Shown here in pieces: positions 1 to 64,000 of a DNA stretch of 64,000 nucleotides (the first letter of the stretch is position 1; each line of letters begins with the position of its first letter). The notes under the pieces are model-generated. The model was given only the letters and a program-made list of their open reading frames with translations, had not been told where the DNA came from and searched no databases. This stretch comes from Pseudomonas aeruginosa PAO1 (GTDB lineage Bacteria; Pseudomonadota; Gammaproteobacteria; Pseudomonadales; Pseudomonadaceae): NCBI RefSeq assembly GCF_000006765.1, contig NC_002516.2; one strand, given 5' to 3'. The position numbers and the translations under genes are program-made.

Positions 1-490
1 CGCCTGGCGCCGACCCTTCGCCCTGCTCGACCGCTGCGGCGGCTGGAGCGCCGACCTGTCCCTGCGACTGTTCCTGGCCTGGGAGTTCTTCGAGTCCGGT
101 TGGGAAAAGTGGAACGGCGAGAACTGGTTCGGCGATATCCAGTCGGCTTTCCCCTTTCCCTTCGACCGCCTGCCCGCCGCCTTCAACTGGGAACTGTCGC
201 TGTGGGCCGAACTGCTCGGCGCGCTGTTCCTCCTGCTCGGCCTCGGTACCCGCCTGACCGCCCTGGTGCTGATCGTCGTCACCCTGGTGGCGACCGCCGC
301 CGTACACTGGCCGGCGGAGTGGTCGAGCCTGGCGGAACTGGCCCGCGGCTACTCGATCACCGACCACGGCTTCGGCAATTTCAAGCTCCCGGCGATCTAC
401 CTGGCGGCGCTGCTGCCGCTGCTGTTGGCGGGGGCGGGGAAGCTGAGCCTGGACCACTGGCTCGGGCGGCGCCTGGGCCTGTCCCGCTAG
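1..490 (+). CDS. DoxX-family membrane protein (HvfX/BufD-like), 5'-truncated by the window (frame starts at base 2)
   Basis: Frame 2 is open from the window start to TAG at 488-490: [17 protein letters not shown]...[20 protein letters not shown]...VHW...[12 protein letters not shown], the DoxX/SURF4 pattern. Confidence 0.9.
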
Positions 491-507
491 GATTCGGCCA
501 GCCACGG

Positions 508-542
508 AAAAACCCCGGAACGCGATCGCCTCCGGGGGTTTT
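508..542 (+). terminator. Intrinsic terminator-like hairpin, possibly bidirectional
   Basis: AAAAACCCCGGA...TCCGGGGGTTTT: GC stem flanked by A and T tracts, 17 bp after the DoxX stop. Confidence 0.7.
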
Positions 543-573
543 CACAGCAAGCCAGAACCATCCCACCCACCGC

Positions 574-713
574 GTAGGGCGAATAGCGCCAACGGCGCTA
601 TTCGCCGATACACCGGACCCACCCCGGCGGATAACCGCAAGCGGTTATCCGCCCTACACCAAGACCGTCCCACCCACCACGTAGGGCGGATAGCGCCAAA
701 GGCGCTATCCGCC
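574..713. repeat. Cluster of three GTAG-family REP elements (BIME-like)
   Basis: GTAGGGCGAATAGCGCCAACGGCGCTATTCGCC (574-606), an inverted copy (626-657) and GTAGGGCGGATAGCGCCAAAGGCGCTATCCGCC (681-713). The spacer TCCCACCCACC precedes both copy 1 and copy 3. Confidence 0.9.
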
Positions 714-742
714 GATGCATCGACTCCACAAGGGCTGCGTCG

Positions 743-1498
743 TCATCCGCCCGCCCAATCGCGTTCCAGGGTTCCGAGCACGACACCCTGGGTCCGCAAC
801 GCTGCCAGCAACTCCAGCCCCGCCGCGTCGAGCGCTCCGGGCGCACTCCGCGCCTCGAGCGCCAGCGCCGCCAGGTGCTCGCGCCCGCTCAGGCGCCGTC
901 TCGCCAGCGACTCCAGCAGGCGGCAGGCCAGCGGAGTCAGGCGCGCGGTATGCACGCGATGCGAGGAATCGCGGTGCATCAACAGCAGGGTCGGTTCCGC
1001 AGGCGCTTCGGCGAGCGCGACGTCCTCTTCGAGCCGATGCACCGGCCAGCGATAGCCCAGCGGCAGCGCCAGGCTCGACAGCAGCGGCACCCCGTCGAGC
1101 AGGTCGCCTTCACGCCGATACGGCGGATCGTCGGGCTCGGCCAGGTAGAGGCGCGTTTCGCTCCATTCGAAGTGGGCCAACTCGGCTTGCCACGCCGGCC
1201 GATACTCGCCCCGCTGCCGCAGGTAGTCGACGAAGACCCCGGCGATACGGGTGAACAGGGGGGTATGGCTTCTCTCCTCGCGATAGAACTCGCGCACCAG
1301 GCCATGCCACTGCTGCTCGCCAAGCAGCCCGCGCAAGCGCGGGAAGCCGCTGGCAAGGAGGCCTTCGATGGCGTTGTAGAACAGCTCGCGGTAGACCCGC
1401 AGGCGACGTTCTTCGATGTCCGGCGGCGGCGCATTGCCAAGCGGGTCGCGCAGGTGCCGGGCGAGGCTGAACTGCTGTTGGCGCAGGCGCTCATCCAT
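743..1498 (-). CDS. DUF2063 / HvfC-BufC-type MNIO partner protein (RiPP recognition)
   Basis: 251 aa; [22 protein letters not shown] and ELAHFEW motifs; overlaps the DUF692 gene by 8 bp. Confidence 0.85.
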
Positions 1499-2321
1499 GA
1501 CGGCGTCCCTCGTCGCGTTGCCATTGGCGGATCTGCTCCACTTCCAGCAGCAGTTCGCCCAGCGGCGGATAGTTGAAGTCCCGCTCGAGCAGGGTCGGGC
1601 GCACGCCGAAGCGACGATAGGCGGCTCCGAGCAAGGCCCAGACGCCGGGCTTCACGGCGGCACCATGGGTGTCGATCTTCAGGTCCGGCGCCTCGTCGTA
1701 GTGCCCCGCCACATGGTAGGCGGCGACCCGCCCGGGCGGCAGCCGGACGAGGAAGTCGAGGGCGTCGTAGCCGTGGTTGCAGGCGTTGACGAACAGGTTG
1801 TTGACGTCCAGCAACAGGTCGCAGTCGGCCTCGTCGAGTACCGCGTTGACGAACTCGATCTCGCTCATCTCCCGGTACGGCGCTGCATAGTAGGAAATGT
1901 TCTCCACCGCGATGCGCCGCTCCAGGCGCTCCTGCGCCTCGCGGATGCGCGCCGCGACGTGACGCACCGCGGCCTCGGTGAACGGCAGCGGCAACAGATC
2001 ATAGAGATGGCCATCGTCGGAACAGTAGCTGAGGTGCTCGCTGTACAACGCGACCCGGTGGCGGACGAGGAAGCGTCGGGTCTGCTCGATAAAGGCGGCA
2101 TCCAGCGGCGTGGAGCCGCCGAGGGACAGCGAGAGACCGTGACAGGTCAGTGGAATGCGCTCCACCAGGCGCTCCAGGTCGGCACCGAAGGCACCGCCGA
2201 CGCCGATCCAGTTGTCCGGCGCGCATTCGAGGAAGTCCACCGCGCCGGGCGCCATCGCCAGCAGTTGCGGAAGCAGGCCGCGCCTCAGGCCGAGGCCGGC
2301 GGCGTTGTCGATCAGGGTCAT
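1491..2321 (-). CDS. DUF692 multinuclear non-heme iron oxidase (MNIO; HvfB/BufB/MbnB superfamily)
   Basis: 276 aa; GLGLR start, [36 protein letters not shown] and LLERD metal-ligand motifs all present. Confidence 0.95.
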
Positions 2322-2338
2322 GGGATAGCTCCGGAAAC

Positions 2339-2380
2339 GGCGACGCCCCCGCTTTCCCAGGGGAAAGAGAGGGCGCCGCC
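2339..2380 (-). other. Intra-operon RNA stem-loop between efhP and the MNIO gene
   Basis: On the minus strand, GGCGGCGCCC pairs with GGGCGUCGCC (one G-U) around an inner CUUUCCC/GGGAAAG stem; no U-tract. Confidence 0.65.
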
Positions 2381-2395
2381 AGGGTGTGGAAAGGC

Positions 2396-2863
2396 TCAGT
2401 GCTGGCCTTGCTCCAGCTTGCTGAACAGCCCGGCGGGCATCGGCTTGCCGTTGGCCTCGTAGGTCTTGCGCAGGTGTTCGTAGGCCTCGGCTTCGGAAAT
2501 GAAGCCGTCATGGTCGCTATCGATGCTGTCGAACTCACCGGCACGGTCCTTGGCCACCGCGAGGAACTCGGCGCGCGAGACCTTGCCATCGTGATCGGTG
2601 TCGGTTCGGGCAAAGGAGGCGTCGCCGCACTTGCCCTCCCCGCACTTGCCCTCGGCGCCGGCCTTGGCCGGGGTCTTCGCGGAGCCGCCGCTACCACACT
2701 TGCCTTCTCCGCACTTGCCTTCGCCGGCGCTCGCCGCCGCCACTTGCAGCCCCTGGCCCAGCGGCTCGACGGCGAACGCCGAACCGCCGAGCAGCATTCC
2801 CCCCACCAGTACGGCACCGAGCAGGCTGGCGGAAGTCTTTTGACGCGAATCGAAAACGGACAT
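2396..2863 (-). CDS. efhP: EfhP: Sec-signal protein with 4 EGKCG motifs and 2 EF-hands
   Basis: ATG at 2863 with GGAGAAGAAGC RBS; 155 aa; signal ending GSAFA; [10 protein letters not shown] at 2693-2722 and 2624-2653; EF loops [12 protein letters not shown] (2567-2602) and [12 protein letters not shown] (2486-2521). The provided ORF from 3118 is over-extended. Confidence 0.92.
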
Positions 2864-2995
2864 GCTTCTTCTCCACAGTAAACGCGGCCGGGCCGCAGGC
2901 GCGGCGCTGGTGGGCGCCGGTACGAACCGGGCGGCGGGACCTTCTGGGGTCGTCCCGGGCGCCGCGGTTCGGATGTGGCCATTTCGCCTGGGAGA

Positions 2996-3073
2996 TGTAT
3001 CGGGGGTGTATCGCCCGACACGTGGATTTGTACGCCGGAGGTATCGAAACCGCGCATGGATACAAAGCGATAC
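2996..3073. promoter_or_regulatory. Tandem GATAC(A) repeats, candidate OmpR-family (BfmR-like) sites
   Basis: Minus strand GATACACCCCCGATACA (2996-3012, 11-bp period); plus strand GATACAAAGCGATAC (3059-3073, 10-bp period); lies in the efhP / HD-GYP divergent gap. Confidence 0.55.
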
Positions 3074-3186
3074 GCAATCGAGCGCGGGCATGCCGACGAA
3101 GTGCCGGGCATCTCTCACTCCCGCCGGCCCATCTCGGCTACCGTTAGGAGACAGCCACCTGGCCCAGTCTCGAGGTCGAGCCCATC

Positions 3187-4431
3187 GTGCTGAAACGCAT
3201 TCCGGTAACCCAGCTTCGCCTCGGTATGTTCGTCCAGAGCCTTTGCGGCTCGTGGCTGGACCACCCGTTCTGGAAAAGAGGTGGCTTCCTGCTCGACAGC
3301 CAGGCCGACCTGCAGCGCCTGCGCGAAAGCGCCGTGAAGGAGGTCTGGATCGATGCCAGCAAGGGCCTCGACCTCCCGGAGGAAGCGGCGGTCTCGGCCG
3401 CTGCGGTCCTGCCGGTCACCATGCCGGCCGGCCCTTCGCCGGCGCGGGTCGCCCTGGAGGAGGAAATCCGCCACGCCGCCCTGCTCTGCAGCCGTGCCAA
3501 GGCCGCCGTGGTCAGCATGTTCCGCGACGCGCGCATGGGCCAGGCCATCGATACCGCGCATGCATCGGACCTGGTGGACGAAATCTCCGCCTCGGTGCTG
3601 CGCCATCCCAACGCGCTGCTCAGCCTGGTACGGCTGAAGACCTCGGATGAATACACCTACATGCATTCGGTGGCGGTCTGTGCGCTGATGATCGCCCTCG
3701 CCCGCCAGCTCGAACTGCCCGACCCGCTGGTACGCGAGGCGGGGCTGGCCGGACTGCTGCACGACATCGGCAAGATGGCGGTGCCCGATCCGATCCTGAA
3801 CAAGCCCGGCAAGCTCACCGACCCGGAGTTCGGCCTGGTTCGCCGGCATCCGCAGAACGGCGCGCGGATGCTGCTCGATTGCCGCCAGGTCAGCGCCCTG
3901 GTGGTGGATGTCTGCCTGCACCACCACGAGCGCATCGACGGCACCGGCTACCCCTTCGGCCTGGCGCAGGAGCAGATCAGCCTGCTGGCGCGAATGGGCG
4001 CGGTGTGCGACGTCTACGACGCGATCACCTCCGACCGTCCCTACAAGAAGGGCTGGAACGCCGCCGAGGCGATCCGACGCATGGCCGAATGGAACGGGCA
4101 CTTCGACCCGCAGGTGTTCCGCGCCTTCGTCAAGGCGGTGGGCATCTACCCGGTCGGCGCGCTGGTCAGGCTGGAAAGCGGGCGCCTCGGCGTGGTCCTC
4201 GAACAACACGGCCGCTCGCTGCTGACGCCACGGGTCAAGGTATTCTTCTCGGCCCGCTCGAAGGTGCCGATCCCGCAGCAGGTGGTAGACCTGGGTAGGG
4301 CCGGACAGACCGACCGAATCGTCGGCTTCGAGCCGGCGGAAGCCTGGAACTTCCGCAATCTCGACGAGATGTGGACGGGACTGGCCAAGTCCACGGGCTC
4401 TTATTTCGACGCGGGAACCGGAAATCCGTAG
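3187..4431 (+). CDS. HD-GYP c-di-GMP phosphodiesterase with N-terminal DUF3391
   Basis: 414 aa, GTG start; YTYMHS, HDIGK, HHERIDGTGYP and CDVYDAITSDRPYK motifs. Confidence 0.95.
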   Translation: MLKRIPVTQLRLGMFVQSLCGSWLDHPFWKRGGFLLDSQADLQRLRESAVKEVWIDASKGLDLPEEAAVSAAAVLPVTMPAGPSPARVALEEEIRHAALLCSRAKAAVVSMFRDARMGQAIDTAHASDLVDEISASVLRHPNALLSLVRLKTSDEYTYMHSVAVCALMIALARQLELPDPLVREAGLAGLLHDIGKMAVPDPILNKPGKLTDPEFGLVRRHPQNGARMLLDCRQVSALVVDVCLHHHERIDGTGYPFGLAQEQISLLARMGAVCDVYDAITSDRPYKKGWNAAEAIRRMAEWNGHFDPQVFRAFVKAVGIYPVGALVRLESGRLGVVLEQHGRSLLTPRVKVFFSARSKVPIPQQVVDLGRAGQTDRIVGFEPAEAWNFRNLDEMWTGLAKSTGSYFDAGTGNP

Positions 4432-4464
4432 ACGCCTTCCGCCCGCAAGCCGAGCACCGCTCCC

Positions 4465-4495
4465 GTAGGGCGCATAACGCGAAGCGTTATCCGCC
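4465..4495 (+). repeat. REP element
   Basis: GTAGGGCGCATAACGCGAAGCGTTATCCGCC. Confidence 0.85.
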
Positions 4496-4989
4496 GTTTC
4501 GCCGCAATCTCCGCCTGCTCCGCGTTGCTTTAAGCGCACCATCGTCGATACTGCTGGCAATCCGCCGACAGTTTTCAAGAGGCCATATGAGTCCGCTCCT
4601 GGAGACAATCGAAGAGCACAGCAGAAATGGCTGTGCTCCATCCAAAGCGTTGATTGCCCTGTGGTCCGCAGGCGCCGACCTGAGGGTTTCCCCGAGGAAG
4701 GCTGGCCGCCTATGCGAACTTGCCGTCGTTGCCGCAGCAGGGAAAGCAGGCATGCTCGAGAGCGAGATCGTTGCGGCACGCCGGGCCTATGCCGCCAGCC
4801 TGGGAGTGACGCTTAGCGGAGCGATCAGCAACGCCGACGAGCCGGTCCATATCCGCCACGCCGTCAGCAATTCCAATCACAACCCCAACGCCTCAAACCG
4901 TATCAACCTTGGGAGGGCCCGAGCGTATAAAAAAAGGCGCGAGGAAGGTGATTACTTCTTCATCGACACTTGAATCGCCTGCATAACCG

Positions 4990-5880
4990 TTATCTCCCCC
5001 GCGCCTCAACGGCAGCCATCTCCAGCAACCACCCCCGGAACGCCAGCATCGCGCTGGTCTCCCCCCGCGACTGCAAGCGCGTCAGCCAGTAGCTGCCGGT
5101 ACTCACTTCGGTGGCGAACGGACGCCGGATGCTCTCGCTGGCCAGTTGCCGGGCAAACATCGCCGCCGGCGCCAGGGCCACGCCGACACCCTGGCGGGCC
5201 GCCTCGAGCATGGCCAGCGAGGTGTCGAAGACGATGCTCCGGGTCAGTGGCGCGTGCGCCGGCAGTCCGGCCGCCTGGAACCACAGCGGCCACTCGTCGG
5301 CGCGGTAGGAGCGCAGCAGGGTGTGCTGCAGCAGGTCGGCGGGACTGTGCAACTGGGCGGCGACCTCCGGGCAGCAGAGCACCGTCAGCGGCGCCTCGAA
5401 CAACGCCAGCGCCTCGGTGCCGTGCCAGGCGCCGCCGCCGAAGCGGATCGCGTAGTCGAGCCCCTCGGCGGCGATGTCGACGCGGTTGTTGTGGGTGGAC
5501 AGGCGCAGATCGATGAAGGGATGGCGCGCCTGGAAGTCCTCCAGCCGCGGCAGCAGCCAACCGACCGTGAAGGTTCCGACCGCGCCGACGGTGAGCACGT
5601 CCCGGTAGTGGCCACCCTCGAAACGTTCCAGCAGGCCGGCGATGCGGTCGAAGGAGTCACACAGCACCGGCAGCAGGCTCTCGCCCTCGTGGGTCAGCAT
5701 GAGGCCGCGCGGCAGACGCTTGAACAGGGCCACGCCGAGACGCTCCTCGAGGCTCTTCACCTGGTGGCTGACCGCCGCCTGGGTCACGCACAGCTCGATG
5801 GCCGCGCGGGTGAAGCTCAGGTGCCGGGCCGAAGCTTCGAAGGCGCGCAGGGCGTTCAGCGGCAAATGGGGTCGAACCAA
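4990..5880 (-). CDS. ampR: LysR-family regulator AmpR
   Basis: (M)VRPHLPLNALRAFEASARHLSF...VTQAAVSHQVK. TTG start at 5880 preceded by GGAG gives 296 aa; divergent from ampC. Confidence 0.97.
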   Translation of the reverse strand: MVRPHLPLNALRAFEASARHLSFTRAAIELCVTQAAVSHQVKSLEERLGVALFKRLPRGLMLTHEGESLLPVLCDSFDRIAGLLERFEGGHYRDVLTVGAVGTFTVGWLLPRLEDFQARHPFIDLRLSTHNNRVDIAAEGLDYAIRFGGGAWHGTEALALFEAPLTVLCCPEVAAQLHSPADLLQHTLLRSYRADEWPLWFQAAGLPAHAPLTRSIVFDTSLAMLEAARQGVGVALAPAAMFARQLASESIRRPFATEVSTGSYWLTRLQSRGETSAMLAFRGWLLEMAAVEARGR

Positions 5881-5882
5881 TC

Positions 5883-5896
5883 TCTGCTCCAAATTT
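5883..5896 (+). promoter_or_regulatory. AmpR-binding box
   Basis: TCTGCTCCAAATTT in the ampR-ampC gap matches the AmpR box as I recall it. Confidence 0.65.
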
Positions 5897-5902
5897 TTCT
5901 AA

Positions 5903-7222
<1,320 letters not shown>

Positions 7223-7286
7223 AGCGCGCTCGCGAGGGCGACGGAGCGTAGCGGCGCGGGACGCCGGTCCTGGCTATGATGGTGCC

Positions 7287-7685
7287 ATGAGCGCTTCCCC
7301 GCCCCTCCGCCAGCCCTGCCCGCCCGGCGCCTGCGTCTGCGAACGCGAGCGCCTGGAGGCGCCCGGCGCGGACCGTCGCATCCTCCTCCTGACCCGCCAG
7401 GAAGAGCAGCGCCTGGCCGCTCGCCTGGAAGCCCTGCGCAGCCTGGAAGACCTGGAACACCTGCTGCGGCGCATGGAGGAACAACTGGGCATCCGCCTGC
7501 GGATCGCCCCGGCCTTCGGCGAGGTGCGCAGCATGCGCGGCATCCGCATGCGCTTCGAGGAGCAGCCGGGGCTCTGCCGCAAGACCCGCCAGGCGATTCC
7601 CGCCGCCATCCGCCGCGGCCTGGAGAAGCGCCCGGAAGTCGCCTACGCCCTGCTCAACGCCCATGACCTGCTGCGCGACGCCTGA
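7287..7685 (+). CDS. Hypothetical protein with N-terminal CPPGACVC cluster
   Basis: 132 aa; Pseudomonas-type codon usage; fills the gap between ampC and a REP element. Confidence 0.8.
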   Translation: MSASPPLRQPCPPGACVCERERLEAPGADRRILLLTRQEEQRLAARLEALRSLEDLEHLLRRMEEQLGIRLRIAPAFGEVRSMRGIRMRFEEQPGLCRKTRQAIPAAIRRGLEKRPEVAYALLNAHDLLRDA

Positions 7686-7744
7686 AGGTACTGAACGACA
7701 GGAAGAGGATGTCGCTCAAGACCTGGGCGGGCTTCAGGAGTATC

Positions 7745-7777
7745 GGCGGATAACGCCCATGGCGTTATTCGCCCTAC
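7745..7777 (-). repeat. REP element
   Basis: GGCGGATAACGCCCATGGCGTTATTCGCCCTAC (GTAG end on the minus strand), between convergent genes. Confidence 0.85.
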
Positions 7778-7848
7778 AGGCCGCAGCGGATGCAGGCGAG
7801 CCCCGGGTCCGCCTGAATCCTTGGCGGGACTGGCCACCGCGCCGGGGT

Positions 7849-10800
7849 TCAGCTCGCCGACTCCGCCTGCACGTCGCCGAACATCGCCTGCAGGCGGAGC
7901 AGGCAGGCATCGCACAGGGTGCGCAGTTCGTCGAGGCGGATGCCGGCGAGGATTTCCATGCCGCGCAGCGGATCGGCGCGGCGCAGGGCCTGCTCCAGCT
8001 CGCTGGCACGGCCGGCCAGGGCGCTGGCGCCAACGGTGGAAGCGCTGCCCTTGATGGTATGCAGGGTCGCGGCGCTGCCCTGGACATCGCCCTCGCCGAG
8101 CTGGCGTTCGAGCTGGGCGAAGAGGTCCTGCATGTCCGGAACGAAGCGCCGCAACACCTGGACGATCAGCTCCAGGCTGCCGCCGAAACGCCCGACGATA
8201 TCGCCCCGCGCCTCGACCAGTTCGCCCGCGTCCGCTGCCGTTGCCGGCGCGCCCCTGGCGCCGCTCCTGCCGAGATGACCGAGCAGGCAAAGCACCAGGC
8301 GCTCCTTGTCGATCGGCTTCGCCACATGGTCGTTCATGCCCGCCGCCAGGCAGGCTTCGCGGTCGGCCAGCGAGGCGTTGGCGGTCATGGCCAGGATCGG
8401 CAGCCCGGCGAAGCGCCCGTCGGCGCGGATTCTCCGGGTCGCCTCGAGACCATCGATATCCGGCATCTGCATGTCCATCAGCACCGCGTCGAACGGCACG
8501 CTCGCCTCCAGCACCTGCTGAACGCCCGCCAGCCCGCCGTCGGCGAGGGCCACCCGGGCGCCCTCGCTGCTCAACAGCTCGGCGGCGACCTGGCGGTTCA
8601 GCGCGTTGTCCTCCACTACCAGCAGACGCACGCCCCGCAACCGCTGGGTGCGCTCCACCGGGCGCGGCGGCGGGTTGGCCGGGGCGCCCTGTTCGCCGTG
8701 CAACGCATGCAGCACCGAGTCGGCCAGTTGCTTGGGCGTGACCGGCTTGGTGAGAAAATCGACGAAGGGCGGCGCGCTGTGGTCGCGCGCATCGGCCAGC
8801 ACCTCGCGGCCATAGGCGGTGATCATGATCACCATGGGCGGCGGCAGGTCGCCCTGCAACTGGCGGATCAGTTGCGCCGCGCTGAGGCCGTCGAGATCGG
8901 GCATGCGCCAATCCATCAGCACCACGTCGTAGCGACGGCCCTCGGCCATCGCCGCCTGGACCCGCGCCACCGCCTCGCTGCCGCTGCCGACGCAGTCGGC
9001 GCGCCAGCCGAGGGCGCCGACCGTGCGTTCGAGCAGCTCGCCGGCCACCAGGTTGTCGTCCGCCACCAGCAGCCGCAGCGGTTCGCCGGCCCCGGGGCAG
9101 GCCGCACGCAGCGGTTGGTCGTGGGCGACGTCGAGGTCCAGGTCGAACCAGAACCGGCTACCGCTGCCCGGCGCGCTCTCGACCCGCAATTCACCGCCCA
9201 TCAGGTCGACCAGGCGTTTGCATATGAACAGGCCGAGGCCGGTGCCGCCGAAGCGTCGCGAGGTGGACGCCTCGGCCTGGGTGAAACCTTCGAAGATGCG
9301 CTGCTGCTGTTCCGCGCTGATGCCGATGCCGGTGTCCGCCACCAGCACCCGCAGGCGCACCAGGTGGGCGTCGTGCGCCAGACGCCGCAAGCTCACCAGG
9401 ACGTGCCCGCGGGCGGTGAACTTCAGTGCGTTGCCGGCCAGGTTGATGAGGATCTGCTGCAGGCGCAGGCGGTCGCCGACCACCGCGCTGGGCAGCTCGG
9501 GATCGATGTCGAAGATCACCTCGACGTCCTTGTCGCCCTGGTTGCCGGAGAGCACCACGGCCAGGTCCTGCATCAGCGGCTCCAGCTCGAAGGGGAGCAT
9601 TTCCAGGACCAGTTTGCCGGCCTCGATCTTCGAGTAGTCGAGGATGTCGTTGAGCAGGCCGAGCAACGAGGTTGCCGCCGAGCTGGCCTTGTCCAGGTAG
9701 TCGCGCTGGCGTTCGTTGAGATCGGTCTGCCGGGCCAGTTGCAGCATGCCCAGCACGGCATTCATCGGCGTGCGGATCTCGTGGCTCATGTTCGCCAGGA
9801 ACGACGACTTCGCCGCGCTGGCGGCGTCCGCCTGCTCCTTGGCCTCGCGCAGGCGCGCCTGCAGTTGCTGGTCGCTGGTGATATCGATATTGATCCCGGT
9901 GACCTGCAGCGGGTTGCCGTCGGCGTCGCGCTCGACCTGCGCGCCGGCCTGGATGAAGCGGATGCCGCCGTCGGGCAGCACCACGCGGAAGATCACATCG
10001 TAGTTGCCGCGCCCCTCCACCGCCGCGCGCAGGCTGGCCTCGGTGCGCTCGAGGTCTTCCGGATGCAGGCGGCTGCGCCAATGCTCGTAGACCAGGCCGC
10101 CGTCGCGCAACGCCAGCGGCTGGCCATACATCTCGCACATGCGCTCGTTCCACTGCAGGCTGTCGTCGGCCAGGTTCCAGCGCCAGATGCCCAGGCGCGC
10201 CACGTCGGCGGCCATTTGCAACTGGTCGCGCGCCGCGGCCATCTCGCGCTCGGCGTTGCGCCATTCGGTGACATCGACGGCGATGCCCAGGTAGCCGTTG
10301 ATCGCCCCAGCCTCGTCGCGCAGGACGGTAACCGAAAGCGTCACGCTGAGCGGCGAGCCGTCCTTGCGCAGATAGGTCCATTCGCGGGTCTCGGCGCCCT
10401 CCTGTTCGGCCCGCGCCACCAGCACGCGGAAACCCTCCTCGCCCAGCTCCTGGCCGCGGGCGAGCAACTCCCGCTCGCTGTGCAGCAGGGTCGGCGAGGC
10501 CTTGCCGACCACCTCGTCGGCGCGGTAGCCGAGCATCCGCTCGGCACCGAGATTGAAGCCGCTGATGATGCCATCGCGGTCGAGGGTGATGATCGACACC
10601 TCGGACGCCGCCTGCAGCACGCTGCCGAGCAGTACGTTCAACCGACGCAGTTCGGCGGTACGCTCGGCGATCTGGTGCTCCAGGCCGGTATTGAGTTCGC
10701 GGATGCGGGCCTCGGCGGCCTTCTTCGCGGAGATGTCGCGTACGGTCTTCGAGGCGCCGACCACGCCGCCGTCCGGACCGAGGATCGGCGAGACGGTCAC

Positions 10801-12102
10801 CGCCACGTCGAGCAGGTGGCCATCCTGGTGCCGGCGCACGGTATCGAAGCTGACCACCTGTTCTTTACGGGCGATGCGGGCGAGGATGTCGAGTTCCTCG
10901 TTCTCCTTGGATGGCGGCACCAGCAGGTCCACCACCCGCCGCCCGACCGCCTGCTCCTCGCGGTAGCCGAACAACGCCTCGGCCCCGCGATTCCAGTCGC
11001 TGATGACGCCGTCGAGGCCGACGCCGATGATGCCGTCCGCCGAATTGCCGACGATCGCCGCCAGCCGCGCCTGGGTCGCCGCCTCCCGACGCCGGCGCAG
11101 GCGGCCGAGGGCGCTGGCGTTGACCAGCGCCGCCAGCAACAGGCTGACCAGGCTGCCGGCCAGGAACAGGATGCGCGGCGAAGGCTGGTGCAGGCGCTGG
11201 ACGAACAGCGGCAGTGCGCTGAACGCCATCTGCCAGTGCCGACCGTAGATCTCCCGCCGCAGCATGTGGCCGAACAGCCGTTGAGCCGGCGCTGCGGCGC
11301 CGTTGACGAAGAAGGGCACGGCAGCGCCGTCGCCGGTGACGTCGCTGAGTTCGAGGTGGATCGCCGCGTTGTCGATGGGCAACCCGGCCAGCACCTCGCC
11401 GGTCAGCAGCGGCGCATAGCTCCAGCCGAAGCCTTCGAGTTCGCGCTGGGGCCCCGGCGGTGGAGTGATGCCGCTGCGGTAGATCGGCATCAGGATGAGG
11501 AACGATTGCTGGCGCAAGCCGCTGGCCTGGACCAGGGTGATCGGCCCCGTCAGGCGCACCTGCCCGGTCTCCAGGGCGGCGCGGGCGGCCTCCCGGCGAT
11601 TGGCTTCCGAGGCGATGTCCAGGCCCAACGCCTGGCCGTTGCGCGCCACCGGCTCGATGTACTGGATGACGTAGCGCTCGCCATCGTGCGGAGTCAGTTG
11701 CTGGATGCGGAACTCCGGCTGGCCGTCGGCCCGCGCCTGGCGCAGGAACCCGGCCTCGTCGGCGGCCGCCACCCGGCGTATGAAGCCGAAGCCGCGGGCG
11801 CCGGGAAACTCGCGGTCGATGTCGCGGGTCAGGCTGTAGCGGCGGAACAGTTCGCGGTCGATGTGCACCTCGCCCGCCGTCAGCAAGGCACCGCGCACCC
11901 CGCGCAAGCCATACTGGTAGAGTTCCACGCGGCGGGTCACCGCCTCGGCCAGCAGTTCCGCCTCGCGTTCCAGCGCCATCCGCGCCTGTTGCTCGTTGAC
12001 CAGCGCCAGCCCCCAGGCGCCCAGCCCGGACAGCAGCAGTCCGAGCGCCAGTGTCGCGCCCGCCCAGCGGCTCAGCCTGAACTTGCTCTGTTGTACGTTC
12101 AC
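7849..12102 (-). CDS. Hybrid sensor kinase CHASE-PAS x3-HisKA-HATPase-REC-REC-Hpt
   Basis: 1417 aa; two TM segments around CHASE (IQYIEP...ALGLDI); MSHEIRTPMN; DTGIGI and GTGLGL; two VLMD receiver motifs; Hpt HTIKGSA. Confidence 0.96.
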   Translation of the reverse strand: MNVQQSKFRLSRWAGATLALGLLLSGLGAWGLALVNEQQARMALEREAELLAEAVTRRVELYQYGLRGVRGALLTAGEVHIDRELFRRYSLTRDIDREFPGARGFGFIRRVAAADEAGFLRQARADGQPEFRIQQLTPHDGERYVIQYIEPVARNGQALGLDIASEANRREAARAALETGQVRLTGPITLVQASGLRQQSFLILMPIYRSGITPPPGPQRELEGFGWSYAPLLTGEVLAGLPIDNAAIHLELSDVTGDGAAVPFFVNGAAAPAQRLFGHMLRREIYGRHWQMAFSALPLFVQRLHQPSPRILFLAGSLVSLLLAALVNASALGRLRRRREAATQARLAAIVGNSADGIIGVGLDGVISDWNRGAEALFGYREEQAVGRRVVDLLVPPSKENEELDILARIARKEQVVSFDTVRRHQDGHLLDVAVTVSPILGPDGGVVGASKTVRDISAKKAAEARIRELNTGLEHQIAERTAELRRLNVLLGSVLQAASEVSIITLDRDGIISGFNLGAERMLGYRADEVVGKASPTLLHSERELLARGQELGEEGFRVLVARAEQEGAETREWTYLRKDGSPLSVTLSVTVLRDEAGAINGYLGIAVDVTEWRNAEREMAAARDQLQMAADVARLGIWRWNLADDSLQWNERMCEMYGQPLALRDGGLVYEHWRSRLHPEDLERTEASLRAAVEGRGNYDVIFRVVLPDGGIRFIQAGAQVERDADGNPLQVTGINIDITSDQQLQARLREAKEQADAASAAKSSFLANMSHEIRTPMNAVLGMLQLARQTDLNERQRDYLDKASSAATSLLGLLNDILDYSKIEAGKLVLEMLPFELEPLMQDLAVVLSGNQGDKDVEVIFDIDPELPSAVVGDRLRLQQILINLAGNALKFTARGHVLVSLRRLAHDAHLVRLRVLVADTGIGISAEQQQRIFEGFTQAEASTSRRFGGTGLGLFICKRLVDLMGGELRVESAPGSGSRFWFDLDLDVAHDQPLRAACPGAGEPLRLLVADDNLVAGELLERTVGALGWRADCVGSGSEAVARVQAAMAEGRRYDVVLMDWRMPDLDGLSAAQLIRQLQGDLPPPMVIMITAYGREVLADARDHSAPPFVDFLTKPVTPKQLADSVLHALHGEQGAPANPPPRPVERTQRLRGVRLLVVEDNALNRQVAAELLSSEGARVALADGGLAGVQQVLEASVPFDAVLMDMQMPDIDGLEATRRIRADGRFAGLPILAMTANASLADREACLAAGMNDHVAKPIDKERLVLCLLGHLGRSGARGAPATAADAGELVEARGDIVGRFGGSLELIVQVLRRFVPDMQDLFAQLERQLGEGDVQGSAATLHTIKGSASTVGASALAGRASELEQALRRADPLRGMEILAGIRLDELRTLCDACLLRLQAMFGDVQAESAS

Positions 12103-12229
12103 CCGATATTCCGTCCCTGCGCCGGCCCGGCGCGGGGCAATCCCGCACTCCCTGCGCCTTTTCGTCCCAGAAGACTAGATCAAGCGGGCGGATTCCTCCG
12201 CCGAATCATCCGACCCCAGATATGACCGC

Positions 12230-13420
12230 TCACAACGACGTGCTTTTCAGCGCCTCCGCGTAGCGCAGTGCGGCGAACAGGGCGAGCAGCAGGCCGGCCA
12301 GCGCCAGCGCGGCGCCGACGTTGCCGATCGAGGCCAGGCCCATGCGTTCGCTGACCACGCTGCCGAGCAGCGCGCCGGCGCCGATGCCGACGTTGTACAG
12401 GCCGGAGAACAGCGCCATGGCCACGTCGGTGGCGTCCGAGGCGAGGCGCAGGACGCGGGACTGCTGGGCCAGGCCGAAGCACATGATCGACATGCCCCAG
12501 AGCAGGCTGAGCGCCATCAGCCAGGTCGGCTGCGCGGACAGCGGCAACAGCAGCGCCAGGCTGCTGCCCAAGGCGAGGATCGCGGCCAGCAGGAAGCCTC
12601 GCGGGAAAGCCTCGCTGTAGCGGCTGAAGAGGATCGAACCGAAGATCCCGGCGCCGCCGAACAACAGCAACAGCAGGGTGGTCGCCTCGCCGCTCATCTG
12701 CGCCACCTGCTTGGCGAAGGGCTCGATGTAGCTGTAGGCGGTGAACTGGGCGCTGATCACCACCACGGTCAGCACGTACAGGCAAACCAGCGCCGGGCGT
12801 CGGAACAGCATCGGCAGGCTGCGCAGGGAACCGGAGTTCTGGCTTGGCAGCAGCGGCAGGGAGCGCGCCAGGTAGAGCAAGGTCAGCACCGAGAGTCCGG
12901 CGATGGCCATGAAGGTGGTACGCCAGCCCAGGGCCTCGCCAACCACCCGCCCCAGCGGGATGCCCAGGACCATCGCCAGGGTGGTGCCGGTGGCCAGCAG
13001 CCCTAGCGCCTTGGCCTGCTGTCCCGGCGGCGCCACGCGCACCGCCAGCGAAGCGGTGATGGCCCAGAACACCGCGTGGGCGAAGGCAATGCCGATCCGG
13101 CTGAGCATCAGCACCTGGAAGCTCCAGGCCAGCCCGGACAGCACGTGGCTGGCGATGAACAGCAGGAATACCCCGACCAGCAGCTTGCGCCGCTCGATAT
13201 TGCGGGTCAGCAGCATCATCGGCAACGAGGCCAGCGACACCACCCAGGCATAGATGGTCAACATCAGGCCGACCTGCGAGGTGGGCATCTCGAAGCTGTG
13301 GCCGATGTCGCTGAGCAGGCCGACCGGGACGAACTCCGTGGTGTTGAAGATGAAGGCGGCCAGGGCCAGGGCGATCACGCTCAGCCAGCTGCCGCTGCGG
13401 GTTTCGGAGGTGCTGTCCAT
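12230..13420 (-). CDS. sotB: MFS sugar-efflux-type transporter (SotB/YdeA family)
   Basis: 396 aa from ATG 13420; [17 protein letters not shown] signature; about 12 hydrophobic segments. Confidence 0.88.
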
Positions 13421-13573
13421 GGGGCGTTCGGTTCCGGAGCAGGGGGCGGACGGGCAGGTCCCGCGACCCTCGCCACGCACGACGGAAAACGCCCCGGACG
13501 CAAGGGTCCGGGGCGGCGATGTGCGTTGGATGGTCGTTATAGGTATTGGAGGGAACTGCCGAATCCCGCGATT

Positions 13574-14083
13574 CTACGCCGGGACGCCGTGCGCTGCACG
13601 CCCGCCCGGCGCTCCGGCGACCTTCCCGGAGCGATGGGACGGCTCCGGCAGCATCAGGCAGGCCATCGTCTCGCCCCAGGGCGCGAGGCCCTGTTCGACG
13701 AAGCCGGCGTCCCGATAAAGCTGGCGAGCCACGTCGTTGTCGACGGCGTAGGCGACCATCAGGCGATCGCTGCGCCGCCTCGTCCGGCGCACGCTGGCGA
13801 TGATCCGTTGCAGGGCGGCGCGGCCATGCCCCTTGCCCTGGTAGCGGCGGTCGATCATCAGGCGGTAGAGCCAGTAGTGGCCGTCGTCGGCGTCGGGGCC
13901 GTAGAGGGCGAAGCCGACCATGCGCCCGCCGTGGTGGATGCCGACCGCGCGGAACCCCGGCAGGAAGCGGCTCTGGGCCAGCGAATAGAGGTTGGAAGCG
14001 ACGAAGTGCGCCTGGTGGCGGGCGACCTTCAGGTCAATGCAGGTTTCCCAGTCGTCGCGGGTGATGGTTCTGAGTTCGATCAT
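13574..14083 (-). CDS. GNAT acetyltransferase (BltD/spermidine acetyltransferase-like)
   Basis: 169 aa from ATG 14083; LYRLMIDRRYQGKGHG acetyl-CoA motif; LYRDAGF. Confidence 0.88.
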   Translation of the reverse strand: MIELRTITRDDWETCIDLKVARHQAHFVASNLYSLAQSRFLPGFRAVGIHHGGRMVGFALYGPDADDGHYWLYRLMIDRRYQGKGHGRAALQRIIASVRRTRRRSDRLMVAYAVDNDVARQLYRDAGFVEQGLAPWGETMACLMLPEPSHRSGKVAGAPGGRAAHGVPA

Positions 14084-14502
14084 GGATGACAGGCTCTTGG
14101 AAAAAGGAGGAAAGAAAGTCGCTAGGTACGCTGCTGGACTGTTCATACGACATGCTTCGTTCCTCCCTTCGACTGGCCGAGCATCCGGCGGAAACGCAAC
14201 GATATCAGGAGAAGAGTCGATTATCCCAGCCGATGCCGGATTTTTTCGCCCATGGCTAGTGGCAGGATTTCCCCGGTGCCAGGCCAGCGACAGATAAATT
14301 CGAGATTTTCCTTGTCAGATCAGTCAGGTTCTCGCTATTACATTTAACCAAGACCCTGGAGCCAAGCCCCAGCGCACGGTTGCCTCGTCGCCCCACTCCG
14401 ACGGCTGATCGCCCTCTCCCCCGGCACGCAACCTGCCCGGCGCTCCCTTATCCGGATGCCGCGGTTCTTCTACGCCGCCGCGTCCCCTGCATGGAATCGC
14501 AC

Positions 14503-15888
14503 ATGTCTCATCGCCCTGTGATCAACGCCTCGGTCAGTCCGAAAGGCACGCTGGAAACCCTCTCCCAACGCGAAGTGCAACAACTGAGCGAAACCGCCAA
14601 CGGCAAGACCTACCAACTGTTCCGCCAGTGCGCCCTGGCGATCCTCAATACCGGCGCCCACAGCGACAACGCCAAGACCATCCTCGACGCCTACAAGGAC
14701 TTCGAGGTGCGTATCCACCAGCAGGACCGCGGCGTGCGCCTGGAGCTGATCAACGCGCCGGCCGACGCCTTCGTCGATGGCGAGATGATCGCCAGCACCC
14801 GCGAGATGCTGTTCAGCGCCCTGCGCGACATCGTCTACACCCAGAGCGGGCTGGACAGCCAGCACGTCGACCTGGACAGCTCCCAGGGCCTCACCGACTA
14901 CGTCTTCCAGCTGCTGCGCAACGCCCGTACGCTGCGCCCCGGCGTCGAGCCGAAGATCGTCGTGTGCTGGGGCGGCCACTCGATCAGCAGCGAGGAATAC
15001 AAGTACACCAAGAGGGTCGGCCACGAACTCGGCCTGCGCAGCCTGGATGTCTGCACCGGCTGCGGACCGGGGGTGATGAAGGGGCCGATGAAGGGCGCCA
15101 CCATCAGCCACGCCAAGCAGCGCATCGTCGGCGGCCGCTACCTGGGCCTGACCGAGCCGGGGATCATCGCCGCCGAGGCGCCGAACCCGATCGTCAACGA
15201 ACTGGTGATCCTGCCGGACATCGAGAAGCGCCTGGAAGCCTTCGTCCGCGTCGGCCACGGGGTCATCATCTTCCCCGGCGGCGCCGGGACCGCGGAGGAG
15301 TTCCTCTACCTGCTGGGCATCCTCATGCACCCGGACAACCAGGACCTGCCCTTCCCGGTCATCCTCACCGGTCCCCGCAGCGCCGAAGCCTACCTGCAGC
15401 AGCTCCATGAATTCGTCGGGGCGACCCTCGGCCATGCGGCGCAGCGCCACTACCGGATCGTCATCGACGACCCGGCCGAGGTGGCCAAGCAGATGGCCCA
15501 GGGCCTGAAGGAAGTGAAGCAGTTCCGCCGCGAGCGCAACGACGCCTTCCACTTCAACTGGATGCTGAAGATCGATGAAAGCTTCCAGCGCCCGTTCGAG
15601 CCGACCCACGAGAACATGGCCAGCCTCCAGCTCAGCCGCAGCCTGCCGCCCCACGAACTGGCGGCCAACCTGCGCCGCGCGTTTTCCGGGATCGTCGCCG
15701 GCAACGTCAAGGACAACGGCATCCGCATGATCGAGCAATACGGGCCCTACGAGATCCACGGCGACCCGGCGGTGATGCTGCCGCTGGACCGCCTGTTGCA
15801 GGCCTTCGTCAAGCAGCACCGGATGAAGCTGCCCGGCGGCGCGGCCTACGTCCCCTGCTACCGGGTGGTGCAGACCGAGGCGGCCTGA
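14503..15888 (+). CDS. ppnN: LOG-superfamily nucleotide 5'-monophosphate nucleosidase (PpnN/YgdH)
   Basis: 461 aa; CWGGH, TGCGPGVM, IEKRLEAF and PGGAGTAEE motifs. Confidence 0.9.
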   Translation: MSHRPVINASVSPKGTLETLSQREVQQLSETANGKTYQLFRQCALAILNTGAHSDNAKTILDAYKDFEVRIHQQDRGVRLELINAPADAFVDGEMIASTREMLFSALRDIVYTQSGLDSQHVDLDSSQGLTDYVFQLLRNARTLRPGVEPKIVVCWGGHSISSEEYKYTKRVGHELGLRSLDVCTGCGPGVMKGPMKGATISHAKQRIVGGRYLGLTEPGIIAAEAPNPIVNELVILPDIEKRLEAFVRVGHGVIIFPGGAGTAEEFLYLLGILMHPDNQDLPFPVILTGPRSAEAYLQQLHEFVGATLGHAAQRHYRIVIDDPAEVAKQMAQGLKEVKQFRRERNDAFHFNWMLKIDESFQRPFEPTHENMASLQLSRSLPPHELAANLRRAFSGIVAGNVKDNGIRMIEQYGPYEIHGDPAVMLPLDRLLQAFVKQHRMKLPGGAAYVPCYRVVQTEAA

Positions 15889-16005
15889 GCGCGCCCGCTC
15901 CGGCATCCCTGCGCCGCGCGCGGGGATGCCCATTTATTCCGAGCCGGGCGTACGGCTTCCTGCTACTCTTTTCCGTTCATGCCTCGAATCGCTGGCCCTG
16001 ACCTC

Positions 16006-16593
16006 ATGTCCCCATCTCCATCGCCAGCCCTCGCCGCACTCCGCGACGCCACCCGTGACCTGCACGCAGAACTGGACCGCCGTTCGCCGTTGGGCGACGA
16101 CGATCTCGACGACCGCGCCTACCTCGACCATGCCGGACGCATCCTTGGCTGGCTCGAACCCCTGGAGCGCGCGCTGCGCGACAACCGCAGCGGCTGGCCG
16201 GCGGCGCTGCGGGCCGACGCGCGGCTGGTCAAGAGCACCTGGCTGGAAAGCGACCTGCTGGCCGGCGGCATGAGCCGCGCGCAGGTGGAGGCGCTACCGC
16301 GCTGCGCCGACCTGCCGAATGCGACACGGGCCGCGGAGGTCTTCGGGGTGGCCTACGTGATGGAAGGCGCGACGCTGGGCGGCGCGTATCTCTACAAACG
16401 ACTAGCTCCACGCCTGCCCGGTCTGCCGCTACAGTGGTTGCAGGGCTACGGCCAGGCAACCGGGGTGCGCTGGCAGGAGTTTCTCGAACAGCTCGCCCGG
16501 CAGATCGACAGCCCCGAAGCCATCGGCCTTGCGCAGGATGCGGCACAGGCTACATTCCTTTCGTTTCGTCGATGGGTTCTCGACGAAGCCTGA
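16006..16593 (+). CDS. bphO: Heme oxygenase (biliverdin-producing)
   Basis: LRDATRDLH proximal His; YVMEGATLGG; directly upstream of the phytochrome gene. Alternative ATG at 15979. Confidence 0.93.
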   Translation: MSPSPSPALAALRDATRDLHAELDRRSPLGDDDLDDRAYLDHAGRILGWLEPLERALRDNRSGWPAALRADARLVKSTWLESDLLAGGMSRAQVEALPRCADLPNATRAAEVFGVAYVMEGATLGGAYLYKRLAPRLPGLPLQWLQGYGQATGVRWQEFLEQLARQIDSPEAIGLAQDAAQATFLSFRRWVLDEA

Positions 16594-16620
16594 CTGCCTG
16601 GAGACCAGGCTGGACGATAG

Positions 16621-18807
16621 ATGACGAGCATCACCCCGGTTACCCTGGCGAACTGCGAGGACGAACCCATCCACGTGCCTGGCGCGATCCAGCCGCACGG
16701 GGCGCTGGTCACCCTGCGCGCGGACGGCATGGTCCTCGCGGCAAGCGAGAACATCCAGGCGCTACTGGGGTTCGTCGCCTCGCCGGGTTCCTACCTGACG
16801 CAGGAGCAGGTGGGGCCGGAGGTCCTGCGCATGCTCGAAGAGGGACTGACCGGCAACGGCCCATGGTCGAACAGCGTCGAGACGCGGATCGGCGAACACC
16901 TGTTCGACGTGATCGGCCACAGCTACAAGGAAGTGTTCTACCTGGAGTTCGAGATCCGCACCGCGGACACGCTGTCGATCACCTCCTTCACCCTCAACGC
17001 CCAGCGCATCATCGCCCAGGTCCAGTTGCACAACGACACCGCCAGCCTGCTCAGCAACGTCACCGACGAACTGCGCCGGATGACCGGCTACGACCGGGTG
17101 ATGGCCTACCGTTTCCGCCATGACGACTCCGGCGAGGTGGTCGCCGAGAGCCGTCGCGAAGACCTCGAAAGCTACCTGGGGCAACGCTACCCGGCCTCGG
17201 ACATCCCGGCCCAGGCGCGTCGCCTGTACATCCAGAACCCGATCAGGCTGATCGCCGACGTGGCCTATACGCCGATGCGCGTGTTTCCCGCGCTGAACCC
17301 GGAGACCAACGAATCGTTCGATCTCAGCTACAGCGTGCTGCGCAGCGTTTCGCCGATCCACTGCGAATACCTGACCAACATGGGCGTGCGCGCCTCGATG
17401 AGCATCTCCATCGTGGTCGGCGGCAAGCTCTGGGGACTGTTCTCCTGCCATCACATGTCGCCCAAACTGATTCCCTACCCGGTGCGCATGTCGTTCCAGA
17501 TCTTCTCCCAGGTCTGCAGCGCCATCGTCGAGCGCCTGGAGCAGGGGCGTATCGCCGAACTGCTGCGCGTGTCCACCGAGCGCAGGCTGGCCCTGGCTCG
17601 CCGCGCGCGGGACGCCGACGACCTGTTCGGCGCACTGGCCCACCCGGACGATGGCATCGCCGCACTGATTCCCTGCGACGGCGCCCTGGTCATGCTCGGC
17701 GGCCGCACCCTGAGCATCCGCGGCGACTTCGAGCGCCAGGCCGGGAATGTCCTGCAACGCCTGCAGCGCGACCCGGAACGGGACATCTACCACACCGACA
17801 ACTGGCCGCAGCCCAGCGAGGACTCTCCGGACGGCGGCGACTGCTGCGGTGTGCTGGCGATCCGTTTCCACCGCCAGGAATCGGGCTGGATCTTCTGGTT
17901 CCGCCACGAGGAAGTGCACCGCATCCGCTGGGGCGGCAAGCCGGAAAAGCTGTTGACCATCGGCCCCTCCGGCCCGCGGCTGACCCCGCGCGGCTCGTTC
18001 GAGGCCTGGGAGGAAGTGGTCCGCGGCCACTCCACGCCCTGGAGCGAAACCGACCTGGCGATCGCCGAAAAGCTGCGCCTGGACCTGATGGAACTGTGCC
18101 TCAACCATGCGGCCGAGGTCGACCGCATGCGCCAGCGCCTGATCGCGGTGCTCGGCCACGACCTGCGCAACCCGTTGCAGTCGATCTCCATGGCGGCGGC
18201 CCTGCTGTCCTCCAGCGACACCCGCACCACCGAACTGCGCCAACACATTTCCGCGTCCAGCAGCCGCATGGAGCGGCTGGTCAGCCAGATCCTCGACATG
18301 AGCCGCCTGCAATCGGGCATCGGCCTCACCGTGAACCCGGTCGACACCGACGTCTCGCAACTGGTGCGGCAGATCGTCTGCGAAACCGACGTCGCCTATC
18401 CCGGCCTGGTGATCGAGATCGCCATCGACCCGCAGGTTCGTGCCGTGGTCGACCCGGACCGCTACGCCCAGGTCGCCGCCAACCTGCTGAGCAACGCCCG
18501 TCATCACGGCCTGCCCGGCCGGCCGGTGCTGGTCACCCTGACCCGCCAGGGCGACGAGGTGTGCCTGAGCGTGCTCAACGAAACCAGCGGCCTCTCCGAA
18601 GCGCAGCTGGCCAACCTGTTCGAACCGTTCAAGCGCGAGTCGGCGGACAACCAGCGCAACCGCAACGGCCTCGGTATCGGCCTGTACATCTCCCAGGCCA
18701 TCGCCCAGGCCCACCAGGGGCGTATCGACGTGGACTGCCGCGACGACGTCATCACCTTCTGCCTGCGCCTGCCGGTGCGCCAGGCGGAGACCGGCTCCTC
18801 GTCCTGA
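16621..18807 (+). CDS. bphP: Bacteriophytochrome histidine kinase
   Basis: 728 aa; Cys12 in NCEDEPIH; PASDIP; PRGSF tongue; HDLRNPL; GLGIGL. Confidence 0.98.
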   Translation: MTSITPVTLANCEDEPIHVPGAIQPHGALVTLRADGMVLAASENIQALLGFVASPGSYLTQEQVGPEVLRMLEEGLTGNGPWSNSVETRIGEHLFDVIGHSYKEVFYLEFEIRTADTLSITSFTLNAQRIIAQVQLHNDTASLLSNVTDELRRMTGYDRVMAYRFRHDDSGEVVAESRREDLESYLGQRYPASDIPAQARRLYIQNPIRLIADVAYTPMRVFPALNPETNESFDLSYSVLRSVSPIHCEYLTNMGVRASMSISIVVGGKLWGLFSCHHMSPKLIPYPVRMSFQIFSQVCSAIVERLEQGRIAELLRVSTERRLALARRARDADDLFGALAHPDDGIAALIPCDGALVMLGGRTLSIRGDFERQAGNVLQRLQRDPERDIYHTDNWPQPSEDSPDGGDCCGVLAIRFHRQESGWIFWFRHEEVHRIRWGGKPEKLLTIGPSGPRLTPRGSFEAWEEVVRGHSTPWSETDLAIAEKLRLDLMELCLNHAAEVDRMRQRLIAVLGHDLRNPLQSISMAAALLSSSDTRTTELRQHISASSSRMERLVSQILDMSRLQSGIGLTVNPVDTDVSQLVRQIVCETDVAYPGLVIEIAIDPQVRAVVDPDRYAQVAANLLSNARHHGLPGRPVLVTLTRQGDEVCLSVLNETSGLSEAQLANLFEPFKRESADNQRNRNGLGIGLYISQAIAQAHQGRIDVDCRDDVITFCLRLPVRQAETGSSS

Positions 18808-18884
18808 CGACGAGGACCGTGCACAATGCAACGCTTGCAGGTATCTTCGGCAGCCATCGCCGTCTGACAGGATCGCCCCGTTCC

Positions 18885-19454
18885 ATGCCCCGCCTCCGCC
18901 TCCGGACCGTCCTCGCCTGCCTCGCCGTGTTCTGCGCGACTCCCGCACTGGCCAGGGTCGAAGTGCATTCGCTGCAACACAAGAGCATGGGGCGGGTGCT
19001 GACGGTCCGCGTCTCGGAGGAGATCGCGCCGGGCGACTACGAAACGCTGCTCAAGGGTTTGCGCAACAATCCGGGAACCTACTCGCGCAAGCTGCTCCTG
19101 CTGAACAGCATCGGCGGCAGCGTGCCGGAGGCGATCCGCATGGGCCGCCTGCTGCGCGAATCCGGCTTCGACGCGCTGGTGCCGTCGAGCAGCGTCTGCC
19201 AGGGCACCTGCGTCTACCTGCTGGCGGCCGGCAAGCGCAAGACCGTACGCGGCTACGTCGGCCTGCACCGTCCCTACTACGCCCACGGCGACTCGCTGCA
19301 CTCGCGCTCGGCCAACGGCATGCGCTACGACTCCGCCGCCTACTTCCGCGAAATGGATATCCCCAGCACCTTGGTACAGGCCATGCAAAGCACCGATCCC
19401 AAACGGATGCGCGTGCTTTCGGCGAAGGAACTGGCGCAGTACCGGCTGAACTGA
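18885..19454 (+). CDS. Exported ClpP/crotonase-like (COG3904-type) protein
   Basis: 189 aa; signal peptide; LNSIGGSV...CQGTCVYLLAAG...VGLH pattern. Confidence 0.75.
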   Translation: MPRLRLRTVLACLAVFCATPALARVEVHSLQHKSMGRVLTVRVSEEIAPGDYETLLKGLRNNPGTYSRKLLLLNSIGGSVPEAIRMGRLLRESGFDALVPSSSVCQGTCVYLLAAGKRKTVRGYVGLHRPYYAHGDSLHSRSANGMRYDSAAYFREMDIPSTLVQAMQSTDPKRMRVLSAKELAQYRLN

Positions 19455-19577
19455 ACCGGCGACTCCGCGGAACGAGCGAGGGCGCGCGGTGGCGTTGGCG
19501 ATAGTGGCCGATGCCGTTGTACCTCGTTTTCGTGCAACGGCAGGCCGAATCCAGTCCGGATCCGAACCGGCCCTACT

Positions 19578-20435
<858 letters not shown>

Positions 20436-21347
20436 TCAGCGACGGGACTCCCCGTCGGCCTGTCGCTGGCGGTAAGCGCTGGGGGTGAGCCCCGCGTAAC
20501 GCACGAAGAAACGACTGAAGTAGGCCGGGTCCTTGAAGCCGAGCTGGTAGCAGATCTCGTTCACCGAGCCGCCGGTGAACAGCAGCAGGCGCTTGGACTC
20601 CTGCATAAGCCGTTCGTACACCAGGCGCTTCGACGGCAGGTCGGCGATGCGCCGGCAGACGTCGTTGAGGCGCGCCTCGGTGACGCCGATCCGGCTGGCG
20701 TAGAGCGACAGCGGCCAGTGCTCGGCATAGCGCTCCTCGATCAGCGCGTTGAAGCGCTGGAAGATCTGCAGGTCTTCGTGGCGCATCGGCCGCGCAGCCA
20801 CCGAATTGGCCGAGAGACGCAGCAGGCTGATCATGACCAGCCGGGTCAGCGCCAGCAGCGCCTGCTGGCGGCCGGAGCGGCTGGCCATCGACTCGCTGCG
20901 CAACTGCTCGAAGAGCAGCGCCAGGCGCGCCGCCTCCTCGGCCGCGCCGCCCTCCAGGTTGCCCAGCGCCACGCAGGCCGGCGCCACCTGCGGGCCGGGC
21001 GCCAGGCCCGGCTCGGCCTCGGTGAGGCTCCACACCAGTTGCTGGCGCACGGTCAGCACATGGCCATCGGCGTCCGCCTCGGTGACGAAGGCGTGCGGCA
21101 CGGTCGGCGGGGTGAGGAAGAACATCGGCCCCGACTCCAGGTACTGGCGCTCGTCGAGATAGACCCGCACCGCGCCGTTCTTCACGTAGTGCACCTGGAA
21201 GAAGCGGTCGTGCCGGTGCGCCGGCATGTTGCGACCGAAGAATCCGGCCAGGTTGCCCAGCGCATCGTAGTGCACCTCGGCGTCGGCATAGCGCTGGTCG
21301 TAGACCTGCCCGATGTTGATGTTGGGGATCGGCTGGCGCTCTGGCAT
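20436..21347 (-). CDS. hpaA: AraC-family 4-hydroxyphenylacetate regulator HpaA
   Basis: 303 aa; cupin HRHDRFFQVH plus C-terminal double HTH (LGFKDPAYFSRFF). Confidence 0.93.
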   Translation of the reverse strand: MPERQPIPNINIGQVYDQRYADAEVHYDALGNLAGFFGRNMPAHRHDRFFQVHYVKNGAVRVYLDERQYLESGPMFFLTPPTVPHAFVTEADADGHVLTVRQQLVWSLTEAEPGLAPGPQVAPACVALGNLEGGAAEEAARLALLFEQLRSESMASRSGRQQALLALTRLVMISLLRLSANSVAARPMRHEDLQIFQRFNALIEERYAEHWPLSLYASRIGVTEARLNDVCRRIADLPSKRLVYERLMQESKRLLLFTGGSVNEICYQLGFKDPAYFSRFFVRYAGLTPSAYRQRQADGESRR

Positions 21348-21470
21348 GGCGATCTTCTCTTTGTTGTTCTTCCCGGCTGCGCACGCAAGCCGTCGCGGGC
21401 TTCCGTATACCGCAGACGGCGCCTCTTGCCACCTCCCCGGGACGAATGGCGCAGCAACCGGGGTTGACGA

Positions 21471-21506
21471 TCATTAACATGTTAAATATAACGTTAACAC
21501 ATTAAC
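21471..21506. promoter_or_regulatory. Two TTAA-N4-TTAA operator-like sites (HpaR/MarR type)
   Basis: TCATTAACATGTTAA (21471-21485; perfect 12-bp palindrome core) and AACGTTAACACATTAAC (21490-21506) in the hpaA/hpaG gap. Confidence 0.75.
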
Positions 21507-21566
21507 GAGTTTTCGCCAGGACGGCCCCCTCGCCGTTCGCTTATCGCGCCAGGAGACACCACCACA

Positions 21567-22226
21567 ATGAGCCGCGCACTGAATGACGTCGCCGCCGGCA
21601 CCCTGTTCGGCGTCGCGCTGAACTACAAGGGCCTGCTCGACAGCCGCCTGCCGGAGTTCCAGCAGCCGCCCTACCAGAAGCCGCCAGTGAAGCCGGTGTT
21701 GTTCATCAAGACACCGAATACCCGCAACGAGCACGACGCCCCGGTGCTCTTCCCGCGCGGCGTCGAGCGCCTGCAACCGGGCCCGGCGCTGGGCGTGGTG
21801 ATCGCTCGCGACGCAAGCCGGGTGAAGGAGGAAGAGGCCATGGCGCATGTCGCCGGCTACGTGATCGTCAACGAGTTCAGCCTGCCGGAAGACAGCTACT
21901 ACCGCCCGGCGGTGAAAGCCAAGTGCCGCGACGGCTTCTGCCCGCTCGGTCCACAACTGGTGCCGGTGCAAGAGATCGTCGATCCCCATGCGCTGGAGCT
22001 GAAGCTGTACGTCAACGGCGAACTGCGCCAGCGCAACAACACCGCCAACCTGGTGCGCGACATCCCGCGGCTGATCGCCGAGATCAGCGAGTTCATGACC
22101 CTGCACGCCGGCGACGTGCTGATCACCGGCACCCCCGAAGGGCGCGTCGATGTGCATCCCGGCGACCGCGTCGAGGTCGAGATCGACGGCCTCGGCCGCC
22201 TCGCCAACAGCATCGTCGCGGAATGA
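21567..22226 (+). CDS. hpaG: FAH-family isomerase/decarboxylase, N-terminal subunit
   Basis: GVALNY, KAKCRDGFCPLGP, MTLHAGDVLITGTP. Confidence 0.92.
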   Translation: MSRALNDVAAGTLFGVALNYKGLLDSRLPEFQQPPYQKPPVKPVLFIKTPNTRNEHDAPVLFPRGVERLQPGPALGVVIARDASRVKEEEAMAHVAGYVIVNEFSLPEDSYYRPAVKAKCRDGFCPLGPQLVPVQEIVDPHALELKLYVNGELRQRNNTANLVRDIPRLIAEISEFMTLHAGDVLITGTPEGRVDVHPGDRVEVEIDGLGRLANSIVAE

Positions 22227-22236
22227 GGAACCGACC

Positions 22237-23016
22237 ATGAAACACGCACGCATCCGCTACCAGGGCCGGGTTCACCAGGTCACCGTGGAAGACGCCAACG
22301 CCGTCCGCCTGGCCGACGGCACCCTGCTCGCCGAGGACCGGGTGGAGTGGCTGCCGCCGGCCACCGGGAGCATGTTCGCCCTCGGCCTGAACTACGCCGA
22401 CCATGCCGCCGAACTGTCGTTCAAGGCGCCCAGCGAACCGCTGGCGTTCCTCAAGTCGCCGGGCACCTACACCGGCCACCGCCAGGTCAGCTGGCGTCCG
22501 GACAACGTCGACTACATGCACTACGAGTGCGAACTGGTGGCGGTGATCGGCAAGCCGGCGCGCAACGTCCGCCGCGAGGACGCCCTCGGCTACCTGGCCG
22601 GCTACACGGTGTGCAACGACTACGCGATCCGCGACTACCTGGAGAACTACTACCGGCCCAACCTGCGGGTGAAGAACCGCGACGCCACCACCCCGGTGGG
22701 GCCGTGGATCGTCGACGCGGCCGAGGTTCCCGAGCCGAACCGGCTGACCCTGCGCACCTGGGTCAACGGCGAGCTGCGCCAGGAAGGCAGCACCGCGGAC
22801 ATGATCTTCGACATTCCCTACCTGATCGAATACTTCTCCAGCTTCATGACCCTGCAGCCGGGCGACATGATCGCCACCGGCACCCCGGAAGGCCTGTCCG
22901 ACGTGGTCCCCGGCGACGAAGTGGTGGTGGAGGTGGAGGGCGTCGGTCGCCTGGTCAACCGAATCGTCAGCGAGGCCGAATTCTTCCGCGCCCGCGCACA
23001 GGAGCACGCAGAATGA
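22237..23016 (+). CDS. hpaG: FAH-family isomerase/decarboxylase, C-terminal subunit
   Basis: 259 aa from ATG 22237; LGLNYADH, HYECEL, YYRPNLRVKNRD. Confidence 0.92.
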   Translation: MKHARIRYQGRVHQVTVEDANAVRLADGTLLAEDRVEWLPPATGSMFALGLNYADHAAELSFKAPSEPLAFLKSPGTYTGHRQVSWRPDNVDYMHYECELVAVIGKPARNVRREDALGYLAGYTVCNDYAIRDYLENYYRPNLRVKNRDATTPVGPWIVDAAEVPEPNRLTLRTWVNGELRQEGSTADMIFDIPYLIEYFSSFMTLQPGDMIATGTPEGLSDVVPGDEVVVEVEGVGRLVNRIVSEAEFFRARAQEHAE

Positions 23017-24473
23017 TCAAACACTGGATCAATGGCCGCGAGGTCGAAAGCAAGGACGTCTTCGAGAACTACAACCCGGCCACCGGCGAGCTGATCGGCG
23101 AGGTCGCCAGCGGCGGCGCGGCGGAAATCGACGCGGCGGTGGCGGCGGCCCGGGAAGCCTTCCCGAAATGGGCCAATACCCCGGCCAAGGAGCGCGCGCG
23201 CCTGATGCGCCGGCTCGGCGAGCTGATCGACCGGAACGTGCCGCACCTGGCGGAACTTGAGACCCTCGACACCGGCCTGCCGATCCACCAGACGAAGAAC
23301 GTGCTGATCCCGCGCGCCTCGCACAACTTCGAGTTCTTCGCCGAAGTCTGCACGCGGATGAACGGGCACAGCTATCCGGTCGACGACCAGATGCTCAACT
23401 ACACCCTGTACCAGCCGGTAGGCGTCTGCGGCCTGGTCTCGCCGTGGAACGTACCGTTCATGACCGCCACCTGGAAGACCGCGCCGTGCCTGGCGCTGGG
23501 CAACACGGCGGTGCTGAAGATGTCCGAGCTGTCGCCGCTGACCGCCAACGAGCTGGGCCGCCTGGTGCACGAGGCGGGCATTCCGCCGGGGGTGTTCAAC
23601 GTGGTCCAGGGCTACGGCGCCAGCGCCGGCGACGCGCTGGTTCGCCACCGCGACGTGCGCGCGGTGTCCTTCACCGGCGGCACCGCCACCGGGCGACGGA
23701 TCATGGAGGCGGCCGGGATCAAGAAATACTCGATGGAACTGGGCGGCAAGTCGCCGGTGCTGGTCTTCGAAGACGCCGACCTCGAGCGGGCGCTGGACGC
23801 CGCTCTGTTCACCATCTTCTCGCTGAACGGCGAGCGCTGCACCGCCGGCAGTCGCATCTTCGTCCAGGAAAGCGTCTACCCGCAGTTCGTCGCCGAGTTC
23901 GCCGCGCGCGCCAGGCGCCTGATCGTCGGCGATCCGCAGGACCCGAAGACCCAGGTCGGCTCGATGATCACCCAGGCCCACTACGACAAGGTCACCGGCT
24001 ACATCCGCATCGGCCTCGAGGAAGGCGCCACCCTGGTGGCCGGCGGCCTGGAGCGTCCGGCCGGCCTGCCGGCGCACCTGAGCAAGGGGCAGTTCATCCA
24101 GCCCACGGTGTTCGCCGACGTGGACAACCGCATGCGCATCGCCCAGGAGGAGATCTTCGGCCCGGTGGTCTGCCTGATCCCGTTCAAGGACGAAGCCGAG
24201 GCGCTGCGCCTGGCCAACGACGTGGAATACGGCCTGGCCTCCTACATCTGGACCCAGGACATCGGCAAGGCCCATCGCCTGGCACGCGGCATCGAGGCCG
24301 GGATGGTCTTCATCAACAGCCAGAACGTGCGCGACCTGCGCCAGCCGTTCGGCGGGGTGAAGGCCTCGGGCACCGGACGCGAAGGCGGGGAATACAGCTT
24401 CGAGGTATTCGCCGAGATCAAGAACGTGTGTATATCCATGGGCAGCCATCACATCCCCCGCTGGGGCGTGTAG
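23013..24473 (+). CDS. hpaE: 5-carboxymethyl-2-hydroxymuconate semialdehyde dehydrogenase
   Basis: 486 aa, ATGA overlap with the previous gene; SPWN, ELGGKSP, GERCTAG, EEIFGP. Confidence 0.96.
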   Translation: MIKHWINGREVESKDVFENYNPATGELIGEVASGGAAEIDAAVAAAREAFPKWANTPAKERARLMRRLGELIDRNVPHLAELETLDTGLPIHQTKNVLIPRASHNFEFFAEVCTRMNGHSYPVDDQMLNYTLYQPVGVCGLVSPWNVPFMTATWKTAPCLALGNTAVLKMSELSPLTANELGRLVHEAGIPPGVFNVVQGYGASAGDALVRHRDVRAVSFTGGTATGRRIMEAAGIKKYSMELGGKSPVLVFEDADLERALDAALFTIFSLNGERCTAGSRIFVQESVYPQFVAEFAARARRLIVGDPQDPKTQVGSMITQAHYDKVTGYIRIGLEEGATLVAGGLERPAGLPAHLSKGQFIQPTVFADVDNRMRIAQEEIFGPVVCLIPFKDEAEALRLANDVEYGLASYIWTQDIGKAHRLARGIEAGMVFINSQNVRDLRQPFGGVKASGTGREGGEYSFEVFAEIKNVCISMGSHHIPRWGV

Positions 24474-24604
24474 GGCGCGCTCGTGCAGAGCGGCCGCCCG
24501 AGGCCGCCAGCAGCGCCGGCGTGCAGACACAATCAGAAGAATCCGGGCCAGCCGCCAACGGCCGCGCCCGCTGCCAGGCCCAACGGGCCACCAGGAGAAT
24601 CGTC

Positions 24605-25528
24605 ATGGGCAAAGTCGCTCTGGCTGCCAAGATCACCCACGTACCCTCGCTGTACCTGTCCGAGCTGCCCGGCCCGCGCCACGGCTGCCGCCAGCCGGCG
24701 ATCGACGGGCACCGCGAGATCGGCCGGCGCTGCCGCGAACTGGGGGTCGACACCATCGTGGTGTTCGACACCCACTGGCTGGTCAACGCCGGCTACCACA
24801 TCAACTGCGCGCCGCACTTCGAGGGGCTCTACACCAGCAACGAGTTGCCGCACTTCATCGCCAACATGGAGTACGGCTTCCCCGGCAACCCGGAGCTGGG
24901 CCGCATCCTCGCCGAGGGCTGCAACGCGCTCGGCGTGGAGACCCTGGCCCACGACGCCACCACCCTCGGCCCGGAGTACGGCACCCTGGTACCGATGCGC
25001 TACATGAACCAGGACCGCCACTTCAAGGTGGTCTCGGTCTCCGCCCTGTGCACCGTGCATTACCTGAACGACAGCGCGCGCCTGGGCTGGGCCATGCGCA
25101 AGGCGGTGGAAGAGCACTACGACGGCACGGTGGCGTTCCTCGCCAGCGGCTCGCTGTCCCACCGCTTCGCCCAGAACGGCCAGGCGCCGGACTTCTCCGA
25201 CCGCATCTGGAGCCCGTTCCTCGAGGTTCTCGATCATGAAGTCGTGCAGATGTGGCAGGAGGGCCGCTGGGCCGAGTTCTGCGGGATGCTCCCCGAGTAC
25301 GCCTCCAAGGGCCATGGCGAAGGCTTCATGCACGACACCGCGATGCTCCTCGGCGCCCTCGGCTGGTCGGCCTACGACGGCAAGGCGGAGGTCGTGACGC
25401 CCTACTTCGGCTCCTCCGGCACCGGGCAGATCAACGCGGTATTCCCGGTCACCGCCCAGGACGGCTCGGCGATCCCCGCCGCCCAGGCCGGCAACCCGGC
25501 CGGCGCCAGTTGCGCCAGCCGCCTCTGA
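24605..25528 (+). CDS. hpaD: Homoprotocatechuate 2,3-dioxygenase
   Basis: 307 aa; KITHVPSLYLSE, FDTHW, SGSLSH. Confidence 0.95.
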   Translation: MGKVALAAKITHVPSLYLSELPGPRHGCRQPAIDGHREIGRRCRELGVDTIVVFDTHWLVNAGYHINCAPHFEGLYTSNELPHFIANMEYGFPGNPELGRILAEGCNALGVETLAHDATTLGPEYGTLVPMRYMNQDRHFKVVSVSALCTVHYLNDSARLGWAMRKAVEEHYDGTVAFLASGSLSHRFAQNGQAPDFSDRIWSPFLEVLDHEVVQMWQEGRWAEFCGMLPEYASKGHGEGFMHDTAMLLGALGWSAYDGKAEVVTPYFGSSGTGQINAVFPVTAQDGSAIPAAQAGNPAGASCASRL

Positions 25529-25538
25529 GGACGCCACC

Positions 25539-25931
25539 ATGCCGCACTTCATCGCCGAATACACCGACAACATCGAAGCCGAAGCCGACCTGCCCGGCCT
25601 GTTCGAGAAGGTCCACGCCTGCCTCGGCGCCAGCGGCGTTTTCCCGCTCGGCGGCATCCGCAGCCGCGGCGTGCGCCTGGACACCTGGCGCATGGCCGAC
25701 GGCAGGCACGACTACGCCTTCGTCCACATGACCCTGAAAGTCGGCGCCGGTCGCGACCTGGAGACTCGCCGGCAAGTCGCCGAGGCACTTTTCGAGGTGA
25801 TCACCGCGCACTTCGCCGAGCTCCAGGCGCGACGCCTGCTGGCGCTGTCCTTCGAACTCACCGAACTGGACGCGGAGCTGAACTACAAGCGCAACAACGT
25901 GCATGAATTCCTGAACAACCCGGCGGACTGA
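25539..25931 (+). CDS. hpaF: 5-carboxymethyl-2-hydroxymuconate isomerase
   Basis: 130 aa; catalytic Pro2 (MPHFIAEYTDN); GGIRSR. Confidence 0.95.
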   Translation: MPHFIAEYTDNIEAEADLPGLFEKVHACLGASGVFPLGGIRSRGVRLDTWRMADGRHDYAFVHMTLKVGAGRDLETRRQVAEALFEVITAHFAELQARRLLALSFELTELDAELNYKRNNVHEFLNNPAD

Positions 25932-26023
25932 CCAGCCCGCCATAACGCTGCACTCACCCAGCTCGCCTCCCGGCCACCGACAGGTCGCCGGGACGTCCGG
26001 GCGCTCACAAAAAGTACAAGATC

Positions 26024-27328
26024 ATGAGCACAGCCAGCACCCTGAACAGCACCACCCTGCCTCTCAGCGACAGCACCCACGACCGCGTCACCTGGCGGCT
26101 GATGCCGCTGCTGCTGGTGTGCTACGTCTTCGCCCATCTGGACCGCATCAACATCGGTTTCGCCAAGTTGCAGATGAGCGCCGACCTGCACTTCAGCGAC
26201 ACCGTCTACGGTCTCGGCGCCGGGCTGTTCTTCATCGCCTATGCGCTGTTCGGCCTGCCCAGCAACCTGATGCTGGAACGGATCGGCCCGCGCCGCTGGA
26301 TCGCCTGCCTGATGCTGGTCTGGGGCTGTCTCTCCACCGCCATGCTGCTGGTGGAGACCGCGCGCGGCTTCTACCTGCTGCGCTTTCTCCTGGGGGTCGC
26401 CGAGGCCGGCTTCTTCCCCGGTATCCTGGTCTACCTGAACCGTTGGTTCCCGGCGCGCCGACGCGGGCAGATCACCGCTCTGTTCGCCATCGCCGTGCCC
26501 ATGGCCGGGGTGATCGGCGGACCGCTTTCGGGCTGGATCCTAGAAGGCTTCCATGACGCCCTCGGACTGCGCGGCTGGCAGTGGATGTTCCTGATCGAAG
26601 GCCTGCCGGTTGTGTTGCTCGGCGTGGTGGTCTGGTGCTCGCTGCCGGAAAGCTTCGAACGGGTGACGTGGCTCAGCGACGAACAGAAGCACCTGCTGCG
26701 CGAGGAACTGGCCGGCGAGGAGCAGCGCAAGACCATCACCTCCTTCTCCGGCATCTTCAGCAATCCGCAGGTGTGGCTGCTGGTGGCGATCTATTTCGCG
26801 GTGATGCTGGCGGTGAACACCATCGCGTTCTGGATGCCGAGCCTGATCCATGGCGCCGGCATCGCCCAGGACAGCCGCATCGGCATGCTCAGCGCGGTGC
26901 CCTATCTCGCCGGCTGCGCCTTCATGATCTTCATCGGCCGTTCCTCCGACCGCCTGCGCGAGCGCCGCTGGCACCTGGGCATTCCGTTGCTGATGGCCGC
27001 CGCCGGGCTCAGCCTGGCGGCCCTGGCGCCGACCAGCGCCTGGCTGGTGATGGGCGGCCTGGTGATCGCCGGGATGGGCGCCAGCGCCGCCCTGCCGATG
27101 TTCTGGCAACTGCCGCCGGCCTTCCTTTCCAGCGCCACCCTGGCCGCCGGAATCGCCCTGATCAGTTCCTTCGGCAGCATCGCCGCCTTCCTCGCGCCCT
27201 ACCTGATCGGCTGGATGCGCGACACCACCCAGAGCGCCAGCCTGGCCCTGTACCTGCTGGCCATCCTCATCGCCCTCGGCGCCGGCCTGGTCCTGCGGAC
27301 CCCCGCCGCCGTGGTCAACCCACGCTGA
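26024..27328 (+). CDS. hpaX: ACS-family MFS 4-hydroxyphenylacetate permease
   Basis: 434 aa; [19 protein letters not shown]; located within the hpa operon. Confidence 0.88.
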
Positions 27329-27345
27329 ACCGAGAGACCCCGACC

Positions 27346-28149
27346 ATGCTCGATCCCCGTCTGATCCAGGAAGCCGCCAACCGCCTCGACGCCGCCGAAC
27401 GCTCGCGCCAGCAGGTAAGGCAGTTCTCCCTCGACTACCCGGACATCGCCATCGAGGACGCCTACGCCATCCAGCGCGCCTGGGTCGAGCGCAAGATCGC
27501 CGACGGGCGCGTGCTCAAGGGCCACAAGATCGGCCTGACCTCGCGCGCCATGCAGGTCTCGTCGAACATCAGCGAGCCGGACTACGGCGCCTTGCTCGAC
27601 GACATGTTCTTCGAGGAGGGCAGCGACATCCCCTTCCAGCGCTTCATCGTGCCGCGGGTCGAGGTGGAGCTGGCGTTCATCCTCGGCAAGCCGCTGAAGG
27701 GACCGGGCTGCACCCTGTTCGACGTGCTCGAGGCCACCGAGTGGGTGATCCCGGCGCTGGAAATCATCGATGCGCGCATCCAGCAGGTCGACCCGCAAAC
27801 GAAAGTCACGCGCAAGGTCTTCGACACCATCTCCGACAACGCCGCCAACGCCGGCGTGGTGATGGGCGGCCGGGCCGTGCGGCCAGGCGATATCGACCTG
27901 CGGCGGGTACCGGCGATCCTCTACCGCAATGGCGTGATCGAGGAGTCTGGCGTCTCCGCCGCGGTGCTCAACCACCCGGCCAAGGGCGTCGCCTGGCTGG
28001 CCAACAAGCTGGCGCCCTACGGCGTCTGCCTGGAGGCCGGCCAGGTGATCCTCGGCGGCTCCTTCACCCGCCCGGTGGCGGCCGCGCCGGGGGACACCTT
28101 CCACGTCGACTACGACCTGCTCGGCAGCATCTCCTGCCGTTTCGTCTGA
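27346..28149 (+). CDS. hpaH: 2-oxo-hept-3-ene-1,7-dioate hydratase
   Basis: 267 aa; [20 protein letters not shown]. Confidence 0.95.
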
Positions 28150-28161
28150 GGAGGCATTTCC

Positions 28162-28968
28162 ATGGACCTGCCCGTCAATCGCTTCAAGCAACGCCTGCGC
28201 AGCGGCGAGGCGCAGATCGGCCTGTGGCTCGGCCTGGCCGATCCCTACTGCGCGGAGCTGGCCGCCAACGCCGGCTTCGACTGGCTGCTGCTGGACGGCG
28301 AGCACGCGCCCAACGACCTGCGCAGCCTGCTCGGCCAGTTGCAGGCGCTGGCGCCCTACCCCGGCCAGCCGGTGATCCGCCCGGTGCAGGGCGACACTGC
28401 GCTGATCAAGCAATTGCTCGACATCGGCGCGCAGACCCTGCTGGTACCGATGGTCGACAGCGCCGCCCAGGCCGAAGGGCTGGTGCGCGCCGTGCGCTAT
28501 CCGCCGGCGGGCGTACGCGGGGTCGGCAGTGCGCTGGCCCGGGCCTCGCGCTGGAACAGCGTGGCGGAGTACCTGAACCACGCCGACGAGCAGATGTGCC
28601 TGCTGGTCCAGGTGGAAAACCTGGAGGGCCTGGCCAACCTCGACGCGATCGCCGCCGTCGAGGGCGTCGACGGCGTGTTCATCGGTCCGGCCGACCTCAG
28701 CGCAGCCATGGGCCATCGCGGCAATCCAGGCCATCCCGAGGTGCAGGCGGCCATAGAGGACGCCATCCACCGCATCCGCACGGCCGGCAAGGCCGCCGGC
28801 ATCCTCTCCGCCGACGAGACACTGGCGCGGCGCTACCTGGAGCTGGGCTGCGCGTTCGTCGCGGTGGGCGTGGACACCAGCCTGCTGATGCGTTCGCTGC
28901 GCGAGCTGGCGGGGCGCTTCAAGGGCGGCGCGCCGGCGCCGTCCGCCAGTTCCTCGGTCTACGGCTGA
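28162..28968 (+). CDS. hpaI: 4-hydroxy-2-oxoheptanedioate aldolase
   Basis: 268 aa; DGEHAPN, VQVEN, FIGPADL. Confidence 0.95.
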
Positions 28969-29049
28969 GGGGTGCGCCCCGCTCCCGCTGCGGGAGAGGG
29001 GCCAGGTCGGCGTTGCGGCAGGTATCGGCGTCGGTCCGGGGGCGTATGC

Positions 29050-29538
29050 CTAGCGTCGGCGGAACAACGGTCGCGGCTCGATCGCCGAGCGGCCGTAGAG
29101 CACGCTCAAGCCCGCCAGCCCCTTGAGCGCATCCTCGACGTTCTTGTCCTCGCGCACCGCGAAGGCATCGAAGCCGCACTGGCGCATATGGCTGAGCTGG
29201 TCGCGCAACACGTCGCCCACTGCGCGCAACTCGCCGCTCCACCCCAGGCGCACGCGCAGCAGGTAGGCCAGGCTGTAGCCACGACCGTCGCGGAAGCTGG
29301 GGAAGTCGACGGCGATCAGCGGCAGCTCGGCGAAGTGCGGCAGCAAGGCCTCCACCTCATCGTCCGGCGCCAGCCAGGGCGCGGCGGCTCCGGCCTCGCC
29401 GCGGCGCTCCAGCCAGGCCGCCAGAGGCAGCAGCAACGGCCCCGGCGGCAGCGCGTCGGGCAACTCGCGCAGGAGTTGCCAGGGATCGTCGCGGCAGACC
29501 TCGGCGACGCCATCGCGCAAACGGATCAGGTTGTTCAT
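29050..29538 (-). CDS. DUF934-family protein (sulfite/nitrite reductase partner)
   Basis: 162 aa; IAVDFPSFRDGRGYSLA, LRAVGDVLRDQL, GFDAF; ATGA overlap with the reductase stop. Confidence 0.92.
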   Translation of the reverse strand: MNNLIRLRDGVAEVCRDDPWQLLRELPDALPPGPLLLPLAAWLERRGEAGAAAPWLAPDDEVEALLPHFAELPLIAVDFPSFRDGRGYSLAYLLRVRLGWSGELRAVGDVLRDQLSHMRQCGFDAFAVREDKNVEDALKGLAGLSVLYGRSAIEPRPLFRRR

Positions 29539-31208
29539 GCCGGTTCCTCCATCCTGGCGTAGACCCGGGCCTTGAACGGCTCCAGGCCGACCCGGTTGAA
29601 GGTGTCGATGAAACGTTCCGGGCCGACCCGCAGGTCGGTGAAGGTTTCGACGATCCGTTCGATCACCGCCGGCACCTCGGCGGCGCTGAACGATGGCCCG
29701 ATCACCTTGCCCAGCGCGCTGTCCTTGCCCTGGGCGCCGCCGAGGGTGACCTGGTACCACTCGCTGCCGCTCTTGTCGACGCCGAGGATGCCGATGTTGC
29801 CGATGTGGTGGTGGCCGCAGGCGTTCATGCAGCCGGAGATGTTCAGGCTCAGCTCGCCGATGTCGTGCAGGTGGTCGAGGTCCTCGAAGCGCTGCTGGAT
29901 GCCCTGGGCGATGGGGATCGACTTGGCGTTGGCCAGCGCGCAGTAGTCGCCGCCGGGACAAGCGATGATGTCGCTGAGCAGGCCCTGGTTAGGCGTGCCG
30001 AGGCCGGCTGCGCAGGCCTCGCGCCACAGCGCGTGGAGGTTCTCCAGGCGCACGTCGGGGAGCACCAGGTTCTGTTCGTGGGCCACGCGGATCTCGCCGA
30101 AACCGTAGCGCTCGGCCCAGTCGGCGACGCGTTCCATCTGCTCCGCGGTGACGTCGCCCGGCGGCGCGCTGGCGCCGGGCTTGGTCGACAGCACCACCGA
30201 GGCGTAGCCCGGCACCTTGTGCGCCTGGACGTTGCGCGAGGCCCAGCGGGCGAAGGCCGGATCGGCCGCACGGGCGCTGCCGTAGGCCAGCTCGCCGTCG
30301 GCCGGCGGCAGGTAGCGCGGCAATACGAAGCGCTCGGCGACCCGCTGGCACTCCTCGGCAGTCAGTTGCGCCGGGCCGTCGCGCAGGTGCTGCCACTCTT
30401 CCTCCACCTCGCGGGCGAAAGCCTCGATGCCCAGCGCCTTGACCAGGATCTTGATCCGCGCCTTGTACTTGTTGTCGCGCCGGCCGTAGCGGTTGTAGAC
30501 CCGCAGGATCGCCTCGACGTAGGACAACAGGTGCTGCCAGGGCAGGTCGTCGCGGATCACCTGGCCGAGCATCGGCGTGCGTCCCAGGCCGCCGCCGACC
30601 AGGACCCGCAGGCGCAACTCGCCGGCGTCGGGGTGGCGGTAAAGGTACAGGCCGATGTCGTGCATCTGCACCGCGGCGCGGTCTTCCACCGCCGAACTGA
30701 GGGCGATCTTGAACTTGCGCGGGAGGAACAGGAACTCCGGGTTCACCGTCGACCACTGGCGCAGGATCTCGGCCAGCGGCCGGGGGTCGGTCCATTCGTC
30801 CGCGGCGACCCCGGCGAAGGCTTCGGTGGTGATGTTGCGCACGCAGTTGCCGGAGGTCTGGATCGCGTGCATCTGCGCGCCAGCGAGGTGTTCGAGGATA
30901 TCGCCGACCTGCTCCAGTTCGATCCAGTTGAACTGGATGTTCTGCCGCGTGGTGAAGTGCCCGTAGCCGCGGTCGTAGTGCCGGGCGACGTGCGCCAAGG
31001 CGCGCAGTTGCGGCGCCGACAGGGTGCCGTAGGGAATCGCCACGCGCAGCATGTAGGCGTGCTTCTGCAGGTACAGGCCGTTCTGCAGGCGCAGCGGGAG
31101 GAACTCCTCCTCGCTCAGTTCGCCGTCGAGGCGGCGGGCGATCTGGTCGCGGAACTGCGCCACCCGCTCGCTCACCAGCGCCTGGTCGTATTCATCGTAC
31201 TGGTACAT
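29535..31208 (-). CDS. nirA: Siroheme/[4Fe-4S] nitrite/sulfite reductase
   Basis: 557 aa from ATG 31208; TTRQN, CVRNI, CPGGDYC, GCMNACG. Substrate assignment comes from recall of this locus. Confidence 0.88.
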   Translation of the reverse strand: MYQYDEYDQALVSERVAQFRDQIARRLDGELSEEEFLPLRLQNGLYLQKHAYMLRVAIPYGTLSAPQLRALAHVARHYDRGYGHFTTRQNIQFNWIELEQVGDILEHLAGAQMHAIQTSGNCVRNITTEAFAGVAADEWTDPRPLAEILRQWSTVNPEFLFLPRKFKIALSSAVEDRAAVQMHDIGLYLYRHPDAGELRLRVLVGGGLGRTPMLGQVIRDDLPWQHLLSYVEAILRVYNRYGRRDNKYKARIKILVKALGIEAFAREVEEEWQHLRDGPAQLTAEECQRVAERFVLPRYLPPADGELAYGSARAADPAFARWASRNVQAHKVPGYASVVLSTKPGASAPPGDVTAEQMERVADWAERYGFGEIRVAHEQNLVLPDVRLENLHALWREACAAGLGTPNQGLLSDIIACPGGDYCALANAKSIPIAQGIQQRFEDLDHLHDIGELSLNISGCMNACGHHHIGNIGILGVDKSGSEWYQVTLGGAQGKDSALGKVIGPSFSAAEVPAVIERIVETFTDLRVGPERFIDTFNRVGLEPFKARVYARMEEPA

Positions 31209-31350
31209 CGCAAAGCCCTCATCGACAGGGTTTCTCCACCGATGACGGGCAGGGTGGGTGGCGAAGAAACCGGGAACCGGCTGCGCCCCTGTTTCTGGCG
31301 ACAGGATGGGCCGGTGTTCACTGGCACCCACTATCGCCCGCGTACAGACA

Positions 31351-31392
31351 GCGAAACAGCGGCAGATTCCGCCGAAAAAAACACATCAGATG
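31351..31392 (-). promoter_or_regulatory. Conserved ~40-bp element, copy 1 (points toward nirA)
   Basis: Reverse complement CATCTGATGTGTTTTTTTCGGCGGAATCTGCCGCTGTTTCGC; 34/42 identical to 31506-31547. Confidence 0.75.
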
Positions 31393-31505
31393 GCCGACGA
31401 CGGCGAATTCGCGCCGCCTGCGACCGGTTGCCACGGGGCGCATATCTGTACTGCCGGAGGTCGCCCGGTAACCCGCGGCAATGCTGGGCCGCTGCTTTCC
31501 GGAGG

Positions 31506-31547
31506 CATCTGATACGGTTTTTCCCGCTCGATCTGCCGCTGTTTCGC
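31506..31547 (+). promoter_or_regulatory. Conserved ~40-bp element, copy 2 (points toward ccoG-mpaR)
   Basis: CATCTGATACGGTTTTTCCCGCTCGATCTGCCGCTGTTTCGC. Confidence 0.75.
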
Positions 31548-31604
31548 CCATCAGCCGGTTCCTATAGTCGCAACCGCCTCTCCAGCCTGATGGGCCTACG
31601 AAAA

Positions 31605-51501: not shown

Positions 51502-53379
51502 TCAGTCGTCCGCCTGGCCCGGCATGCGGATGCCATGCCGGCGCACCCGCCGATACAGGGTCGCTCGCGAGATACCCAGTTCCCGCGCCGCGGCCATGGG
51601 TTTCCAGCGATGCCGCACGAGGGCGTCGAGCAGGGCGTCGCGCTCCGGACCGCCGCCGCTCTCGCACGCACTGGCCGGTGTCCGGCGTTCGCCACGCAGC
51701 TCTGCCGGAAGGTCGGCGAGTTGCAGGGTGGCGCCGCCGCACAGCGCGCAGGCGTAGCGCAACACATGCCGCAACTGGCGGACATTGCCCGGCCAGCGAT
51801 AGCCGAGCAGGCATTCCAGGGCGGCCTCACCGAGTTCGATGCGTACGCCGCAGTGCGCGGTTTCCTCGTCGAGGATGCGCCGGATCAGCGCCAGCCGGTC
51901 GCTGCGTTCGCGTAGCGGCGGCAGTTCGAAGCGGGCGCCGCCGAGGCGGAAGTAGAGATCCTCGCGGAAGCCGCCGGCCGCCACCAGCGCCGCCAGGTCG
52001 CGGTGGGTGGCGCAGATCACCTGGATATCCACAGCCTGCCGGCGCGCAGCCCCCAGCGGCGCCACCTCGCCCTCGGCCAGCACGCGCAGCAGGCGGGTCT
52101 GCAGGCCCAGCGGCATGTCACCGATCTCGTCGAGGAACAGGGTACCGCCATCGGCCTGCTGCAGCAGGCCGCGCATCCCTTTCGCCGCCGCGCCGGTAAA
52201 GGCTCCGCCAACGTAGCCGAACAGCTCGCTCTCGATCAGGCTTTCGGGAATCGCCGCGCAGTTGAGCGCGACGAAGGGTTTGTCGCGACGGGCGCTGGCC
52301 TGGTGCAACTGGCGGGCGAAAACCTCCTTGCCGGCGCCGGTCTCGCCCTGGATCAGCACCGGCAGGTTGCGGTCCTTGACCCGCACCGCCAGGCGCAGGC
52401 TTTCGGCGATGCGCGGGTCGAGCGCAGCGTCGTCGGGCACCTCGCGCTCCAGCCGCCGCGCCTTGGCCCGCGGCGCGCTGAGACGCACGTGCAGCTCGCC
52501 GGCCTGGCCGCGCAGCAGGCACGGCGCCTGGTCGGCGGCGGCGTGCAGGGCGTCGAGGTCGAACACCTCGCCGATGTGGCTCGGCACCTGCCCCAGGCGC
52601 TGCCGCAGGTAGTGCCGCGCCGCCGGGTTCAACGCCAGCAGGCGCCCATCGGCGTCCCAGGCGAACAGGTAGTCCGGCTGGCTGTCGACGTAGCCCGGCG
52701 CACGGTGCGCGCGCAGCACCCAATGGCCCTGGGCGCTGTGCATGAAGAAGGCGTTCTCGATCTCCCGCGCGCTCTGCGCCACCATCTGCCGGATCAGATG
52801 CTGGCTACGGCGGTCGTCCGGCGATTGCACGGCGGAAACGTCGAGCACACCGAGCAACTCGCCCTGCGGATCGAAGACCGGCGCCGCGGAACAGGTCAGG
52901 TCGATGAAGGCGGCGCGGAAGTGATCGCGCTTGTGCACCGTCACCGCAGTCCTGTCGGTGAGTACGGCGGCCACCCCGCAGGTGCCCTCCTCGCCTTCCG
53001 ACCAGCAGGTGCCGAGATACAGCCCGGCCTTGCGGCAGTCGTTGCGGATGGTCGACTCGACACGGTAGTCGATGGTCCGCCCCTGGGCATCGGTGAGCAG
53101 TACGCAGTAGTCGGCATCGCGCACCCGTCCATGCAGTCGCGCCACCTCTTCGCTGGCGATGCGCAGGAACAGTTCGGAACGCTCGCGACATTCGTCGAGG
53201 AGGGTCTGCGAGAGAATCCGCGGCCCTTGCAGGGACCCCGGGTCGAGACGGTGCTGCTCCATGGAGCGGCGCCAGGAGTCGAGGATCGGCGTCGGCACCG
53301 GCGCCTGCGGCAGGCGCGCGGCGTTCCTCAGGACACGGCTGACACAGTCCACATGGTCCTTCGAGTGTGCGGAAAGCAT
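51502..53379 (-). CDS. acoR: Sigma54 enhancer-binding activator AcoR
   Basis: 625 aa from ATG 53379; GAF domain, [20 protein letters not shown], Fis-type HTH. Confidence 0.96.
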
Positions 53380-53471
53380 GGGGCCTCCGTTGCTCGGCAT
53401 CTTGTTGTTGTGCCGCCCATTAAGCGCCCATCGGCGACCCTCGACAAGCGCCGGGCCGCCACAGCCGACGA

Positions 53472-53490
53472 CTGAGACGGAGCGTCTCAG
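53472..53490. promoter_or_regulatory. Perfect palindrome, candidate AcoR upstream activator site
   Basis: CTGAGACG-GAG-CGTCTCAG, about 120 bp upstream of the -24/-12 element. Confidence 0.65.
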
Positions 53491-53610
53491 CGTCTCGCCG
53501 GGAACCCGTGCGCGATGACATGGGTTGTCTCGCCGGACGTCGCCCCGGCGGTCGCCGGCCTTCCCATGCCGGCGCTCTACGACGGGCCTTCCGGCCGCCA
53601 CGCCGCAACC

Positions 53611-53626
53611 TGGCATCGGCCTTGCT
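53611..53626 (+). promoter_or_regulatory. Sigma54 (-24/-12) promoter of the aco operon
   Basis: TGGCATCGGCCTTGCT fits TGGCAC-N5-TTGCW. Confidence 0.85.
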
Positions 53627-53710
53627 CCAGCCACGGCGACGGCAGGGCGGACTGTCCGCTCCTCCCAACGCCCTGCCGCATACACCTACAAGAACAATCA
53701 GAGGTGAAGC

Positions 53711-54511
53711 ATGCACGCTACGTCGTCCGACGATTTCTCCCTGTCTTCCCGGGTCGCGCTGGTGACCGGCGCCGGACGCGGCATCGGCCGGGGCATCGCC
53801 CTCGCCCTGGCGCGCGCCGGCGCCGACGTGGCGGTGGCCGACCTCGATCCGCAGGTCGCCGAGGAAACCGCCGCCGCGATCCGCAGCCTCGGTCGCCGCA
53901 GCCTGGCCCTTGGGGTCGACGTCAGCGACGGCGACAGCGTCCGGGCGATGGTCGAGCGGGTCGCCACGGAGTTCGGCCGGCTCGACGTGGCGGTGAACAA
54001 TGCCGGGGTGATCAGCATCCGCAAGGTCGCCGAACTCAGCCTCGCCGACTGGGACCGGGTGATGAACGTCAACGCCCGCGGCGTGTTCCTCTGCTGCCAG
54101 GCCGAACTGCCGCTGATGCAGGCGCAGCGCTGGGGGCGGATCGTCAACCTGTCATCGATCGCCGGCAAGGTCGGTCTCCCCGACCTCGCCCACTACTGTG
54201 CCTCGAAGTTTGCCGTGATCGGTTTCAGCAATGCCCTGGCCAAGGAGGTCGCGCGCGACGGGGTGACGGTCAACGCGCTCTGCCCGGGAATCGTCGGCAC
54301 CGGAATGTGGCGCGGCGAGGACGGCTTGTCGGGCCGCTGGCGGCAGGCCGGCGAAAGCGAGGCGCAGTCCTGGGAACGCCACCAGGCCAGCCTGCTGCCC
54401 CAGGGCGAGGCGCAGACCGTCGAAGACATGGGCCAGCTCGTCGTCTACCTGGCCTGCGCGCCGCACGTCACCGGCCAGGCCATCGCCGTCGACGGCGGAT
54501 TCTCGCTATGA
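53711..54511 (+). CDS. SDR-family butanediol/acetoin dehydrogenase
   Basis: 266 aa; TGAGRGIG, NNAG, YCASK. Confidence 0.9.
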   Translation: MHATSSDDFSLSSRVALVTGAGRGIGRGIALALARAGADVAVADLDPQVAEETAAAIRSLGRRSLALGVDVSDGDSVRAMVERVATEFGRLDVAVNNAGVISIRKVAELSLADWDRVMNVNARGVFLCCQAELPLMQAQRWGRIVNLSSIAGKVGLPDLAHYCASKFAVIGFSNALAKEVARDGVTVNALCPGIVGTGMWRGEDGLSGRWRQAGESEAQSWERHQASLLPQGEAQTVEDMGQLVVYLACAPHVTGQAIAVDGGFSL

Positions 54512-55548
54512 CCCCGCCCTCGCCGATCGTCGGCATCATCGCCAACCCGGCCTCCGGTCGCGACCTGCGTCGCCTCACCGCCCATGCCGGGCTGCACTCC
54601 AGCACCGACAAGGCATCGGTGGTGCAACGCCTGCTCGCCGCCTTCGGCGCCACCGGCATCCGCCATGCGTTGCTGCCGCCGGACATGACCGGCATCGCCG
54701 CCGCCGTGCTCCGGGCCAGCCAGACCCGCCAGGCCCGCGACGGCCACTGGCCGTTCCTGGAGTTCCTCGACATGCCGCTGCGCCAGAGCGTCGAGGATAC
54801 CCGCCTGGCGGCGCGGCGCATGGTCGAGCGCGGCGTGGCGCTGATCGCCGTGCTCGGCGGCGACGGCACGCACAAGGCAGTGGCCGCCGAGGTCGGCGAC
54901 GTCCCCCTGCTGGCGCTGTCCACCGGGACCAACAACGCCTTCCCGGAGCTGCGCGAAGCCACCGGCGCGGGGCTCGCCGGCGGCCTCTGCGCCAGCAACC
55001 GGGTGCCGCCGGAGATCGGCCTGCGACGCAACAAGCGCCTGCTGGTGCGCGAGCCGCGCCGCGGGCTCTGCGAGTGGGCGCTGGTGGACGTCGCGGTGTC
55101 GCCGCAGCCGTTCATCGGCGCCCGCGCCATCAGTCGCGCCGAAGACCTCGCCGAAGTCTTCGTCAGCTTCGCCGAACCCCACGCCATCGGCCTTTCGGCG
55201 CTTTGCGGACTGTGGTCGCCGGTGAGCCGCGAGGAGCCCCACGGCGCCTGGATGCGCCTGCATCCGGACGCCCGCGAGAGCCTGCTGGTGCCGCTGGCGC
55301 CGGGCCTGCTGGTGGGCTGCGGGGTCTCTGCCGCCGGCTACCTGCAACCCGGCGTGGCCCACGCACCGAGCCTGTCCAGCGGGACCCTGGCGCTGGACGG
55401 AGAGCGCGAGATCGAGTTCAGCGCCACCGACCGCCCGAGCATCACCCTCGACCCTTCCGGCCCGTTCAGCGTCGATGTGCCGGCCACCCTCGCCTACGCC
55501 GCCCGCCATCGCCTGCTGGCCGGCCAGCGAACCCCGATGACCCCGTGA
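54508..55548 (+). CDS. acoX: AcoX, NAD-kinase-like fold
   Basis: 346 aa; ATGA overlap; ANPASGRD, LGGDGT, STGTNN. Confidence 0.9.
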   Translation: MTPPSPIVGIIANPASGRDLRRLTAHAGLHSSTDKASVVQRLLAAFGATGIRHALLPPDMTGIAAAVLRASQTRQARDGHWPFLEFLDMPLRQSVEDTRLAARRMVERGVALIAVLGGDGTHKAVAAEVGDVPLLALSTGTNNAFPELREATGAGLAGGLCASNRVPPEIGLRRNKRLLVREPRRGLCEWALVDVAVSPQPFIGARAISRAEDLAEVFVSFAEPHAIGLSALCGLWSPVSREEPHGAWMRLHPDARESLLVPLAPGLLVGCGVSAAGYLQPGVAHAPSLSSGTLALDGEREIEFSATDRPSITLDPSGPFSVDVPATLAYAARHRLLAGQRTPMTP

Positions 55549-55570
55549 AGACAACCTGGAGAACAACAAG

Positions 55571-56545
55571 ATGTCCACTCTGAGCACCGACCAACTGCTC
55601 CATGCCTACCGCGTGATGCGCACCATCCGCGCCTTCGAGGAACGCCTGCACGTCGAGTTCGCCACGGGCGAGATACCCGGCTTCGTCCACCTCTACGCCG
55701 GCGAGGAGGCCTCCGCCGCCGGCGTGATGGCGCACCTGCGCGACGACGACTGCATCGCCTCCACCCATCGCGGCCACGGCCACTGCATCGCCAAGGGCGT
55801 AGACGTGCACGGCATGATGGCGGAAATCTATGGCAAGAAGACCGGGGTCTGCCAGGGCAAGGGCGGCTCCATGCATATCGCCGACCTGGAGAAAGGCATG
55901 CTCGGCGCCAACGGAATCGTCGGCGCCGGCGCGCCGCTGGCCGCCGGCGCTGCGCTGGCGGCCAAGCTGAAAGGCAGCGATGCGGTGGCGGTGGCCTTCT
56001 TCGGTGATGGCGGCTCCAACGAAGGCGCGGTGTTCGAGGCGATGAACCTGGCCTCGGTGTGGAACCTGCCGTGCCTGTTCGTCGCCGAGAACAACGGCTA
56101 TGCCGAGGCCACCGCGGCCAACTGGTCGGTGGCCTGCGACCACATCGCCGACCGCGCCGCCGGTTTCGGCATGCCCGGGGTGACCGTCGACGGCTTCGAC
56201 TTCTTCGCCGTCCACGAGGCTGCCGGCGCCGCCATCGAGCGCGCCCGCGCCGGCGAGGGGCCGTCGCTGATCGAAGTCAAGCTGACCCGCTACTACGGAC
56301 ACTTCGAGGGCGACGCACAGACCTACCGCGACCCCGACGAAGTAAAGCACTACCGGGAAACCCGCGACTGCCTCAAGCAGTTCCGCGAACGCACCTGCCA
56401 CGCCGGCCTGCTCTCCGCCAGCGACCTGGACGCCATCGACGCCGAGGTCGAGGCACGCATCGAGGATGCCGTGCAGCGCGCGAAGAACGATCCCAAGCCG
56501 GAGCCGGACGACCTGCTGCGCGACGTCTACGTGTCCTATCCCTGA
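55571..56545 (+). CDS. acoA: Acetoin dehydrogenase E1 alpha
   Basis: 324 aa; THRGHGH, FFGDG...ENNGY TPP motif. Confidence 0.96.
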   Translation: MSTLSTDQLLHAYRVMRTIRAFEERLHVEFATGEIPGFVHLYAGEEASAAGVMAHLRDDDCIASTHRGHGHCIAKGVDVHGMMAEIYGKKTGVCQGKGGSMHIADLEKGMLGANGIVGAGAPLAAGAALAAKLKGSDAVAVAFFGDGGSNEGAVFEAMNLASVWNLPCLFVAENNGYAEATAANWSVACDHIADRAAGFGMPGVTVDGFDFFAVHEAAGAAIERARAGEGPSLIEVKLTRYYGHFEGDAQTYRDPDEVKHYRETRDCLKQFRERTCHAGLLSASDLDAIDAEVEARIEDAVQRAKNDPKPEPDDLLRDVYVSYP

Positions 56546-56577
56546 GCCGCCCGAAAACAAGAACGAGGAGAACCATC

Positions 56578-57597
56578 ATGGCGAGAAAGATCAGCTACCA
56601 GCAGGCCATCAACGAGGCGCTGGCCCAGGAAATGCGCCGCGACCCGAGCGTCTTCATCATGGGCGAAGACAATGCCGGCGGCGCCGGCGCGCCCGGCGAG
56701 GACGACGCCTGGGGCGGCGTGCTGGGGGTCACCAAGGGCCTCTACCACCAGTTCCCCGGCCGTGTGCTGGATACCCCGTTGTCAGAGATCGGCTATGTCG
56801 GCGCCGCGGTCGGCGCCGCCACCCGCGGCATGCGCCCGGTGTGCGAACTGATGTTCGTCGACTTCGCCGGTTGCTGCCTGGACCAGATCCTCAACCAGGC
56901 CGCCAAGTTCCGCTACATGTTCGGCGGCAAGGCGGTCACCCCGCTGGTGATCCGTACCATGGTCGGCGCCGGCCTGCGCGCCGCCGCCCAGCATTCGCAG
57001 ATGCTCACTTCGCTATGGACCCACATCCCCGGCCTCAAGGTGGTCTGCCCGTCGTCGCCCTACGACGCCAAGGGCCTGCTGGTCCAGGCGATCCGCGACA
57101 ACGACCCGGTGATCTTCTGCGAGCACAAGCTGCTCTATTCGATGCAGGGCGAGGTACCCGAGGAGCTGTACAGCGTACCCTTCGGCGAGGCGAACTTCCT
57201 CCGCGACGGCGACGACGTCACCCTGGTGACCTACGGCCGCATGGTCCACCTGGCGCTGGACGCCGCCGCCAGCCTGGCGCGCCAGGGCATCTCCTGCGAA
57301 GTACTGGACCTGCGCAGCACCAGCCCGCTGGACGAGGACAGCATTCTCGAAAGCGTGGAAAAGACCGGCCGCCTGGTGGTGGTCGACGAAGCCAACCCAC
57401 GCTGCTCGATGGCCACCGACATCGCCGCGCTGGTCGCCGAACGGGCCTTCTCCGCGCTGCGCGCGCCGATCCGCCGGGTCACCGCGCCCCATACGCCGGT
57501 GCCTTTCTCCGACGCCCTGGAAGACCTCTACATCCCCGACGCGGCGAAGATCGAGGCAGCCGTGCGCCAGGCCCTGGAAGGGAGGGACGCGGCATGA
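56578..57597 (+). CDS. acoB: Acetoin dehydrogenase E1 beta
   Basis: 339 aa; DTPLSE, MFVDF, AQHSQ. Confidence 0.96.
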   Translation: MARKISYQQAINEALAQEMRRDPSVFIMGEDNAGGAGAPGEDDAWGGVLGVTKGLYHQFPGRVLDTPLSEIGYVGAAVGAATRGMRPVCELMFVDFAGCCLDQILNQAAKFRYMFGGKAVTPLVIRTMVGAGLRAAAQHSQMLTSLWTHIPGLKVVCPSSPYDAKGLLVQAIRDNDPVIFCEHKLLYSMQGEVPEELYSVPFGEANFLRDGDDVTLVTYGRMVHLALDAAASLARQGISCEVLDLRSTSPLDEDSILESVEKTGRLVVVDEANPRCSMATDIAALVAERAFSALRAPIRRVTAPHTPVPFSDALEDLYIPDAAKIEAAVRQALEGRDAA

Positions 57598-58706
57598 GCC
57601 GGATCCATACACTGACCATGCCCAAGTGGGGCCTGTCGATGACCGAGGGTCGGGTGGACGCCTGGCTCAAGGAAGAGGGCGCGCATATCGAGAAAGGCGA
57701 CGAGGTGCTCGACGTGGAGACCGACAAGATCTCCAGCAGCGTCGAGGCGCCCTTCTCGGGCGTGCTGCGGCGCAAGGTGGCGCGCGAGGACGAGACCCTG
57801 GCGGTCGGCGCGCTGCTCGGCGTGGTGGTCGAGGGCGAGGCGAGCGACGAGGAGATCGACGCACTGGTGCAACGCTTCCAGGCCGAATTCGTACCCGCCG
57901 ACGAGGACGCTGGGGATAGCGGACCGGCACCGCGGAAAGTCGAGCTGGACGGGCGCCTCCTGCGCTATTTCGACCGCGGCGAGGGCGATCCGGCGCTACT
58001 GCTGATCCACGGTTTCGGTGGCGACCTGAACAACTGGTTGTTCAACCACGAGGCGCTGGCCGCCGAGCGGCGGGTGATCGCTCTAGACCTGCCGGGCCAC
58101 GGCGAGTCCGGCAAGGCCCTGGTGCGCGGCGACCTCGATGAACTCAGCGGCAGCGTGCTGGCCCTGCTCGACCACCTCGACCTGGAACAGGTACACCTGG
58201 CCGGTCACTCCATGGGGGGAGCGGTGGCGCTGAACTGCGCGCGCCTGGCGCCGCAGCGGGTGCTGTCGCTGAGCCTGATCGGCAGCGCCGGCCTCGGCGA
58301 GGAGATCAACGGCGACTACCTGCGCGGCTTCGTCGAGGCGGCCAACCGCAACGCGTTGAAGCCGCAACTGGTGCAGTTGTTCTCCGACCCCGCGCTGGTC
58401 ACCCGGCAGATGCTCGAGGACATGCTCCGCTACAAGCGCCTGGAAGGCGTCGATGCGGCCCTGCGCCAGTTGCTGGACAACCTGTTCGCCGACGGTCGCC
58501 AGCGCAACGACCTGCGTGCCGTGGCGAACGAGGGCCGCCAGCCGGTCCTGGCGATCTGGGGCAGCGATGACGCGATCATCCCGGCGCGGCATGCCGAGGG
58601 CCTGCCAGCCCAGGTGGAGATCATTCCCGGACAGGCGCACATGGTGCAGATGGAAGCCGCCGAGCAGGTCAACCGCCTGCTGCTCGACTTCCTCCGCCAG
58701 CATTGA
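57594..58706 (+). CDS. acoC: AcoC: lipoyl domain fused to an alpha/beta-hydrolase
   Basis: 370 aa; VETDKISSSVEAP lipoyl Lys; HGFGG; GHSMGG. Confidence 0.94.
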   Translation: MSRIHTLTMPKWGLSMTEGRVDAWLKEEGAHIEKGDEVLDVETDKISSSVEAPFSGVLRRKVAREDETLAVGALLGVVVEGEASDEEIDALVQRFQAEFVPADEDAGDSGPAPRKVELDGRLLRYFDRGEGDPALLLIHGFGGDLNNWLFNHEALAAERRVIALDLPGHGESGKALVRGDLDELSGSVLALLDHLDLEQVHLAGHSMGGAVALNCARLAPQRVLSLSLIGSAGLGEEINGDYLRGFVEAANRNALKPQLVQLFSDPALVTRQMLEDMLRYKRLEGVDAALRQLLDNLFADGRQRNDLRAVANEGRQPVLAIWGSDDAIIPARHAEGLPAQVEIIPGQAHMVQMEAAEQVNRLLLDFLRQH

Positions 58707-58719
58707 GGAGACGACCGAC

Positions 58720-59811
58720 ATGAACAGTTCCCCGCAAGCCAACGCGGCGATGCGCGCCGCCGTCTGGCACGGCCGCCACGATATCCGCGTGGAAGACGTG
58801 CCGCTCCCGGCCGAGCCGCCGCCCGGCTGGGTGCAGATCCGCGTGCACTGGTGCGGCATCTGCGGCTCCGACCTGCACGAATACCTGGCCGGCCCGGTAT
58901 TCATCCCCGTGGAGGCGCCGCACCCGCTCACCGGCCTCAAGGATCAATGCATCCTCGGCCACGAGTTCAGCGGCGAAATCGTCCGCCTCGGCAACGGCGT
59001 GACCGGCTTCGCCGTCGGCCAGGCGGTCGCCGCAGACGCCTGCCAGCATTGCGGCACCTGCTACTACTGCCGGCATGGGCTGTACAACATCTGCGAGAAC
59101 CTGGCCTTCACCGGGCTGATGAACAACGGCGCCTTCGCCGAATACGTCAACGTACCGGCCAACCTGCTCTACGCCCTGCCGGCCGGATTTCCCAGCGAGG
59201 CCGGCGCGCTGATCGAGCCGCTGGCGGTGGGCATGCACGCGGTGAAGAAGGCCGGCAGCCTGCTCGGGCAGAACGTGGTGGTGGTCGGCGCCGGCACCAT
59301 CGGCCTGAGCACCATCATGTGCGCGCGCGCCGCCGGCGCGGCACAGGTGATCGCCCTGGAGATGTCCTCGGCGCGCAAGGCCAAGGCCCTGGAGGTCGGC
59401 GCCAGCCAGGTGCTCGACCCCTCGCGGTGCGACGCCCTAGGCGAAATCCGCGCCCTCACCGGCGGGCTTGGCGCCGACGTCAGCTTCGAATGCATCGGCA
59501 ACAAGCACACCGCCAAGCTGGCCATCGATGCCATCCGCAAGGCCGGCAAATGCGTGCTTGTGGGAATCTTCGAGGAGCCCAGTGAATTCAATTTCTTCGA
59601 GCTGGTTTCCACCGAGAAGCAGTTGCTCGGGGCCCTCGCCTACAACGGCGAGTTCGCCGACGTGATCGCCTTCATAGCCGACGGCCGCCTCGACATCGCA
59701 CCGCTGGTGACCGGTCGCATCGGCCTGGAAGAAATCGTCGAGCGCGGTTTCGAAGAGTTGGTGAACAACAAGGAGCACAACGTGAAGATCATCGTCTCGC
59801 CGGGCGGCTGA
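58720..59811 (+). CDS. Zn-dependent (MDR) 2,3-butanediol dehydrogenase
   Basis: 363 aa; CGICGSDLHEY, GHEFSG, CQHCGTCYYC, GAGTIG. Confidence 0.94.
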   Translation: MNSSPQANAAMRAAVWHGRHDIRVEDVPLPAEPPPGWVQIRVHWCGICGSDLHEYLAGPVFIPVEAPHPLTGLKDQCILGHEFSGEIVRLGNGVTGFAVGQAVAADACQHCGTCYYCRHGLYNICENLAFTGLMNNGAFAEYVNVPANLLYALPAGFPSEAGALIEPLAVGMHAVKKAGSLLGQNVVVVGAGTIGLSTIMCARAAGAAQVIALEMSSARKAKALEVGASQVLDPSRCDALGEIRALTGGLGADVSFECIGNKHTAKLAIDAIRKAGKCVLVGIFEEPSEFNFFELVSTEKQLLGALAYNGEFADVIAFIADGRLDIAPLVTGRIGLEEIVERGFEELVNNKEHNVKIIVSPGG

Positions 59812-59894
59812 CGCTTCAGCCCTTGTCGCGCTTGCGACACAGCCCCGCGGCCGGCGGGGCTTGCTTTACGAAACGCAGAGACGCGGGCGGAGGC

Positions 59895-60563
59895 TCAGAA
59901 CCACTTGTCGTTGCGCTTGCGCCGCACCCTCAGCAGCGACGGCAGGATCAGCCCGGCGAACAGGCCGGCGCCGGCGATGCTGCCGCCGTAGACCATGTAG
60001 CGCATCAGCACCTGCTTGTTCTCGTCGCCCAGTTGCGCCTGCACCGCACGCAGGTCGGAGCGGGCCTTGCCGAGCTCGGCGTCCAGGTTGCTGCGCGCCG
60101 CCTGCAATTCGTCGATCAACTTCTTGCGCGTGTCGAGGGTTTCCTGCATGCCCTGCACGCGGGTCTTCCAGGTGTCGTTGATGCCGTCCAGCTCGGCGGT
60201 CAGGGCGGCCACCTTCTGTTCCAGTTGCGGCAGACGCTCGGCCTGGCCGGGAACCTCCTGCAAGTCGCGGCTGGGAATCCACACGGTGCTGCCGTTCTCG
60301 CCGCGCACCTGGCTGTAGTTGCCCTGGGTGCCGAGCAGCTCGACCTTCTGCCCGGAGGTGAGCGTGCCGACGATGCGATAGCCGTCGGTGGGGCCGCTGC
60401 GCACGAAAGTGGTCAGGCTGTCGCTCACCCAACGCGCGTTGCCGGTCGCCTCCTCGGCCTGCGCCGGAGCGCCGGCCGCCAGCAGGCCGCCAAGCAGGCA
60501 GGCTCCGATGACGCGGTTCTGGAACGGGGAAAGAGCGGCGGGGATGCGACGGGATAGGGACAT
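59895..60563 (-). CDS. SH3-domain/coiled-coil protein with C-terminal anchor (YgiM/HtrG-like)
   Basis: 222 aa; signal peptide; VRSGPTDGYRIVGTL; C-terminal YMVYGGSIAGAGLFAGLILP-RRKRNDKWF. Confidence 0.9.
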   Translation of the reverse strand: MSLSRRIPAALSPFQNRVIGACLLGGLLAAGAPAQAEEATGNARWVSDSLTTFVRSGPTDGYRIVGTLTSGQKVELLGTQGNYSQVRGENGSTVWIPSRDLQEVPGQAERLPQLEQKVAALTAELDGINDTWKTRVQGMQETLDTRKKLIDELQAARSNLDAELGKARSDLRAVQAQLGDENKQVLMRYMVYGGSIAGAGLFAGLILPSLLRVRRKRNDKWF

Positions 60564-60998
60564 GGCAATCTTCACATGGCGAGAGAACGAAACCCGCAAA
60601 GGGGAGCGAAAAAGCCGGCCAGTCGAATTGTTATGGACAAGCGCGCGACCGGGACGGGGCTACCGTATGGCCAAGGGCCATGCGCCTGGCCCGGTTGGGC
60701 CGACGGCTGACAGACAGCGCTCGGGGCGATTGAGTTCACTCGTTTCCGCAGGAATGGATGGATGGTTGTAACAGCAGAATGCCAGGCCTGCCGACGGCCA
60801 GCGCTGCCCAGGCTGCGACCTGTCCGGGAGGTCCCCGGGTACGACGGTCTCTACGCCAAGGCAGAGGCTCCCTCGCCTGTACCACGCCCCACCGGTCGGA
60901 TGGCGCGCTGCGATACAGCGGGCCCGTCAGGCGGCCAACCGCAGGCGGTCACTCGCTCTCCATCGCCGCCAGGTCGCGGCCGTCGCCGGCCCTTTCCA

Positions 60999-62306
60999 TC
61001 ATTCCTCTGCCAGGTGCCCGGCGAAGGTAGTGGCGCTGTAGCGCTCGCGGAACAGCCCCTTCTCCACCAGGCGCGGCACCACCTGTTCGAGGAACAGCCG
61101 CAGCGAGCCGACCGAGCCTCCCGGCGCGGCGATGAAACCGTCCATGGCGCCGGCGGCGGCCCAGTCGACGATCTGCTCGACGGCATCGTCCACCGTACCG
61201 ATGACCTGCCAGTGCGCCGCGGAAATCACCTCGGGGCGCAGCAGCAACTGGTCCAGGCGTAGCGTCTCGCGCTCGATCAGGCGCCGCAGCAGGTCGGTGT
61301 GGGTGCGGCTGCCGGGGTTGGCCACCGGCGGCGGCAGGTCGGCCGCGGAAATCGGCCGGTCCAGCGGCCAGTCGCTGAGGTCGAGGCCGAGCATCTGCCT
61401 GATCGCGGCGAACTTGCGCGCGCGGTCCAGGCGCGCGTGGGTCTGCATGAAGATTTCCCGCGCCTCCTCGCGGCTCTCCGCCAGGTACAGGCTGAAGCCC
61501 GGCAGCAGGCGCACGTCGCGCGGCGAGCGACCGTGGCGTTCGGCGCGGCGGGAAAGGTCGCGGCGCAGTTCCAGGGCAGCCTCCTTGTCCGGGGTCGGCG
61601 CGAACACCAGGTCGGCCACCGAGGCGGCGAAGTCGCGCCCGCTCTCGGAGGCGCCGGCCTGCACCAGGGGAATCCGCGCCTCGCCGAAGGCCGGCAGGTT
61701 GAGCGGTCCCTTGACCTTGAGGAATTCGCCGTCGTGGTCGACCGGGCGCACCCGGGAAACGTCGGCGTAGCGGCCGCTCTCGCGGTCGACCAGGAGTGCC
61801 TCGCGGGGGAAGCTGTCCCACAGGTCGTGCACCAGCCGGGTGAACTCGGCGGCGCGCGCGTAGCGCTGCTCCGCATCGGGCATCGCGTCCAGGCCGAAGT
61901 TCTCGTGGCCCTGCAGCGCGGTGACGATGTTCCAGCCGGCGCGGCCGTCGCTGATCCAGTGCAGCGATTGCAGCTGCCGGGCCACCACGTAGGGCGGATA
62001 GAACGTGGTGGAGACCGTCGACACCAGGCCGATCCGCGAGGTTTCGCGGGCGACCGCGGCAAGCAGTACGGTGGGATCCAGGCTGGCGAAGCCGGAGCCG
62101 GTCTCCAGCACGTCCAGTGGCAGGCTGCTGACGTCCGGGCGAAACACGAAGTCGAGGTGGGCGGCTTCGGAGCGCCTGGCGATGTCGACGGCGAAATCGC
62201 TGCCGAAGATGCCTTCGATGTTGCTGTCGGGGCGCCGCCAGGCATCGCCGCTGAGCCAGGTGGGGGCCAGCGACATGCCGATGTGCAGGCGTTTCGGGGT
62301 ACTCAT
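60999..62306 (-). CDS. NtaA/DszA/SnaA-family FMN-dependent monooxygenase
   Basis: 435 aa; STTFYPPYVVARQ, SDGRAGWNIVT, QAGASESGRDFAA. Confidence 0.92.
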   Translation of the reverse strand: MSTPKRLHIGMSLAPTWLSGDAWRRPDSNIEGIFGSDFAVDIARRSEAAHLDFVFRPDVSSLPLDVLETGSGFASLDPTVLLAAVARETSRIGLVSTVSTTFYPPYVVARQLQSLHWISDGRAGWNIVTALQGHENFGLDAMPDAEQRYARAAEFTRLVHDLWDSFPREALLVDRESGRYADVSRVRPVDHDGEFLKVKGPLNLPAFGEARIPLVQAGASESGRDFAASVADLVFAPTPDKEAALELRRDLSRRAERHGRSPRDVRLLPGFSLYLAESREEAREIFMQTHARLDRARKFAAIRQMLGLDLSDWPLDRPISAADLPPPVANPGSRTHTDLLRRLIERETLRLDQLLLRPEVISAAHWQVIGTVDDAVEQIVDWAAAGAMDGFIAAPGGSVGSLRLFLEQVVPRLVEKGLFRERYSATTFAGHLAEE

Positions 62307-62373
62307 CGTGCCAATCTCCTGTATGGGCTCTGGGGCTGGGCCAGCCCTGCGCGGGGCCGGCTTCTCGGGGCGC

Positions 62374-64000: not shown

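Follow-up and report, generated by a model that had tools for sequence, protein, structure and literature searches.

For a decade, work on EfhP of Pseudomonas aeruginosa has treated the protein as the species' only EF-hand Ca2+ sensor and has tied it to virulence, to the uptake of iron and to tolerance of oxidative stress. BfmR, which becomes active in the lungs in cystic fibrosis, has no stronger target than the efhP operon. The efhP gene is followed by those of a DUF692-family enzyme (MNIO) and its partner, and the locus raises the question of whether EfhP is the substrate of this enzyme, that is, the precursor of a RiPP. A sequence-only reading of the window (the whole 64,000-nt stretch of PAO1 DNA that was analysed) had proposed this, together with the export of a modified metallophore. 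The link between EfhP and the MNIO is already published and present in public gene annotation: the hvf operon of P. aeruginosa was noted by Manley 2024 (PMC11252979), chimaeras of EGKCG repeats and EF-hands were described with EfhP as a cited case by Leprevost 2025, and NCBI and UniRef name EfhP an 'HvfA family ... RiPP metallophore'. On the evidence presented below, the cluster is probably (at a rough probability of 0.75) the P. aeruginosa version of the hvf/oxazolin ('captophorin', Buf_EGKCG) RiPP system, with EfhP as its precursor.

Organization and control of the locus

The efhP, MNIO and partner genes form a single co-directional unit, in which a 74-nt spacer separates efhP from the MNIO gene and the last two genes have overlapping frames, the DUF2063 gene start and the MNIO gene stop sharing 8 nt (ATGGATGA; Table 1). 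The DoxX gene belongs to a separate, convergent operon and lies tail-to-tail with the DUF2063 gene across a gap of 252 nt; 162 of its approximately 169 codons are inside the window, with about 7 missing as judged by the 169-aa orthologue of P. paraeruginosa L001. The open reading frames and the sequence bear out the arrangement described in the sequence-only reading, an efhP–DUF692–DUF2063 operon facing a DoxX gene, and its limits of 1-2863 are right, with the promoter region and its BfmR box extending further, to approximately 3075. No second copy of an MNIO, DUF2063 or DoxX gene is present in the 64 kb window, and neither the Rfam scan at gathering thresholds nor the tRNA scan over its full length returned a match. 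The G+C content of the cluster (~68%) equals the local value, and a genomic island was therefore rejected.

Table 1. Features of the efhP locus, given as window positions or as EfhP residues
Feature	Position	Strand	Basis or remark
DoxX/HvfX-family membrane protein gene (PA4104-like)	2..490	+	5' end beyond window edge
GC-rich hairpin with A-run and T-run flanks, AAAAACCCCGGA...TCCGGGGGTTTT	505..545	.	direct reading of sequence
REP-like palindromic repeats	552..729	.	repeat search (family D1, pairs I2-I4)
HvfC-family partner gene (DUF2063 and C-terminal RRE-type domain, PA4105-like)	1498..743	-	251 aa
MNIO/DUF692 gene (HvfB-family, PA4106-like)	2321..1491	-	276 aa
Stable RNA hairpin in efhP-MNIO spacer	2338..2381	-	folding energy
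efhP (PA4107-like)	2863..2396	-	155 aa; ORF list and sequence
Two EF-hand Ca2+-binding loops	2486..2602 (2602..2567; 2521..2486)	-	Pfam EF-hand_1, _5, _6, _7
Second EGKCG pair (Cys74, Cys79)	2624..2653	-	15-nt tandem repeat encodes pair
First EGKCG pair (Cys51, Cys56)	2693..2722	-	15-nt tandem repeat encodes pair
Signal peptide of EfhP	residues 1-31	-	sequence features
EGKCG core of EfhP, predicted disordered	residues ~32-80	-	AlphaFold2
EF-hand pair of EfhP	residues 81-150	-	Pfam, AlphaFold2
GC-rich hairpin then TTTACTGT, just upstream of efhP ribosome-binding site	2883..2897	-	terminator-like match
BfmR-binding region, efhP promoter	2996..3074	.	motif match and published binding

The hairpin between the convergent operons is likely to function as a bidirectional terminator; it was missed in a simple terminator scan because its loop exceeds 8 nt. 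The REP-like region comprises two direct copies of 71 nt that share 83% identity, as well as three hairpins formed by perfect 13-nt inverted repeats. The hairpin in the efhP-MNIO spacer (MFE -39.7 kcal/mol over 86 nt, z = -3.3) may serve within the operon as an attenuator or as a stabiliser of the transcript. Among 40 related loci, 21 have a spacer whose folding lies at z < -2, a rough count that was obtained with mononucleotide shuffles. The hairpin upstream of the efhP ribosome-binding site is conserved in P. paraeruginosa.

In the BfmR-binding region, the + strand carries GATACAAAGCGATACG at 3059-3074, which includes a GATACAnnGC match at 3059-3068 and a TACAA-N3-GATACA match with one mismatch at 3061-3074, while the - strand carries GATACA-N5-GATACA at 3012..2996; both blocks are kept in P. 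paraeruginosa. BfmR binding at the efhP promoter has been published on the basis of EMSA and ChIP-seq, and BfmR was reported to activate the efhP operon 11,268-fold and to co-activate the efhP, MNIO and partner genes (PMC4148453; PMC8025907). The DoxX operon, which also encodes a PA4103-like haem membrane protein, is likewise BfmR-controlled, so that the whole set is under BfmRS. Further BfmR-like matches at 37274 and 38026 were dismissed as lying within chance expectation, and a sigma-70 promoter scan of positions 1-3400 gave no matches.

The putative precursor and its enzymes

The EfhP protein contains two pairs of EGKCG motifs (residues 48-52 and 53-57, and 71-75 and 76-80). Across all 64 kb and in all six frames, the motif occurs four times, each time in EfhP, which excludes chance. 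The N-terminus is of Sec type, with R7 and K9 in the n-region, a hydrophobic core at approximately 10-27 and A29-F30-A31 followed by V32 (AFA|VE), and SignalP 5 likewise predicts a signal peptide (PMC9132961). The Sec signal and the four subsequent EGKCG motifs noticed in the sequence-only reading are thus both present. The C-terminal part contains canonical 12-residue EF loops of the DxDxDG...E type at residues 88-99 and 115-126, which place EfhP among the EF-hand proteins, and the recombinant protein binds Ca2+ with a Kd of 13.7 uM (PMC9132961). In the AlphaFold2 model (mean pLDDT 55), residues 30-77 have a pLDDT below 50 and lack secondary structure, whereas residues 81-150 form a helix-loop-helix twice, with a short strand bridge and a pLDDT of 64-81, and the EF-hand pair is the sole confident part. 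The protein is thus predicted to combine a disordered core, as expected for a RiPP, with a folded EF-hand pair. Its predicted mature form has 124 residues (residues 32-155, computed unmodified mass ~12,717.8 Da) and includes the Ca2+-binding domain, and is thus not a small diffusible peptide.

Family membership was judged by the NCBIfam curated cut-offs, which provided the HMM search for the HvfA, HvfB and HvfC families that had been suggested as a check. EfhP exceeds the cut-off of NF050137 (KCGExKCG_twice, the HvfA domain; 32.4 bits against 19.5) and falls below that of the full-length HvfA equivalog NF050188 (24 against 95), which makes it a family member at the domain level only rather than an HvfA orthologue. 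The MNIO scores 409.5 bits against NF003818 (HvfB, cut-off 360) and 331.9 bits against Pfam MbnB_TglH_ChrH, and it is closest to PDB 3bww, a diiron HvfB homologue (248 bits). The key conserved motifs are all present (HGLSLS, SEHLS, VEN, DVNN, HVAGH, DTHG and LERD), and they contain H61, H96, E140, D172, N175, H203, H207, D217, H219 and E246. In HvfB, residues N175, D242 and H244 are essential, and the MNIO keeps their equivalents in N175 and the DTHG (D-x-H) motif. The partner protein passes the HvfC cut-off (NF050145, 251.6 bits against 142), matches Pfam DUF2063 (83.2 bits) and NGO1945_C (69.8 bits) and has a weak match to PDB 3dee; binding between PA4106 and PA4105 has been reported from co-IP (PMC11445079). 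The DoxX protein passes the cut-off of the HvfX family (NF050144, 152.4 bits against 80) and matches Pfam DoxX with 80.8 bits.

An alternative precursor in the cluster was sought and rejected, since EGKCG is absent elsewhere in the window, no other open reading frame in the cluster has a Cys repeat and the small intergenic ones are free of them. Among P. aeruginosa strains, EfhP alleles with 1-5 EGKCG units circulate, including those with a single EGKCG per block or a total of one or two motifs, which indicates that the cysteine count is not tightly constrained. At the post-signal site, P. aeruginosa EfhP has QGL and most relatives have QGY.

The wider distribution was examined in 80 related loci, in approximately 50 of which precursor, MNIO and partner stand in the same order; since the loci were picked by the pattern EGKCGEGK, their motif conservation and their shares of MNIO and EF-hands are not to be read as frequencies. 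The MNIO of the window lies in a clade of 13 with support of 97/95, and 12 of these have the same precursor architecture; precursor architecture follows the MNIO tree. The fusion of EGKCG repeats to EF-hands occurs in two topologies, with the Cys block N-terminal of the EF-hands (Pseudomonas, Stenotrophomonas) or with Cys blocks flanking them on either side (other Lysobacterales). In P. putida KT2440, the efhP homologue likewise neighbours DUF692 and DUF2063 genes. Many Pseudomonas homologues of EfhP lack an MNIO within 6 kb, and homologues of this kind occur in the P. fluorescens group. The homologues with no MNIO nearby, the alleles of 1-5 EGKCG units and the intra-operon hairpin are the small points that are new.

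Comparison with characterised systems and alternative roles

The HvfABC-HvfX (oxazolin) system of nontypeable Haemophilus influenzae (PMC11252979) resembles the efhP locus in its Sec-signal precursor with paired EGKCG motifs, its HvfB-family MNIO, its HvfC DUF2063-RRE partner and its DoxX/HvfX protein. HvfA has three motif pairs, whereas EfhP has two and, unlike HvfA, ends in an EF-hand pair; the placement of DoxX in a separate convergent operon with the haem membrane protein, under BfmRS control, is a further difference. The modification of HvfA, formerly described as oxazolone/thioamide, has been reassigned to 5-thiooxazole (bioRxiv 10.64898/2026.06.05.730506). Both HvfBC and FonBC turn the two cysteines of an EGKCG pair into 5-thiooxazoles that bind Cu, with a change of -4 Da per Cys and absorbance at ~302-305 nm. 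The EGKCG|EF-hand chimaeras of Leprevost 2025 are the class to which EfhP itself belongs, with a short unstructured EGKCG domain and two EF-hand_5 domains, and the AlphaFold2 model obtained here agrees with theirs. In that paper a transmembrane helix is predicted for the hydrophobic N-terminus, whereas a cleaved signal peptide is favoured here because of the AFA|VE site and the SignalP 5 result (PMC9132961).

Fontiphorin and gonophorin ('captophorins', bioRxiv 10.1101/2025.11.18.689057) likewise have EGKCG repeats and an MNIO with a PME1 partner, bind Cu and contain 5-thiooxazole, and the minimal substrate of FonBC is an EGKCG pair, a single repeat being left unmodified; unlike EfhP, they consist of repeats alone and have no folded domain attached. 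The bufferins Buf1 (DUF2282) and Buf2 of Caulobacter vibrioides share Sec export, an MNIO with a DUF2063 partner and DoxX, and they contain thiooxazole and buffer periplasmic copper (Leprevost 2025). However, bufferins proper have DUF2282 or Buf2 (6/12-Cys) precursors rather than EGKCG, EfhP has no Pfam DUF2282 match and the MNIO is below the BufB cut-off (256 bits against 310), and membership was rejected. In methanobactin biosynthesis (MbnABC), an MNIO also oxidises Cys to a copper ligand; the product is a secreted small chalkophore for copper uptake, made from a precursor with a leader peptide and bearing oxazolone/thioamide groups, whereas EfhP has a Sec signal. This assignment was rejected as well, given the TIGR04159 (MbnB) score of 35 bits against 325, the lack of MbnC, the HvfC-type partner and the Sec signal. 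The sequence-only reading, which had taken EGKCG, DUF692, DUF2063 and DoxX as the signature of both the Hvf and bufferin families, is thus supported as to Hvf and in need of correction as to bufferins, and for its heterocycle/thio groups the current assignment in HvfA is 5-thiooxazole in place of oxazolone/thioamide. EfhP as the RiPP substrate is supported at the level of sequence by families, motifs, gene order, the MNIO tree and the lack of another precursor. Speaking against it are the low score with the full-length HvfA equivalog, QGL in place of QGY, the alleles with few motifs, the homologues that have no MNIO nearby and the nature of the reported phenotypes.

Two alternative explanations have to be weighed against this assignment. 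EfhP could be solely a periplasmic Ca2+ sensor, with its EGKCG cysteines serving as plain thiols, disulfides or direct iron ligands and with the MNIO and its partner idle or acting on a substrate elsewhere. Its Ca2+ binding and the Ca2+-dependent phenotypes are experimentally solid, a paper in mBio 2024 proposed Fe sensing through the EGKCG cysteines, and both the P. fluorescens-group homologues with no nearby MNIO and the variable number of motifs among P. aeruginosa strains would fit such a sensor. Nevertheless, this explanation appears quite improbable, considering that efhP is the first gene of an MNIO operon that BfmR co-activates in its entirety, that EGKCG is exactly what HvfBC and FonBC modify, that the type of precursor tracks MNIO phylogeny, and that the MNIO is intact in its essential motifs and has no other candidate substrate in the cluster.

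Alternatively, EfhP may be modified by PA4106 and PA4105 and have a role other than copper buffering, such as redox or H2O2 protection, the handling of another metal (iron or, in view of the overlap between BfmR and CzcR, zinc/cadmium) or signalling in which a partner protein is contacted in a Ca2+-dependent manner. All characterised EGKCG/thiooxazole products (oxazolin, fontiphorin, gonophorin and bufferins) bind copper, and the soft N and S ligands of thiooxazole favour Cu(I), which makes such a role unlikely, even though the loss of efhP reduces H2O2 resistance and alters the abundance of iron-uptake proteins. The same role would agree with the link between the hvf operon and oxidative stress (Manley 2024, PMC11252979), with the overlap of the BfmR and CzcR metal regulons and with the finding that DoxX homologues protect from stress of the oxidative or sulphur kind. 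Copper does not figure in the reported EfhP phenotypes, which involve Ca2+, iron and H2O2, and in the literature no copper-related expression data were found for the efhP operon, no copper link for PA4104-PA4107 expression and no experiment showing EfhP to be modified or copper-binding.

Proposed pathway and implications for EfhP biology

If EfhP is the RiPP precursor, the PA4106-PA4105 complex would recognise pre-EfhP in the cytoplasm and oxidise Cys51, Cys56, Cys74 and Cys79 to 5-thiooxazoles, after which the protein would be exported by Sec and cut by signal peptidase after AFA31. The mature periplasmic EfhP would consist of a flexible thiooxazole arm for Cu(I) and the folded EF-hand pair for Ca2+. 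The efhP-MNIO hairpin probably keeps the message of the precursor more abundant than that of the enzyme. DoxX, together with the PA4103-like haem membrane protein, probably supplies redox support in the membrane. As judged from the signal peptide, export would carry EfhP to the periplasm only; the metallophore whose export was proposed in the sequence-only reading would be a periplasmic protein with a folded domain. A more tentative and rather doubtful idea is that EfhP works with two metals in the periplasm, the occupancy of its EF-hands by Ca2+ controlling how the thiooxazole arm deals with copper, or the reverse. The occurrence of the fusion in two topologies and the association of precursor type with the MNIO tree argue that the Ca2+ and Cu modules cooperate.

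The bioinformatic link was drawn in the RiPP field and has not been taken up in those calcium-signalling papers that were consulted, in which iron sensing was proposed in 2024 for the same cysteines; the value of the finding therefore lies in prompting an experiment on EfhP rather than in discovery. For all published EfhP biochemistry, residues 33-155 were produced in E. coli in the absence of the MNIO. If native EfhP bears four copper-binding thiooxazoles, the recombinant protein behind every binding and structural study was missing its chief modification, and the phenotypes of efhP deletion may combine effects of calcium with those of copper or redox. Were the two-metal reading also true, some of the 'calcium-sensor' phenotypes, namely virulence, iron uptake and H2O2 tolerance, would need the modification installed by PA4106 and PA4105.

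Organization and family assignment of the efhP cluster

The open reading frames and sequence of the first 3 kb bear out the gene set claimed by the sequence-only reading, namely efhP, a DUF692 (MNIO) gene, a DUF2063 gene and a facing DoxX gene. The ATG of the DUF2063 gene overlaps the MNIO stop by 8 nt (ATGGATGA), and the DoxX gene lacks approximately seven codons at the window edge, its orthologue in L001 (the syntenic P. paraeruginosa locus) encoding 169 aa. The DoxX and DUF2063 (hvfC) genes converge, and a hairpin and REP-like elements (505-729) fill the space that separates them.

Features of the efhP cluster and adjacent genes (window coordinates)
Feature	Position	Strand	Remarks
DoxX gene	ends at 490	+	tail-to-tail with DUF2063 gene
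Hairpin	505-545		flanking A- and T-runs
REP-like elements	552-729		two 71-nt direct copies, three perfect 13-nt palindromes
DUF2063 gene	1498..743	-	251 aa
DUF692/MNIO gene	2321..1491	-	276 aa
efhP/MNIO spacer	between 2396 and 2321		74 nt
Spacer hairpin	2338-2381	-	-39.7 kcal/mol, z = -3.3
efhP	2863..2396	-	155 aa
EGKCG-encoding repeats	2624-2722		two 15-nt tandem repeats, four EGKCG
PLxQGY region of EfhP	2750-2770		residues 32-39
Conserved GC hairpin with T-run	2883-2897		directly 5' of efhP ribosome-binding site
Tandem GATACA-N5-GATACA	3012..2996	-
BfmR box GATACAAAGCGATACG	3059-3074	+	upstream of efhP
HD-GYP-type c-di-GMP phosphodiesterase-like gene	3187-4431		divergent from efhP
AmpR/PenR-like LysR regulator gene	4990-5892	-
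PDC-family class C beta-lactamase gene	6029-7222		940 bits (cut-off 865)

Families were assigned using curated NCBIfam models and their cut-offs. The MNIO matches the HvfB family model (409.5 bits, cut-off 360), its DUF2063 partner the HvfC model (251.6 bits, cut-off 142) and DoxX the HvfX model (152.4 bits, cut-off 80), while EfhP matches the HvfA-family domain 'KCGExKCG_twice' (32.4 bits, cut-off 19.5) and falls below the cut-off of the full-length HvfA equivalog (24 versus 95 bits). The MNIO scores below the cut-offs for BufB (256 versus 310 bits) and MbnB (35 versus 325 bits), and Pfam detects only EF-hand domains, and no DUF2282, in EfhP. Of the oxazolin/bufferin type originally proposed for the cluster, the oxazolin half is therefore retained and the bufferin half dropped. 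According to Pfam, the DUF2063 protein also carries an RRE-type NGO1945_C domain. The nearest structure match of the MNIO (248 bits) is PDB 3bww, a diiron HvfB homologue, and the enzyme keeps the motifs HGLSLS, SEHLS, VEN, DVNN, HVAGH, DTHG and LERD, including N175 and the D-x-H motif, the counterparts of HvfB N175, D242 and H244, which are essential.

EfhP as a probable precursor, its relatives and its alleles

The Sec signal and four EGKCG motifs attributed to EfhP are both present. The N-terminus is Sec-type (R7 and K9, a hydrophobic core at approximately 10-27, and A29-F30-A31 preceding V32), the EGKCG copies occupy residues 48-52, 53-57, 71-75 and 76-80, and canonical EF loops lie at residues 88-99 and 115-126. 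These four copies are the only EGKCG motifs in the six frames of the 64 kb window, and the cluster contains no Cys-repeat ORF other than efhP. AlphaFold2, supplied with 32 homologues, models residues 30-77 as unstructured (pLDDT <50) and residues 81-150 as a domain of two helix-loop-helix units (pLDDT 64-81).

Scanning a single genome from each species yielded 80 related loci, gathered by the pattern EGKCGEGK, which biases motif conservation and proportions among them; in approximately 50 of the 80, the precursor gene is followed on the same strand by the MNIO gene and then the DUF2063 gene, and the DoxX gene is convergent, upstream, downstream or absent. Three precursor types occur: a Cys block on the N-terminal side of the EF-hands only (Pseudomonas and Stenotrophomonas), an EF-hand pair flanked on both sides by Cys blocks (most other Lysobacterales), and precursors without an EF-hand. 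The Lysobacterales loci with the EF-hand pair between N- and C-terminal EGKCG blocks are L041-L047, L049, L053-L060, L063, L070-L071 and L078. In the MNIO tree, the window's enzyme belongs to a clade of 13 (support 97/95), 12 of which are accompanied by the first precursor type, and enzyme and precursor have therefore been inherited together; the remaining member has lost its EF-hands. L064 (P. shirazensis) lies inside the Pseudomonas MNIO clade and has lost the EF-hand part. The EfhP and MNIO genes of two Pantoea-labelled records, L004 (Pantoea sp. Cy-639) and P0097 (Pantoea sp. Tr-811), nest in the tree among Pseudomonas putida-group sequences, which suggests mislabelled or contaminated assemblies or recent gene transfer.

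A PLxQGY motif follows the signal peptide in 74 of the 80 similarly ascertained open reading frames, including those without EF-hands; in P. aeruginosa and P. paraeruginosa QGL replaces QGY, and Stenotrophomonas lacks the motif. PLxQGY is a candidate site for recognition by the HvfC partner. In a published single-site alanine scan of the fontiphorin precursor FonA, no residue before the core was individually essential (bioRxiv 10.1101/2025.11.18.689057).

The P. aeruginosa efhP alleles vary by whole EGKCG units, from one to five motifs in 127-160 aa (proteins P0003-P0021). The window's 155-aa allele (four EGKCG) is found on at least 1000 contigs, the 150-aa allele (three) on 325, the 132-aa allele (two) on 20, the 160-aa allele (five) on about a dozen and the 127-aa allele (one) on a few, a pattern compatible with slippage at the 15-nt tandem repeats. 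Some alleles retain one lone EGKCG in a block and, because a single repeat is not a substrate of the fontiphorin enzymes FonBC (bioRxiv 10.1101/2025.11.18.689057), may by analogy be only partly modifiable. One may conjecture that length variants contribute to the published figure of only 64% of genomes encoding 'full-length' EfhP (PMC9132961). This allele variation is a new but minor observation.

Promoter and genomic neighbourhood

The BfmR box fits both published BfmR motifs and lies in a region common to efhP and the divergent HD-GYP gene; both the box and the tandem GATACA are conserved in P. paraeruginosa. Binding of BfmR to the efhP promoter has been demonstrated by EMSA and ChIP-seq, and efhP is the gene most strongly activated by BfmR (11,268-fold), along with PA4103-PA4104 (PMC4148453, PMC8025907). 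Folding of the efhP/MNIO spacer is unusually strong in 21 of 40 related loci, and the spacer hairpin may determine how abundant the precursor transcript is relative to the enzyme transcript.

By synteny, L001 8303-12285 extends past the window's left edge and encodes DoxX, an MsrQ/ferric-reductase-like membrane protein, a BfmS-like histidine kinase and a BfmR-like response regulator. Since DoxX is preceded there by the MsrQ-like, kinase and regulator genes, the functional neighbourhood extends outside the window. On the other side, a beta-lactamase gene lies 3 kb from the cluster, and the gene content of 3187-7222 is that of an ordinary P. aeruginosa chromosome. The close protein relatives, too, all come from P. 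aeruginosa, which together with the beta-lactamase gene assigns the window to this species, from PA4104 onward.

Proposed modification of EfhP and competing explanations

The idea that EfhP is an oxazolin-type RiPP precursor is already published and annotated. The efhP operon with DUF692 and DUF2063 genes was noted in a 2014 calcium paper, Manley et al. (2024) reported conservation of the hvf operon in P. aeruginosa (PMC11252979), co-IP by Humphreys et al. (2024) confirmed that PA4106 and PA4105 interact (PMC11445079), Leprevost et al. (2025) described EGKCG/EF-hand chimaeras, citing EfhP, and a 2025 preprint on 'captophorins' includes P. aeruginosa in its list of MNIO-PME1 cluster carriers (bioRxiv 10.1101/2025.11.18.689057). 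NCBI and UniRef name the protein 'HvfA family oxazolone/thioamide-modified RiPP metallophore'; the HvfA modification has since been reassigned to 5-thiooxazole (bioRxiv 10.64898/2026.06.05.730506).

EfhP could instead be purely a Ca2+ sensor whose cysteines are unmodified or bind iron. A 2024 calcium paper remarked on the four EGKCG repeats and suggested a role in sensing iron; the protein characterized in 2022 comprised residues 33-155 and had been produced in E. coli lacking the MNIO (PMC9132961). Modification for copper binding is counted against by the circulation of alleles with 1-5 EGKCG units, by the fact that no copper phenotype of EfhP has been reported, and by homologues without a nearby MNIO. 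The latter, which have neither an MNIO nor a DUF2063 gene in the surrounding 6 kb, are L010, L014-L026, L028-L032, L034, L036-L037 and L039-L040 among the EGKCGEGK-ascertained loci, mostly from the P. fluorescens group, and they have EF-hands and 2-7 EGKCG units as well as a signal peptide and the QGY motif. A literature search found no paper showing that EfhP itself is modified or binds copper. At sequence level, the families assigned here, the order of the genes, the intactness of the key motifs and the joint inheritance of enzyme and precursor support the earlier claim that EfhP is a RiPP substrate exported as a modified metallophore, with corrections to its chemistry, to the naming of the family and to what 'export' means; a pure Ca2+ sensor appears rather improbable, and modification serving a role other than copper buffering is unlikely.

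The preferred reading, to which a probability of roughly 0.75 is assigned, is that PA4106-PA4105 forms four thiooxazoles on EfhP before Sec export. This reading borrows its chemistry from HvfBC and FonBC, and we infer in what order the steps occur, that EfhP binds copper and what the hairpin does. While pre-EfhP is still in the cytoplasm, the PA4106-PA4105 complex would oxidize each of its four cysteines to a 5-thiooxazole; the protein would then be exported by the Sec system and cleaved by signal peptidase after A31. Periplasmic EfhP would then consist of a flexible Cu(I)-binding arm joined to a Ca2+-binding EF-hand pair.

Follow-up and report, generated by a model that had tools for sequence, protein, structure and literature searches.

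The window, the whole stretch of 64,000 nucleotides from Pseudomonas aeruginosa PAO1 that was analysed, carries on its minus strand a 155-codon open reading frame plus stop (2396..2863), which on translation runs from an ATG at 2863 to a TGA at 2398-2396. This gene is efhP (PA4107), encoding the known calcium sensor EfhP of P. aeruginosa PAO1, because the window contains exact matches to four primers published for efhP of PAO1, and a PDC beta-lactamase gene lies nearby; the original prediction had named the same protein. The closest database proteins come from P. aeruginosa and are 97-99% identical to the product. The reading frame, Pfam, NCBIfam and the primers together describe a 155-residue protein that joins an HvfA-type EGKCG precursor segment to an EF-hand pair. 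The domain order proposed at the outset (signal, two EGKCG motifs, linker, two further EGKCG motifs, two EF-hands) can be read directly in the sequence and is supported by NF050137 and Pfam matches above their cutoffs. The EGKCG and EF-hand content of EfhP was confirmed to lie far beyond chance.

Residues 1-31 (2771..2863, minus strand) form a putative Sec signal peptide or signal anchor, judged from the sequence and the homologue alignment. They comprise a basic n-region (R7, K9), a hydrophobic core from L14 to G27 and a final A29-F30-A31, followed by V32. Published predictions conflict here, with a cleaved Sec signal (SignalP 5) set against an uncleaved membrane anchor (Sarkisova 2014 and the accessible part of the 2025 survey). 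F30 and A31 are identical across 17 aligned homologues, an invariance that favours cleavage over anchoring. Behind the signal, the homologue alignment reveals a box with the consensus PLxQGY, represented in EfhP by EPLGQGLQ (residues 33-40; 2744..2767, minus strand), in which L35, Q37 and G38 are invariant among the 17 homologues. The box is common to fused and unfused EGKCG precursors and is present in the EGKCG-only proteins of loci L064 and L069. Truncations of HvfA have indicated that the N-region is dispensable for modification.

The EGKCG motifs are arranged as two pairs, both delimited by the sequence, NF050137 and DNA repeats. Pair 1 spans residues 48-57 (2693..2722, minus strand) with Cys51 and Cys56, and pair 2 spans residues 71-80 (2624..2653, minus strand), preceded by A70, with Cys74 and Cys79. 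The single motifs occupy residues 48-52, 53-57, 71-75 and 76-80, residues 58-70 form the linker between the pairs, and the four cysteines named are the only ones in the protein. In the DNA, the motifs form two blocks of tandemly repeated 15-bp units, with 69 bp between the blocks. A70 together with pair 2 matches the HvfA repeat unit exactly, and E71-G80 is unchanged in the 17 homologues. EfhP scores 32.4 bits against NF050137 (KCGExKCG_twice; cutoff 19.5, E 5e-8) over two stretches. At the level of this domain (Buf_EGKCG), EfhP would thus belong to the HvfA-family EGKCG RiPP precursors.

The EF-hand pair covers residues 81-138 (2450..2623, minus strand), as delimited by Pfam, an AlphaFold2 model and Foldseek. 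Sequence and Pfam locate loop 1 at residues 88-99 (2567..2602) and loop 2 at residues 115-126 (2486..2521), both on the minus strand and at the positions given by Sarkisova 2014. Both are canonical 12-residue loops with D at position 1, G at 6, a hydrophobic residue at 8 and E at 12, and Pfam EF-hand_1, _5, _6 and _7 each exceed the gathering cutoff. In the AlphaFold2 model, built from an 80-sequence alignment, 10-residue blocks within residues 81-140 have a mean pLDDT of 77-88, which drops after residue 140, and residues 1-77 stay below 50 except for isolated residues. Helices are predicted at 81-87, 97-103, 108-114 and 124-138, and both loops include short strands. D81, the residue that follows Cys79-Gly80, opens helix E1, and the junction KCG-DASF-x-x-TD is invariant across 17 diverse homologues. 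The folded part of EfhP is predicted to be a compact paired helix-loop-helix, and the EGKCG segment is predicted to be intrinsically disordered. A Foldseek search of the PDB, used solely to confirm the fold class, returned calmodulin lobes and polcalcins with a probability of ~1.0 and a TM-score (target) of ~0.6, at E-values (at least 0.04) that are weak because half of the model is disordered. EfhP shares with these domains the canonical DxDxDG...E loops and the predicted paired fold, but unlike calmodulin it has a single lobe only.

The two loops of EfhP are 15 residues apart, a spacing found identically in the sequence of locus L042, which has EGKCG motifs on both sides of the EF-hands; in calmodulin the corresponding spacing is ~24 residues. 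The 15-residue spacing recalls lanmodulin, which together with a related EF-hand protein gives the best PDB sequence matches of EfhP (E ~5e-4). Lanmodulin-like lanthanide binding was considered and rejected, as this match is weak and NF053806 reaches 21.8 bits against a cutoff of 135; the Ca2+ specificity of EfhP has been measured in published work. An assignment as a XopAW-type effector was likewise discarded, because the score against NF041410 (32.2 bits, cutoff 120) reflects generic EF-hand similarity.

Downstream of efhP on the same strand lie hvfB (PA4106; 1491..2321), encoding an MNIO-type RiPP maturase (NCBIfam NF003818, 409.5 bits, cutoff 360; Pfam MbnB_TglH_ChrH, E 3e-99), and hvfC (PA4105; 743..1498), encoding its DUF2063/RRE partner (NCBIfam NF050145, 251.6 bits, cutoff 142; Pfam DUF2063 and NGO1945_C). 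The efhP stop codon is 74 bp from the hvfB start, and hvfB and hvfC overlap by 8 bp. PA4107-4106-4105 have been reported to form one operon (PMC4148453). A consensus scan between efhP and hvfB found no terminator or promoter, this consensus being uninformative for P. aeruginosa promoters; the single terminator-like match (2897-2883, minus strand), located ahead of the efhP start codon, is no better than expected by chance. The 3' part of a DoxX gene (PA4104; 1..490, plus strand; Pfam DoxX, 80.8 bits), cut by the window edge, is convergent with hvfC. On the other side, a divergent gene (3187..4431, plus strand) encodes a protein with the Pfam domains DUF3391 and HD_5 (HD-GYP-type).

The 323-bp region between efhP and the HD-GYP-type gene contains GATACAAAGC (3059..3068, plus strand), which matches the BfmR box reported in the literature (GATACAnnGC) and is situated 196-205 bp upstream of the efhP start. 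Two such matches occur in the window against 0.83 expected by chance, and the one at 3059-3068 lies within the EMSA fragment (-490..-131) that is shifted by BfmR (PMC4148453). The same study reported that BfmR binds the promoter of the PA4107 operon and co-regulates the DoxX gene PA4104, that PA4107-4105 and PA4103-4104 are induced more than 10-fold on deletion of bfmS, and that the BfmRS-induced PA4103-PA4107 cluster is raised in cystic fibrosis lungs (PMC4148453).

Further along, an AmpR-like LysR-type regulator gene (4990-5892, minus strand; best match PenR, below its cutoff) and a divergent gene for a PDC-family class C beta-lactamase (6029-7222, plus strand; 940 bits, cutoff 865) are the chromosomal ampR-ampC pair of P. 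aeruginosa. The locus is the PA4104-PA4110 region of this species. Another gene of the window (7849-12102, minus strand) encodes a hybrid sensor histidine kinase of 1417 aa with PAS, kinase core and receiver domains, which scores below every NCBIfam equivalog cutoff. Many long spurious open reading frames overlap this gene on the opposite strand, as expected for high-GC DNA.

Within P. aeruginosa, efhP alleles encode one EGKCG motif (127 aa), two (132 or 145 aa), three (150 aa, arranged 1+2 or 2+1), four (155 aa, as in the window) or five (160 aa). These copy-number variants are proteins P0001-P0021, and the repeats are encoded at window positions 2610-2744. Several of the alleles come from complete genomes (6.3-7.1 Mb), and one 150-aa variant comes from a 325-contig assembly. 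The variation fits slippage of 15-bp units combined with a 69-bp deletion between the blocks, judging from the repeat pattern. Alleles with an odd number of motifs or a lone motif may be poor or partial MNIO substrates, because FonBC, which modifies the EGKCG peptide fontiphorin, requires two adjacent EGKCG repeats. Between species, the copy number ranges from 1 to ~10.

The fusion extends far beyond P. aeruginosa. A search of ~5.8 billion proteins gave 1524 clusters at E <= 1e-3, and among the best 120 of these, 119 have at least one EGKCG and all 120 have at least one strict EF-hand loop. A search of the representative full library served for architecture counting only; past its ~30 first matches it returned mostly generic multi-EF-hand proteins. 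In a one-genome-per-species collection, 277 loci contain a gene for a relative, and the best 80 of them were analysed. EGKCG/EF-hand fusions account for 69 of these 80 loci, a proportion that overstates the frequency of the fusion among all EGKCG precursors, since the loci were picked by similarity to EfhP. Directly downstream, hvfB-hvfC follow in 41 of the 69 fusion loci. Six lie too close to a contig end for a neighbour to be called, and 22 of the 63 informative 8-kb fusion loci have no MNIO gene within at least 1.5 kb downstream. The latter belong mostly to the P. fluorescens group, whose stand-alone fusions are L010, L014-L016, L018-L026, L029-L032, L034, L036, L037 and L040. Unrelated genes (FMN reductase, low-molecular-weight phosphatase, MCP, pyridine-nucleotide oxidoreductase) neighbour the fusion in L016 and L023. 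On a tree of 48 adjacent HvfB proteins, precursor architecture changes 8 times against a mean of 19.7 after shuffling, and none of 200 shuffles gave so low a number. The survey of EGKCG and EF-hand co-occurrence that the original prediction had suggested therefore shows that the fusion is not sporadic; on this tree, precursor architecture is inherited together with HvfB.

EF loop 1 follows the last KCG after a spacer of 7 residues in 38 loci and of 4 in another 22. The shorter spacer characterizes a sandwich form of the precursor, EGKCGn-EF-EF-EGKCGn, in which just 4 residues separate the last N-terminal KCG from EF loop 1. This form occurs in many Lysobacterales (Pseudoxanthomonas, Luteimonas, Lysobacter, Dokdonella, Tahibacter) and in a few Pseudomonas (L048, L052). 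The other sandwich loci are L041-L047, L049, L050, L053-L055, L057, L059, L060, L063, L065, L070, L071, L073 and L078. The gene matches at ~4001-4500 in most of these loci and is followed in most by hvfB-hvfC. The accessible part of the 2025 survey describes EGKCG motifs N-terminal to the EF-hands, and the sandwich form is without mention in that part.

The EGKCG/EF-hand fusion in EfhP is already published and annotated. A paper from the EfhP laboratory (mBio 2024) drew attention to the four EGKCG repeats, and the HvfA paper lists P. aeruginosa among the carriers of the operon. Orthologues are named "HvfA family oxazolone/thioamide-modified RiPP metallophore" in NCBI and UniRef. The premise that EGKCG precursors lack a folded Ca-binding domain, from which the original prediction started, finds no support: the accessible part of the 2025 survey describes a whole second type of Buf_EGKCG precursor with two EF-hands, predicts no structure for its EGKCG portion and names EfhP as an example of a possible role in copper and calcium. 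As described there, this type resembles EfhP in its short EGKCG domain without 17-residue repeats, its two EF-hand_5 domains and its N-terminal hydrophobic helix, and in a gene cluster with MNIO and DUF2063 (and DoxX). Dual-metal ideas are in print, for Ca/Fe (mBio 2024) and, in that part of the 2025 survey, for Cu and Ca. The EfhP of Sarkisova 2014, Kayastha 2022 and Burch-Konda 2024 is the same gene, with the same EF loop positions and the same neighbours (DUF692, DUF2063, HD-GYP protein, LysR regulator, PDC beta-lactamase), although the EGKCG repeats were read there as possible Fe sensors and not as MNIO substrates. What we add to this literature is small: the copy number of 1-5 within one species, the sandwich form in Lysobacterales, the PLxQGY box common to fused and unfused precursors and a possibly polar omega cassette in the published mutants.

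A close counterpart is HvfA (oxazolin) of nontypeable Haemophilus influenzae, which shares with EfhP the repeat units, the order HvfB then HvfC and a DoxX gene nearby, and whose Sec signal has a putative equivalent in EfhP. It differs from EfhP in its length of 95 aa, its three repeat units and its N-terminal disulfide, and it lacks EF-hands; in P. aeruginosa the DoxX gene belongs to a separate convergent operon. Against the HvfA equivalog NF050188, EfhP reaches 24 bits, below the cutoff of 95. By these comparisons EfhP has the HvfA motif domain in common but is no orthologue in architecture. Fontiphorin (FonA/FonBC) and the 'captophorin' peptides also have the EGKCG pentamer and an MNIO with a PME1 partner, and for fontiphorin a double repeat is the minimal substrate. 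They differ in being pure repeat peptides; the words EF-hand and calcium do not occur in the fontiphorin paper. A relationship to the bufferin Buf1 was rejected, since EfhP has no DUF2282 match in Pfam and the adjacent MNIO scores 256 against the BufB cutoff of 310, while passing the HvfB model.

Kayastha 2022 cloned 372 bp without the first 96 nt (residues 33-155) with a His-tag and expressed them in E. coli Tuner BL21(DE3) without PA4106 or PA4105. When HvfA was produced alone in another BL21 derivative, it carried disulfides only and was unmodified. The EfhP used for ITC, CD and NMR thus carried the EGKCG segment in a form that was almost certainly unmodified, because no MNIO was co-expressed, and the suggestion that earlier recombinant EfhP had been made without the MNIO is borne out. 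We found no paper stating explicitly that recombinant EfhP was unmodified. The Ca2+ Kd of 13.7 uM was measured on the unmodified recombinant protein, and Ca2+-induced pyocyanin production has been reported to require intact EF loops.

Primer mapping shows that in the published efhP mutants a gentamicin omega fragment, located ahead of hvfB and hvfC within their operon, replaces window positions ~2404-2818, and that the complementing 0.52-kb fragment corresponds to window positions 2371-2891, that is, to efhP alone. The cassette may be polar on hvfB and hvfC. If it is, the complemented strains would make unmodified EfhP. Phenotypes that were fully restored (pyocyanin, alginate) would then be independent of modification, and those restored in part or not at all (H2O2 resistance, lettuce infection, biofilm) might need it.

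We propose that EfhP is an exported protein of two modules, an MNIO-modified, Cu(I)-binding EGKCG core and a Ca2+-binding EF-hand pair, and we regard this as the probable reading of the locus. Module 1 (residues ~45-80) would be a disordered HvfA-type RiPP core with two double EGKCG units. In the cytoplasm, the co-transcribed HvfB (PA4106) and HvfC (PA4105) would oxidise its four cysteines to 5-thiooxazoles, with a mass change of -4 Da per Cys and -16 Da in total, and the modified EfhP would then leave the cytoplasm through Sec. Once in the periplasm, the heterocycles would act in pairs to bind Cu(I), probably up to ~2 Cu per protein. In module 2 (residues 81-138), one EF-hand pair resembling a calmodulin lobe would bind Ca2+ in the micromolar range and change conformation. 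The product would be one periplasmic or membrane-tethered protein combining a Cu(I)-chelating peptide with a Ca2+ sensor. A Kd of ~14 uM should leave the EF-hands mostly without bound Ca2+ in the cytoplasm, which would suit both HvfBC access and Sec export.

This proposal leans on the HvfA system. HvfBC modifies each Cys in the repeat units of H. influenzae HvfA, and a single repeat unit is enough for it to install two modifications, the signal and N-region not being needed. The products, first called oxazolone/thioamides, have now been reassigned as Cu(I)-binding 5-thiooxazoles. Oxidation of all four EfhP cysteines is the best-supported model, because two double units adjoin an HvfB and an HvfC recognized at equivalog level. 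The model is also favoured by the single operon, the conserved fusion, the invariant junction and the presence of a folded EF pair beside a disordered EGKCG segment. Modification of EfhP, its binding of Cu(I) and crosstalk between the modules are what we infer from these comparisons; in the literature searched to late 2026 there is no report of EfhP modification or Cu binding.

It is possible, though rather unlikely in our view, that EfhP is modified and its modules work independently, the EF pair serving as a Ca2+ buffer, a soluble carrier or a tether with no link between Cu and Ca2+. The AlphaFold2 model agrees with such independence, as does the accessible part of the 2025 survey, in that the EGKCG segment is predicted to be disordered and without confident contacts to the EF pair. 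Stochastic Cu binding and aggregation have been suggested for EGKCG products (fontiphorin paper). The variable copy number points the same way, and the 1-5 motifs in P. aeruginosa alleles argue against a precisely built metal site. However, the spacer from KCG to EF loop 1 is short and near-fixed, the DASF junction is invariant, EGKCG blocks flank the EF pair on both sides in Lysobacterales, and the long co-inheritance of fusion and MNIO suggests selection on the combination.

The thiooxazole/Cu(I) site and the EF-hands might also form a two-metal switch that would integrate host Cu and Ca2+ for virulence and iron uptake. The idea rests on Cys79, which lies two residues before helix E1, and on the clamping of the EF pair by EGKCG on both sides in Lysobacterales. 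Bridging of the heterocycles by Cu(I) could then alter the Ca2+ affinity or the Ca2+-induced hydrophobic exposure, or the reverse. We consider a switch of this kind improbable.

Equally doubtful is the view that the cysteines stay thiols and form an unmodified thiolate site (Fe/Fe-S, or low-affinity Cu(I) or Zn), the MNIO having another substrate or being irrelevant. EfhP has been proposed to sense both Ca and Fe by way of its four EGKCG cysteines, and Fe-uptake genes are under EfhP-dependent control (mBio 2024). Three further observations support this view and count against modification. Unmodified HvfA also binds 2-3 Cu(I). The 22 fusion loci without an adjacent MNIO gene suggest that modification may be dispensable or done in trans. 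Complementation with efhP alone restored several phenotypes, among them pyocyanin and alginate, in a mutant that is possibly polar. On the other hand, the arrangement of the genes (precursor-hvfB-hvfC), their joint regulation and the equivalog scores match characterised systems in which every EGKCG Cys is modified, the MNIO is missing from just 67 of 2583 genomes with Buf_EGKCG genes, and HvfB and precursor architecture are co-inherited.

It is very improbable that the EF-hand is a follower domain for biosynthesis or export (for recognition by HvfC, or for export competence at low Ca2+) that is later proteolysed to leave a short Cu peptide, for although mature EGKCG products may be either whole polypeptides or protease fragments (fontiphorin paper) and the Kd would keep the EF-hands mostly Ca-free in the cytoplasm, the repeat unit alone is sufficient for HvfBC, EF-loop mutants lose Ca2+-dependent phenotypes in vivo, which indicates that the domain functions in the mature protein, and stand-alone fusions persist where no MNIO is adjacent.

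To our knowledge, no EF-hand Ca2+ sensor other than EfhP has been described in P. aeruginosa, and EfhP has been tied to virulence and to the regulation of iron uptake. If its N-terminal half is a Cu-binding RiPP, the Kd and the conformational data in print were obtained on an immature protein, and some phenotypes may stem from copper handling and not from calcium sensing. The BfmRS-induced PA4103-PA4107 cluster would then be a copper and calcium module. Should the improbable two-metal switch prove true, some of what has been published on EfhP as a 'calcium sensor' would hinge on an overlooked modification.
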